A stretch of DNA of 64,000 nt from assembly GCA_964057225.1 (NCBI GenBank), contig OZ059898.1, positions 15,624,001-15,688,000 of the forward strand. Reading direction: 5' to 3'. Each line of letters opens with the position of its first letter. Within the stretch, counting starts at the first letter, position 1. This DNA comes from Auanema rhodensis. Its lineage: Eukaryota; Animalia; Nematoda. The translations under genes were made by a program, and so were the position numbers. The notes under the pieces are model-generated. The model was not told the DNA's origin and searched no databases. It worked only from the letters and a program-made list of their open reading frames with translations. Below, in pieces: positions 1-64,000 of this stretch.

Positions 1-108
1 GTTATTTGATTCATATATAGATTGTTATGCCAGTTAGAAGCCATGATGTTTTCCTTTCTAACATCAAACGATGGATTTGGATTTAGTTTCTGATCGTTAT
101 ACTCTTAC

Positions 109-388
109 CTCTAGATTCATATGTAAATCATTACGATTTCTTTGACAATAAGCCTTCCATATAAGAGATAATGGCTTTTCGTAGCAATTTTCACCACGTG
201 CCATGACAGTTAACACATTGCCAAGATAGATGACGTTAACAGATTCGTCCGGCGGGTTGATAGTATATCTGAATGAATAGATTCATGAATCTATTGTTAG
301 AATATATATATAGTTAATACCTTTGCTTCTTCTTACGAAAAGGCAGAGTGAAGAAGTTGGAAGTAGAAGAAGACGTCAACAGTGGCAT
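109..388 (-). CDS. FAM43A/B-like PTB (PID_2) domain protein, first two coding exons (388-321, 268-109); gene continues off the left edge
   Basis: Spliced translation MPLLTSSSTSNFFTLPFRKKKQR/YTINPPDESVNVIYLGNVLTVMARGENCYEKPLSLIWKAYCQRNRNDLHMNLE. The V-x-YLGN..T..ARG..C....IW pattern matches the FAM43 PTB N-terminus. 52-nt GT-AG intron keeps frame, donor gtaag at 108, ATG directly after ttcag. Confidence 0.85.
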
Positions 389-3300
389 CTGAAGGTTGAA
401 GAATGAATAGAATGAATAGAATGAAACAAACAAAAAATTAACGAATGAAAGTTCTTCAGAATATACAAAAATAGAAGAAAATGCTGTTTCAATATTAAAA
501 AACCAAAAAGATTTTAATCTTAGCACCAAACTTGAAAATCAGCCGATCAGGTCAATAATGAAGTTAAAAACCGAACAAAAAGTGAGAAAAAAACAAATAA
601 TTTGTAGAGAAGAATTGAGATTCATATTTTGATATTATAACTTCATAATATGTTCACAACATTATGTAAATTAGAGTTTTAAAAAGGAATTCGAATCAAG
701 TAATTCAATACAATATGATGCCGTAGATGTCTTCGTTAACAAAACCGGTTAAATAGCTCAGAAGAAGAGAAGAAATAGCTTTATAATCTCGATAGGATGT
801 ACATCGGATGTTGTAATTGAGATATAATTATATTTAAGAAATTATATATAAATGAAATAAAGTTTTAGCTAGTTTATAATGTAATTTGAAGGTAGAAATG
901 AAGATCATTTTCATTTTATATGATATAGCAAGCAGATTACAAGCAGATTTCAGAAGTTCAACAGAAAAAAGTATCTGATTTGATACTTATTTCTTAAAAA
1001 AAACATCGTTCGAAAACATTTTGAACCGTTTGAAATGAAGATTAGGTTGAGTTGTGAAATTAAAAATATGCGAAAGTGCAAGTTCAAACACATGTGCTAG
1101 GTCATGGGAATTCGCAAATCAAAACAAAGTTCATCAAGTATGAGTTAGAGGTTTAATATAAAATAGGTAAAAGAGTCAGAGTAGGAGAGAGAAAGAGAAA
1201 GTGTTTAACAATATTTCCGGATTTTGTTACAAAAATTTGAATGAAGTTGTATGAGATGGATATGATGGAACACTATATTCTAAGGATTATCCATAGGTAA
1301 GTAATCGATTTGGAATATTGCCAATACCATTATAAGTTCAATTGGAACTGTATAAGTCATTAAGTACAGACAATTAAGAAAACTCTCAAATATCGGTTTT
1401 CAATCTTAGCTTAATAGAAGCTTAATCTTTATCTTTGCAGCCACGGATAAGGAACTGGTAAGCCAGTTAGCGGCCTCCGCTTGTTAGCTTTCAAGCTTGT
1501 CAACGAAGCAATTTCGTTGAAATATTGGTGAGAAAGGGATAGTTAACGATAGAGGGAAACTGAACAAGAATGAAAACTAATGAAGAAAGGTGATGAAAGA
1601 GAAAATACAGAAGCGATAGAGAGAAAGGTAGAGATATATATAGAGAGAGAAAAGAAGAGATAGATTAAGAGAGTAGTAAAGAGATAGGGAGAGAAAAATA
1701 AGAAGAGAGTGAGAGAAAGAATGAGATTAAGAGAAAAAAATAAAAAATGTAGAGACGAATAGGAATACGAGGAAAGGATCAGAAGCTGTGACGTAGTTAA
1801 GGAGAAGTTTTCGCATAGTTGTTCAAGGGTAAGGATCTTGATGTGGAAAAAAACAGAATAGTTTCATTGATATCTTTATTTTAAAAGTTTTCAACTTGTG
1901 TCTGTGTGTGTTTGCTCTTCTATCAGGTATCTTGAGAGATTAAAAACTATTTTGTGAGATATGGAAGATATAGAAGACTTAGAAAGCAATAGTTGTGAAA
2001 GGGTTTAGGGGAATCCTTTCTACATTTCGATGATCAATCAGCATCTGTGGACAGTCGGTTACGTTCTCTCATTTTTCTGTCAACTTCTTGCCTTTCAATT
2101 CAAACTTTTGCTTTTGATTTTCAGCAAATTTTAGCAATTGGCTGACTTCCCTGCTCGCTAGATGACAGCTCAAAACCGTCAGAAGCAAGACGGTGCAATC
2201 GGAAAAGAAACGTTGAATATCCGAGCAGCGCTAGGATTTGTTCGATTCGTTTGACATTTCAGACATTTTTTGGTCAAATAAAAACTGAAAGACAGTTTCT
2301 TATATATATATATATATATTATCTAATAATATGAGAAAAGGAAGGTAAAATGAAAATAAAATTGAAATACGCACTCAGTATTGGACAAACAATTTGATGA
2401 CATCAGGAAAGACAATTCGCATTGAAGTTCCCAACTCGTTGATCTCAAATATACATTTTTTTCTCTTCTCTCCTAATCGAAATAAAGAAAGAGAGTTAGA
2501 AATAGTATTTGACAACATAATTTTAATGGAAATTATATAAAAAACTTTGGATACTTTGCCATATGCTCTTGAAGAAAAAGAATTTCTCATCGAGACATCG
2601 TGAAACAATCAAGACATTTTGGGAAGTACTTAGCAAAAGCACTTGAAATAGCAAAATGGGTTTGGCTGGCTGGTTGATTGTAAGTAAGATCCAGATGAAC
2701 AAATCGAAAAGTAGGTATGGAAATGGAGATGAATATGAATGAGGAAATGATGATGAAGATGAAGAAGAGGACAACGACGATGAAGAAAAATGGGCGGCAG
2801 GTTATAAGACCAACGGTTACATCAGTCGGCGGAAAGCAGAGAAGACATTTAGGCAGAATGGGCTGCGAGGTTGGAAGGTGGAAACGATCTCTTGCAAGAG
2901 GTCAAATGTGATTTACAGAACTTAAATATGTCAAGAAGGAGAACACAAAGATAAGAGGACGAGAGAAATAGAGAAGTTTATAAGATTCATCGCAAATTTT
3001 CTAAAGAAATCAAAGAATATTAAAACAACTTGTGTATACTTAAATATATTATAACAAGGATTAAACATAAATGTCAATGTACAGAGACAGAAAAAATGAG
3101 GCAAAAAGGTGGGAAAAGATATGGCTACAAACGACGGATTAACGATATGAATTGTCTCTCCCAGCCTAGACATCTTCAGAGAAGGAGTCGGAGCACAGAA
3201 CCAAATAGTACGAGAGACTATGAATAATCAGAGTGAAGAAATAAACAAGAGAGATATTGATATACATAGAGAGAGTGAACGAAAAATGAGGAAAAGTGTG

Positions 3301-4814
3301 AGGCTGTTGGCTAACAAGAGAAATAGAGAAGGGGGGGGGGACCTCTGCAGATGATGTTCGACAACCGTAGAAACCGGTCGTTATCTGTGCCAAGAGAATG
3401 TTGATTCCTCTCGTTTTTCCGAAAATTTCTGTCAACTATTCTTGTCATAGTTCCTTTGAGATTGGTTTGTTTCTCGAAAAGTTACTACTATCAGATGTCT
3501 TTTGTATAGTTTAGTCATAGGTTCATGAAAAGAAACCTATGAGCGATACCATATAAAGAATTTGGGGAGAAATGATGAGATGGGTCAGCAGCATAAAGAC
3601 GATAGATGAGGAGTTTGTTGATGGGTGTTTTCGGATTGATGACTGCAAAAAAATAGAAAAATTACAAAAGAACTTGGAAAAAAAGGAAGAAGAAGTCAAT
3701 TTACAAACTAGATCATGTTTTTTCAATTTTACAAAATATGAAAATGGAATCTTATTTTTTTTAATATTTAATTAGTTTTAATATATAATAATAATAATTA
3801 TACATATTTTATATAAAATCTTTTTAATAAATAAAGAAAAAAAAGAAGAAAAAGGGAGAAAGAACTTGATAGTGAACAGGAAAAATAATGTGAAGAGAGG
3901 AAAAAAACCAAAAATACATGAAATTAAGAAGAAAAAAACATGGAATAAATAGCCTTTTTATCTATTTTTTTGTTACAAAAAAAAAGAAATAAAGCTTATG
4001 TTTGGGACATCGTCTTGTTATAGTCCGAAAATCATTTTTTTTCAAGATTCTAGAATGAAAACATGATTGAAGTTTGTAGACATTTAGAATCATGACCAGA
4101 CTAGCCATCATGACACCAGTAGGGGGGGGGAGAGGTTGAGAGACATGGCAGAAAACTAGGTTCTGCGGTCTGAGTACAGAATGATAAGCGTCGCATTCTT
4201 GGATGATTCGTCTTGTCCGCCAGTTTTGCTCACAATCTGCTAATGTTGTTCATGGTGCAGCATGAGAGCATTGACAAGATCGAAGACGTTCATCTGAATC
4301 AAATTGTCGATCAGACAATCAGATGAGTGATGAAGCCGATAGAGGAGATGGTGTAGAGAATTAGAAATAATAGGAAAGAATTGCATATGAGTGGAAGAGA
4401 GATAGGAGGAAGAGAACGAGAAACAGATAGATACTGCGCTTTCTGAGCACAATGTGTGTTAGAGCAGCATAAGGACGAAATATTGAAACATACAGTTTGC
4501 AATCTTGCCTCTCTCTCTATTTCTCTTACATTCATAGAATATTTTCTTCATTTACTGATAGTCGTGTTATATTCTCTTCAAATTATTTTATCTCTCATTC
4601 TCTCTTTCTCTCTCTCTTATATTCGTCTTAAATTATAAATATATAAAGTTGATGGCCATTGGTCAAATTGCGCTTGAAGCAAACATAGAGAGATTTTCAT
4701 AAATTGAATAGAAAGAATGATATTCAAAAGATATAATAACAATGAATAAAAGAAATTTCAGATCAATTTGTAATATAAAATATAAGAAAGAGAAAGGGAA
4801 ATAAAGAGGTAAAA

Positions 4815-4854
<40 letters not shown>

Positions 4855-6531
4855 AGGGAAATAAGGAAAGATAAGCATATAATAATTGAAAATTAAAAGA
4901 AAATATATGTAATGTTACATAGTATAGTAGTATATACATAAACTTATATATTAATATTAGAAAATAAACTAATCATGTTGTATGTTTGTAAGTATAAGAG
5001 TGTGTTATGGTGACTTAGGTCGTTTCTAATCCAAATATCGAAGTGAACCTGACCAGAGGTCAGACCACACTCTAGGTCTGAGGTGTGATTGATTGCCAAT
5101 GGCTTTAGAGGTTTGTGATTATCAAGATAAATGAGAAAAGATGGAAAAAGAGAAAAGGAGAGAGTTCCAGAGAAATATATCAAAATCTTGAAAATGAACA
5201 GTTCATGAGAATAACTGAATTTTGTGAAAAAAACCTAAACTATCTTAGTCATGGGTTGCAATTTTTGAAAAAAAAACACGCATGGTTAGGTGGGCGGGAA
5301 TATATATAACGGATGTTTAAAAATAAATTTTATTTGTTTTCAATCCTTTTTGAGAATTTTCTTTTTATTTTTTGGAAAATAGAGAAGAAGGAGGGGGGGG
5401 GGGAGTTATGTGTAGTCAACGACAAGTATTTTATTGGTATTTAAGGACAAAGTTAAAATGATGTTCAGTATAACTGAATTTTATGTTTTTTTGTTGTTGA
5501 AAAAATAGACAGATAGAGAGAAATGACATCATAACTGAGCGTCTGGAGACGAATGTTGTAGTAGAGGAGAAGCATGGCCTTAATCTGAAAAAAAAACTGA
5601 ATGAAGTGGAATGTTCAAAGAAGACATACATATGAATGAAAAGACAATTAACAATTATGAAATATATTTTTTTTAAACGAATATGATGGTGAAGAAGAGA
5701 AAAAAACAAGAATAGACAAATGCTGATACCAGCCGAACATATGGAGAACATATTTGAGATGAGGTTCAAACATCTGAAGGAAGGTCTTGTGGATAGACGC
5801 TGATGAATGAAGGATGTTCATGAGATTTTGGATGTAAAATGCATTAAAATAGAAAAATAAACATATTTATAAGAGTATAATTTGAATTTATATAAAAGAT
5901 ATGAAAGAAAAGAAGATTTTTATAAAGATTGAATATACTATGACGATAATTATATGAAATAAAAAGAAAAAAAGAGAATACTATACATCTAAGTTGAACG
6001 AAAAAAAAAGAAAAAAGAAAAAGAAAAAATATTTTTAGTAGTATATATAGATGTTGATAAAGCATATTAGTATATGATAAGAATGTGAATACATAGATGT
6101 ATGTCACATTAACTGAGAAGAATAAACTTTACTGAATGAGGACAAATGGTTTGACCATACTTTTCATTTTACATGGGACATCCTATATACTACTATATGG
6201 TATAGGAAGGTGAGAAGAGATATGATTGAAGCCAAAAAAGTGGAAAACGAATGGATCAACACCTGCTTGTCAAGGTGAGAATTAAGATGAACATGCATAA
6301 ACATACATACTAGTTTGACATATAAGTTGATATTTCTATTGTTAGATGACCCTTGACTGTTAGGAAGAAGGAGAAGATGATGATGTGATTGGGGAGGGGT
6401 TAGGGGGGGAGATGGAAGGAGAATGGTAGTGTTGCTGCTGGAAGAGGATGAGTTGTTTAGATGACGTACATATAGATATATAGATACACACATACATCTA
6501 TCTATCTATATGTATACATTTACTGAAAAGG

Positions 6532-6534
<3 letters not shown>

Positions 6535-6590
<56 letters not shown>
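6535..6590 (+). repeat. (GA)28 microsatellite
   Basis: Perfect dinucleotide run read directly. Confidence 0.95.
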
Positions 6591-6594
<4 letters not shown>

Positions 6595-8492
6595 CACATA
6601 GCTAGAACGATACTATGAATATAGACATAAGTTGTGATTACGTGATGGTATTCAATTCAGTCACGGATGGAGGACGAATGTTGATGATGTACGGTGAGAG
6701 GTCGCTGATGATGACGATGATGGAATATGCCAGGTATTGATGACATCATATGTCTGATTTACACGGATTTTGAAGATCAGCAGTAGTTTTTGGCAATATA
6801 TACATACATACAACATCATGACTCACATCAAAATGAGAAAATGTAAAGTTGTTGAAATGAGGAAAATTGAATTACAACGTGTTTACGTGGAAAATGACGT
6901 GAGATATGGATATGACATTCAAATACACATGCACATACACATACTTTCATGTGTATGCAAGTAGATCGGTTGCACATCATCATCATCATCATCATCATCT
7001 TACTCTTGTTATAACCTTTTAATCTTTTTTAGTCTTCATTTACAACCAATAGATTTAAGTTTTCAAATATTTAATGTTTTTGAGACGAAAATCGACGAAA
7101 GAACTTTCTAGATGCTCCACCCGAGACTGAAGCATTCATCTTTCAAATCATTTTTCGTTTTGTGGCGGACGTTGACCACCCCGAAGAAGAATTGCCTTTT
7201 AAAATCGTTATGACAAATAGTTTAAGAAATGGCTAGAGAGCATGATATACATTTATGGAATAGAGGTTGGGATGAGGAGTGAGAGGTTGATAGAGAGAGA
7301 GAGGGAAAGAAAAAGATTGAAATAGATACGAGAACTAGGAATGGTTTATAGAAAAACAAAGAGAGAGAGAGAGAGAAACTATATGTTGTATGTGTTCAAA
7401 GATTCAGGAATAAGAGAAACAAAGAAGGAAAAAAGGCTTAATCGAGACAGAGTTGACCAGCTGATTTCGGCGAACGAGATGAAAAAGAAACCGTTCTTGA
7501 AACAGAAAACGAAGAACAGCTTAAATTGTGGCCAAATATAGAGATTTCATCACAAACTCCAAACAAGCTGAGCTAAAAAAAGGAAGAAATAAAAGACAAA
7601 AACGGATGGAGAGAAAGAGAAAAGCCGACAAATAGTATGGGTGAGTAGAAATGAAAACGGAATTCAACAAGACAACAAGAAAAAAACTATATGTGTTGTA
7701 TGTATATTAGAGATGAGAGCTATGGCTTCTAAATGAAATAAAAATAGTTTTAAAGCGTAGAGGAAGTATCATCAAGTGAATCAGACAGGAAGTCTATGAA
7801 TCAGATGATGAAAGAGAGAAAGAGAGAGAGAGGGGGGGGATGGAATAAGAGAGGGTGGTGGTAGAAGAATGACAAGATTATCGTAGAGTTCGAAGAAAAG
7901 AGGAAGTAGGTTCAAAGAAGAAAGAAGTTCAATATCAATATTACTTCAATTAGTTGACAACATAGTTTGTAAATGGCATATTTGATTAAAATAAAAATCA
8001 AATTTAATAGATTTTGGACTATTTTCATTGTTTTTGATTAAAATATCAAGATTGTGAGAAAGTTCAAAGGTATAACGACCTCAATACAAAAGTTACGATG
8101 AGATTGGAGTTAGATGAAAAGAAGAAGAAAATGAATAATAATAGTATAGAAAACAAAGTTTTATATTCTGGTAACTTAAAGTTTGTTATCAAAAAAAAAA
8201 AGAAAAAAAGAATAAAAACGAAGAACTTTGTGAAGAAAAACAGGAAACAGCATAATCAACTGTTAATTTGAATACAGTACAATGTGTGATGATGGTTTTA
8301 AGAACTTTTTGTAAAGAAGGATAATGAAAGAAAACGAAAATATACTTTCTTTGCTGATCACAAGCTCTAGGAACGACATGGCTATAACTTTAATAGATGT
8401 ATGTAGTTGAACATAGAATTAGAAGAGAAAGGACAACACAATGAAGAGCAAAACGACAAGAATAACAGCAAGAATGGAGTAAGAACAGAGAG

Positions 8493-8664
<172 letters not shown>

Positions 8665-10289
8665 GACTACATTCACAAAAACATTTACATGTTCATCACC
8701 AAAGCTTTCGAATGATGTTTATCACGAAATGGGTTTTTCCATTCTTCAGTAGAAGAAGACTTATCTTTCAATCTTTGGTTTTGAACTTATACAAGATAGT
8801 TGTGATGATGGAAGATTCATACTAATGATGATGACGATGACAAGCAAGCACAAAGACAACATGCTTACAGATAGTGTGTGAGCACTGTTAAGACTGCCGG
8901 ATTGTTGTTTGTTCGAGACTAACGGTAGCGACGAAACTAAGCGGAAAAAAGCTTTGACGCAACTTTCAGAAATTTCATGCATGAAACATAGAAGAAAACG
9001 GCTGGTAAAGTCTTCCGCGCCAACTATTTTTAGTTGAATTTCAAGAAAATTCAAAACAGAATTTGAAGGAACATACCATGGCGGCAAAGTTTGAAAAGAA
9101 TTCAATTTGACAAATCCAGTATTCAGTGATGAATATGATGATGCGAATTTGAGTTATATGCATATAATTATGTATAAACTTCTTCATATATAGTTGTGTT
9201 TTTCATGGAAAATGGAGGTGTTGCAACTTCAAGATATGCAGGTGCAGGCGGTTGTGGAGTGCATGAATAGCTTTTGGGTGCAACTTGGATTTTAAACTCA
9301 TTGACATCACATCTCAACTCATTGCCTTGATTTGCACCTCAGTATGAGTGAAATGACGCTGTTGCAGTTTTCTAAGAGAGGAGGTTGAAAGTCATGATGA
9401 CGGAGTTTTCGTGGAATTTGAACATTTTGATAATTGGAAGAGACATTGTGAGCTAAGACGGAAGAAGTGTGGGATATTCCGTGCAACAGCACTGACTGAA
9501 AATTGGTAATAAGAGACAGAGAGAGAGAGAAAGAGAGAGAGAGATACAAGAAAATGCTGGTTGGGAGTGTTGTAGTAGACCAAGTCAATAGGATGGTTCA
9601 ATGGATAGAAAGGAAGGATGAGGTCTCAAGAATATCAACGAGAATTGAAACTTTCCGGAAATGCCCTGAATTATCTCAAATCTGATGCTGATGTAGTTGA
9701 CAAGTTGGACTTGTTGTTTCATATCAAACGACATTTGATTTTCAGTTTAAAAACTTTGTTTGAGTCGAAAGTAGAAAGAAAGTAGTATAGGAGGAGTACA
9801 AGAAGAGAACTTTTTTTAAAAGAAAAAATTAGTTGAATGTCTATGTTTTAAGTAAATAAATGATAAAATTTAAAGTAAAATTGAAAATAATAAGAAACGG
9901 AAAAGAAAAATTTCTAATTTTAACTGAAAAAAAACCAAAACAAAGATATTTGAAATGTAACTGTCAGTTAGCTAATAACTAAACAGCTAGCCTCAAGTTC
10001 TTAGACTCGTGTATACGATTGAGGCAGACAGAAGATGAAGGAGAACAAAGATCTGACCAGTTGAGAATAATTTTGTGGAAAAAGAATAAAAGGAAGTTTT
10101 TCAGTATGTATGTGTATATATGCCTGGAAGGGGAGGTCTAGCTAGGATAGGATGGTAGTAGTGCACTAGCTGAATAGGGTGTAGACGTTGAAATGGAGAC
10201 TAGAAGGTATGGGAGGCTAGGCTCAAACTGGTCCGGTTATGAATAGATTCAGGCACGTAGCCATATTCCTCCGTCGTCAGCTGCAACAG

Positions 10290-10357
10290 CATCATCATCA
10301 TCATCCTCATCATCATCATCATCATCGTCACCATCATCATCATCATCATCATCATCC
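10290..10357 (+). repeat. imperfect (CAT)n trinucleotide repeat
   Basis: catcatcat... with occasional cct/cgt/cac variants. Confidence 0.9.
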
Positions 10358-12435
10358 TCGTTGTCGTTAGGCCATGCGTATGTTTGTGAAATGTGAGTGA
10401 CTATGTCTTCAACAGACGGCATCTCGGCAATATCGTTGTCGTCAGCTTAATGTATACCATGTTACGTTGACGTGAAAATGAAACGGCATCACAGACAAAA
10501 AGAAAATATAAATAGATGAAATGAAGTAGATAGAGATGTATATTGATTATATAATTAGTACTTTCTCTATATACTTGTATATATAATTAGTCTTGTCCGG
10601 AACATAATATGAGTGACAGTCGCGTCATCTGTATACTGTGTTGTCTCTTGTTGGCGTTGACACGCAAAATGTTGCAAATCGTCAATTCAGAAGAGAGTAC
10701 CAGATAAATCTTTCAAATTATAATGTGCATTATGAGTCATTCTCGGAAACCATTCCTTCATTGTATTCATATAATTGACTAAGTATAATTGACGAAATGG
10801 TTGCTGATTAATATCCAAACTTGTTGACTTTCATTCCATATTAGCATGGACTGGGTGGCCGAAAACCGGTTTAGTCTGTACAGTCTTGACCTAAAATTGG
10901 TGGAGCTCGACAAAGACCAAGAACAATGAATATACATATGATTTGACCGTTTCGAACTCAGCTTCAATGAGAATACCGGAGAAGAAAGGTGGGGGGATGG
11001 AGGGAGAGAGTGTGAGGAACTGTATTGAATGAGCGAAAAGTCAGTTGGTGTCAGTTGGTGAAATATATTGAAAGAACAATGTTATAAGAGAAAACAAAGT
11101 GATATGATAAAGTAAAAGCTGGAAATGTATGATTGCAATCAAATGGAGGGAAAAGAGGTGGAGAGGATGAATTAGAAGAGAAAATCGAGGTGTTCAAATT
11201 AAATTCTTAACGATTCAATACATTAAGCTAATAGGCTTGATAGACAAACCAATTAAATGTTTTCTTTTCTTTCGTTTTTTTTACTTTGTGGACTATTGGC
11301 TAATTTGTTCTGAAAGCATGGGGAAAAGAGAAAATGGACCAGAGATAGCTTGTGCAGATTCTCTCTATCAAAATTAACGTTTCTATAGAGAGAGAGCGAA
11401 AGGTAAAGAGAGAGAAATGTAAAGAGAGAGAGAAAGGACGAAGTAATAGCTCAAGCGGACAACAGAAAAAACAGCTTCAAAAGCAAATTTCATGAAAAGA
11501 AGCCGAAAGTAAGCATGACTATCATCTTCGTCTTAATCATCGACTAGATTGAAACTGTATCAGAAGTGAATAAACTTTTTTTTTCTTATACTTTTTCTTT
11601 ATTTCTCCTTCTTCTTCCTTTCTTCATGTCTCGTGGCATTAGGAAAACTGAGACTAATCGTTCCTGTTCAGGAAACGACCGAAAACAAGACAAGAATTGT
11701 CTGATATAGTTCAGAGCAAGGAGTGCAAGGAAAAAAATCATAAAGCTCTAGAAGACGATTCCGTTGTTTGTCCAGGCTGTCTAGCTTCAAATAGCTAGTA
11801 TGTTCAGGTTGTGTTGTTTTTTTTTGTCTGAATGAAGGAAAAACTTGAGAATGGACGGAATAATTGCACTGACGGTTCAAGTTGGAGCGGCAATCTGAAA
11901 CATGTTTGAATTTAGTCGGTTGAATAAGCATCTATGAAATGAGAGCAAGACGAAACTTATGCGAAATGAGATTTTTCCTTTTTTTTTCTAAAAAAAGATT
12001 TTTGAAGGATATAGGAAAACGAAAATTGAATAAACATTTCATACTTGCATGCAGTATATGAGGAAGAGCAAAATATAAGAAAAACAATACTTAAGTCGAA
12101 AGCATAGTACGAAGAGAGAAAAGTGTCTTTATGTAAAAAAGTGCAGAGAAATTTTCTTTTTTATCCTTGAGAATATATAATAAATTATAAAAATTATAGA
12201 ATAAAAACAATTAAATAGGAGAAAAAAGAAAGTTTTATGTGTTATGGCTGAGATGAAGAAACACTAATTACCTTGGAAATAGGCATGATTAAGAGCTTTT
12301 GAAAAATAAATTGAGAGCATTCACGGAATCATTCTCTTAAGCTTGAACAGCATTAATGCTTGATAAACTAATATATAAATTAACATTTGTAAGAGATGAT
12401 TGGAAAAGAGAGAGAGAGAGTGAGAGAGAGAGAGA

Positions 12436-12471
<36 letters not shown>

Positions 12472-14865
12472 AAAATGAAAAATGAACTGTTTCCACTCGA
12501 AGATTTGAGCAGCATGTGATGAGTATCATGAGTATATTTCGGTTAACTTAATGTCAAAGGTCTTACAGCTTTCGTGTGAAAGTCATTCGATATTGATATG
12601 AGTAAGTTTTAGCATAAAAAAATGTTTTTTTCGAACAACAAACAAGCTTGAGAAGAAGAGAAATAGAGAATAAGTTGAACTAGAGTTGTAACCTATTCAC
12701 TGTATGGGTAGATTATACAAAGTAAAGAAGATTAACTATCGGTACACTACATTTGAGGAAGTAAGGCAATAGTAAGTTAAGTTATTTATGCGAAAATTCA
12801 AATATTTTCTTTTTTTGGCCAAAAAAAAATTCGAACGGTTGTTAGATGATGAAAGTCAAATGTTTTCTTTAAAGTTACAGAGGAAAAAAAAGTGTTTTTA
12901 GTTTGGTAAATAAGAAAAAGAAAGGAAAAAGAAATGAAATGTAGGAGCAAAAGCTTGGTGACTATGAAAACGTATGTAATTTGAAACGTTTTCATATATT
13001 ATAAATCGTCAACAAAACTTTTGACAAGACAAAGTCTATTTTCATGGAAAGAAAAATAATAAAGAAAATAAATGATTTGGGATGTATTTGAAAACAAGTT
13101 AAATGACTTAATTTAATCGTGATGTTCAATGATCAGGATACAAAGAAATATCAGGTAATATGCGAACAGCTTCACAAGAGTTTTTCAGAAAAGAGATGAC
13201 GCCACCAGTTATTTTGAAAATCATGTGTGAAACGACGACGAAATAAAGAGTAATATGAAATGTATAAATAAAGAGAGTGAGAGGAAGAGTGAGAGAGAGA
13301 GAGAGAGGGGGGGGGGAGAGAGAAGTAAGATGGTGATGAGCAAAAAGCAAAATATGAAAACGGAAATAATCACGGGAAACGTACTTGTACATGGAGTCTG
13401 GGAATTATAAGTTGAGGAAAAAATATAAAAGAATATAAGATGTAAGCTAAGTAGTACTGAAAGATAGAACTATTTTCGAAAAATGGACACAGTAGTATTG
13501 AGATTTGCTGATTGAGGAGGGAAATGACCAGAGGAATAACTGCTGACGGGACGGTTGGGACTGGCGGCGAACGCTCTAGTCGCCATCGTCGTATACGAAG
13601 GAAGCAACGATAAACTAATGATATAGTGGTAGGGGAACATGAAAGAGAATATAGTATGATGTCTCATCTTATGCTACAACATCGACAAAGATGAAGGAGA
13701 AGAAGAAGAAGGCATAGTTTGAGAAGAAGAAACGATGGAAAGGAAATGACGTTGTTAAGTACAGAAGGAAATGACCCACGACGGATATACGATTACTGGA
13801 CAGAACTGAAAAATCGTAAAAAGTGGAGAAAAAAGAAAAAGAAAAGGGAAATGTTTAATGGAATTAAGGGATATCATCGGATAAAGGTTTGAAAAAAAGT
13901 GTTGCCAAGAAGAAAAAAACGAAATGTCAGATGAGATAGATAGTACATGAGAGCAAGTTTGATAAAGCAGACAAATATGACGAAAAGAAGCTTGTTATGT
14001 CAGTATTGCCACACTAAGAATGGGAACAGGAGAGGGATGGGAGAAGGGTGTTCGGAAGGAACAGGGAAAGAAACGAGATTTTCAGAGAATATTTGAAGAA
14101 AAGTTTTAGAAAAAAAAAGTTAAAGCTTAAATGAAACATCATGTTTTGAGTTAGATATAGCAGCTGATGAGCGAGCAGAACGCAATGTTCTCATGCTGAT
14201 CTATAGACATTGAAGATGCCTGCAGATCTACCTTTACATATAGATATATATATATATATCTGGCTATATCTGCAAAAAAAAATATTTTAGAAATAGAATA
14301 TGCGTGTGTTTTTTGAAAAAAAATGGTTAATAAAGGATATGAGAAGAAAAAAAGAGTAGGAGGATGAGTATCTGAAGCAGAAGTAGATCATGAGAAAGAA
14401 ATGGAGAACATTAGTAAAGAAGGTAGTGCAGATGAACGAAGAAGATAAACCAAAACACATACAGCATATGCAACTTGTTACTTAGAGCCTATCTACTACT
14501 GACCACATGTACACATGTATATGTATATGTAGTACATGATATAGGTGGAGATGAACATACATGGGCATGTTTCCCTGATGTTCTTCCTACATCTCTTCTG
14601 CTTTTCGACAATGTTATTACATTACAAAGATATAAATGATCTTTAAAATGAGAAAAAAGATGGAGGTATTACGGCATAAATATGTTTTCATTGTCTGTGA
14701 TGTCTTAGTTTTCAAAAAGTATTTTTACCATTTTTTTTGTTTTAAAGAGCTCAAATTCGTTTTTTTCGATCTCTGGACGGCATGTTCTTGCTCTTTAGCT
14801 CTCTGTTTTCATTCGCATTCAGTCTATCTATCTATTTCTCTTTGTCTTGCTCTTTTGCTCTCTTG

Positions 14866-14900
<35 letters not shown>

Positions 14901-17842
14901 TCTCTCTCTTTATCCATATCTCTCTTGAGATTGGACATTTGGCTGTGTATGTACATATGAATGTGTACGGGCTGTTGCTTCTGCTACTGCTGATGCTTCT
15001 GCGATGGTTGTGGTAGCTTCAGATGAGCATGAGAGATCAACTTTGTGTATGAGAGATAGATGTTACATTAGATTTAACATTCTAAAGCATATTGACGAAA
15101 AACTGAATGAAATACGAGGTAAAATCAACATTATATTAAAGGAACAGCAGGTGACTGACTTTTTTCAGATTCAAGCTGCAAGCAACAGCAGTAAGTAGGG
15201 TGCTGCCAATAGCCAAAGTAAAATAAATAAATATAAATGCAAATGAAATGTGAACATTTGAACAGAAAAAGTGAGCACAAGCTTCTGCTATGACGTGCAG
15301 TGTGTACTGTGCGTGAAAACGTCAATCTTTGAAAACAGGATTGAAGACCAGATTTCGCTAGGAAGAGAGCTTCATCTGTTGTTGGTTCTGAGCTGCACGT
15401 GCGGTTTATACAATTTCAATAAACACAAAATCAGATAATTATCTTGATTAAGATGAGTTTAATTGAAAAATAAGTTCAGAAGGAATAACATGATGATTTG
15501 GGTGGTCCATGAAAAAGAAATACGAATGTTCCGGATACATTCATGAGTAAAGAGGCTTGACATCTAATTAATTGTATAGAAAATATATAAATTCATGTAT
15601 ATATGACATATTGTATAGTAGATATCTAGAGATTTTTCAAAAGAAAATAGCAGGCTATCCCAGTCTGACCATAGTATAAGTCCTGAAAGTGAAGGTCATT
15701 TGACTTTTGTACAGAAGGATAGCAGTAGATAGACAGTATATGAGTCATCAAATGAGGTATCCGAAAATCAACATTGACCTTTTCCGAACAATGTCTATCC
15801 AAAAACTGAAGTATGTTCGCTTCTTGTCTTTATTGGTTTGAAGACACAAAAAATATGACGAAGAAGAGGTAAGAAAAGAAGGAAAAAAGAACAAAAACAT
15901 CTGTGATCTCTTAGTAGTATAATTGAAGACAAAAGAGATGGTAGAGTAATATACAATGAAAAATACAGATTAACTAAGTGAAAAAGGGTGAGAAAGAGAG
16001 AAAGAAAGAGGGAGAGCGCAGCAAATAAAAGGATTTCGAAGTTTTCTATAAGATTAAGAGGGATGTACACTACTGATGTTACAAGCGGCGAAAATGAAAT
16101 ACAAGAAATTGAAGGAAAGAGATTAAAATAAATGAAAATGACACAAGAAAGATCTTTGCTTCTTAAACAAAGACATATATAAGAAGAGTAAGAAGAATTA
16201 TAATATAATTAACTATATGGATGTATAGTTAAGTATAATATATACTATGTATATACATATACCTATCAGGGTTTTATATATTATATTTTATTTAAAATTA
16301 AAGATAACATATAGTGATAGAGAGATGTATGAAAAGAGAAATTTATAGTATTATGTTTAGCTATAAGAATGTAATATTGAATTCATACACGATAACACTA
16401 AGATGTTTCATGGCTTTTGATAAGAAGAAGAAGAAGAAGAAGAAGTTTTTTTATTTATAATCTATGTATCTTCTATCTTAGAACATCTGATGATGATGAT
16501 GATGATGATGTACATACATCTGAAGCATACATAGATACATATATGTATTGATAACTAACTATATGTGACTGATGATGTTGTTGTTTAACCAATATAGTCG
16601 ATCACAATGAGTACATGTTTTCTTTTTTTCTGGAATTTGGAAAAAGAATTTCTTTTGTGTATTTCTAAGTTGACAAATCTTTTTTTTTTGATCAAATATG
16701 AGATAAATGAAGTTGCATTATAAGTTCAACTTAAAATATTATAATTTGCGTATGTGTGTGTGTGAATTGTTTAATAAAATTGTCGACCAAAAATCTTGGG
16801 AATTAACGGAATTTTTGAATAGCAGTAAAAAATGCAAAAATAAAGAGAATGAGATGAGAAAGAGTGAGTGAGAGAGAGAGAGTGAGAGAGAGAGAGAGAG
16901 AGAGAGTGAGAGAGAGAGAAGAGAGAGGACTAAAATGCATTTTTTTAACTGCATCCTATCCTCCTTTTTCTTCTTCCAACCTATGTCACAACGAAATTTC
17001 GTTGCTTGTTGTCCATTTTACCTATAATTTTAATTTTGATTGCTGAATAATATCGGACACATGGTCAGGTAATTATGTGTAAGACGACAGACACATATGG
17101 TATAATGGTTTTGAATTATACAATAAAAATTATTCAGATTAAAGAAGATAATGAAGCTGTTTATAATCAAGTTGAAGTTCTGCTTCAGATGCTAATATAG
17201 TAATTGGACGGCGACGACGACGATGACGACGATGACGACGACATATTCACTGATTTCTGTAGAATTATCATCTATTAATTTGTGTATAAAACTATATAAA
17301 AAGAATAAAAAATGAAAAAAAGAATATAGTTAACGACAAAAAAAATGAAAAAATAAGGTGGAAAAGCAAAACTTTCATAAAGAAACCGGAAAAAATTTGC
17401 AGATATCTCCATTTTTCCATACAAAGAGAAGGAGAGAAAACGAGAGAGAAAGAGAGTGAGGAATGAAGAGAATTAGAGGGAACATCTTGTTTTCTAATAT
17501 TCAATTCGTATCGTTAGTTTCTTATAAAATGTAATTAAAACAATTATGTGTAAGTTTTATCAAATTTTTAGTCCTTGTATGAGCAAAAATCATCAAATTT
17601 TGAAATTATAATGAATGATTGCAAAAAGTTTTAAAAAAGTTTTAAAACGTAAAACTTTTTTTAATTTGTTGTTGTTGTTGTTGTTGCTGCTGCTGCTGAT
17701 GATTGCGATGATGATGCTTGAAGCTGTTAGATAGAATCATCAAATCACATTAAACCTCATAACACGAATATAACTCATTTAAAGTGAAAAGCCTCATAAT
17801 ATGTTGCAAGAAAATTACAACTAAGGTTTCAGTACGTTAAAA

Positions 17843-17882
<40 letters not shown>

Positions 17883-19025
17883 GAGTCTCTCTATCTATCT
17901 ATCGCTCACTTTTTCGGCTTTCACGAGTTCTCTCTGTCTTTAGAAGTTAATGTGAATAGAATTTTAAGGGGTAACCAGCTAAACCCATTAAACGAAAAAT
18001 AGAAAAACTAACAATAGCCAAGAAAGAAGAATCTGTGCTCTGAGTCTGGCTGGCTAACCATACATCAGATCAAATTTCAATTCAAATATAAACTCTGCAG
18101 TTGAAATGCACGTTTTAAAAAAAGAAAGAAAGATTTTCTTCACATTTTTTTGGTATTTCTTACGCTTTGCTGTTTTTGCAGGAATTTGAGAAAAATTGAA
18201 AAAAATGTGCCTTTTTCCAGAAAATGCGGCAACACTAACTGATGAAGATGATGAGTTAAATAAAGAAAGAAAGAAAGAAAGAGGACACATACCGAAAGGT
18301 ACATTAAGGTGATGACGTATGTAATCGTTGAAACAACGTCAAATTCAGAATGTGTTGATTAAGAAAAACGAAATGACGAATCACAAAAATCTAACAGAAA
18401 ACGTGATCCGATTGCTCGGTGACCGGAACTATTCTTCTCATTAGATCGGCAGCAAAGACAACAGCGAAAAAACGAAAATATCAAAGAGAACGAAGAGAGA
18501 ATAAGCTTTGAAGAGGATTCACTGAAGGAGCTCGGATGAGTTTTGAGTGGTATGAGCTATGGACAGTCTCGGATCTTGGCGATGTTGACGTCCGGATCCG
18601 GTTAACGTGGTTATGCTGTGCTTACTTGCCTATCTTCTCAGTTCCTCGTCGAACTTCCTCTTTCTATCTATCTCTCTCTATTTCTCTCTCTCTCTCACAC
18701 TTTTGCTCTTTTTTTCACCGTTTGATTCACTTTTGTACAGTAAAAGAATGAGTTTGTGAATCCTCACTCAGTAGGCCACGTGATCAGAAGAAATAGATGA
18801 ATCATAAAAATGTTTTTTCGCATATTTTATCCAAATAATAGATAGAGATTGAGTGAAAAATGAAGGAAACAAGTAATGAAAATAGAGAAACAGACAGATA
18901 TGTAAATCACTCAATTGGTTGTATTTACTTCAAAAACTGTTAAAGTCGAAATCAAGTTGTTTAACCAATTGTGTACAAAGAAATATGTTCTTTGAGGGCA
19001 AAAACAAGAGAAAACTTATAAGAAA

Positions 19026-19028
<3 letters not shown>

Positions 19029-19090
<62 letters not shown>
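19029..19090 (+). repeat. (AG)~31 microsatellite
   Basis: Perfect run read directly. Confidence 0.95.
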
Positions 19091-19094
<4 letters not shown>

Positions 19095-19324
19095 AGGGAG
19101 TAGTTAAAAGGACAGAGCCTTTGTATTTAAAATGCAAAGAATTTCATTCTTTTCATATACTGTGTGACTTAAGATCTGTCATCACTAAGTAACATACATT
19201 GAAAAAACATTTAAAAGATGTGATGATGTATAACTGAAAGTTCTATCAACTTTACATCATATATGTTAGTTTTTTAAAAGAAAAATCAGTTATAAAACGG
19301 CTTTTTTAGCCATATACATATTGG

Positions 19325-19327
<3 letters not shown>

Positions 19328-19408
<81 letters not shown>
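19328..19408 (+). repeat. (AG)~40 microsatellite
   Basis: Perfect run read directly. Confidence 0.95.
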
Positions 19409-19410
<2 letters not shown>

Positions 19411-20301
19411 TGAAAATGTTTGTAAATATGCTTAAAAACATTTTTTCTCAAAGCGGAAGGGGGAGAATTTGTGCAATTACCTGAGGAAAATATTATATAA
19501 AACACGAGATAATATATGTTTTTGAAGAAAATTTGCATAACAACATATTGGCAAGTTGGTTAAGATTGTCTAACCTAGACTTAATATATGAAAAGCAAAA
19601 GAAGACGAGAGTCTTTAAAAGAAATTTAGTGAAAAAGTAATAGAAAAAAGAAAAAATTCAATTCTTAGTCTTGTTTATAAACTTTTTTTCATAAAAAAAA
19701 ACGAAAAGAGAAAGAGAGAAAGAGATATGTTCAAGTGACTGAAGAATGATATAATAAGAGGACGAGGCAAAAACCTAAAGTGAGCTAAAAAAGAATAAAG
19801 TCTTTACTAGATGTCAGAAGAAAAACTAAATGAAATTGAAAAGCATTGAGACTCTGAGAGAAAGTGGAGATGAGAAGGATGAGAAGAAGAAACATCTGCC
19901 GCTCACAGAAGCTTCTGCAGTGCAAGCTAAGTGAAAAGCTCTGAAGAACAGCTCAAAAGCTCTTTCTATCGGAAATGCAGAAAAATAGTGTATGAGTTGA
20001 TGAACGATTAGCAAGCTTGAAATCAAAGAAAGGAATAAAGAATCAAAGAATTTAGGTGTGAATACAGCGATTAACTGGCTAACAGCATGCTCTGAAGCTT
20101 AGCAGCGATAAAGCTCTTCCAGTCGTTGATGAGGTTAGGTAGTAACGACAGCAAATACAAGGACTTAAAATTCATGTTGCGATAGAGAACAAACGAGACT
20201 TAATAGTAAATTGGCTAAAGACTTACTATATATAAAACACATTGAATTAACCGAAAATTACATTCAAAAAGTACATCAAATACACGAAAAAGAGTTATTT
20301 G

Positions 20302-20332
<31 letters not shown>

Positions 20333-21491
20333 TTTACTCTCACTCTCTCTCTATCTTTCACTGTTTTAAACGCACGAAAACGATTTCGAAAATACAACAT
20401 TGCTCTTATGAAATAAACAAATAAATTCAGAAACTGAATGTTTGAAGTTATTTCTGTATATGGTCACGTTTTGTAACTTAAAATAACAAAAATTAATCAC
20501 AAATTTTATAGAATATATATTGATTGATTGATTTTTATAGAAATAAATTAAGAAAGTTGAATAAATTGATTATTCATACTATCTTTCAATCTACCTTAAT
20601 CTCTGTCTTTCTCTCTCTCTTTATACTTTGCTAATATCGTTATTGAGCTATTTGCAGCTTGTTATAGTTAAACACAATTTCATTTGTAGTGAATAAAGTT
20701 TCAAAAAAAGAAGTTTTTTGTTTTATTTTATATTTTTTTTATTTATATGAAAAGCCAGATGCAATTCAAATGTTTTAAACTTCTAATATTTCAAAAGACA
20801 AAAAACAAATATTTTAATTGGCAATTGAAATAATGTATACAACCGAATGTGTCCAAATATGAAATAAAAATGATAAATTTCCACGTAAAAACCGTAGAAT
20901 ATACGGAAAAGAGTTGCGTATTAACAAACGCAGTTGCATTTGGAGAATTTAATGGTTCTTTTGATACGATCAAGAATAATAAAAATATTATAATATGTAC
21001 ATAAGTTTTAGAAAATATTGAATGATTAGATCTTTTTCATCAACTTTGTTAGAGTTGCAGATGATTGGTGGAATATATCATATATTATAGCTATATATAG
21101 AGAAGAAACTACTTATATTTTCTTCTTTGAGCTTTAAAAAATAGTTGAAACATAGATGTTTGAGTGTCATAGTGAATGAGGTGCGAGAGAAGGATAGAGG
21201 TGACAATCGATGGATGCTACCTGGGGGACTTGACCGCAACCATAACAAGGCTAATAGAGAGATAATGCTCGTATATGAGATTGACAGACGGTGAGAGAAT
21301 ATGGTCAAACCCTATAAATGATCAGAATGTCTGGGCTAGTAGTATAGGTCGAGCTGGTTGAACGGAGCGGGCAAGGTGAGATGGCTACTAGAAGAGCTGG
21401 TCCACACTCTGGGCCAGACTGACCTCTCACTTTCGCTCTTTCTCTAGCTCTTATCGTCTCTCATTTGCAAATGTTCCATCGTTTCTCTTAA

Positions 21492-21495
<4 letters not shown>

Positions 21496-21555
<60 letters not shown>
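21496..21555 (+). repeat. (TC)~30 microsatellite, opposite orientation to most repeats on the left
   Basis: Perfect run read directly. Confidence 0.95.
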
Positions 21556-21558
<3 letters not shown>

Positions 21559-23198
21559 CTCACTCTCTCTTTCTCTGCATTTTCTTCTGGTTTCCTTTTG
21601 TTTGTGGCAAAAGACTACTACTAGTGATTAGAGATACAAAAGAGACAGATAGAAGGACAAATGTACCGATCAGAGAGAACGGTGAGTCGTGAGAATGGGA
21701 CAGAAAAAGAATAGAAAGGATAATGCTAACAGAAAGGAAATGCAGAGAGAGAGAGAGAAAGAGAAAGAGAACGTGAGAGACAGAACATTGAGAGTAAGAG
21801 CGGCCGCCGACAGCAAGACTCACGAGCACACAGGCTGACCGGCTCTTACAGGTCATCAAAGCTTCTTTTGAGGACGAAACAATTGAGAGCGATCTACAGA
21901 CATACGTATAATGATTACAATGAATGGAATGTTTATGATCGTTAACGATTCATCTTCATCCTTGACGACATCATGCTCCTTGTTATCGTCGTATTCAAAA
22001 AATCTTATAGCTTTAATATGAATAGAAGAAAGAAGATATAGATGAGAACAAGGAAGATTAAGCACGACGAGAAGATGAACTGACCAGCGATAGCAAATAG
22101 AAGTAGAAGACAAGCATGTCCTCCACGTGACGTAATCCCTCTCTTCGTTTCTCAGCCTCTCATATCCTTTTTCTGTCTTTTAATCTTAAACCTTTATCGT
22201 AATCTTCATTAAAACTTTCTCAGCACACATCCTCACAGGCTTCTGATCAGATAAAACCTGCCGTTGGTATTGTAAGAATAATGCTTTTGAATGATATCAG
22301 GTCTAGCCAACAGATTTCATTTATATTTGAAAAATATCAAGAAATTTAAGAATGCTGTTGATTTGTTGACGGTTTCTCCTATCAAACTTGAATTTTTGTT
22401 AAAAAATTGTAGACGAGATGGTAGGAAAACAGAAGACACCGTGAGTGGAACACTTGAAAAACAAGGTGATATGACAATACGAAGAACAAAATCTGTAAGT
22501 TGAGCTGAGCGAAGATAAAATTTAAAAAAAACGACAAAAAGATGAAACGCTTTGACGTCTGTCTGAGGAAATTGTTTGAAGACTTACTCCAATACTGTGC
22601 AAAAGCTAGGACAGTAGCTAGCTTACTGTGAGCAGTATGCTGAGATAAACATAGTCATCTGGTTTGATTTTTGAGCAATTAGCTGAGAATAAAGATAGGG
22701 TGGACAGGGACTAGAAGAAGCGGAAGGAAACACACACAGAGACAGTGGAAAGGAGAGAGCTATTGGGTAAGTTAATGTGTGAAAGCTTAGAGAGATGAAA
22801 GAAAGTGAAGTTGTTTGAAAGTAAATTGAATTAAAGTGACTGTCTCTCTCTCTCTTTCTCTCTCTCTCTCTTTCGTTGATAAATATTTAATCATTTTGTA
22901 TAAAAATAAATATTATTAATTAAATGAATTTAACTTTTTTTTTTGTTTAATATTCAATTGAATTATTATTTTTTTAGAATGTATTTGAGTTAAATTGAAT
23001 AGTAGTTTGTATACACATAGATGATGTCAATAATCAAAAAAAATATATATTATTGTATCAATTTGAAGTAATGAAACAACAAAAATTGAAATTTAGTAAA
23101 GTAAATCGGTGTGAAATGAATGAATGAAAGAGTATAGTGTACTCAGAGTTATAAACAGTAATGAAACTCCTATTCATTTTTGTCTCTACATCTCTCTT

Positions 23199-23257
<59 letters not shown>

Positions 23258-24612
23258 TTATCGCTCTTTCTATCTATTCTTTACTACTACTAGTTACAGT
23301 AGTTTTAGTGATATGTGAGGTATCAATGAGCGTTTTTTGATCGAAAAAAAGTCATCTGAATGAAGTTCAGAACAAAGGTTAATCTCATATTATCAGATTT
23401 TAATTTTAATTTTTAATTTTCATGAATAGCATTGATCGTTCAAACATGAATGAAGTTGTGAGTTTTTTTATATATTCTTTCTTTTTTTTTCTTTTTTATT
23501 TCCACACACTTGTTACATGATTTTTTCGAAAAAAATCTGAAAAGATAGCCAGTTAACTTGGCTTCGAACGGCCGTTAATCATGTCCGCACAGATAGAGTA
23601 AGAGAGTAAGAGAGAGAGGGGCAGAGAGAGAAAAATAGAGAGAGAGAAGGGTGTGTTAAGCTAAAAGAGAGAGAATACAAATAGCTGAGAGAGTGATAGA
23701 TTATTTATACAAGAAAAAGAAATTTTAACCAAATAACAGTAAATGAGTATAGAAATTTAAATTTCGAAAAAAACATTTTTTTTTCCAAGAAAAACATAAT
23801 TTTAATTATAGTTGGTCAGTGGACGAATGGATGGACAGCCAGAAAGTAATAGCTATACGATGTTTCATATTTGAAAATAAATGAGAAGAAACTGAAATGA
23901 AGAGAAGAGGAATGAAAATTAAAATTTTGCTATTGCCCAAGGCAAAAATATGCGATAGAGAGAGTGAATTACTTGGATTAAGTGAGGAAAATAAATGAAT
24001 AAAGAGAGAAAAGTATTGAGAGATTTTTGCAGAAAAATACTTTTGTATATGTTCAGATAAATTTAATTTATGTTTATTGGTTCTGGATGGAAAAAACATG
24101 AGCAAATTGCTGTGAAAAGGCAGGAAATGGCTTGCACAGGTTGGACGAACAGAATGAAGAGAAAAACTTTTTTTTTTTTTTCAAAAACTCAAGCGCTCTA
24201 TGGTTTTCATCGTCGCACTAACTTCTACTAATAGGATTAGGGTAATATAAGAAAATTATATTTTTCTAGTCTAAAATTGAAATTTGATGTCTGGCTGAGT
24301 TAAATAAAGAAAGATGATGTTCATCCAAATGTTATGTGAGAATTAGAGCTTACATACATGTTACATGTCTAGATAATTCATTACGATAATGAGGAGGAAG
24401 AAGAGTGAATAGGAGCCGAGGGATTGTTGGCAGAAGCCGAAAAAGGGAAATAATTTAAAGGAAGTTTACTGAAAGAAATACAAATTTTAACATTTTAATT
24501 CAAATAATTGTTGAAAATTGAATGATAATGGATGATGATATGATACCGGATGATAATCTATATGATATGGATGATTGCTGGATAGGGGGAGGGGAGTGGT
24601 GGAGATGATTGT

Positions 24613-24630
24613 GGGGGGGGGGGGGGGGGG
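24613..24630 (+). repeat. G18 homopolymer in a G-rich patch (potential G-quadruplex)
   Basis: 18 consecutive G, with further runs ggggg/gggg about 20-30 nt upstream and agggg directly downstream. Confidence 0.9.
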
Positions 24631-27600
24631 AGGGGATGTATCATCTACACCTAGTCTGACTAATAATCTCATCTGTTCTCTATGTCGTCGGATAATATGT
24701 GGTCAGCATGTACGGATCAATTTATATTTTGTGGAATTTATGTGAAAACAAATAAATTTCAAATTTTTTTTGTTAATTTTGCAATAAGCAGCAACAACTT
24801 TTTCTTGTCTGTCCTCTCAAATGCCATCATTTTATCCGTTTTTCATTTGATAACAACTAAAAATTTTTAAAAAATGCTGCAAATTCAACCTGTTTAACAG
24901 GCTTAACTCATCTTCCTATCTACAGCATGTATCAGACGTATTAATGGGGTCAAATAGAACAAAATACTAATGATCATCATGATAATCAACATCAACTAAT
25001 CACATACTGACTATGTTGTCGTCAATTTCATCGAACGTTTTTTACAAAATTGTCATGATTAATGATCACAATGACGATTAAAACTGAAATTGAAATTGTC
25101 ATTTAAACACGAAAATTCTGCAGAAAAATGTTCTAAAATAGGCTGAATGAGCAGAATAGATTATAGAAAGTTGAACAAAGAATAATATTTTTACTTAACT
25201 ATACGATATAGTTAATTTTTGATGGTAGAGGAAGAAGGAGAAGAAGAAGAAGCAAATAAGAATATGAATATATATAGATGTGAAGGTGAATGTTCGAAAA
25301 CGAAACAGGAAAAGCTAGAAGAAGAAGCAGAGACTGACCAAAATATTCTTATTTACACAAGCTGCAAAGAAAACGAATGTTTTACTCTATCCGGAAGGAA
25401 ACTTTTCAGTGATAAATATAAACCAAAAGCATGATATGAACTTGAGAATATTAAAGTTGAAGAATCTAAAGAGAAATTTCTTGTATAAGCAAAGATTTTC
25501 GATTATCGAATGATATGTTGAACATCTTGCAACATCAGTGTCCAAAGGGACATGATGTTGGATGAACGACGAGAAACAGTTTTGATTCAGAAATTTCAAC
25601 CAAAAAGCGACGAAAAGGAAAAAGTCAAAAATCGTCAGGTAAATCTTTGGAAGATGTTGTATGCAGTCTGGTCTTTTCGCGCATTCGAACTCTCTCTCTC
25701 TCTCTCCCTCTCTCTCTCTGTCTCCTACCCCTCCTTTCTCTCTCTTTCTCTCTCCTTGTTCGTATACCATTGTCATTTAAGATACTTTCATTTCTTATGT
25801 CAAATAATGTTTATGAAAATATAAAAAAGTGCTGTTGAGGCACTACTGGGTACAGAAGATGAAGGCTAGTTAAACTCGATCCCGATTGAATTGCCGGGAT
25901 TCCGGTCATTTTTCGTGCTACTCATCGTTTTTTTTAATTTTTTTACGTTGAATTTTTAATAAAATTTCTTAAATAGAAAGATTTTTAGAGAAATTTTTAG
26001 TTTGTTATTCCATTTAATAATCTTTTATATGATGTCGGTGACCATAGCCTATGTATGTATGTTTTCAAAAATTCAGCTAAATAAACAAAAATTTAAAAAA
26101 AAAAAGAAAGAAAAATGAGAAAAAGCGTTCTAAAAATAAAAGAAGAAAGAAAATCAATTAACAAATATATTTGGAAATGAATTTATTCTTTTTTTTGACA
26201 AAATTGAAATACTTTATTTCATTTTTAATAATATTTAAAAGTCAAAAACATTATTTTGCCCTCCTTTTCTCTATCTCTCTCTCTCTCTTTTCTCTTTCTT
26301 TCTCCTTTAAAATGAAAATAAATTTTCAGATGGCAGATCAATGAAAGGAAGTATAAAATCCAGATAAGCATCAGAAGAAAAACGCTTTAACGCCAACAAG
26401 TATTGGCAACATGAAAACGAGGACAATCTAACAGGTCCCAAGCTATATATACAGATATCTACAGATGTATGTATATGCAACAACGATATTCAAGCATAGA
26501 TTTATGTTGAAGACGTTGTTTAATGCCCCGAGGACAAATAACAACGCCAAATGCTAGAGGTGCCGACTGACGACAACCACGACAACGACGACGACAACGA
26601 CCATGATGATACTGAGATCTCATCCAGATTGCGCTTTTACGTGTTTTCAAGTCAGATTTCCAGTATATTTGAAGAAAAAAAAAAGTTTAATGTGTAATCT
26701 ATTCCAATATATGGAAAAACATGAAAATAACATTGAAGTTTGTATTGATTAATAATATTTATAGTTAAACTCTTCTACTATACTATACTATGGATATTGG
26801 AATAAAAAAAAATTATATTATATGAAACTAATTAGATTGATGAAGCCACATAGACAAATAGTACAAAATAAGAAAATTGATTTCATTTTTCATCCAATTA
26901 ATTACTTTTCTTCCAACTTTTTTTACAAGGAAGTACCAAATATGAATAGAAAAGGTTCAAAACTGAAACCAAACATCCAATTCATATTTGGATCAAAGTT
27001 TATAGAATTCAAATTAAATTCAATTATATATCTTCATCTTTATAAAATATTATAAATTATTTAAAGTTTTACATGCAAACCATTGTTGTTTATCAAATAA
27101 AAACAACAAAAACAACAACAACAACAATAATCTTGATATAGTATATACTAGATTATACAGTAATACTATACTATATGATAATTGAACTTTAATGTTTGGA
27201 ATTTTAAACTTAATGATGAAGAAAAAGGATAAAAATCAAATAAACAAAATCAGAAATTAACAAGAAAATATGAAAAAAGTAGTTGTTAACATTACCAAAA
27301 TCGCTAAATAAGACTTTGTATATAGTTTGTGTGAATTAAATAAATTTAAAAACTATACGGAAAAAACCTCTAAGAGACTTAATTAGCAAGAAAACCGGTC
27401 ATTTGCCAGTCGAAAATATCCGAATCTTATGGCTATTGACCATTGAATGAAGTCATCGTTCGTTCTATCAATACTGAACGAATTGATCACTGATCGAATG
27501 AACAAAAATTTTTGTTATATTGTAAAAACTAAAGTGAATAGGAAAAAACGAAGGATTTTCAGTAATAAAAATAATTTAATTCCATAAAGAACATGTGATA

Positions 27601-28215
27601 GATGATTTTTATGTATTTATATAGTTTAAACTATTAAGATTATATAAAATAAAGCGATTTTCTTTCCATACATATACAGTTAGATCCATCAGTCACTCTC
27701 TCTCTCTCTCTCTCTCGGCTTTTTTTTGTATATTCAAACGAATACTTTTTATTAAAAATAAAAATGAATTTAAACTATAAACTATAATTATTATTTTTTT
27801 GGGAGGATAGGGGGCATACGTATAATGAATAAGATTAAATATAAACTATAATAAGTTGAGAAGTTATTGTACAAGTAATAGAACAAATTAAATATTATTA
27901 TTTATTTATAATTCCCTATATAATATAATAACTTATTTATAATTTATATATATATAAATATATCTTTAATAATAAATAATAATAATAATAATAAGTAATA
28001 TTATCATTTTGCTCTTTTTTGCTCTTTTTCTATATTTTTCATTCGAATAATATCATGTTTAACATCACTCAAACTTGATTAGAAGGACATCATGGTATAC
28101 TAAGCATGCCACATAATTGGCATTGAATTTGAAACAGTAGTGACGTGAATCACGTGAAAATACACGTATGAAAGTTTATTTTGAATATTTGATAATGAGT
28201 CATACGGTTGGTTGT

Positions 28216-28246
<31 letters not shown>
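28216..28246 (+). repeat. (TTAG)7 tetranucleotide repeat
   Basis: ttagttagttag... read directly. Confidence 0.9.
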
Positions 28247-29875
28247 TACTATTTCTATAACATAGTATATATATATATATATTATATAAAGTAAAGAATA
28301 ATATAATATCTTTATTATATATATATATAGTTAACTTAATAATTTAATTTATATTTATATAATAAAAATCTTTTTAAAAATATTCATTTAGTGTTTTCTA
28401 ACAAATATAATATTTTAAATAATATATATTTTATTTTTTGTTTAATCTGATAATATTTATGTTTTTAATATCAAAGATCCATCTAATTATATACACATGT
28501 ATATACACATCTATGTATGTATGTAGGTAATATACTATACTATACTATATGTATCTTCAAAGATATTGAAGACAAAGAACTTAGAATGAAATTTTTGGAA
28601 AGAAAGTGAAATAAAAATTTTTATATTCTCAAAGTATATTATACTGATGACGTATATTCCAGGTTTCTCAATAATAAATATTATATTATAATCAGTGAAA
28701 AGTACCGCAGTTCTTTGAATATTATGTTTTTCAGCTGAAGTTTTGTTTCAAGTTTCATTGTTATACATATAATTATATTTATATAATTTTTTCATTTTTA
28801 ACATGTTTCACATAAAGTAAAGTAATTCATATATTGTGTAATAATCATTTTCTCTCTCTCTCTCTCTCTCTCTCTCTTTATTTTTTATGTTTCCTTTTCA
28901 GCTTTATAGTAATAGAAAATAGAAAAAATATCTAACATTATATAAATGCTAAGTTTCTATATTCTCGAATATATGACGCAAATCCATTGATTCCAGACTT
29001 TTTTCATGGGAAGTTTAGTTAGAGGAACCTTTTCATAATTAAAACGAAAACGTTGACGTTGTTAATCATCGAAATTCTATTCATAGTCGTTCTGATCTAG
29101 TATCTCGTCATGTAAATCCTATATATTACCCCTAATCCACATCTTGAACATGCTTTTCAGCATTCAATTCCTACTTTGTTGTCTTGGTGATCAGTTGATG
29201 AATGATTTTAGTTTATTTATATGATATAGTTAAGCGATCTCTTCAACTGTTTCGTATTTCTTTTTGTTTTTTCTTCATTTTCTTTGCGTGACTGCTTACA
29301 ACACATCTTTATATATTTCTAACTAAAGAATCGTTGATCAAACAGTATTTTTAGCATTTTCGCTCAGATATTGCAATTCCGCAAAGAAATTATGAATATT
29401 CTTTTCTATTATGCGAATATTTGACTAATATAACATCTGTTATATGTTATATGAAGTAGAATAACAAGACTATTACTTAATTCCCTTTAACTATCAATCG
29501 TATATTTCCAGAATGTGAACAGTTGCAACTACAAAATTCTCAATACTTTCCGCAAATTTCAATTATTTCCTTGTATTTGCCAAATTACTCAATATTCCTT
29601 TATGATTGATATATATATATATATATACATATAAAAATATATAATTTTCTACTTTTCATTCAGTTGTTTTTGTTTTCTTGTTCGTTTTTTTCATATTTTT
29701 TGCCACTTTTCTATGCTTTTCAATAGTTCCTGATATCATAGTTCTTGAAGTGCAAATTTAGTAAAACATTTATTATTTTTCTATAATCTATATTCGTATA
29801 ATGAAGATTTAGTTTTTTTTATTTTATTTCAAAGTTTAGATAAGCTGTATTCAATTCATATAGAAGCGTACAACT

Positions 29876-30180
29876 ATGCTTAACGTTCATCGACCCAAAT
29901 CTGATTTGGAATCGACAGTTCAAAGGAGTGATATGGGTAAGTTGTTCAATGAACTATCCAATTTCTTAATTTTCAATTTTCTCCGTATTTATCATATTAA
30001 CTTGACTTAAGTTCATGTAATTCATATTTCATGCTTGTAGGCTTAGGAATCTGTGCTCGTGGTCCTCGATTACGATCTTTTCTTCTGTGTGGCTCAACAT
30101 TTCTCATAGCCTTAGGTCTCTTCGTTATTGGATTTATTCTCTATCAAAAGCTCATAAATATTCCCGCCAGGACTAATTAA
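29876..30180 (+). CDS. small (~66 aa) protein with one C-terminal transmembrane helix; exons 29876-29936 and 30041-30180; N-terminus may extend upstream
   Basis: MLNVHRPKSDLESTVQRSDMG/LGICARGPRLRSFLLCGSTFLIALGLFVIGFILYQKLINIPARTN*. Donor G|gtaagt and acceptor ttgtag keep frame; clear hydrophobic helix. Confidence 0.65.
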
Positions 30181-30674
30181 AAAAATATTTTTATATTATT
30201 ATTATATTGTTATAAGCTTCATATCTATGTATATATTGAAATGAAACATAAAGATAAATAAAATTCATAACCATATCTCTGATCTATACATATATACGTA
30301 TTTCATCTTCCTCATTCGACTTTTCTATCGTCCTCTTAAGCCGTAGCAAATGCTACAACAACTGATATTGCATGAGTTTAGCAATCAGCCGTTTCCATGT
30401 ATAGTGTATGTGTATTATTATGAAAAATGAATTATTTAACTACTGTAAACTATAATTATAATAAAAATACAAAATAAATAGATTCAGTTTTTGGTAATTT
30501 GATTTCATTTATTTTCTTTTTCCCGCTTTATCTTCTTCGTTTCGTAATCAAACGTTCCGAGAATTACATCCAAAATTCGTAACAACTTGAACAACCTGAG
30601 TACAAAACTATAGAAAAGCATAGCAACTTGAAACATTTAGATAAAGCTTTTTCTCAAAAAAAAAGAAGGAACAT

Positions 30675-33600
30675 CTAGTTAGTTTTCTGTTTCTTTGAGA
30701 AAGGATCTTTTAATCCACGTTTATAGATTACATAGAAGAATAACGTTGGCCACGCCCATCTCAAGAAAATGGCAAAACGATGAACAGCAGGTGCCATGAT
30801 CAGATCTGTTTCTCGAGCACTGGCTGCTCGAATAATCTCTCGTGAGGCTTCACCTACAGACATTCCCTGAAAGTATAAAGATTAAGAATCGAATCAAATA
30901 CTTATTAAGAGTTTTTGTTAGAATATGAGCAATCATTATCGATAAAAGTTGTTTTAAACATCAAAAATGTAACTTTTAAAGCTTCAAAGATGGTAAAAAG
31001 AAAGGAACGTCTTGTACATAAGAACCTCAAAGTGCACTTTTCAATTTCTAAATGTTTTTTTGATGACAAAAATCATTATGGAAAATGATTTTACAAATTC
31101 ACATGCAGTTATAGTTTTTGAGAAAACAAAAAAAATCTCAATGATTCAACTTGACATACGGTTCTTCATCTTTGGAAATTCCAATAACTTTTGAATTTCC
31201 AACTCGTATACCAAATATAAACCAAATACTCTAACAAGCCGGTTTTCAACCTCACCTCCCGAAATAAGAAACCAAAAAAATTCCAAACACTGTCAAAACA
31301 GCTACATGAATTTTCCAATTTAAGTGCCTGCAACAACTTCGCTCCTCCTTTGTCTCTTCTTTTTCCTCTTTTCTTGGTTCTGCCCCAACTTCAGTCACCC
31401 ATCAGATGGATAGCAGAGAAAAGACGACAGGTAAGAAGACGTCAAGAAACTGCTTGTCGTCTGTCTTTCCGCCGGCAGGTACGTTGAAAGGCAGTTCAGC
31501 AATCTCGAAATGCTTGCTTGTTTTGTAAAACAAAGAAAATCTCTCAGCGACCTATATCAGCCATCAATCTATAGGTCGTCGAGATGGGGGGGGGGGGAGT
31601 TCAGCGAGAACCATATCTACATAGAGCGCTTTGGCGGATGGTTCCAATGTAGTTTCCAATTACTAGACATTTCCTCAGCTATCACCATAATGAATCTAGG
31701 ATTTTTTTGGTTTTTTGTCATTTTTCGTTAAAACGGACGGTGATTCAGATGGTCATAAGCAGCTAGTAATCACTGTCTTTGTTACCCGTCATTGAACCTC
31801 TTAGTCTCTCTTTCTTTCTCTCTGAATTCCTGATTTCCTCTTTCACCAACTTTAGCAGCATAATCTTCTCTCTCTCACTCTCTATTTCTCTTTCTTTCTC
31901 ATTTCTTTCTTGTATCAACCCATCCCACCTTTCTCATTCTAACACCAAGGTGAAGTGCTTCGAGGGCATTGTAACAAGAACGACAAGACTGTTGCCGTTG
32001 CCGTTGCCTTGTTTCTATATATGATACACAAATTTTCATGTTTTAATACTTCAAAAATAAAAAAGAATATTTTATTTTGACAAAATCGTCAGCTTATTTG
32101 TCTTTCTATCTCTAGTTATCATCTGATTATCATTATCTTCTAGTAGTTCCCGTTCATTAACTCCAGATTCGTACAGTTCGATGTTCTTCACACTTTGCTG
32201 GTTCAACAACAAACTCTTATAACCTCATTTCCAATAATTCTTTATCTAACTTTCTATATATTTCGTTTTGTCATTTTATAATCAAAATTCAAAACTGTTT
32301 TGCAGATTTTTCAGATAAGAATGAAAATACTCTTTCTGTTAGTTTCACTCTTCTCTTCAGCACAAGGTACTGTCAATGCTTTTCTCTTAGTTTTTCCTTA
32401 TCAGCTTCTACTAAATCTTCTTCTCTTACTCCAATAACTGATTACTCTTCTCTACATTCTGACCTCATCATATATCATAACTTAACTTGATTAAGGTCAA
32501 TTCGGTTTTTTCCCGGGTTTTGGTTTTCAACCACCTCCACCACCACCACCCCAAGTTAATCCATGGGGTAATTTGTTTGGAAGTCCATTCCAGCAATTCC
32601 CAGCTTTTCAGGTAAGATACAATCTTCGTTTAATTTCAATATGCCCAAGTACAACTTGAATGAACTCCAATTCTTCAGACTATACCGACCACTACAACTA
32701 CTATTCAACCGCCTATTGAGAGTGTTCCTAATCCTGATTTAGAAGTTGGCAATTTCGCAGTGCCTAATCCGCGCATGTGGCCAGTCGGTCCCGACTGGAA
32801 TGACCCTCGTAATACATGGACAAGTGAACAAGGCTGGGGAGGACGTGATTTCGGCAGAAAGCTTATAACTGCAACATCTCCTATAACCACACATGTGACA
32901 CAAACAACAACAATTCCCATGCCACCACAAACCACCACTATGAGGCCAACTCTTGCCCCTGTCTCTTTCACCTCGGATCTTTCCGATGTAGAGAAGAACG
33001 ATCTCATAGCTGAATCAGCTTTCCCTATCGTGCCAATTATTCGTCCAGGTTCATTAGCTGGACCCCCAGGCATTGAGCCTTCTTTCAATATGCCCGTTCA
33101 ACGTAACACAGAAGAAGGTCGTAGTACGATGATGAATCAGATGACCACACGACAAATAGAAAGTGATCATTTGGTACGTCACCGTTCTAGCTCCAGACGA
33201 GGACGTTAAGGCGATCATGACAAACGAAGTATGCAGCACATGACATCATGAGCCACGTGCCGCTAACTTCTCGATGGCAAAAAGATCCAATTCGCCTTAT
33301 TTAGGCAACAATCACAAACCTTCATCTCTCTCTCTCTTCTTTTTTTCGTCAGCATATGCTGACCTTTAGAAAACAGTTAATGAAATGACCTCAACCCGCA
33401 TCAATTCAATCTTTATTCCTTCTTATTTTTCCCCCCAATTTGGCAAGTGTAAAGAATGATTTTTCCAACTTATTTGAATTAAATCTTTCAAAATGCAATC
33501 CAAATCGTTTACAAATATTTTCCTTCTTCTAACCTTGACCTGATCTAGTATGTCTCTTCTCAACCAACTGCACACTGGCTGCTATGCCGTCTTCAGCTGC

Positions 33601-35318
33601 ACACAAATGTATTATTTCATTTGAAAAACAAATGTATTTTGTAAATACTATGTATGTATAATAAATTTTTTATATTTAATCACAAGATTTAGTTCCATTT
33701 TCCGTTTCAGCCATGCTTTTTACCGTTTGTTCAACTAACAATGACGAACCGACGGGAAAATGCTGCACCCCTCCCCCCCTTTTTCTTTCCCCGAAACGGT
33801 CATATCGTATACACTGAACGAACAAACAAATGAGTAAGAACACTCGATTGATTTTCAATGATTTTCAATGTTTTTTTGAGAAAAACTCGAATGAAAATGA
33901 TAAAATGCTGCTGAATTTACAATTAAAGATCTGTATACAAACAAAGATGGTGATAACACTGTCCAAAAGAAAGCTATAGCAATTTTTGCGTTCCCATTCA
34001 ATCATCCCAAAGTACACTATCATAGGTTGATTGTAATCACACTACCTGTTAGCCAAACTTTCTCCAATCATTTCATCTTTTTCTCGCCTTTTGTGAGTAA
34101 TTCTTCGTGACAAGATAGTAGCAATACAACTAACCTTCAATTGATTATCGTCTTCTTTTCCAGTAGGCTTTCCTTCGACATCAAGAGCTCTTGATCCAAA
34201 CCCAGTATTCATATATCCAGCAGATACGACTAAGATATGCAGCTTAGGACGTGATTCTGATCGCAAAGTATCACAAAATGCCTTCAAAGATTCAAAATAA
34301 TTGTTTACAATAACTTAACTTGATGAATAACCTGTAGAGCATGTTTACTTGCAGCATATGAACTTCTGTATGGAATTGGAATTTTGCCTTGAACACTGCT
34401 TGTAACAATGATGCAGCCGTCGTCCGGAATATATGGAAGAAGTTGTTTGGTTATATCAACTTGTCCAAAGTAATTAACATCCATAACTTGTCTCAAAAAA
34501 AACGAAAAAGAATAAAAAAAGGTAAATTGATCGTTGCCACCAAAAATAACCGGAAAGCATTGATGACGACAAGAGTTGGAATTACCTTACCTGTGAATAC
34601 TCATAGGAGTCTCTTCAATAGAACCCCTCATCGAAACTCCAGCATTATTGATTAAAACATGGATCGTTTTACCATCGATAGCTCTTTTACATAGATTGCT
34701 AACATCAATAGTTGGATCAGCAATATCCAAATATCTGGAAAATAACGTTTGCTCGACATCTGAGAGAGATAGGTAAATAACTTACTCATATTCTGGTTCA
34801 TGAGGGTTTTCAGAATAACTATCCTTCAATTCTTCACACAAAGTTTTCAATTTATCCAAACTTCTTGCAACCAAAATCAATTTTGCTCCTTTTTTGTATA
34901 AGTCGAAAGCTAATTGTCTTCCCAATCCTTAACAAGACTTCACTTTAATTCATTTATTTATATACTTATATATATATATAGTTAAGATTAATAAAATCTA
35001 ATAAAAATCCCCACGTTTTACTTTAAATAATAAAAAAATAAAAAGATTTTCGATATGCACTGCTAATTACATCAGCAAAACTTACCGGAACTAGCACCCG
35101 TGATGAGAACAGTCTTATCTTTGAAGCATAATGTGGAGTGATGGTGTGGCCCAGGTATGATCCAATTCAAAATTCTCAAAAGAAGCGTAAAGTTGATATA
35201 AAGTTTATGATTTTATTTATAAAAGTTCTATGATTTACCGACAAACAGCATAAATACCAACTGGAACTACAGCATATGGTAGATATGGACGAATTTGTGG
35301 TAATGAATGCTGCAACAT
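30675..35318 (-). CDS. short-chain dehydrogenase/reductase, DHRS7B-like (C. elegans dhs-30-like), 7 exons, 3268-nt last intron (30867-34134)
   Basis: N-terminal anchor YLPYAVVPVGIYAVC, cofactor motif VLITGASSGLG, INNAG, VMDVNYFG, SSVQGK, catalytic YAASK, AFCDTLRSE, SAGYMNT. Last exon GMSVGEASREII...LRWAWPTLFFYVIYKRG resembles the DHRS7B C-terminus. All junctions GT-AG and in frame. Confidence 0.9.
32321..33209 (+). CDS. secreted Pro/Thr-rich protein (~230 aa) nested antisense in the DHRS7B-like intron; exons 32321-32366, 32496-32611, 32679-33209
   Basis: Signal peptide MKILFLLVSLFSSAQG, then QFGFFPGFGFQPPPPPPPQVNPWG..., Thr-rich tracts and VPNPRMWPVGPDWNDPRNTW. Acceptor tttttcag 6 nt before the ATG; two frame-preserving introns; 531-nt open last exon. 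Confidence 0.85.
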
Positions 35319-36217
35319 GCTTTATATGTTTGTCTTTCACCTGAAGAAGCACATAATTAATCTTATATTACAAAAAAGATGCAAAATAATGAAATAAAAA
35401 TGAAAAGATATAATAAAGTGAATATAGAAGTCTTTACATCGTTACATGTAGTAAGAAAATCTAAATATAATAGTTAAAAAATCAATAAAATACATGCGGA
35501 TCTCTATTGGTATACAGTCATATGGCAAAAGAATTTACACAGTTTAAACGGCAGAAAAATAGAAAATAAAATAGTGATTTTTTCTATAAAATGATTGAAA
35601 AACGGTTTTTTTTCGATAAATAAACGACGATAGTAAGATATAGACAACTATTCCCCCCCTCTCCTCTCCTCCATTCATAGAAGTAACATTTAGGTCCAAA
35701 GGAAAATATTGATAAGGCCTACACACACATAGACAATACCAAATGACAGGTCACAATGTATATGCAATTTCAGATTAAAAAAATGAGAAAAGAACAAAAT
35801 TTTTAATTTTGAAGATGAAAAAATAATTTGTTATTCAACCTTAAGAATTGGTAGAAATTAGGTATGTGCGCTGTCTTTGCACAAAATGAGACCAAAAACT
35901 ATAACTAATCTTCACGAATATCCGAGCAATAAATAGTTTGACAAGTGAAAATAGCAATAACTTCAAAGAGAAGACAATCAAGGAACTTTTTTGTGCTCAA
36001 TAAAGCTTTCAAATCGAAGAGAATTAGAGAAATAAAAGATATTTAAATCTTAATTTCAAAAAGTGAACTGTTTTGAAAACAATACGCATATTATTCACGT
36101 GAATGAACTGTGTCATCCTGTTGACGATGTCATGTCCAGCTTGCACATACTCAAACTACTGCAACTTATTCCTGCTTTCTTTTTCTTTTCCTTCCTTTGT
36201 CATCATTTTCCTCATCC

Positions 36218-36253
<36 letters not shown>

Positions 36254-36270
36254 ACAGCAGCAGCAGCAAC
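36218..36270 (+). repeat. (CAT)n(CAG)n compound trinucleotide repeat
   Basis: Read directly; source of the poly-H/S/D/I ORFs in the track. Confidence 0.9.
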
Positions 36271-37488
36271 ATCTACAGCTGTGGCAATGAGAACATGCTG
36301 CTTGTACGCTTTCCTGTTCTCCATCCTTTCTCTAAGTCTTTCGGCACTTTGCACAACTAACTCCGTCAAACTATTCATATCTTTAGCGTATCATCGCTAT
36401 AAATCAATAAGTTAATGAAGAAAACAAGTAAACTCATTCGAAAATATTGATTGAATAAGGTAGTTTTGATATTATTGTTTGTTTATTAATATTTATATGA
36501 AATAATTAGTTGAAGAGTAGCAAAAAGCTAAATAAAAGTATTAGTAGATATTTAATCTTTCAGTTAGCTTTTAACTATTTCTTACAACTTGATAAAAACT
36601 GAAAGATTAAACAGAAACTTATAACAACGCCGATCTTTGTACTCACATCAATCTATAGGAAATTGATCTCACAAACTTAAAAAAAATGTCGAGTCAACTA
36701 TTTTTATGAGTCAAATAATAAAAAAGAATAATAAAATCATTTTATATAATAAATCAAATCAAATTGTTTAATATTTTAGATTAGTTAACATGTAAATTGT
36801 AAAAAAAAGTTATTAAATCAAGATTTATTATATTCAGTAAATTTCAATACTTTGTAGTCCCGTCGTGTTTAATGATAATGAAAGAGAATTATATTTCAAA
36901 GAAAAATGAGCAAGAAAAGAGCTGACGAATGAAGTTTAACAAATGGTTATAGCTATACGTATAACACTTTGCAAACGTCTAATTACGCTACGAGGCACAT
37001 GTTTAGAAAGGTTTGATTCAGTTCAATATTTGAATTGAATCTATCTAGTTCTAGCTATCAATTGAAACTATCTATCAGGTGATCTAGACCAGTAAAATAA
37101 AATATTTCATTTGTATCCGAAAAACTTGATGAAACAGAGGACTAAATGTTTTTATTCTCCAACTTTACTAAGTCCATTGAACATGCACTAAAGAAGTCTG
37201 AAACATGAAAATAAGTCAATGTTGATGATAAATTGTTTTTTTTTTGTATATTTGAAATATATTTCCCACCCGTCTGCACGTCTGTTTAATGAAAACAATG
37301 CCAACTAGCTTAAACATGGTGTTCACGTGACGCAGCACGCCACTCACGTCAAGCGCATTATTGGGCAAAATACTTATGCTAATCTGCGTTTTAAACTCAC
37401 AAAATGTCTTATAAAACTGATCACATAAGTATTTCGAAGACACGAAGTTGCTATCGATGGTTTACTTCTAAAATGATTATTTATATTT

Positions 37489-37788
37489 ATAAATTATTTG
37501 AAATTACCATCGAAAAATAATAAAATGTATTAAAAATTAAATGGATGTAACATTCATAAAAGATAATTAAAGTAGATGGTTGTTCTTCACTCGTATTACC
37601 ATTCAAAGCATCATAATCATCAAACTAAATATATGAAGTTTGTGTTTTTTGAAAGAAAAATCAGTAAAATCATACGAAATCTTCAATATCATTCGGCGTA
37701 TCTGATATTTGACTCTGGGTCGACCACATGTCCTAAAATATAATTATAAATAATATTTCATAGAGCACATAAAACAATATTTATATAG

Positions 37789-37825
<37 letters not shown>

Positions 37826-37995
37826 TAATATTTTATTGAATAGATTTTGAAATTTAATTTAGTGTTAATTGACTAATAATACATTGGATATGTATGTTTA
37901 AGAATTGTTTTGGTTTCACAAAAACATGAACAGACCTCATCGTCCATAAGGTCTTCGGTTTCCTCATCGACGATCTTATAATTCAACCATTCCAT
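37489..37995 (-). CDS. candidate small acidic protein; exons 37995-37936, 37732-37676, 37624-~37490 (3' end uncertain)
   Basis: MEWLNYKIVDEETEDLMDDE/DMWSTQSQISDTPNDIEDF/FDDYDALNGNTSEEQPSTL...; two phase-0 GT-AG introns; ttttag acceptor ~30 nt before the ATG; no recognisable homology. Confidence 0.4.
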
Positions 37996-39238
37996 TGAAA
38001 TAAAGTTTCTGATCTACTAATGTGTTCTAAAAATAACTAAAAATATTTAAAAATATATATTTTGCTATATATATAAAGAAAAAACAATTATAGAGAGAGA
38101 TAGAGAGATAGGTTACACTTGTTACTTTTCAAAACTTTTGTGGAACATAGCAATTTTAAAAAGTGAAAATGAAGTATGAATACAGAAAATACTGAAGATA
38201 CTGATGTTGCTATTGATGATACTAATATTAGTCCTGATTCTAACAGTAATTATATATATATATATATAGTTAAATATGGTTAGTAGTTTGAAATTATTGA
38301 CAAACTTTCATAATACAATCACATATCCGAATGCAATATAACTAAACAGTAGCCTATTTCATCATTTACATAGTCATAAATATTATTAACGTACACAACA
38401 TTACAGGTTGTAAAAAGAGCTTTGAAATTACTGGAGAAACTTTAATTACCAACTTAGGAAAAAGAAGATTTCAAAAAACAAAACAGCATAAGCATCAATT
38501 TTTGTTTTTTTTTTTCAAATTAGATATTATTAAGATTTAAATATGAAAATATAATTTCAAACATTAAGAATACTATTTCATTTTAAATATATTTGAATGT
38601 TTTTTCGTAAAAAGCTCTGAATAATTGACAGTACTTTCATAAAAACATCTTTGATGTTTGAAAGTAATATCATTAATGCTGATATTTGATCTAAAATATT
38701 TCTTGTTAACTGACTTACTCACGAATAATAGCAAATGAAACTAAACTAAATACATAGAATGATTAAGTTTCTCAATCAAGTTATTTATACTTATTTTCTA
38801 AGTAAAAACATTATAAATCACCTTCAATCTCTCTTGCACCATAGTGTGCATCTCAAGTCCAAACTCATTTTTATTAAGCTCCAATTTACAATATTTTATT
38901 TATTTATATATATATATATAATAAAATTATTAAAATTATAATAATATTCAAATATTTTTATGGAAAACAATTTGTTTTCTTGTCACCTCACATCGAATTA
39001 CTTCTATAAAGGCATATGTACATGCATATGTCTCTTGTTTTGCAACTTTTATCCGTTGTATATCATTTATTTTGAACCTTTTTTTCAAAGTTTGATTCTT
39101 TTCATTCATTTTAGTTGATATTTTATCAATTTAGCAATATATTTATCAGATAGAGGTTAATGAATACACAAAAGTGGCTTATAACTCCTTGATTTATTGC
39201 ATAATCGAACTTGAGAAAATCTCCCACCCCTCATTATT

Positions 39239-39273
<35 letters not shown>

Positions 39274-40016
39274 TTCTCTCGCTCTCTCTCTTTTTCTCTT
39301 TCATTGTATCTTTCGAACTTTCTATCTCCTCCCTCCATATATACCTCTGAGACCGCGCGTGTTTATTTCATTTCGAACTTTTCAGCCATTATCACAGACT
39401 ATAGAGACAACTGAAAGATATTGGACAACATTGACGACGACGACGACGACGACGATAACGACGACGACAATCTTCATATGTTCATGTATGATGTATGAAA
39501 TATCAGAAGATTATTATATAACAAACAATACTTGTCATTGCGGAAGCTTTTTTATTTTATTTTTCTTATCATCAAATTTTTTAAAATTTCTCATAAATTC
39601 AATATTTCAATTAATTGTTCATGAACAATACTTATATATATAAATAATAAACACAATCTTATATCATTTAGATTGTTTGATATGTCGCATTATGATTCTT
39701 TTTCATATTTTTTCAAAAGTTATCTTCTGATTAGTTATTCAGATACTTACATCCTTTTTCCGTCTTCCACCTTCTTTTTCACATTAAAATCTTTGCAAGT
39801 TGCAAAAAATATGAAAAATACTTTCAAAAATTCACTAGTTTGATTCAACATTGATAATGAGAAAACCATACTTAATCGGCAACATGTTTTAATGGACCGA
39901 TGAGCTTTTCGTCATTTTTTTCATTTTTTCCTCAATTTTCCGCTAACATTCACTTGTTAATGAAGTAATTTTCAGAATATTGTGGTTTAATCTGGTTTAT
40001 TGTATTATATTCTAAG

Positions 40017-42316
40017 ATGGTTGTCGTTTGTGAACCAATTGTTGCTAAAGAAATGACAGAATTGGCTTACAACGTTCCAATTTTCATTCTTTGTGTTATA
40101 AAGACCGTGTTGGGTCCCCTTGGTATTGGAATATCATGCAGAGCTGTTTATAAATCTGTAAGCTTTTCCTCTATTACAACTTATTATGAAACTTAGATTA
40201 GGTTGTATAGTATGCTATTCTTATTATTCTTATTCTAAGTAATGTTGTTGTTGTTGTTGTTGTTGTTGTTTACCAATTTGAATATATCATAATAAGATTT
40301 ATTTATTTTCAGAAATTACAATGGCTAGGACACCCGAATGCTAAATGCATCTTCTTAACTCATATCATGTCCACAATTTTTGCAGCATTTTGGTTATCTT
40401 ATATGTACTTTCATGATAGTTTACGGTAATATACTGTTCTATTTTTATTTATATATTTATATATAAAGTTTTCCTTAGATTTACGTTGAATATTAAAAAT
40501 CCATGTGATCGAACATTATCAGCTTTTTGGGCTTTCCATGCTATTATGTTATATGCTGCTGGTGATTGTTGTCAAGTAATTCTATTCTTACTTTCTTTGA
40601 TAATTGCATGAATTTATTTTTTTTTATGTAAAGAGAGAAAGAAAAATAATAACATAGTTATGATGCATATACATATGTATATATCAAGATCAGCTGTACA
40701 ATCACAAACTTTGAAACTTGAAATAGTGAATGACATCAAAAACAATATAGTTTTTTTTCTTTAATAAGTTTGAAACTAGTATTTTACTGGATAAAATAAT
40801 ATGAAATTATCATAAATTAATAAATATTGTGAAAATTAATATTATTTAAATTATAATTTTTAAGAATTATAATTCTGATTATATATTTTTATAGATTTTT
40901 ACCCTATTTTCATTATCAATTGAACGCTTACTAGCATCTATTTGGCCTGAAACTTATGAAAAAGTCAAAACATTCAAATATGGATTAATGCTATCAATCA
41001 TCAGTGTATGTTTATATAAATAGAATATTTTTTACGTAATATTATAATGTTTCAAATAGACAAAAATTGATTTTATCAAATTGTTTCAATCACTTTCATT
41101 AAAGGTAATTCTTGGTATTGGGACTGTTTATGGTCTACTTATTCCTGGAATTAGCTATGATAAGCCTAAATCAGTGTTTAGTGTGGTTTATGATTTCAAT
41201 AGATCTAGATATATGGTATGATTATAAATTCCTTAATTTTTCTATCATTTCCATTTGGATTCACCAATTGTAGATACTTAAATGGATTGAATTCGCCTGT
41301 GAAATTGCATCATTAAGCTTGTTTTCGTTTGTATATTTCTATAATAAACGTGGAGCCCTTCAAAAATTTCGATCTACGCTAGGCAGCAATTATCAAAAGT
41401 TGGAAAATAGGTAATCTTTCATATAGATCTTAGATGAAATTTATTTTTGTAATCACTTTTTTTCAGAAAAATTGTTGAATTATTATGGCCTGTATTCATC
41501 GTACAATTTCTTATTTATACATTAAATCATTTTGGTTTAAGCATTCTTGTAGTAAGTATTTGAATATTTTTCTATTTAAAAACAAAATTTGCAAAAAGTA
41601 AAGTACAAGTAATTGAAAAATTTCAAAATTTCAAAAGTTCAAATTCAATGAAAGAGCATTGTTATTATTATTATTATTATTATAATTATTAACTTAACTA
41701 TATGATATTATTTATAAATCAAAATCAAAATTGAATTTTCAAAACTAATATGCTATTATGAAAAAAAAATTATTTTTATAATAATATACAGTATACATGA
41801 ACTAAATTACAATAGATGTTTTTGGAAAAAAAGGGAAATCAATTCTTCAGTTTCTTCTTCTTCTTTTAGTATTTTTTTAAATTTCAAATAATAGAAAATA
41901 CAGATGTTCTTTAGAAAATGCAAACATCTATGTATATTTGCATGTTTATCATATTCATTCACAGTTTTATTTTTTGTTCCTTCTTGCTCTTCTTTAAGCT
42001 TTTTAATTAAAAAAAAAGTAATTTATAATGCTTACTCTAATATCTTAGTTAAATAACATTATAATACTACAAGATGAAGAAATTATAGAAAAGTGGTACT
42101 GTTCTATCAGCTATTGACTTCTTTGTTCGAGGCGAATTTGTTGCTTGGACCGGACTTTATTCAGTACTCATGCCATTAATCCTTAGCAAGACCATTGCAA
42201 GACGTAATAGACGTCAAATTCAAAGTACGAGTATACAAAGTCAAAATATGTTTTTACCTATCGATCAACTATTCGATCAACAAAAAATCAAAACTAACAG
42301 TTCAAATAAAAAATAA
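40017..42316 (+). CDS. nematode serpentine chemoreceptor, Sra superfamily (srab/sra/srb-like), 8 exons: 40017-40157, 40313-40425, 40479-40575, 40895-41005, 41105-41215, 41274-41410, 41467-41551, 42089-42316
   Basis: Seven hydrophobic segments; family motifs HPNAKCIF, NPCD, SLSIERLLAS...YEK and LGSNYQKLENRK. All seven introns GT-AG and frame-preserving. Confidence 0.85.
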
Positions 42317-42964
42317 AAAATATTATTATTATTCTTGTTATTATAAAATCTTTAACTATATGTATATACTGTATTAAAATGTTATATTATTTAATTATTT
42401 AATTATGTATATTATATAGGTTAATTATTATTTATTTTAAATTGATTTATATGTTCTTCCATTCATTCTCTCCCTTTCAATATCCACATATCTTATTGTA
42501 ACTATTGGCTAATGTCATGATACATGATGATGAAGTATCATCGGCTTTACTTCTTCATGTCATATCATGATGATATTCTTATATATGAGCATATCTATAT
42601 AATATTGTTATTTTGACACTTTATATTCGCTCATTATGCAGAATGATTTGGATGAATATATACGTGAAGTACGTGAAAAAGTTAAGTGTGTATGCTAATA
42701 TTTCTCCATGTCATTTAGAATTGACGCAAAACGATGATCGGTTGCATAATTGAATTGTGTTATATTATATTATATTATATTATTACTATGTATGTATATA
42801 TTAAAATTATTTATTTTAATATAAATAACTTTTTTTCAAATTTTTAATTGATTTATTTTGTGTTTTTTTTCTTAATAAAAACTGTACTGCATTATAAAGC
42901 TTTTCACATTCTGCATAAAATGTAAAATAATATTATTTAAGAGAATATATTGTTAAAATTATTT

Positions 42965-45900
42965 TTATTTTCCTGATAGCTTCTCAATGTCCTGTCGTCG
43001 CTGAAAGTTTTTTAATTAAAAAAAAGTTTTTTTCATATAACAGAAATACTGACCTGTCGAGATTCCTCAGTTATTTTCTGATCCAACACATTCTTAACTG
43101 TTGTCACAGATTCAGCTAGTTTTCTGATTGCAGTCTTACATTCATCCACGTCACGACGTAAAATCTAAATTAAATTCAGAATGAGAATAAGAATATTAGT
43201 AAAGCATATACAGCATCATCTGGCATCTGATGTTGCTTCATCTGTAATCGTTGGAATGCTTCCTGTAGCTCTTTGATTGCTAAGTATCTATAAGAAAGAG
43301 AAATAACAAAAGACTTAATCGAAATAAATCATTAACAATCTCTTCAATAATATATAAAGGTATTGTTTAAATAATGTTTTGACTAACCTTTCTTCCTCTT
43401 CTTTGTCAATACGTGAATTAAGTTGATGTTTCAAGTTGTCAGCTTTAGCTGATAGTTCATTTAACTAAAATAATATAGTTAATTTTTGTTTTTTTAAACA
43501 TAATATGATATTATAATGTAACCACATCCACTTCACTAAATTCCTTTAATATTTTTAAATAATAAAACATACATCTTGAGGTATTTGTTTTTCAACTTTA
43601 TCACGTATTCGTTCCTGTGTTCGTTCAAGTTCATCCTAAAAAAATATAAATAACATAAATTTGTAAATAAAAAAGGAAAATAGGAATTACCTGTACACTA
43701 TCAATCTTAATCATTTGAGCTTTAAGCTTATTCGTATGTTCATTTTCGTCTAAATTAACCATTTTCTGGGCTAAATCTCGTTTATCATGATATAAGCCTA
43801 AATAAGAAGAAAAATAATTAAATCGAATGGCCAGTAGATTAAAGCAAGAAAATTCACCTGTTTGAACACGAGTCATCTTCTCTTCTAATTTCAAAAGACC
43901 TTCCATGCTCAATTTATTTTTGTCAGCAGCAATCGCTTCCATCTCTCGTCGCAACTTAAAAAGTGACAGAATTTTCTATTTCATCAAACTCATTGAAAAG
44001 CTTCAAACAGGAACAACTCTCTAATTAAATTCTCAAGAAATGGCTAACGGTCTTAGATTAATGCGAAGAAGAAGAAATCAAATTGCCGTTAAAGCTCTGG
44101 TACTGGCTAGTTATGGGCGAGCAAGTGAACGCTTGCTTAAGCATGGTATCAGGATAAGTTCTTCTGCTCTATTCCTTATCTTTCTGTTTTTTCTTCTAGC
44201 TTTCCATCGTTCCCTCGTTCCTTATTTCGTTAGCGCCCCCCCCCCCTCTCTCTTTCTCCCTTTCTCTCTTCTACTTAGTCATTTTCTTGTTGGATTCTCA
44301 ATCTCTTACATTTATATTTTCTTTCTATATGCTCTTAGCTTATTTTTTTATTTTCGTAGGACCGGCCCGTAGCAGCTATCACACGGAATGGCGCGAAACT
44401 CAAAATTTATTGGAATTTTTTGTTCCTCTTCAGAGAGATGTCGTCGACACAACTTGGCTGTCAGCCATCATCTGTAGTTCTGTGCCATAGCTTCACATCG
44501 AAAAGATTGATTATGGGCAAAAGCATACGAGCCTACGGAAGTTATTTTTTGCCGGTTGACTGGATTGAAAGAACAGAAGATTGAAAATCTCTGGGCTTTT
44601 CACGTGGTGATCTATGCCATAAGATGGAATTGGATAAAGAAGTAGAGAGAGAGACAGAGAAAACACGTCGAAACAGAAAAAAAAACGAAGTTGATTGCCA
44701 AGAAATATTTAGTGAATGGCCGATGAAAGTTCAGGTTTTATGAGCAATGTGAGGCAGGATCAACGACAAGCACATGACTGGTCATCGACCAATTCCTCAA
44801 AATCTCCGCTTTTTTAGTGACTTTTTTTGTTTCTTAATTGAATATTGAAATGGATGAGAGGAATTGTTTGTGTATGTATCTATATTCTAAGCTGAAACTG
44901 AAAAAGAAAGGAAAGAAGAAGTTGAATAAGAAGTAATATTGAAATGAATTGATAAGATAACTTAAGATAAGAAAGTTAATTCTGGATATAGTATATGTAT
45001 ATATAGATTGCTTGGTTTATAAGATTTTCAATTGAAAATACGTTTATATAAGAAGCATATTAGGAAATATTGTATATATGTATACACTATGTTACTCAGC
45101 TGTTAATCATTATACTACTAATGCCCTTATATGGAAAAAATAGATTCAATCAAGAATAGGTTGATAAGTTGTCTTAGAAAGACAAGACTCGCTTTCAGGC
45201 GATTGTCATTTGAGATTCATCCAGATAGTTGAATATGTATTATGTTAGTCATTCTAATCAAATTTAATAAAGAAAATAAAAGATTTTTTTGATAAAAAAA
45301 GAAAAGAAAAAAGGATTGTACCTTGAGCATACCCATTCCACCAATTAATGCACACATTTTTGGATTGAATATTAGAATTCAATTAACAAATTTTTAGAAA
45401 TGAATAGAATCCGGAAAGGACAGACTGACGATAGACGACACTGATGATGATACTGCTACTGCTGGTGATGATGATGACGATGCTGATGATGATGAAGAGG
45501 AGGAGGAGAAGAAGGAGTATAGTGATACTGGAGCTGATGATGAGAAGGAGGAGGAGATGGAAACGAAGATGATCATATGCTTTAAGCCATGAAAAAGAAG
45601 CTTAAGTGAAGAGGGAGGAACGCGGCGGAAAAGGGGAGGTGATGGACTAAGAGCCGAAATGATGGCTAAAAGGACGTATAGTTAACCAAGATTAGAAGGT
45701 TCACTTTCATGTTCTTACTCATAAATTTTCTTTCTTTTTGAATATGTATTATGAGTCTTTGTCGCTCAAAAGCCAAAATCTTCTTTTCGACCAAAAACTA
45801 GCCTTTCCTCATTAAACTTCTTAGTAAAAACTTCTGAACGCCAAAGAAATGAGCACATATTCGAAGTTTTATTAGGTTAAAATGGCTTTCATTATCTTCT

Positions 45901-48285
45901 AAAGGCGAACAGAAAATTTTTTTTTCAGGTTTTAAGTCCAAAGATCTTATAACTGGAAGAGGAAATACTACTGCTATCATCAAACTTACAGCATCAATAT
46001 CAAGGGCTGGCATTCGGGAAACACCTTTTCCTGATTTCACATCTTCTATTGATTTGCTCATTCCACCCATATAAATATTTATTCTTTCTTCAACTTCTTG
46101 GATTTTAGACAAAAGACCTTTTTCATGTAATTTCCTAAAATAATGGTAAATGCAGCATAGTTTTGGAACTTAACACCTAGATTGTATTTCTGCATTCATG
46201 AGTTTGTCCATCTTTTTGTTACCTAATTCCAGATGATGTTCTAAAGCAGCTAATGCTTCATTAACCTTTTGAAAGCGATCTTTCTGTTTTGCTCTATCCA
46301 CCTGAAACATGAAGCTCAAGTTTCAAAACATCCAACTTTCAGTACTTGAATTTGTTTATTCAATGCTTCAATATGATCTGATTGAGATTTTGTTAAAAAC
46401 TCCAGTTTTCTCTTGGAATCTCTATCTAATTCATTTAGATTATCATTATGAATACGAACAGCCTGAAACAAAATAAATGAATTCAGATAGCTTTCTATTC
46501 TTGAATTCTTAAATTAAATTTTTTTACTTACAGATTCAAGAGAAGAAAATTTATTATTAAAATCATCACGTAATCTCGAATTCGTTTCGGTCATATTTCT
46601 TGTAACTTCTGTTGTTATTAAATTTATTTTTTCATTTAAACGTTTCGCTTCTTCAGAAAGTTTTTCCTTTAAAAATTGAAAATTAAATAAACTTGTAAAC
46701 CTATTTCAGCATACTTTATCCATATCACCTTTCTTTGTTATATTATTCAAAATATCTGTTTTACTACGATCTTGTTGTCGAATAATTTCTTGTAAACGAT
46801 GAATACTGAAAATTTGAAGAAGATGAGAGAAGATAAAGTTGGAGAGAACTCTAGAATATCAGCATAAGCTTTAGCCTTACTTATCTCCAAGTTGCTTCGC
46901 TTCACGATTTCTCTCACTTTTCTCATGATCAAGTTGTTGTTTCAATTGCATTATACTGCTATGTAAATCACGAATTTTGTTATCTAATTGCTGAGTTGAA
47001 TTGGCTAATTTCTGAAAAATTTATTTGAAAGATTAGATCAGGTATTTTCAAAAAAAAAAGAAAAGAAGAAATTAATGGAAACCGATGGATCGACAACTGG
47101 TCGATTTTTAATTTCATTGTTGATATGCATTAAATCTTGTAGATTTCGATCAAGAGTTGTTCTCAAGCTGCTTATATCATTACCCATGGCAATCACCTGC
47201 AAAAAGAAAAGAATATAGAAATTCAAAAAGGAAAGGGGAAGAAATGAATTACTTTTCCATCAACAGACATAACTTGTCGACGTAAATCATCGACATCGCG
47301 ACTTCTGAAAATATATTTCTCAGCTGCAGAATATCATTTATGGCTATCAGTATCAAATAATATTATGAAGCAAATATGTGTGATCCATGCTGTCCAATTT
47401 TCGTTTTTTTTTCTTTTTTTTTGGTTAAACCAAGACATTAATACATCAATGTAATCCTTTTGAGAATGTTAGGAATTACCCGTTATTTCCTGAAGTCATA
47501 ATTTGTCGTTGAAGAGCATCGTGATTTGCTTCTAATCGACGTCGTGCAGCCTGAAATGCATCTGTTTGGTGTGTGCCAGCCAATTCGTATGAAATAACCA
47601 AGGAAAAAACTGTCACGTAAAACAAAAAAACACAAAAAATATGAGAGAAAAAACCTGTTCAGCTGATAAAAGTTCTTTGTTATGACGTTGAAGATCTACA
47701 ATTTGGGATTGAAGTCCTTGAATAGCTGAGTTGTCTGGACGGCGATCAACGACAACTGGTGGACGTTGATTCAGGTCGTGTGCCTGCTATCGAGAAAATT
47801 CTTGGAAATTCCAAAATTTAAAAAAAATAATTAGATGACCACAGATGAAAAGTATGATCTACATGTAGAAGGAAAGAAACACTCAGAAAGGAAAAATCTC
47901 AAACACGGGCAAAAGTGCTGCATTTCACTCAAAACACCCAAATACCTTAGCTGAATTTAAAGAGGATCTAGATCGGAAATCCATTGAACTGGACCGCTGA
48001 TAAAAATTTTTTTTTGAAATATTAAGGAAAATCTCTTTTAAGTTATTTTTATTTCGAAAGAATTAAGTAAAAGCTTACTTTCACCCCTTCCTTAGGCTGT
48101 CTAGGTCCCTGACCAGAAGGTCTGAAATATCAAAATAATCTTAACAAATTTCTTAATAAAAGTAAAAAACAAGTTATTAGTATGCAGATCAAAATAGATT
48201 ATAAAGGACGGCATGCAACTTACGCTAATCCTAATATGATGTCTTTAGCTGTATCTCTAGCTCCTCGATTTTTTTTGTACGACAT
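42965..48285 (-). CDS. long multi-exon coiled-coil protein (possibly CCDC154/FAM81-like), with a 2035-nt intron at 43955-45989
   Basis: Starts MSYKKNRGARDTAKDIILGLA after a ttttag acceptor. Heptad-rich exons (QGLQSQIVDLQRHNKELL, KIRDLHSSIMQLKQQLDHEKSER, MEGLLKLEEKMTRVQ). Ends KTAIRKLAESVTTVKNVLDQKITEESRQ/RRQDIEKLSGK*. The junctions I checked keep frame; the family call is from memory only. Confidence 0.85.
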
Positions 48286-49556
48286 CTTATTTCTAAAACA
48301 ATAAAATATTATTAAAAATAGATTTTTTTATAAAAACAACAAAACAAAACAAAAATATTTATAAATTGAACTCAGCATACGCATGCTATTGCGGTTGTAT
48401 GTTGATTTACATCATGAGCTTTAGCTTATAATGCTTGTAGCTTGCGTATCTTAGCGACGTCACTATAGTAGAAAACCTGAAAAGTGGACAAAAGAAGAGA
48501 AATCTTTATTGCCAAAGTTTCAAAAGTATAATATCTGAGGTTGATTTTTTTTAATATTCATAATCTTCTCAGATAGTTTATGTAAAGTGCCGGGTGAAAA
48601 TTAGCTAATAAATTAAGTTTTTGTAAGTTTCAGATCTGAGCTCTCATCTGATACTTCTTCATAGTTTGATTGTTTATAAAATTTTCGCTATTCTAATCGC
48701 ATATCAAAATGCAAAGCTGTGCAACATACTTTTCTTCACCGTATCTTCTATTGTAACCTCATTTCCTACAGTAATCTCTAGAGTTCAATATGAGAAAAAG
48801 TTTAAAACATCTTTTTGCTTCTTCTTCGAGCAAAGATAAACGAACTTTCTTTGCAGGAATTTACATAAAGTGAGTCTCTTTGTTGTATTTTTTTTGTTTT
48901 CGCCGTATTCTTTTCCGTCTGTACTAGTTAAGAACTAATACTACAACTAAAAACTACAACTGAGATTATATCTTATATTATTGACAACTTTGTCTTTAAC
49001 ATTTACATCGGAAATACTTAATCGTTTTTTTTTCTTTTCTTTTTAAAGAAAATATGTTGTTAGATGGATGGTTGGTTGGATTGAAAAAACATGATAAAAT
49101 TCTAATAATATTCATTATGAACTATCAGAAGTACTTTAGATATTCATACATGTATACAATATATACAACGAACATTTTCACCGATTTTATCTGCTCAAAA
49201 CTGGACTTTGGTCATATTTGACTGATCGCTCTAACAGTTTATGTTTTTCTGATCCTAGCTACGCCATTTACTGGAACAAGGACAAGATCTTAAACTGGAA
49301 TTGGTAGAAAGCATAAGCTCAAGGAGATCAGTATGCTCATAGTACGCAATGAGTAAAGAGTGTGTGGGTGTGTGGATCATCACCATATATGTACATATAC
49401 GGAAATTCATTAAAGAAATCAAATAGCAGTTTATGAGGAAAATCCACCCAAAAGGACTTTGTAGAACTTAATCGTTCCAGATTTATGAAACGGAAGAGAG
49501 CAGAAAAGGCTATCTTGTGCTGCATGACAAGTTGAATTATTATTTTCTTGTTAACG

Positions 49557-50281
49557 TTATTGTCGACTATTCAATTCATTATTGTTCAGGTGGTTGTTAA
49601 TAATTTTAGCAGACATCGAGTGAATTCCAAGCTCGTATGCTTTGTTCTAAAATGAGAAAATTTGAAACTTGAAGAACATAGGCTAATTCTATTACATGGA
49701 ACTCTTTTTCAACTTGTCGTTCTCTTGCGAGTTCATCGTCAGTCATTCCATTCAAAATTCTACGCTAAACATGAATAAGATGACATAGAGCATGAAAAGA
49801 AAGTTTAAACTTACCGTCTGCTTTGTTAATTTCTTATAATGACGTTCTCCTGGCAAGGTAAAAAGAAGTTTGAACTTTCTTTGTTGTACAGCTTGCACCT
49901 GAAACAAGGAGAATGCTGGGTTTTTCAGTTTTTCCATTAAAATTACAATGATCGGCTCGAGTTCTATTCTCTTGTCTAACCATTTTTTCAGTAACATCAT
50001 ATTATGAATCATATACTCATGAGTACGCTGAAATTATAATTTCAATGAGGAAAAATGTCGAAAAATCAAAAAGTCAAGAATGTACATGGGTATCTTCATT
50101 TGGATGCTTTGTGTTGTTTGTTATAGTCGCAAGTTTCTTTGCATGACTCAAGGACTTATCCTCAAGAATACGGTATGTCTGAAATCATTATAAGTATGTA
50201 GGTAAGGTCAACTTTTCCCAAAAATGAAATGTAACTACGAACGAAAGCGCTTACTACTTGCATTCTTTCAGCAGAAGTCAT
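49557..50281 (-). CDS. hypothetical ~150-aa protein, 6 coding exons (5' end uncertain; frame is open back to the acceptor at ~50326)
   Basis: MTSAERMQV/TYRILEDKSLSHAKKLATITNNTKHPNEDTH/RTHEYMIHNMMLLKKWLDKRIELEPII/VQAVQQRKFKLLFTLPGERHYKKLTKQT/RRILNGMTDDELARERQVEKEFH/NKAYELGIHSMSAKIINNHLNNNELNSRQ*; five short GT-AG introns. Confidence 0.75.
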
Positions 50282-51395
50282 GTTGTGATGAATGACATGA
50301 TGATGATGATTGCTTGGCCGAGCATCTGAAGTTTATAAATTGTCTTTTATTTTAAGTTAAAACATTTTTAAAATTTATCAAATGATCAGGTTCAAACCAT
50401 AGATCACTTACAGATTTTTGTATTAAAAATGAAAAACTATAAACACAAAAATTTTGTAAGAAAATATTAAAAAGGACAAATTTTAAAAAAATTTAATTTT
50501 AAACTTACTGTTAATTATGATACTTTGTGAAAAAATTACAAAAATCGACAATAGAATAAGAATCATTTCTTAATGAACAATAAAATCAATATGTGAACAA
50601 GTATCTTCGTCCAACTAATAATAGACTGTTCACCTGGGTTAACTTTCTGCAATGAACCAGTGTCGAAGAGGATAGAATGGGGTAAGCGGGAAGGTCAGTT
50701 TATAGAAGAAACTGGAAAAAATACTATTTTCATGATTCTCAGCATGTCTAGGCTTGTTTCATGAGTTACATGTACTAGCCTATATACATATAATTCATAT
50801 TATTACAGTTTAGAAAAAAAAATGAGAATAATAATTTTTAATTGGAAATTAATCTGAGAATTGTTTGATTTCGAAGGAATGTATATTTTGTGTAGTCTAG
50901 ACAACTATCACTGAAGAGTAATGACGCTAAAAGATCAGTAATTGAAAATAAAACAGAATCAAACAATAAAAATAGTTTTGCTGTTTCTTTTTGTCACAAT
51001 AAACTTGCTACTCTAATGACAGCAGTCACTGGTAGTTATTAGCATAACATCCGTACCACGTTTACGTGGAACATCCCAAAGAGACAGTATCCATTTTTTA
51101 TAATATTTACGACGTGATCGGTTGAATTTCTTTGTTCCGTTTTCTCTCTGTATATATATAGCCAAAAAATTATTTATGATCGTTCGATGTATAATATAGT
51201 AATAATTTATAATGAAAAAAACATTTTTACAAAAACAAAACATTCTTCACAGAAAAATACCCATGCAAGTTATGAATTTTGGCTTGTGACTAGCTATTTG
51301 CAATATATGCAATTGTTTTATTTAAGAGGATACGAGGTCTTTGTATCCATTACCAGCAACAGGCCTCCTTAAAACAACCGTTTTTATGAAGAAGG

Positions 51396-54300
51396 TTATG
51401 AAGGCTTCATATCTGGCCCGACATCTGAAAATGTAGACGTTATGTTTTGTAAAATAAATTTTTATAAATACCGGTAGCCCGTTTGCTACGTGGCCTTCTA
51501 ACACCTGGAGGTGGTTGAGCTTCGATGAGGGGCATCTCTGGTGGTGGACTTCTGCCTCCATTAGACCCTCCTGATGAATAGTAAACATGTCCACTGCGAC
51601 TATGTCGTCTATGAGAGTGAGAGAGAGGCTCACCAAAGCTAAAAAGTGGTCAATAGTGAAAAAAAAACATTTTAACTATCTCTTACTAATCATAGTGTGC
51701 TGGTGGTGGGGCATATCCAGGAAGGAAGTTGTGCATGGCCATTGGTTGACGACCATGACTTCTCGACCTTCTACGGCTTGAAACGGTGCCGTCTTTCTTT
51801 TCTTTACGTTCGCCGTCACTTGGAGATGGATCCCTCATGAGACGATCAGATCGACGTCCCCTTGATGGTTTCTTGACGATTGGCATTTGATCCATCATGA
51901 AGTCTTCTTGAGGAGACATAGTTCTAGTGTGTCGAATAGGTCGCTCATCTGCCCAAAGAAGTTCTTGAGTAGCAGGACGAGCAGCAGCCTCGCCATCGAA
52001 AGATGTGTTTGATAAATTAGGCATTTCGAAGCTACTCTCTGGCGCCTTGGGCTGAGATAATTGGAGTTCTTCCAATTTTCTCTTGAGCTCGAAAACTTGA
52101 TGGAAGCTCTTGTGCTCCAACTTAGCAAAGTCAGCACGTACTTTCTTCAGCTCAGCATCGAGCTAAAAAGTAATAATTCATGAAGTAACTACAGAAAATG
52201 ATTAACCTCCTTGATTCTGTCTTCTTTTTGTCTCTTTTCTTCTTGAAGTTCAACCAAATTTTCCCTAAGTTTCTGAAGATCATCTCTTAACTTGTTACAA
52301 GTCTGGAATACTCAGAATAAAAATAGTTTAAGAAATCTTCGAGCATACTGCATCTCGTTCTTCTAACTTTCCGCCGTTTGCATTGATAAGAGCAAGAAGT
52401 TGATCAGCTCTTTCATTAGACTTAGTCTTTTCAAACTTTTCTCTTTCCAAATCTTCCCTTACAGTATTGTACAATTCTTCTATCTTCTTCTTCTCGTTCA
52501 CTGCTCTCTCCATATCTTGCCTTGAAAATATATATAAGAATATCAGAAAAGAAACAAATTATCATACTTGGCAAGTTGGCATTCTTGTTCAAGTTTGCTT
52601 TGGAGGGCCTTCAACTTTATTATTTCTCTGATGTCGGCGGTAGGGGAAGATTTTTCCTTCTCTTCCTTTTCTTCTTTCTCTTCATACTCTGGTTCATCAC
52701 CAAAGTCGGACCAACCTCCAGATCCTCCGGATTCTGCATATATATGTTTAACAAAACATATTGTGTTCATGTTACTTACCAGCAGCATCAGCATCCTTTC
52801 GCGCAGGCTCTTCAATACACATTTCAGAGGCTACTTTAAGTTCTTGTTTCAGTTGCTCGTTAGCAGTTACTAATTCAATTTTGTTCTGTTTCAGGTTCGA
52901 AATCTCAGCTTCTTTCTGGCGCACAGTCTCCATGGACTTGTCATAGTCAGCAATAACATTCTTCAATTTATCGCGTTCAGCCTTACAGTCAGCTTCAATT
53001 CTTGTAAGAGCTTGGTGAGCTTCAACAAGTTCCTTATTAACTTTAGCTAATTCATTAGTAATGTTCTCCACTTGCTGTTCAGCACTTTCAGATCGTGTCT
53101 CGTACTGCGCAAGCTAAAAACAACTGGTACGCATTATTCTACAATTGGCGTCGCACCTTTTCTCTTTCCTTATTCAGAGCTGACTCGAGCAATTCCTTCT
53201 CATTTTTTTCGCGAGCAAAATCAATTTCCATTTGGGCAATTCTTAAAGAGGAAGTTAAGTTTTTTTAATACAAAAATACCTGTTTGTTAGTTGACTATTT
53301 TCAAATTTAACTGGTTCTATCTCACGGCGTAAAGCATTAATCTCATTGACGTATTCCTGACTTACAGCGGAATTATTACCAGCTCTGAAAAAAACAATAA
53401 TATTTGAAGTTTCAGATAATATTTTAATTTTACCTCTTCAATTCATCCTCTCTGATAAGAATTTGTCCCCTAAGTTGATCATTCTCTACTTGAAGCTCTT
53501 TGTTTTTAGTACCAAGATCATGTGCTACTCTGAATAAATATGGTAAATTTATCAAGAAAAACTTTATCAAACCTGCGATCAAAATAGAGAGAATCCCCAT
53601 TATCAGACAAAAAGTAAGATACAAGATAGATGACAAAAGCAGTAATAACAAACAAGATGTTCAAGATTATACCTACGCCTGAAGTATACAAACATTAAAA
53701 AAACACAAGTTACTAATTATTACCTGCGTCACTGAGATCTCCAACTGGAACAATAGATTTGACAATACCTATCACAGATTTCATTATATTTCCTAAGACA
53801 CTCGGTTCAACTAAGAATAAATATAAATAAACTGCAAAAAATATGGTTATACCTGGGATAGAAGCAGTATCGGGAATAGGAACAAACTTATCAGAGAATC
53901 CTTCTTCGAATGGATTAGCTTTGAAAGGATCTTCCTGAGGTGGCGGTGAAGAAGCAATCTTACCACAATCATCTCCATCACAAACACCCTAGATATTATA
54001 AGATTAATGATATCAAAGATAAAAAAGGGTACCTTATTAAAATCATTGTCCAATGGTGGCAGTTCAGAGGCTACCTCTGGTGGGGCATCGAATACACTAG
54101 GAACTGTTGTGGCTTCGAATGCACTAGGAACTGTTGTAGCTTCGATTACACTAGGAGCTGTTGTGGCTTCCAAAGGAATAGTTGGTTTAACTTGTTCAAC
54201 AGGAGGGGAAACAGTCGTAGTTAACTAAAGTAAAATAAAATCATAGCTCACAATAATTTTAAAAACAGGGAAATACCATATCAAGATTAATTGTAGGAAT

Positions 54301-56009
54301 TGTAGTAGCTTCAGGTGCGGGAGGAGTTCGGGGAAGAGATTTAAATTCGGGAGTATTAGTAATAGGTTCGTTCGGAATAGGACTTGGGGCTTCGATTTCA
54401 TTTATAATTTGAGAAGGTGTGACTGTTTCAATAGTCAAGGGTGGAAGAGTAACTGGCTCCTCAGTAGTTACCTAGAAAATACATAAAATACAATAACGAT
54501 TAGGTTTGTAACTAACTTCAACAGGAGGTTCAGCAACAACAGGCTGTTCAGTAACAACAGGAGCTTCAGTAACAACAGGAGGTGCAACTGTGGTGACAAC
54601 CTCCTCTACTACAGGTTTAGGATCCTCAGGGATTGTTTCCTCAATCTTGGTAGGCATGCTCTCTCTCTTTTCACGTATTTTTGCTTCCGCTTCTACGGCG
54701 ACTTCCTTACCTTCAGCAATATCATGCTCTTCCTTAAATATTAAATAATTGATATCGAAATATAAAACGGAAAAACTAACCAAGCTCTTTATAATTTCAG
54801 CGTCTTGCTTCATCATTTCCTCGATTTCCTTATCCATTTGAATGTCAAACTAAAATAAAAAAAAAACATAAATTATTAGTTTTACGCGTAAATTACATCA
54901 GATTTTTTATCTCCATTCATTGCCGGAAAGCGAACATCCAAACCTTCTTCATCGAGATATGGGTTAGGAACTTCGGTTGGAGTAGGGGAGGCCTCCTTTT
55001 CTTCCACTTTTTCCACTGGTTTCTCTTCTTTGGGCTCCTTTTCTCCAACTACTTCAGGCGTTACTGGAACCTCTGGAGTTGCAATAGAATCAGCAACTAC
55101 AGGAGGCTGTTCCGTGATCACAGGCACTTCTGTCTTGGGTACAATTGTTTCAGCTGTTTCAGCTGGAGCATTGTGTGCATGAGCATGATCTTCATGAGAA
55201 TGCCCATGATCATCGTGGCTATGTCCATGATCATCGTGACTATGTCCATGATCACCATGACTATGTCCATGCCCACCGTGACTGTGACCATGTGCACCGT
55301 GACTATGACCATGTGCCTGATTGGGCTGGGGTATTGGAAACTCTTCCGGTGGTGGAAGCTTTTGTTCAGCAGCATAAATTTTAGCCTATAAAAGAAGAAT
55401 GGTTTTCCAAAAACAAAACCAAAAGATTTACCTGAACATTGTAATCCCGCACAAGATCAAGCTCTGCATTTATAGAACCTTTAACACAATATTTACACAA
55501 AAAACCTTCATCGGACTGTATACCTGCTATCTTAGGTCCTCCGCTTGTGGGATTTTGAATAACAGTTTTTAGTTCAGTCTTTGTGACAATAGCATCGCGC
55601 AAAAACTCTACGTAAGGCCCTTTATCCACACTCGCTAAGAAAACTACTCCTGATTTTGTTGGATCTCCCAAAATCTTGAAAAACATTATTATAAAAAAGG
55701 CGAAAACATTTAACGTACTCTTCCTTCAATAATATCAATCCTATCACTGAATTTTATGGCAGTCACTTCTATAGACTTATCCTCGCTAGCCTCCAAAAAT
55801 GTAGGATGAGCCGAGGGTATATTTCGAATAAATTTAGCAGTGAATAAAACTTCTTCAAATAGATTTTGATAAACAGATATTGAAGAAAACTACTTACTAT
55901 TACATATATCATCGCCACATATTTTAGTTTTTGGAGTAGCAACACGCTGTTTAGCAGATATACAGGTAAAAGTTAATAAATAAATCTTTAAAAAATTAAT
56001 TAATATCAT
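51396..56009 (-). CDS. TANGO1/MIA3-family ER-exit-site cargo receptor (similar in architecture to C. elegans R148.3/tngl-1), about 20 exons
   Basis: Signal peptide MILINFLKIYLLTFTCISA; MIA/SH3-like domain (KICGDDICN.VLFTAKFIRN...PTFL...IEVTAIKFSDR.DIIEGR...GVVF); His-rich repeat; long P/E/V/T-rich lumenal region; amphipathic helix plus TM helix (GVGIILNILFVITAFVIYLVSYFL); two coiled coils; Pro-rich tail (YSSGGSNGGRSPPPEMPLIEAQPPPG...KPS*). Confidence 0.85.
54090..54170 (-). repeat. coding 27-bp tandem repeat x3 (EATTAPSVI / EATTVPSAF / EATTVPSVF) in the TANGO1-like lumenal region
   Basis: Three near-identical units, actaggaactgttgtggcttcgaat-like on the + strand. Confidence 0.85.
55173..55313 (-). 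repeat. coding 21-bp tandem repeat encoding (HGHSH-xx)7
   Basis: HGHSHGA HGHSHGG HGHSHGD HGHSHDD HGHSHDD HGHSHED HAHAH, in frame in the TANGO1-like exon. Confidence 0.9.
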
Positions 56010-56239
56010 TATTGTAAAATGAACTTACTAAAAATGTTAATGAATGTTTTATCACATTCATTTTTTTAACAAAAAAAAATGAAAATTGAAAAAAAGCTAC
56101 AATTTAACAGACTATCACAGATTCAGCTTCTCAATGGTTCTGAAATAACTAAATTCAGGTAATTTAGGGCTCTTATTATAGTAATCAATTTCAAAATATT
56201 TAAAAAATAATATTAAAATACTTAAAAATCGTTTCTGAT

Positions 56240-56320
56240 AACCGGTGACGTTGTACACCGTGACGCTGTAGCCTACGCTACGTGTATCGAACGGACGGTT
56301 ACTTCGTTGGACATAATCCA
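56240..56320. promoter_or_regulatory. GC-enriched probable promoter island between the divergent TANGO1-like and TMEM254 genes
   Basis: ccGGTGACGTtgtacaccGTGACGCtgtagcctacgCTACGTG: repeated TGACG/ACGT cores in otherwise very AT-rich DNA, ~230 nt upstream of the TANGO1-like ATG. Confidence 0.45.
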
Positions 56321-57169
56321 ACTGTCATACTTATAATCAAAAAACTGTTATATCCTGCGAGTTATATCACAAGATATTACGAATATAATTTTCAAATTAG
56401 CTATTTTAAACGATAATCTATTCAAATATTCTCGTTATATATATTTAACTAAAACAATACGCGTTTCGAAAAATAAATTGACATGCATGAAAACATGCAG
56501 TCATACGATTTCAATTTAGAAACATATCTTATATATGAAAATTAGTTATGCTATTATTTCTACTTATTTTAGTAGGTAGAAGAATAAGTTTTCAGAAAAA
56601 TGCTTTTAGAAATTAGAATTATCGAATGAAGTGCTTCTCCAATAATAAAACAATGTTGAAAGGAATAGCATATCAATGTCATTAAACCCGTTCAAGTTGT
56701 TGTTCATATTAATTTTCCTTTTAAACATATGATTATTGCCAAAAAACGGTTGTAATACGTTGTTGAATGTTTCATAATCTTGTTTATTTTTGATGCCAGT
56801 TAAGCTGTACTGTTAGGTAATCATAGTATCTATCATTGTTAAAAAAGCCTGGTTGGCGCGAAACAAAAGTAAAAGCTAGTATTTTATTGCTATTTTTTCC
56901 TTTAATAAGATGACTTTTGAACTTTTGTTCCAAGTTTTGCTTCAATCTTTCATCTCTTCTGAGAAAAACAAACTGATTTGACCCACTTCAAGAATTTCAC
57001 ATAGACATGCGTAATACGATTAGTTCGCCAGATTATGTTTAAATCAAAATATTTAAGTTCTAACTCTAACTATATTATCCTATTTTTTTTAAATATTTTA
57101 ATATGAATTATTCTCGATCTCAAAGCTGGTTATGTTTCATACTAGATCTTGACTTTTTTCTTACAGACA

Positions 57170-57624
57170 ATGGCTGCAACTACTCGTAGCAGTTACTTTA
57201 AGACTCCAGCTTATTACTGGTGGTTGATAATTCCTTTCGGACTTTTTCTAAACTTCGTAAGTCTTGAAACTGTGATATGATTAATGAGCATGTGCTTTCA
57301 GCTTGCCTGGTACTCTCCAGAATCGCTTAAAACACCATTTTTGCCTGTAATCGGACCTTTTGCATCTCAAATTGGGCTAGAATACCCATTCGCGGTTCAG
57401 ATCACCAACCTATTCGCTTTGCTAGCTCATATTGGAGAAGCTGGTTATGCATATCAGATTGCTTCCAAATGCAAAATGACGTCAGTCAAGAAACCAGTTT
57501 CGGAAATAACAAAATAATTTTCAGATTTTTCACCAAATTGATGTGGACCATCCAAACTTTCATCCTAGGCTTCCCATCGCTATCTTTGATCAGCCGCCAT
57601 CAAGCTCGTAATAAGAGACGTTAA
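57170..57624 (+). CDS. TMEM254-like (DUF4499) membrane protein, 121 aa; exons 57170-57256, 57302-57480, 57525-57624
   Basis: MAATTRSSYFKTPAYYWWLIIPFGLFLNF/LAWYSPESLKTPFLPVIGPFASQIGLEYPFAVQITNLFALLAHIGEAGYAYQIASKCKMT/FFTKLMWTIQTFILGFPSLSLISRHQARNKRR*. TMEM254 motifs YF..P..WW, H..EA.YA and W..QTF..G..SL; acceptor 3 nt before the ATG. Confidence 0.88.
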
Positions 57625-58072
57625 GCATACTCTCCTACATATGATATTAATAAAAAAAATTCCAAACTTACGTGTTATTATGTGCCAATTTTTTAAATTA
57701 ATAAATATTATTTAATTTATATATAATATTTTTCGAAATAATTGAAGAATTTAATCGTTCTATAACTATAAATAATTAATTGAAGATATTCTTATATCCA
57801 ATTGATGATTTTTCTCTGTCTGTTTATCAAGAAAAATCTCATAAATCATCTGTTATGAGAGATATCGATATGTTTGGAAGATCTGCAATTTCATAAATAA
57901 TACATTATGGCAATGATTTTATGTAAACAACAACAATGTTTTTGTATTTTAATTTTATTAAAAGATTAACAACAGTTTCAGAACAAAATGATACAATTAT
58001 TAAACTATGTGTCATTAATATATTTACAAGATTAAAACTTTTTCGTTCTTCATGTGATAATCTTCACTCTCT

Positions 58073-60383
58073 TCACAATTCTTTTTTCTTTTCTATATTT
58101 AAATAATTGAATAACATCATAACTGATGGTAAGCCCACTAAGAATGTTTGAACAAACCACTTGCAACTACATGCCAGACTAGAAATTTAATGATTTTAGT
58201 AAAATCGTAAATTGAAAATGATATTTGTACCTGAAGCGTGCTTTATCACAAAGTATCATAACGTAAATGCCTTCTGCTAGATGAGTCCCAATAAATAATA
58301 CATTCAATATTAAAGCTAAAGATGGATATTGCATTCCAAACCAAGCAGCATATTCTCCAACGATAGGAAGAAGTGGATGGTTCAGAACTTCGGGATTCCA
58401 CCACATATACTGAAATTAGTATTGGATAAGTTAAAAATAATATAAAAATAATTACAAAGTTAAAAAGCATCAACAATGGTAAGACCATCCACCATCCAAT
58501 ACATGGGCTATCAAAATAATCGGGAGGAGTAGGCAAAAGCTTCCTTTTGCTCTCTGTATTACTTGGATCGTATTTGATGCCTAAATATTCCCTTAATGTC
58601 CGAGCAACATTGAATGACACTATTCTGAGAAAACAACGAATATTAATGATTTTTAAAGATAATTCAAATTCTTACCCTTTTACAAAGACGGTAAGAGTGA
58701 CATAGTTAGGCACAAACGATATTACTTTCTCTTTCAGAATGTCATCCACCATCCGACGAGAGCATGAGTCAATACTCATGAATGGGAACCACCTGAGAGA
58801 CCATTTTTTAAAAAATTACGAAAATTTACTTTGCTTTTAAAAAAAGTGAATTTTATGATATTTTTTCATAAATATTTGTACAAAACAAGAATTATGAGAA
58901 AAAAGAAGAGCACAAACATAAATAAAGAATAGTTGTGCAAAGTTTGAGTATAGTTTAATTCATGAATATCTTTGTCTGAGCATAATGCAAATAAAAAACT
59001 CAAATTAAATTACATTTTCAAGAATATTATAATGAAATAAAGATAACAAACGTGCAAGTTGGACGAAGACCTGCATTGCAAACCATTGGAGTTCGTGCAA
59101 AATAAGGACATATCTAAATGAACACGCTGATGTTTGTATTGAATAGTTATATGATATGCTGTATTATAAATCCAAGAAATAGTTAATTGCCTTATTTTAT
59201 AGGAATTTACAACCGGAATTTACGTCTACAGAAAAACGACCGCACTATGTTTTGGAGCGAAACATAATGGAATGGGATTGGGATCCTCATTAGCATAGAG
59301 TTCACGTAAAAACGTTATTTTTGGGTCAATCAGATAGTTGTTGTCATTTGGTTTCAAGGCAAAATTCAAATACATTGCAAACGACATTGATGGGAAATCA
59401 CAAAAGTCTGACGAATTGTTCCAATTAGGTTTACTTACCGTCGTACATTTTATTCCCTCTAATCCCAAATCTCGTAGTTCCATTTGAAGACATTCCATTA
59501 CTCCTCGGACAGCAAATTTGCTTGGACTAAAGCAGATTGTTTGGTTTGCTATTAAGTACATATATCAACTGAACCAGTAAGCTAAACCATATGTTTCTCC
59601 ATAAAATCCAGCTATTGATGCAATAGAAACTATCTGGCCATCATTTCGTTTTTCCATTTCTCCCAGAAATGCCCGAATCGTCTGAAGCATCAAGAGATGA
59701 TGAATATAGAGAGAATATTAAGACAGACATACATTAACAGTACCAATCACATTAACGTCAAAAGATCGTCGAAGCTCTTCTGATGTAAGATCCATGAAAA
59801 ACTTAAACGCAAGCACAGCAGCATTACACACAACAATATCAACTTTTCCTAAAAGATAAACAACAGTCATAAGCTTGTCCAGAACATTCGCAACACACCA
59901 AATTTGGCTTCTACTTCACGAGCTATATTATTCATATTATCTGCATCACTAATATCACATTTAAATGCTGCTGCTTGTCCTCCCAGATCTAATATCCCTT
60001 TGACACAAGCCTCTACGGAACTCTGAGAATAATCTCTATTTAACCTGCCAAATATGACATTGAGAAGAATATTACCAAATTCACATCTAGACATGCGACA
60101 TTGGCTTTATAATGAATAGCAAAAATTTCGGCCATTCGTTTGCCTAAGCCTGAGCCGGCTCCAGTAATCACAATAGTTTTTCCAGTAACATCCTATCAAA
60201 CAAAACAAAATACGAAAAAGAATTAAGAATAGAAAATAAAAAAAATAAAATTGAAAATACAAGAAAGCAAACCTTCTGTTTCAGATTAATCCATCTAAAT
60301 ATATCTCTAGGTATGTCAATTAGAATTAAATGCAAAATGACACCAAGAGTTGCAAGTAGTTTAAATTCCCATTTATTATACAT
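58073..60383 (-). CDS. SDR16C (RDH10/SDR16C5/HSD17B11-like) dehydrogenase fused to a C-terminal TMEM254/DUF4499 domain (C. elegans dhs-29-like)
   Basis: IVITGAGSGLG, FKCDIS, VDIVVCNAA, FDVNVIG, QIVSIASIAG, catalytic YCPSK (split by an intron), ICPYFARTPM. Reads on in frame into DYFDSPCIGWW...THLAEGIY...KWFVQTFLVGLPS...EKKKEL*. Confidence 0.9.
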
Positions 60384-60849
60384 ATCACGTGAGATCTAAA
60401 ATAAAATACAATAATCATCATGTTTATTATCAAAATTTTAGAAAAATAAAACATTTAAATATTTAAATATTTCAATTGAAAATTAAGAATCTTACAAGAT
60501 GAATATTTTGGATATTTGGACGAACTACAAGTGGAAGAGCTTTATCATTCATTACTACCAGAATGATTGATTGAAAAAGTGATTTTCTTTTGTAGTAAAT
60601 GAGTCAATAATATGTTAACTTGTTTCATTTATCATCTATTTTCATCTAAAACAACTCATTTCATCCAAAAAAGAGAATCAAATAACAAAGCTATTTTTAT
60701 ATTTGAACTTGCAACATCAAATAAGAAATGTTCTAGAAAAAAAAAAGTTATAAGATAGAACATTTGTCAAGAGGTGCTGAAGTTATGAGAAAAGAGAGAG
60801 AGAGAGAGAGAGAGAAAAAGAGAGAGACATATACTTATAAGGACAAAAT

Positions 60850-62290
60850 AATATTCTTAAGCATTAACATTTGAAATAACGAATAGTTTGAGAAAGATGA
60901 ATATGGGAATGACCCAATTTCTATAGTAATCGACAGATGATCAGCATAGGCATGAAAGTAACCCGATAGAAGCTTCATACAGTTATGGGCTTGTTTTTTT
61001 GATTTGATAAACATGATAGTGATTAATATTGATCTGGAGAGTGGGATAACGCTCGAACATCTTTGTACGAACATCAGTAGTCCGACTGTCCGTCAAGGCC
61101 GTCATTCAAGTAAACGGGTCACCAACACACAAAAATCTCACATTTTGGGACAATTTTCTACTTGACAAAGATAATCTGCAATACATTGTAACAGTCCCGC
61201 ATAGTCTTACTCTTGGGTTTTTCCAATAGACAGAAGGCCAGACAGATATATTTCTGGGCGTTAAGTGCAAATTTCATAACAAGTACAGAAAGTTAGTGAA
61301 GATGATTGAACACAATTCATTTCCTAAATCCTGATTTCAATAAATCTCTATAATAGCGGTATTCGTCAAATGACCTGATATCAAGCTCTTGAGATACAAC
61401 TGCAGCACTAGTTTTCAAGACAAATCATTTCAAGTTCGTCGCGTATTTATAGAGAACATCATAAAGAGATGCTGAACTTTGATATTTGAGCGAGGGCAAA
61501 GTCATCTTACAGACTCGGGTTTGTAGAAATAACTGAGAAAAAGGAAAATAAGTAAATGACGTCATATTCTAATAATGATTTAGTTTTATAGTTTAGATAA
61601 GCTTTCAAATATGCATGAAAGTTTCATATTTCATGCTAAAAAAGTGAGACACGTACAGGCAGTAGATCACAAAAGTCTGCATAATCCATGAGTTCCAACA
61701 TATAGCGGCTTTCAAACGAAGATACATATGACAAACTAACATGATATCTATATCTTCAATAGTATAAAATGTTTTTTCCTGACATATTACGTCATTTCGT
61801 GATCTTGTTACGTTCATTTTCAGTTTTTTTGCTGCATAAACACATGATAAACATAATTTTTCCGATATATTCATGAAATATCACCCGCTTTGCAATGTCC
61901 TTTCTGGCTATATTATCCCCGAAAATTCCGTTTGAGCTTTGCTGATTTTTCGTAAAATATGCCTTTTCATGCACAATTTGAAGCCACCCAAAAAGAAAAA
62001 GAGCAATTTCTCAGCCAGCATTTCCGAACCATTTAAGTTGTTTGTGTATTAAATATTCTGTGATGAGAATTTGAAAATATCTTGAGAGTGAAATGATACT
62101 CAGCTAGCTTTCAATACTGCTTGACGTATGTTCTTCCTCTTCAGCTATTTCATCATAGTTTCAAAACTCTCGTAAATCTGAATATTAAACTTTACTCGGA
62201 ACAAAAGATAGATATGCTAGAAGTATCACAAGGTACACCGGATATATCCGAATCATAGAAACGGCTTTTCCATATTCCATCTGCTACCTA
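60850..62290 (-). pseudogene. higher-complexity, coding-like segment with splice-like boundaries but stops in all frames; possible decayed gene or mobile-element relic
   Basis: Exon-like pieces, e.g. RYMLELMDYADFCDLLP|gtacg and ctcag|LFLQTRVCKMTLPSLKYQSSASLYDVLYKYATNLK*FVLKTSAAVVSQELDIRSFDEYRYYRDLLKSGFRK*; no intact model could be assembled. Confidence 0.25.
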
Positions 62291-64000
62291 TAGTAGATTC
62301 ATAAGCTTCTCCCCACTTCTCTCCCTCTCTCCCTCTCTCTCTTTCTCTATTTTTTGAAATTTTCCTCCTTCTACACGAATTACAAATTCAATATCTGAAA
62401 TCAAATGCATTCTAGTAGAGTTGGTGTAGCTTAGCTATTGGCTGAAATATCGATTGCACTCCTCAGTAGAGAGCTGAAAGCTCCTCGGTTCTTTAAGCCC
62501 CACCAACCATTCCACTAGCCGTTTCGTCTTTTTTTTTCAAATCTTCACATATATTATATATAAATATATAAATATTAATTAATTCATATATATATGTATA
62601 TTTATAAATAAATTTTTCTTATTTTTTATATAACATTAGTCATAGACGATTGAAAATCAAATTTATTGATAATTCATTATAATTTTCATAAATATCGAAC
62701 ATTTTATTTGATTTTTCTTGTATTTTAGATAAAGTATTATACATCAAAAATCCTTTTTCAGAAATAATTACATATCTCATATATATATATATATATTGTC
62801 TTTATTTCTATAATCTTCTTTAGAATCTCTATAAAACTAAATATTAGATAAAAACTATATTTGCTTATTATTATATGTGAAGCCTTTTCCTTTACTTTTT
62901 AGTAACTTTGTTGCTGGACTAAGGTTACTTCTTTCTTTTTCTCTGTATTGTCTTCTTCTTCTTCTTCTTCTTCTACTACTTCTTCTTCTTCTTCATCTTC
63001 TTTTTCTATAATGCATGATCAGACCACCTGTTTTCTTTTTTTTGTCCGAGATAATTCAAGAAGAAAACAAGCATCTAACCTCAACATATATTTCTGATGA
63101 TTATACATTCGTTTGTATATATATTTCTTTGCCGTTTCGTAGAAATATAAGCTGATTTTCCAAAAATTTTTACGAAATTGGCTATTATGCTCTATAACGA
63201 TGTATGATGTATGATCTGCGTGGTTCCAATGATTCCTCATAAAACTTTCGTAAAATTGCGAAAGTCACATCGAGTCTTCGATTTCAAAGATTTAGCACAT
63301 TACTCCTTTATCCCCTATTGTAGTTTCGATTCGTTTGCTCCAATCATCGTCATCCAATTCTTATTTGTCGGTTTTTTTGGGAACTTTTTTGTCCCCCAAA
63401 GGAAACCAAGTTGACTTTGTTTTAAGAAAATTTCAGCTAACTAACTAACTGAACTACAGATGATGTCATCTGTATTTGTGGCATGCTTGTTCTATTTTTA
63501 GAATTAAATGTTTCTAAATATCTATTGTTGGCATTTCCACTTTGATCACAATCCTATTCAATTCATATCTGCCGAATGTATATATTTCATCTGAAAACAT
63601 AAATATAAATAATAAAATTATATTTTTATTCATTTCATTTCATTCAATGAAAACAAAAACAAGCTTTTGCTGGTGATGATGATGATGTTGATGTCGATGA
63701 TGTTGATGTTGGCGATGATTATAATGGTGGTGGTAAGAAGAAGCTCATCGAATAGATCGTAATCTTCAACTTAAAACTTATCTTCAGCCTTTCGTTGAAT
63801 ATTTTTTCAATTTTTGGTTATTTAAGATGATTTTAAGAAATTACTTAATGAACTCAGCTAAGTTATGATACGAGCTTATAAAGATTTGAAAGAAGGAAAT
63901 ACGAACTCTAATTAGAAGCGCATATTACTCTTTATAATCCAGGATTATGGATTTAGTGTGGTCAGTTGACGTTTTTCTAAAATGTTTTTGTAGCTTTCTA

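What the first reader, a model, noticed from the sequence alone, without database searches (positions are those of the whole stretch)
57170..60383. SDR16C-TMEM254 fusion gene tail-to-tail with a stand-alone TMEM254 paralogue
Seen: the dehydrogenase reads in frame into a TMEM254 domain, and ~450 bp past its stop a free TMEM254 gene ends on the opposite strand. The two domains align throughout (YF..P..WW..LNF/FNF, W..PE.L..P.LP..G, G..YP, H..E..Y, W..QTF..G.PS) and share both introns (phase 0 after NF; phase 2 before the last helix), so they derive from an old inverted duplication. Known: TMEM254 has no established function; from memory, C. elegans dhs-29 has the same fusion. Inference (Rosetta-stone logic): TMEM254 is a membrane partner or oligomeric subunit for retinoid/steroid/lipid dehydrogenases, and the free copy may hetero-oligomerise with the fused one. 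This is the best candidate for an undescribed system here.
Basis: partly seen in the sequence, partly recalled or inferred. Interest (0 to 1): 0.75.

Follow-up and report, generated by a model that had tools for sequence, protein, structure and literature searches.

The report
Nematode dhs-29 dehydrogenase-TMEM254 fusion plus free copy
This is a real, expressed worm gene that joins a lipid/retinoid-type dehydrogenase to the small membrane protein TMEM254, next to a separate TMEM254 gene copied from it; the fusion is already catalogued across nematodes (C. elegans dhs-29 group), so its value is as a clue to TMEM254's unknown function.

Summary
On the minus strand, 11 GT-AG exons (60383..58073) encode a 431-aa SDR16C-type dehydrogenase that runs in frame into a TMEM254 (PF14934) domain. 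The transition lies inside exon 9. On the plus strand, a 3-exon, 121-aa free TMEM254 gene (57170..57624) ends 448 bp from the fusion's stop.

Spliced transcript contigs from four runs of one study carry all 10 fusion introns removed in a single contig. They also show both free-gene introns removed, with an SL1 leader.

The two TMEM254 parts align without gaps (29-30% identity, z about 36) and share both intron positions and phases.

The fusion is not undescribed. About 35 nematode proteins of clades III-V have adh_short+TMEM254, including C. elegans Q19843 and the 'dhs-29' entries of Pristionchus and Brugia.

The closest genome found, Auanema sp. JU1783, keeps the same gene pair in tandem on one strand. 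The window's tail-to-tail layout is therefore a gene-sized micro-inversion, not evidence for an inverted duplication.

The tree and one intron suggest that the free copy budded from the fused gene within Rhabditina. This is not proven (AU p=0.10).

The functional link between TMEM254 and SDR enzymes stays an inference. It is strengthened by a plant 3beta-HSD+TMEM254 cluster and complicated by fungal DUF2470+TMEM254 fusions.

The parts
58073..60383 (-). SDR16C-TMEM254 fusion gene (dhs-29 orthologue), CDS span, 11 exons, 431 aa
   Evidence: Gene model. One spliced contig per run spans all exons. 80% identical to Auanema P0043 and 52% to C. elegans P0036.
58676..60383 (-). Exons 1-8 (60383-60273, 60192-60076, 60022-59899, 59848-59733, 59681-59575, 59526-59439, 59113-59052, 58792-58676): N-terminal hydrophobic helix plus SDR catalytic domain
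   Evidence: adh_short hits on exon pieces. Motifs TGAGSGLG, CNAA and YCPSK, and hydrophobic segment aa 7-25. The orthologue's nearest solved structures are HSD17B13 and HSD17B11.
58456..58624 (-). Exon 9, the junction exon: SDR C-terminal tail helix, about 20-aa linker and first TMEM254 helix in one exon
   Evidence: Translation. Flanking junctions 58624|58676 and 58409|58456 are seen in all 4 runs. The tail motif R..Y is nearly invariant in 34 orthologues.
58231..58409 (-). Exon 10: TMEM254 middle part with the invariant H..E
   Evidence: Pfam PF14934; alignments.
58073..58178 (-). Exon 11: last TMEM254 helix (W..QT..G.PS) and stop codon TGA 58075-58073
57984..58072 (-). 3' UTR of the fusion mRNA, as far as the contigs reach
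   Evidence: Contigs end at 57984-58026 in the four runs.
57170..57256 (+). Free TMEM254 gene, exon 1
   Evidence: junction 57256|57302 in all 4 runs.
57302..57480 (+). Free TMEM254 gene, exon 2 (H..E motif)
   Evidence: Pfam PF14934 at 26.2 bits, above the cutoff of 23.
57525..57624 (+). Free TMEM254 gene, exon 3 and stop codon
   Evidence: junction 57480|57525 in all 4 runs.
57160..57166 (+). Trans-splice acceptor (ttacag) of the free gene; the mRNA carries an SL1-type leader end
   Evidence: Run X3 has the loose end CCAAGTTTG just before 57165. It matches the 3' end of nematode SL1; that identification is from established knowledge.
57625..58072 (.). 448-bp convergent intergenic region holding both 3' UTRs; no coverage between about 57712 and 57983
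   Evidence: tables 2 and 8.

Best explanation
The locus holds the orthologue of nematode dhs-29. This is an ancient gene in which an SDR16C-type (HSD17B11/13- and RDHE2-like) NAD(P)-dependent dehydrogenase is permanently fused, within one exon, to a three-helix TMEM254 membrane module. Beside it lies a free-standing TMEM254 paralogue.

Shown:
- Both genes are intact, spliced and expressed in the same samples.
- The fusion is conserved across Rhabditida clades III-V.
- The gene pair is conserved with Auanema sp. JU1783, where it is in tandem.
- Only the free gene is inverted between the two genomes.

Inferred, moderately likely (about 0.55): the free gene arose by duplication of the fused gene's three TMEM254 exons within Rhabditina. 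That would be a domain 'fission by duplication', originally in tandem, later flipped in this lineage or moved elsewhere in strongylids.

Inferred mechanism (about 0.35): the dehydrogenase domain is held on the ER or lipid-droplet membrane at both ends, by the N-terminal hydrophobic helix and by TMEM254. TMEM254 would be more than an anchor. Its invariant intramembrane His, Glu, Trp and Gln-Thr would form a binding or hand-over site for a lipophilic substrate (retinoid, sterol or lipid aldehyde) that the SDR oxidises or reduces. The free copy would supply the same module in trans.
For: - Gene models and motifs.
- Single spliced contig across all 11 exons in 4 runs, and an SL1-capped free mRNA.
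- adh_short+TMEM254 in about 35 nematode proteins, including C. elegans Q19843 and the 'dhs-29' entries of Pristionchus and Brugia.
- Auanema locus with the fusion followed 321 bp later by free TMEM254 on the same strand.
- Window 61200..45300 is collinear with that locus except for the flipped free gene.
- In the tree, the five clade-V free copies fall inside a clade of clade-V fused domains with 97/94 support.
- The phase-2 intron is shared by clade-V fused genes and all free copies. It is absent from the fused genes of Aphelenchus, Steinernema and Bursaphelenchus.
- Invariant H, E, W and G, and near-invariant Q, T and S, in 28 TMEM254 domains.
- Confident models: free copy pLDDT 95.4, whole fusion pLDDT 84.6 and pTM 0.77.
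- Plant cluster of 84 proteins with 3Beta_HSD+TMEM254, whose TMEM254 part matches structurally at TM 0.75.
Against: - AU tests do not reject the alternative that all fused domains form one clade apart from the free copies (p=0.10). They also do not reject a single origin of the free copies (p=0.13).
- The direction of the inversion is unresolved, because the Diploscapter and strongylid loci are not syntenic.
- The free copy evolves fast: 48% identity between the two genomes, against 71% for the fused domain.
- The RNA evidence is assembled contigs from one study. These cannot exclude an additional TMEM254-only isoform.
- No interaction, localisation or substrate data exist.
- Fungi fuse TMEM254 to a heme-binding DUF2470 domain, so the module is not SDR-specific.
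- The plant architecture rests on an automatic cluster annotation. I could not check it on an actual sequence.
Confidence: 0.6

Rival explanations
1. TMEM254 is only a generic membrane anchor or ER-retention module. The fusion merely tethers the dehydrogenase, and the free copy has an unrelated role, with no specific partnership with SDR enzymes.
For: TMEM254 is fused to unrelated partners in other lineages: fungal DUF2470, a heme-binding domain. In most nematodes checked, no free copy lies near the fusion. In strongylids the free copy sits elsewhere, beside LSM14.
Against: Invariant polar His and Glu, and W..QT, inside the helices of all 28 domains compared, from nematodes, Oikopleura and unknown eukaryotes. 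This is more conservation than an anchor needs. The SDR already has its own N-terminal hydrophobic anchor. A second SDR-superfamily fusion is indicated in plants.
Confidence: 0.3
2. The free gene is the ancestral animal TMEM254 orthologue. The fusion arose when an SDR16C gene read through into a tandem copy of this neighbour, so the adjacency seen here and in Auanema is the ancestral state, not a secondary budding.
For: AU tests do not reject fused-domain monophyly (p=0.10). The tandem same-strand layout in Auanema is what a read-through fusion would need. Free TMEM254 is the usual form outside nematodes.
Against: The ML tree nests the free copies within clade-V fused domains (97/94). Free copies were found only in clade-V species among 1.84 billion representatives. 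The phase-2 intron is shared with clade-V fused genes but missing from three clade-IV fused genes. The adjacency was seen only in the Auanema lineage.
Confidence: 0.25
3. One reading: the pair stems from an old inverted (tail-to-tail) duplication, and the free protein hetero-oligomerises with the fused one.
For: Tail-to-tail layout with 448 bp between the stops. Both genes are expressed in the same four samples.
Against: The closest genome found has the two genes head-to-tail. Every flanking gene is collinear, so the inversion involves the free gene alone and happened after the duplication, or in the other lineage. No inverted repeats beyond AT-rich low-complexity matches flank the gene. Oligomerisation is untested.
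Confidence: 0.12
4. The fusion is an annotation or reading artefact: two separate genes, an SDR and a TMEM254, that only appear joined.
For: None found. The only caveat is that assembled contigs can in principle join overlapping transcripts.
Against: The SDR tail, linker and first TMEM254 helix lie in one 169-nt exon with no stop. That exon's two flanking splice junctions appear in the same contig in all four runs. The same single-chain architecture is predicted in about 35 species.
Confidence: 0.02

Closest known systems
C. elegans Q19843 / NP_509294.1 (chr X, 427 aa; 'NADP-retinol dehydrogenase' / 'Transmembrane protein 254'), with orthologues named dhs-29 in Pristionchus pacificus and Brugia malayi
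   Same: Same two-domain architecture (PF00106+PF14934), similar length, and 52% identity over the full length. The same intron after the 'NF' motif.
   Different: Different neighbours: the C. elegans and C. angaria genes lie next to a propionyl-CoA-carboxylase-like gene. No free TMEM254 lies within 10 kb there. That this C. elegans protein is the locus called dhs-29 (F27D9.6) is from my memory plus the names of its orthologues; it is not a tool result.
Auanema sp. JU1783 CAI4229345.1 (fusion) and CAI4229344.1 (free TMEM254)
   Same: The same gene pair in a collinear neighbourhood. The fusion is 80% identical and the free copy 48% identical.
   Different: The two genes are on the same strand, 321 bp apart, in Auanema. 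In the window they are tail-to-tail.
Human SDR16C enzymes: HSD17B13, HSD17B11, SDR16C5/RDHE2, SDR16C6
   Same: Classical SDR with an N-terminal hydrophobic anchor. The nearest solved structures to the orthologue are HSD17B13 (E 2.4e-39) and HSD17B11. Mammalian SDR16C6 is about 35% identical over the SDR part of the C. angaria orthologue.
   Different: The vertebrate enzymes end after the SDR tail and have no TMEM254 domain. The substrate of the nematode enzyme is unknown.
Vertebrate TMEM254 (free protein of about 120 aa, no known function)
   Same: Same Pfam family and size as the free gene here. ESM Atlas feature matches of 0.90-0.91 to chordate TMEM254 clusters.
   Different: The nematode free copies may be secondary derivatives of the fused domain rather than direct orthologues.
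Plant proteins of about 492 aa with 3Beta_HSD/Epimerase + TMEM254 (ESM Atlas cluster, 84 members, Streptophyta)
   Same: An SDR-superfamily steroid-type dehydrogenase carrying a C-terminal TMEM254 module.
   Different: An extended-SDR (3beta-HSD) family rather than SDR16C, so probably an independent fusion. It is known to me only from an automatic cluster annotation.
Yeast Erg28 scaffold for Erg26/Erg27 (works-like analogy only, from established knowledge)
   Same: A small multi-helix ER membrane protein that tethers SDR-type sterol dehydrogenases or reductases to the membrane.
   Different: No sequence or fold relation was shown. Erg28 acts in trans and has four helices.

Membership tests
Classical SDR, SDR16C subfamily (HSD17B11/13-like) | Rossmann cofactor motif TGxxxGxG near the N-terminus | tested here: met
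   TGAGSGLG at aa 47-54.
Classical SDR, SDR16C subfamily (HSD17B11/13-like) | Catalytic Ser...YxxxK and an NNAG-type motif | tested here: met
   IASIAG...YCPSK at 191 and CNAA at 125 (a variant of NNAG). Y218, K222 and S205 are invariant in 34 orthologues.
Classical SDR, SDR16C subfamily (HSD17B11/13-like) | Closest characterised relatives are SDR16C members | tested here: met
   For orthologue P0043 (80% identical to the window protein), the best PDB hits are HSD17B13 at 2.4e-39 and HSD17B11 at 2.5e-34. For the C. angaria orthologue P0029, the best non-nematode animal hits are mammalian SDR16C6.
Classical SDR, SDR16C subfamily (HSD17B11/13-like) | Dehydrogenase activity and substrate | not testable with these tools
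   The name 'NADP-retinol dehydrogenase' in databases is an automatic annotation.
TMEM254 (Pfam PF14934) | Significant match to the family profile | tested here: met
   The free middle exon alone scores 26.2 bits (cutoff 23). The fused middle exon scores 18.8 bits, on a partial piece. Full domains of the orthologues score 50-68 bits.
TMEM254 (Pfam PF14934) | Invariant H..E in helix 2 and W..QT...G..S in helix 3 | tested here: met
   HLAE/WFVQT in the fused domain and HIGE/WTIQT in the free protein. These residues are invariant in 28 domains.
Nematode dhs-29 orthogroup (SDR16C+TMEM254 single chain) | Both domains in one transcript and one reading frame | tested here: met
   One contig spans exons 1-11 in each of 4 runs. 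The junction lies inside exon 9.
Nematode dhs-29 orthogroup (SDR16C+TMEM254 single chain) | Full-length similarity to named members | tested here: met
   50-52% identity over about 430 aa to the Caenorhabditis proteins and 80% to Auanema. The fused-domain tree groups the window with Auanema (99/96).
Rosetta-stone functional pair (TMEM254 with SDR-type dehydrogenases) | Fused in some lineages, separate genes in others | tested here: met
   Fused in nematodes. Free TMEM254 clusters in chordates and SDR16C enzymes without TMEM254 in mammals.
Rosetta-stone functional pair (TMEM254 with SDR-type dehydrogenases) | Independent recurrence of the fusion | tested here: inconclusive
   The plant 3Beta_HSD+TMEM254 cluster is known by automatic annotation only. 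Fungi fuse TMEM254 to DUF2470 instead.
Rosetta-stone functional pair (TMEM254 with SDR-type dehydrogenases) | Physical or functional interaction of the separate proteins | not testable with these tools
   No multimer modelling or experimental data were available.

The most novel reading that the evidence does not exclude
TMEM254 is a dedicated intramembrane subunit for SDR-type lipid, sterol or retinoid dehydrogenases throughout eukaryotes. It would have been captured by fusion at least twice (nematode SDR16C, plant 3beta-HSD). In rhabditid nematodes it would have been re-released as a free gene by duplication of the fused exons, so that the free protein works in trans with the fused enzyme. 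This would assign a function to human TMEM254, as a partner of HSD17B11/13, RDHE2 or RDH10/DHRS3.
Probability: 0.2. Interest if true: 0.7.

Novelty: new member of a known kind. Interest (0 to 1): 0.36.

Why it matters
TMEM254 is conserved from nematodes to humans, and no paper in the searched library gives it a function. A fusion to an HSD17B13-like dehydrogenase that has been kept across a large part of Nematoda, with a second such fusion indicated in plants, is a concrete and testable lead.

HSD17B13 and its relatives matter in liver lipid and retinoid biology, so a missing membrane partner would be of interest.

The locus also gives a clean small example of two evolutionary events. One is a probable 'fission by duplication' of a domain out of a fused gene. 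The other is a single-gene micro-inversion between two closely related genomes.

The gene itself is ordinary for a nematode and is already present in public protein records.

Tried and rejected
- **Word search with the free-gene ORF.** It found nothing. The collection does not hold this genome's proteins, and the length window excluded others. This is not evidence of absence.
- **Scan of bacterial/archaeal genomes with the TMEM254 alignment.** I wanted gene neighbourhoods of the actinobacterial TMEM254-like cluster.
- **Solved structures.** No sequence match for TMEM254. No fold match either: Foldseek best E 3.4 and VIA-align best Z 4.3. The fold gave no functional hint.
- **Inverted repeats around the flipped gene.** Only AT-rich low-complexity pairs were found, so there is no clue to the inversion mechanism.
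- **Outgroup synteny to polarise the inversion.** The Diploscapter and strongylid free genes sit in unrelated neighbourhoods.
- **AU tests on the origin of the free copy.** Inconclusive.
- **ER-retrieval signal.** The C-terminal KKEL of the fusion looks like a KKXX signal, but it is not conserved in the orthologues, so I dropped the idea.
- **Second ESM Atlas query with the fused domain.** It added nothing.
- **Paper searches for DUF4499 and F27D9.6.** Both returned nothing. 'dhs-29' appears only in gene lists.
Full report
**What is in the sequence**

The region is AT-rich (about 31% GC) and has short GT-AG introns of 44-80 bp. I read the three frames of the minus strand, located the splice sites and assembled an 11-exon model.

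- The exons are 60383-60273, 60192-60076, 60022-59899, 59848-59733, 59681-59575, 59526-59439, 59113-59052, 58792-58676, 58624-58456, 58409-58231 and 58178-58073.
- The product is 431 aa. It has an N-terminal hydrophobic segment (aa 7-25), TGAGSGLG, CNAA and YCPSK. Its C-terminal part carries HLAE and WFVQT.
- Exon 9 (58624-58456) encodes the last conserved helix of the dehydrogenase, a linker of about 20 residues and the first TMEM254 helix. No intron separates the two halves.

The plus-strand gene has three exons: 57170-57256, 57302-57480 and 57525-57624. It encodes 121 aa.

Pfam places adh_short on the exon pieces in collinear order and TMEM254 (PF14934) on both middle exons.

The two TMEM254 units align without a gap over 117 residues. 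There are 35 identities and a score of 221, against 29 +/- 5.3 for shuffled sequences. Both introns fall at identical alignment positions and phases.

**Is the fusion transcribed?**

The sequencing-run search found four runs of one study that hold 42-47% of the sampled words. That is roughly the exonic share of the stretch. I laid them on 3,601 bases, within the operators' 6,000-letter limit.

- All matching contigs are at least 99% alike to the window, and all are spliced, so these are RNA assemblies of the same species.
- In each run one contig of 1344-1377 nt runs from about 60397 to 57984-58026. All ten introns are removed exactly at the modelled sites, including 58624|58676 and 58409|58456 on either side of the junction exon.
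- In each run a second contig of 416-458 nt covers the free gene with both introns removed.
- Run X3 has the loose end CCAAGTTTG just upstream of 57165. From established knowledge this is the 3' end of the nematode SL1 spliced leader. The free mRNA is therefore trans-spliced at the ttacag acceptor in front of its ATG.
- The two 3' ends (about 57711 and about 57984) do not overlap.

Contigs cannot exclude an extra TMEM254-only isoform, and the evidence is one study.

**How widespread is it?**

A word search with the free ORF found nothing.

A profile of the two middle exons, run against 1.84 billion representatives, gave 24 hits. Among them were long proteins from Aphelenchus avenae and Globodera pallida. 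Pfam confirms these as adh_short+TMEM254.

Two further searches listed about 35 nematode proteins with PF00106+PF14934:

- Caenorhabditis: C. elegans Q19843/NP_509294.1 (427 aa, chromosome X), named both 'NADP-retinol dehydrogenase' and 'Transmembrane protein 254'.
- Named dhs-29: Pristionchus pacificus 'dhs-29' and Brugia malayi 'BMA-DHS-29 isoform a'.
- Others: Parascaris, Meloidogyne, Globodera, Ditylenchus, Aphelenchoides, Bursaphelenchus, Rhabditophanes, Acrobeloides, Panagrolaimus, Steinernema, Nippostrongylus, Cylicocyclus, Mesorhabditis and Auanema.

The window's protein is 52% identical to the C. elegans one and 80% identical to that of Auanema sp. JU1783. The gene is thus an orthologue of a fusion that is ancient in Rhabditida (clades III-V) and is already in public records.

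The literature held here has no functional study of TMEM254 or dhs-29.

**The neighbouring free copy**

Free nematode TMEM254 proteins turned up only in clade-V species. These are Auanema, Diploscapter, Ancylostoma, Cylicocyclus, Cooperia and Ostertagia. There is also an Anisakis fragment that may belong to a fusion gene.

In Auanema sp. JU1783 the fusion gene is followed 321 bp downstream, on the same strand, by the free gene.

A translated comparison shows that window 61200..45300 is collinear, in reverse orientation, with that Auanema locus for every gene. The single exception is the free TMEM254 gene, which matches in the opposite sense. The two genomes therefore differ by an inversion of just this one gene.

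- I could not polarise the inversion. The Diploscapter locus and the two strongylid loci are not syntenic, and the strongylid copies both sit after an LSM14 gene.
- No second TMEM254 lies within 10 kb of the fusion in C. angaria, C. elegans, P. pacificus, Mesorhabditis or A. avenae.
- No meaningful inverted repeats flank the flipped gene.

'Inverted duplication' is therefore not the best reading. A tandem duplication followed by a micro-inversion fits better.

**Origin of the free copy**

I built a maximum-likelihood tree of 39 TMEM254 domains over 122 columns.

- The five clade-V free copies fall inside a clade that otherwise holds only clade-V fused domains (support 97/94).
- The window, Auanema and Diploscapter free copies form a clade (98/96).
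- The window and Auanema fused domains are sisters (99/96).

The phase-2 intron before the last helix is present in clade-V fused genes and in all free copies. It is absent from the fused genes of Aphelenchus, Steinernema and Bursaphelenchus.

Both points suggest that the free gene budded off the fused gene within Rhabditina. However, AU tests do not reject fused-domain monophyly (p=0.10) or a single origin of the free copies (p=0.13). I hold this at about 0.55.

The free copy evolves much faster than the fused domain: 48% against 71% identity between the two genomes. It keeps all the invariant residues.

**What TMEM254 might do**

In 28 domains His, Glu, Trp and Gly are invariant, and Gln, Thr and Ser are nearly so. 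These residues lie in the second and third helices. That degree of conservation is more than a passive anchor needs.

- AlphaFold2 gives a confident three-helix model for the Auanema free protein (pLDDT 95.4, pTM 0.83).
- The whole Auanema fusion gives pLDDT 84.6 and pTM 0.77, with low confidence only at the N-terminus and the linker. Inter-domain contacts were not available to me.
- No solved structure resembles the fold.
- The dehydrogenase part is closest to the lipid-droplet enzymes HSD17B13 and HSD17B11.

The ESM Atlas structure search matched three relevant clusters:

- the nematode fusion cluster;
- a plant cluster of 84 proteins annotated 3Beta_HSD+Epimerase+TMEM254;
- a bacterial TMEM254-like cluster.

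The plant cluster would be a second, independent fusion to an SDR-superfamily steroid dehydrogenase. I know it only from the automatic annotation.

Against specificity, a published survey reports fungal proteins that fuse a TMEM254-like domain to the heme-binding DUF2470 domain (PMC11014987).

My working mechanism, at about 0.35, has two parts. The enzyme is pinned to the membrane at both ends. The conserved polar site of TMEM254 binds or hands over a lipophilic substrate, and the free copy offers the same module in trans. This is comparable in concept to Erg28 tethering Erg26/27 in yeast. That comparison is an analogy from established knowledge, not a tested relation.

**Verdict**

This is a new member of a known kind. 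Interest is moderate to low for the locus itself. The functional lead on TMEM254 is the part worth following.

Noticed in passing
window 60945-61176 (and L003 7005-7233): A block of about 230 bp, 560-790 bp upstream of the fusion gene's ATG, is about 78-80% identical to Auanema sp. JU1783. That is better conserved than the neighbouring exons at the DNA level (about 68%). It has no Rfam match and no folding signal (z about -0.15 on both strands). It may be a promoter/enhancer or an unannotated 5' exon.
   Followed up: partly
window 45300-61200: This whole stretch is collinear, in reverse orientation, with Auanema sp. JU1783 contig CALQYR020007447.1 (L003 7000-19770). The window therefore comes from an Auanema-like rhabditid.
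   Followed up: partly
window about 51250-56160, minus strand: A large multi-exon gene, head-to-head with the free TMEM254 gene, is orthologous to an Auanema gene whose 1168-aa product has no Pfam family. It contains low-complexity, Pro/Glu/Val-rich and coiled-coil-like stretches.
   Followed up: no
window 59213-59435: Low-depth contigs (depth about 2.5, against 15-28 for the mRNA) in runs X1 and X2 cover part of the 325-bp intron 6 of the fusion gene. These are probably unspliced precursor RNA or a retained intron.
   Followed up: no
L009 11086-20397 and L005/L009 upstream: In the strongylids Ancylostoma ceylanicum and Cylicocyclus nassatus the free TMEM254 gene lies just downstream of an LSM14-family gene. 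In A. ceylanicum it also lies just upstream of two acyl-CoA thioesterase genes.
   Followed up: no
L002 and L010: The fusion gene's neighbours AMMECR1 and MTP18 are shared between Aphelenchus avenae and Steinernema carpocapsae. This is clade-IV synteny and differs from the Caenorhabditis neighbourhood (propionyl-CoA-carboxylase-like gene, MFS, reprolysin).
   Followed up: no
window 60790-60830: A (GA)n microsatellite lies about 400 bp upstream of the fusion gene's start codon.
   Followed up: no
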